Below are positions 1 through 486 of a stretch of 486 nt of DNA, piece by piece (positions within the stretch are counted from its first letter, which is position 1; each line of letters begins with the position of its first letter). The notes under the pieces are model-generated. The model was given only the letters and a program-made list of their open reading frames with translations, was not told the DNA's origin and searched no databases. A program made the position numbers and the translations under genes. The DNA comes from a phage, in the sequence record EF517055.1. One strand, written 5' to 3'.

Positions 1-134
1 CTCGTAAAGAGGCCACACAGTCACGCGCTCTGGCGATTCGCTCCAACGAACTGGCTGACAGTGCATCCACTAAAGTTACCGAGGCTGCTCGTGTGGCAAA
101 CCAAGCTCAACAGCTTTCCAAATTCTTTGAGTAA
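1..134 (+). CDS. 4.3: 3' end of upstream small ORF, 5'-truncated by the window edge; likely T7 gene 4.3-like hypothetical protein
   Basis: Open frame on + strand in phase with position 3, running from the window start to TAA at 132..134. Translation: RKEATQSRALAIRSNELADSASTKVTEAARVANQAQQLSKFFE*. Codon usage is similar to the downstream ORF. The stop lies 19 nt before the next start, the spacing I recall between T7 genes 4.3 and 4.5. Gene name rests on synteny recall, not a homology search. Confidence 0.6.
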   Translation, partial: RKEATQSRALAIRSNELADSASTKVTEAARVANQAQQLSKFFE

Positions 135-140
135 TCAAAC

Positions 141-145
141 AGGAG
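141..145 (+). promoter_or_regulatory. Shine-Dalgarno ribosome binding site for the 154..423 ORF
   Basis: AGGAG at 141..145, followed by an 8-nt spacer (AAACCATT) and ATG at 154..156. This is canonical spacing and core sequence for E. coli-type translation initiation. Confidence 0.85.
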
Positions 146-153
146 AAACCATT

Positions 154-423
154 ATGTCTAACGTAGCTGAAACTATCCGTCTATCCGATACAGCTGATCA
201 GTGGAACCGTCGAGTCCACATCAACGTTCGCAACGGTAAGGCGACTATGGTTTACCGCTGGAAGGACTCTAAGTCCTCTAAGAATCACACTCAGCGTATG
301 ACGTTGACAGATGAGCAAGCACTGCGTCTGGTCAATGCGCTTACCAAAGCTGTCGTGACAGCAATTCATGAAGCTAGTCGCGTCAATGAAGCTATGGCTA
401 TCCTCGACAAGATTGATAACTAA
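154..423 (+). CDS. 4.5: Small phage accessory protein, 89 aa; likely T7 gene 4.5 protein (gp4.5), reported as a Lon protease-interacting, anti-abortive-infection factor
   Basis: ATG at 154 preceded by a strong SD; open to TAA at 421..423 (270 nt including stop). Translation: MSNVAETIRLSDTADQWNRRVHINVRNGKATMVYRWKDSKSSKNHTQRMTLTDEQALRLVNALTKAVVTAIHEASRVNEAMAILDKIDN. Codon usage is typical of well-expressed enterobacterial phage genes (CGT, CTG, AAC, GAC). The size, the 19-nt spacing from the upstream stop, and the T7-type promoter about 45 nt downstream all match my recollection of T7 gene 4.5. The six-frame track extends this frame back to a GTG at 61, but that extension lacks an RBS and overlaps the upstream ORF in a different phase. 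Confidence 0.9.
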   Translation: MSNVAETIRLSDTADQWNRRVHINVRNGKATMVYRWKDSKSSKNHTQRMTLTDEQALRLVNALTKAVVTAIHEASRVNEAMAILDKIDN

Positions 424-473
424 GAGTGGTATCTTCAAGGTCGCCAAAGTGGTGACCTTCATGAATACTATTC
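424..473 (+). promoter_or_regulatory. Bipartite RNA stem-loop in the intergenic region; candidate RNase III processing site (T7 R4.7-like)
   Basis: Seen directly: upper stem 437..445 (AAGGTCGCC) pairs with 451..459 (GGTGACCTT), 9 bp with one G.U, around a 5-nt loop AAAGT (446..450). Lower stem 424..432 (GAGTGGTAT) pairs with 465..473 (AATACTATTC region), 9 bp with two G.U. The stems are separated by an asymmetric internal loop (433..436 CTTC / 460..464 CATGA). This two-stem architecture with an internal bubble is typical of T7 early and class II RNase III sites. There is no U-tract after it, so it is not an intrinsic terminator. My recollection places the T7 R4.7 cut site in the 3' side of this internal loop. 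Confidence 0.5.
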
Positions 474-486
474 GACTCACTATAAG
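468..486 (+). promoter_or_regulatory. T7-type single-subunit phage RNA polymerase promoter (phi4.7-like, class II), truncated at the window end
   Basis: CGACTCACTATA at 473..484 matches the -12..-1 core of the T7 promoter consensus (TAATACGACTCACTATAGGGAGA). The predicted +1 is about position 485 (A here; G in consensus). The -17..-13 segment (CTATT, 468..472) deviates from consensus TAATA, consistent with a weaker class II promoter. The window ends at +2, so the initially transcribed region and the downstream gene are not visible. Confidence 0.75.

Follow-up and report, generated by a model that had tools for sequence, protein, structure and literature searches.

The segment at positions 424-486 of the window (the whole 486-nt stretch of phage DNA analysed here, EF517055.1) very probably combines two elements already known from T7, one serving RNA processing and the other being a DNA promoter, which have six base pairs in common and came to overlap through history and genome compaction. 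These elements are the RNase III processing site R4.7 and the promoter phi4.7. Both have long been described and their overlap can be read from public annotation, so that the arrangement as such is already known. The more specific issues are the extent to which the hairpin explains the unusual upstream sequence of the promoter and the fate of the overlap in related phages.

The window aligns without gaps to positions 13431-13916 of the phage T7 genome (V01146; T7 position = window position + 13430), with 98.8% identity. All seven substitutions relative to the T7 reference are G:C>A:T transitions (Table 1). The lab-evolved T7 isolates K115 (AY264776) and P82 (AY264778) show the same spectrum in this region, at other positions, a likeness which suggests that the window comes from a chemically mutagenised or deaminated T7 lineage rather than from a natural relative. 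The single change in the end of gene 4.3 (1-134) is synonymous, the computed codon effects in gp4.5 are A67V and G75S, and three of the seven changes (C434T, G455A and G485A) fall within the element considered here. In the records of several relatives, the gene 4.5 product is labelled 'inhibitor of toxin/antitoxin system'. A minus-strand open reading frame of 99 aa (181-480) runs antisense to gene 4.5; it is probably spurious because the annotated T7 genes are all on the + strand.

Table 1. Coordinates of the elements in the window (window positions) and of related features in other genomes (positions in the named sequence)
Feature	Position	Strand	Basis
Gene 4.5 CDS	154..423	+	annotated T7 13584-13853; ORF listing
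R4.7 lower stem, 5' strand (GAGUGGUAU), and C433, able to pair with G463	424..433	+	fold; covariation (A2 columns 2-10)
Internal loop, 5' side, UUC (T7: CUC)	434..436	+	fold; alignment column 12
R4.7 upper stem (437-446/450-459) and apical loop (447-449)	437..459	+	fold; covariation (columns 15-24 with 33-42)
Internal loop, 3' side, CAUGA, with predicted RNase III cut U462/G463	460..464	+	presumed T7 cut coordinate; consistency with model R1
R4.7 lower stem, 3' strand (AAUACUAUUC)	465..473	+	fold; covariation (columns 48-56); phage Y R4.7 end at 472
phi4.7, class II T7 RNA polymerase promoter, -17 to +2	468..486	+	annotated T7 13915; comparison with 17 T7 promoters
C>T relative to T7	89, 198, 353, 434		alignment to V01146
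G>A relative to T7	376, 455, 485		alignment to V01146
T7 sites matched by model R1	852-902, 1427-1480, 3100-3150, 5847-5899, 6415-6452, 18501-18575, 36816-36868	+	model R1, E < 1e-3
Overlapping R site/promoter pairs of phage Y	R1.1/phi1.1A, R1.3/phi1.3, R3.8/phi3.8, R4.7/phi4.7, R6.5/phi6.5, R13/phi13		annotation
Extra 15 nt in Berlinvirus	L128 (BA14) 379-402; also L107, L109, L110, L112-L127		
Decayed phi4.7 loci	L020 (Vi06) 1270-1340; L369 (CHRF_10027) 476-560		

Folding of positions 420-486 with RNAfold yields a bipartite hairpin of two helices (dG -24.3 kcal/mol), whereas dinucleotide shuffles of the same segment average -11.1 +/- 2.7 kcal/mol and none of 200 folds as well (z = -4.86). In the lower stem, 424-432 pair with 465-473 and an additional C433-G463 pair leaves A464 bulged; the internal loop is formed by 434-436 and 460-462. 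The 5' strand (424-432) is noncoding, with its first base located directly after the TAA stop codon of gene 4.5. Two of the substitutions are located in the hairpin: C434T replaces an internal-loop base that is C in 31 of the 31 other aligned hairpins (column 12 of alignment A2), and G455A converts the conserved U441.G455 wobble (28 of 32 hairpins) to a U-A pair, which is also present in a natural hairpin (L065). The predicted stability is slightly higher in the window than in T7 (-22.9 vs -21.7 kcal/mol).

In the near-identical, T7-like Yersinia phage Y (JQ957925), the homologous 49 nt, equivalent to 424-472, are annotated as 'single-stranded RNA cleavage site; R4.7'. The locus, between genes 4.5 and 4.7, and the fold are the same, and R4.7 is named among the T7 RNase cleavage sites (PMC6938266). 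The hairpin is the known T7 RNase III processing site R4.7, which in the window differs from the T7 sequence by two transitions, C434T and G455A. Like other R sites, it has a bipartite stem, the signature of the family described below, an intercistronic position on the + strand and an annotated ortholog. The initial annotation of this DNA had read the segment as an RNA-processing hairpin, which should then fold more stably than shuffled controls, and had pointed to the coordinates of R4.7 and phi4.7 for comparison; the fold, the identity of the site and both annotated spans (R4.7 at 424-472, phi4.7 at 468-490) bear this reading out.

A stable, G+C-containing stem-loop in an intergenic position might alternatively cause T7 or E. 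coli RNA polymerase to terminate or pause rather than being a processing site. This explanation can hardly be upheld, considering that the stem is not followed by a U run and that the combination of a bipartite stem with a conserved internal loop fits the RNase III family, not the Tphi-type terminators. Furthermore, the hairpin is directly followed by a promoter, and the annotation of T7 has no terminator between TE and Tphi. Scans of the 486-nt window for intrinsic terminators and for sigma-70 promoters found none of either.

The relationship of R4.7 to the other processing sites was assessed with a covariance model (R1) that was built from R4.7 orthologs alone and run unfiltered against the complete genomes of T7 and phage Y. 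The model scores the T7 R4.7 locus at 70.4 bits and finds seven further + strand sites in T7 with E < 1e-3 (Table 1). In phage Y, it recovers the annotated sites R0.3, R1, R1.1, R1.3, R4.7 and R6.5, as well as an additional site directly upstream of gene 18.5. None of the remaining + strand matches in the two genomes has E < 0.2; R3.8 and R13, both of which are built differently, were not recovered by this model. A common signature (ACUCAAGGUC ... GGCCUUYAUGA) unites R4.7 with the annotated R sites. Given that a model of R4.7 alone also finds most of the other annotated sites, these RNase III sites are a single repeated family, defined by both sequence and structure. A scan of the 486-nt window against Rfam 15 (E <= 10) gave zero matches, and the T7 R sites appear to be without any Rfam family. 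Two looser patterns, GGCCTT...ACTCACTA run on viral contigs and AAGGYC...GRCCTT...ACTCACTA run on metagenomes, retrieved, among the matches listed, almost exclusively unrelated terminator-like hairpins and a few T7-group loci, with one usable new variant, L268.

The R sites of T7 are reportedly each cut once by E. coli RNase III, on the 3' side of the internal loop. The cut coordinates, reportedly those of Dunn and Studier (1983), are 890, 1468, 3138, 5887, 13892, 18563 and 36856 in T7. All seven coordinates map to one and the same position of model R1, position 40, which is the U of the conserved AUGA. This coincidence supports a predicted cut between U462 and G463 in the window (T7 13892).

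The locus was gathered from relatives through homologs of gp4.5 and gene 5, in a sample that spans Teseptimavirus, the IME15/Ebrios group, Berlinvirus (BA14-like), Teetrevirus (T3-like) and Przondovirus (KP32-like). The hairpin is present in nearly all relatives gathered, as 31 distinct sequences. Across the 32 distinct orthologous hairpins of alignment A2, 93.8% of the cells are paired, compared with only 32-53% after shifting the 3' partner by 1-3 columns. Changes on both sides occur in 12 of the 19 pairs, a count reached by none of 500 shuffles, and RNAalifold independently predicts the same two helices from the alignment. These compensatory changes across Studiervirinae, of the kind that the initial annotation had proposed as a check, are distributed over eight of the nine lower-stem pairs and four of the ten upper-stem pairs; because six upper-stem pairs were prescribed by the retrieval pattern, the independent evidence comes from the lower and the distal upper stem.

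The T7 records V01146 and NC_001604 both place phi4.7 at 13915, that is, position 485. In phage Y and 13a it is annotated as a 23-bp feature, with the phage Y span corresponding to 468-490; the window stops at +2 of the promoter, short of +6. The -17..-1 sequence (CTATTCGACTCACTATA) is identical to that of wild-type T7 phi4.7, an accepted promoter, and its -12..-1 part (473-484, CGACTCACTATA) is exactly the consensus. The non-consensus bases are those at -17, -16 and -13, where CTATT instead of TAATA amounts to three mismatches in five positions, with four of the five bases still A/T. With seven mismatches in all, three of them at -17..-13, phi4.7 is the most divergent of 17 T7 promoters. The -13..-17 segment is contacted by the AT-rich recognition loop of the polymerase and -5..-12 by the specificity loop (bioRxiv 10.1101/619395). 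At +1, where T7 has the initiating G, the window has A (G485A), a base that is also found at +1 of T7 phi2.5, so that the promoter may still be active; it may also be weaker than in T7, or initiate at +2 instead. The same substitution alters the first G of GGAG, the Shine-Dalgarno-like start of the transcript, which in T7 provides gene 4.7 with its ribosome-binding sequence.

The -17..-12 part of the promoter (468-473, CTATTC) coincides with the final six bases of the lower-stem 3' strand. The coordinates given for this overlap in the initial annotation are right by the fold and by the annotated phi4.7 start, and R4.7 and phi4.7 are already overlapping features in JQ957925. The overlap is confirmed as real, yet it is already annotated and ordinary for T7. 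Indeed, of the seven R sites in the RNAP-transcribed part of the phage Y genome, all but one overlap a promoter annotation (Table 1; six pairs), and the combination of an R site and a promoter has been described as common in T7 (PMC6938266). In all six pairs, the hairpin and the promoter share DNA or abut, and R4.7 shares its hairpin sequence family with R1.1, R1.3 and R6.5. The geometry differs among the pairs. By folding, the apical loop of R6.5 (phage Y 15813-15884) contains phi6.5, and phi3.8 is inside the 5' strand of R3.8; in R13 (phage Y 24475-24525), the initiation end of phi13 is the 3' strand of the stem, and the 5' strand is complementary to the promoter sequence. The other promoters are placed within the 5' strand or the apical loop or ahead of the cut, and all or part of the hairpin is therefore present in their transcripts; phi4.7, in contrast, occupies the 3' edge and its transcripts, starting at 485, carry none of it. 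The two kinds of promoter also differ in sequence, in that phi6.5 and phi13 are perfect matches to the consensus and phi4.7 is the most divergent.

Among the relatives, Teetrevirus and Przondovirus phages have the hairpin at this locus with no phage promoter behind it. The hairpin is more widespread than the promoter in this comparison, which suggests that it is probably also the older of the two. In BA14 (Berlinvirus), both elements are orthologous to those of T7 and the promoter has the same CTATTC at -17..-12; the annotated Berlinvirus phi4.7 reads CTATTCAACTCACTAATGGGAGA. The difference is that BA14 has 15 extra nt between the hairpin and TATTC, so that the upstream half of the promoter is left without pairing and the stem is closed instead by a second 3'-strand copy; MAFFT models this arrangement as a 15-nt indel. 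The 'ATGAAAACTATTC' that precedes the promoter core in BA14 is identical in 12 of 13 positions to the T7 segment formed by the internal loop and the 3' strand. It looks like a tandem duplicate of the 3' half of the hairpin, which would have uncoupled the hairpin from the promoter; the indel could be either a duplication in Berlinvirus or a deletion in the T7 lineage. In Vi06-type phages, gene 4.7 is absent and a decayed phi4.7 (e.g., CTATTTAACTCGCTGTAGGTGG) persists beside an intact, compensated hairpin. Vi06 was considered as a promoter-less ancestor and rejected, given that CHRF_10027 and Vi06 carry the decayed phi4.7 (AACTCGCTGTAGGTGG). In the metagenomic contig L268 (1572 nt), a T3-like hairpin is followed by ATTAACGACTCACTAAGGAGA (681-729), a promoter-like sequence that overlaps the 3' strand in a register different from that in T7.

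The initial annotation had further proposed that -17..-13 departs from the consensus because base pairing constrains it. The departure itself is beyond doubt, with the three mismatches being the maximum among the 17 T7 promoters, and pairing is partly supported as its origin; as a strict continuing constraint, the explanation is not supported, given the unpaired or broken positions in Berlinvirus, PSP2-22 and 13a. Taken together, pairing is more plausibly where CTATT came from historically than a strict constraint acting on it today. The stronger version, in which continuing selection for R4.7 pairing holds -17..-13 off consensus and promoter strength is traded against RNA processing, is unlikely. 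Introducing the consensus TAATA with the 5' strand unchanged does abolish the lower stem and changes the predicted energy from -21.7 to -15.4 kcal/mol; however, the partner strand (424-432) is free to adapt to any promoter sequence because it is noncoding and begins right after the stop codon, and it covaries elsewhere. The substitutions in phages that have the overlap, which provide few independent events at -17..-12 in the comparative sample, point in both directions. In NC-A (L013), -17/-16 are TC instead of CT, which turns a G-C and a G.U into a G.U and a G-C, so that both pairs with GG are kept; in IME15 (L023), the -17 pair is A-U where T7 has G-C, and a further two lower-stem pairs differ and remain paired. 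In contrast, PSP2-22 keeps TTATTC with pairing at -17/-16 only, and GTAGTC in phage 13a introduces two G.G mismatches into the stem. The decay of the promoter in Vi06-type phages, which have nevertheless kept CUAUU in the 3' strand and the stem itself, counts in favour of pairing. Against it, phi4.7 of the Berlinvirus phages (BA14, S523 and about 10 other contigs), CTATTCAACTCAC..., keeps CTATTC unpaired, 8 nt past the hairpin, even though (T/C)AATAC predominates among their other promoters. In favour of pairing, the three departures (C, T and T) are all pyrimidines of the kind usual in the hairpin family's 3' strand (model consensus uCAUUc); against it, the perfect consensus of phi6.5 and phi13 is maintained inside the R6.5 and R13 hairpins.

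At the other extreme, the upstream segment could be unrelated to the hairpin, being kept or tolerated as part of a deliberately weak class II promoter, with the overlap a by-product of packing. This possibility is somewhat unlikely. Class II promoters are often off consensus, with two mismatches at -17..-13 in phi4c and one each in phi3.8 and phi1.1A, and both the persistence of CTATTC in Berlinvirus without pairing and the routine overlap of R sites with promoters noted above would be expected under such a scenario. It does not account for the 13 nt ahead of the core (AUGAAWACUAUUC; AUGAAUACUAUUC in T7 vs AUGAAAACUAUUC in BA14), which in both phages carry the AUGA cleavage motif along with the 3'-strand pattern of the hairpin, nor for the changes in NC-A and IME15 that retain pairing.

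An origin of CTATT in the hairpin, in its fullest form, would imply that phi4.7 took over its upstream recognition half from the 3' strand of an RNase III hairpin that predates it and that the resulting dual-coding conflict was resolved differently in the lineages of Studiervirinae. This scenario is a tentative possibility, and the outcomes that it would entail are equally tentative: pairing would have been kept through pair-preserving changes in T7, NC-A and IME15, dissolved by the 15-nt tandem duplication of the 3' half of the hairpin in Berlinvirus, shifted by recombination in PSP2-22, relaxed through decay of the stem in 13a and made irrelevant to the promoter by loss of the latter in the Vi06-type phages.

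The two elements can be accommodated in a simple mechanism. RNAs that read through gene 4.5 from upstream T7 promoters would fold into the R4.7 hairpin, with its lower stem of 9-10 bp, internal loop and upper stem of 10 bp, and host RNase III would cut it once, on the 3' side of the internal loop at about U462/G463. The messages of genes 3.8-4.5, with gene 4.5 as their last gene, would then end in a 3'-terminal stem-loop, which presumably stabilises them. Located just 3' of gene 4.5, R4.7 would indeed set the 3' end of the read-through transcripts that carry this gene, as had been proposed from the sequence. The same cut would provide a processed 5' end for the message of genes 4.7 and 5, 22 nt upstream of the primary phi4.7 start. 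At phi4.7, a weak class II promoter, T7 RNA polymerase would start at 485, downstream of the hairpin, and hence the primary phi4.7 transcripts would be without the RNase III site. With R4.7 acting as RNA and phi4.7 as DNA, the signals would reside in different molecules and need no mechanical interaction. The promoter core (-11..+6) would abut a pre-existing and widely conserved hairpin whose A/U-rich 3' strand serves as the A/T-rich -17..-12 element, and this use of the strand would account for the pyrimidines at -17, -16 and -13. Today the mutual constraint is weak, given that the overlap has been undone, displaced or eroded in relatives.

For the refactoring or recoding of T7-like genomes, the arrangement means that edits at 468-473 touch an RNA processing signal and a promoter at once, and the comparative data show which changes at these positions nature tolerates. 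The differences among lineages in keeping or dissolving the overlap could serve as a modest case study of dual-coding constraint. If co-option of the hairpin by the promoter is true, the locus would represent, on a small scale, a natural experiment on how overlapping DNA and RNA signals evolve.
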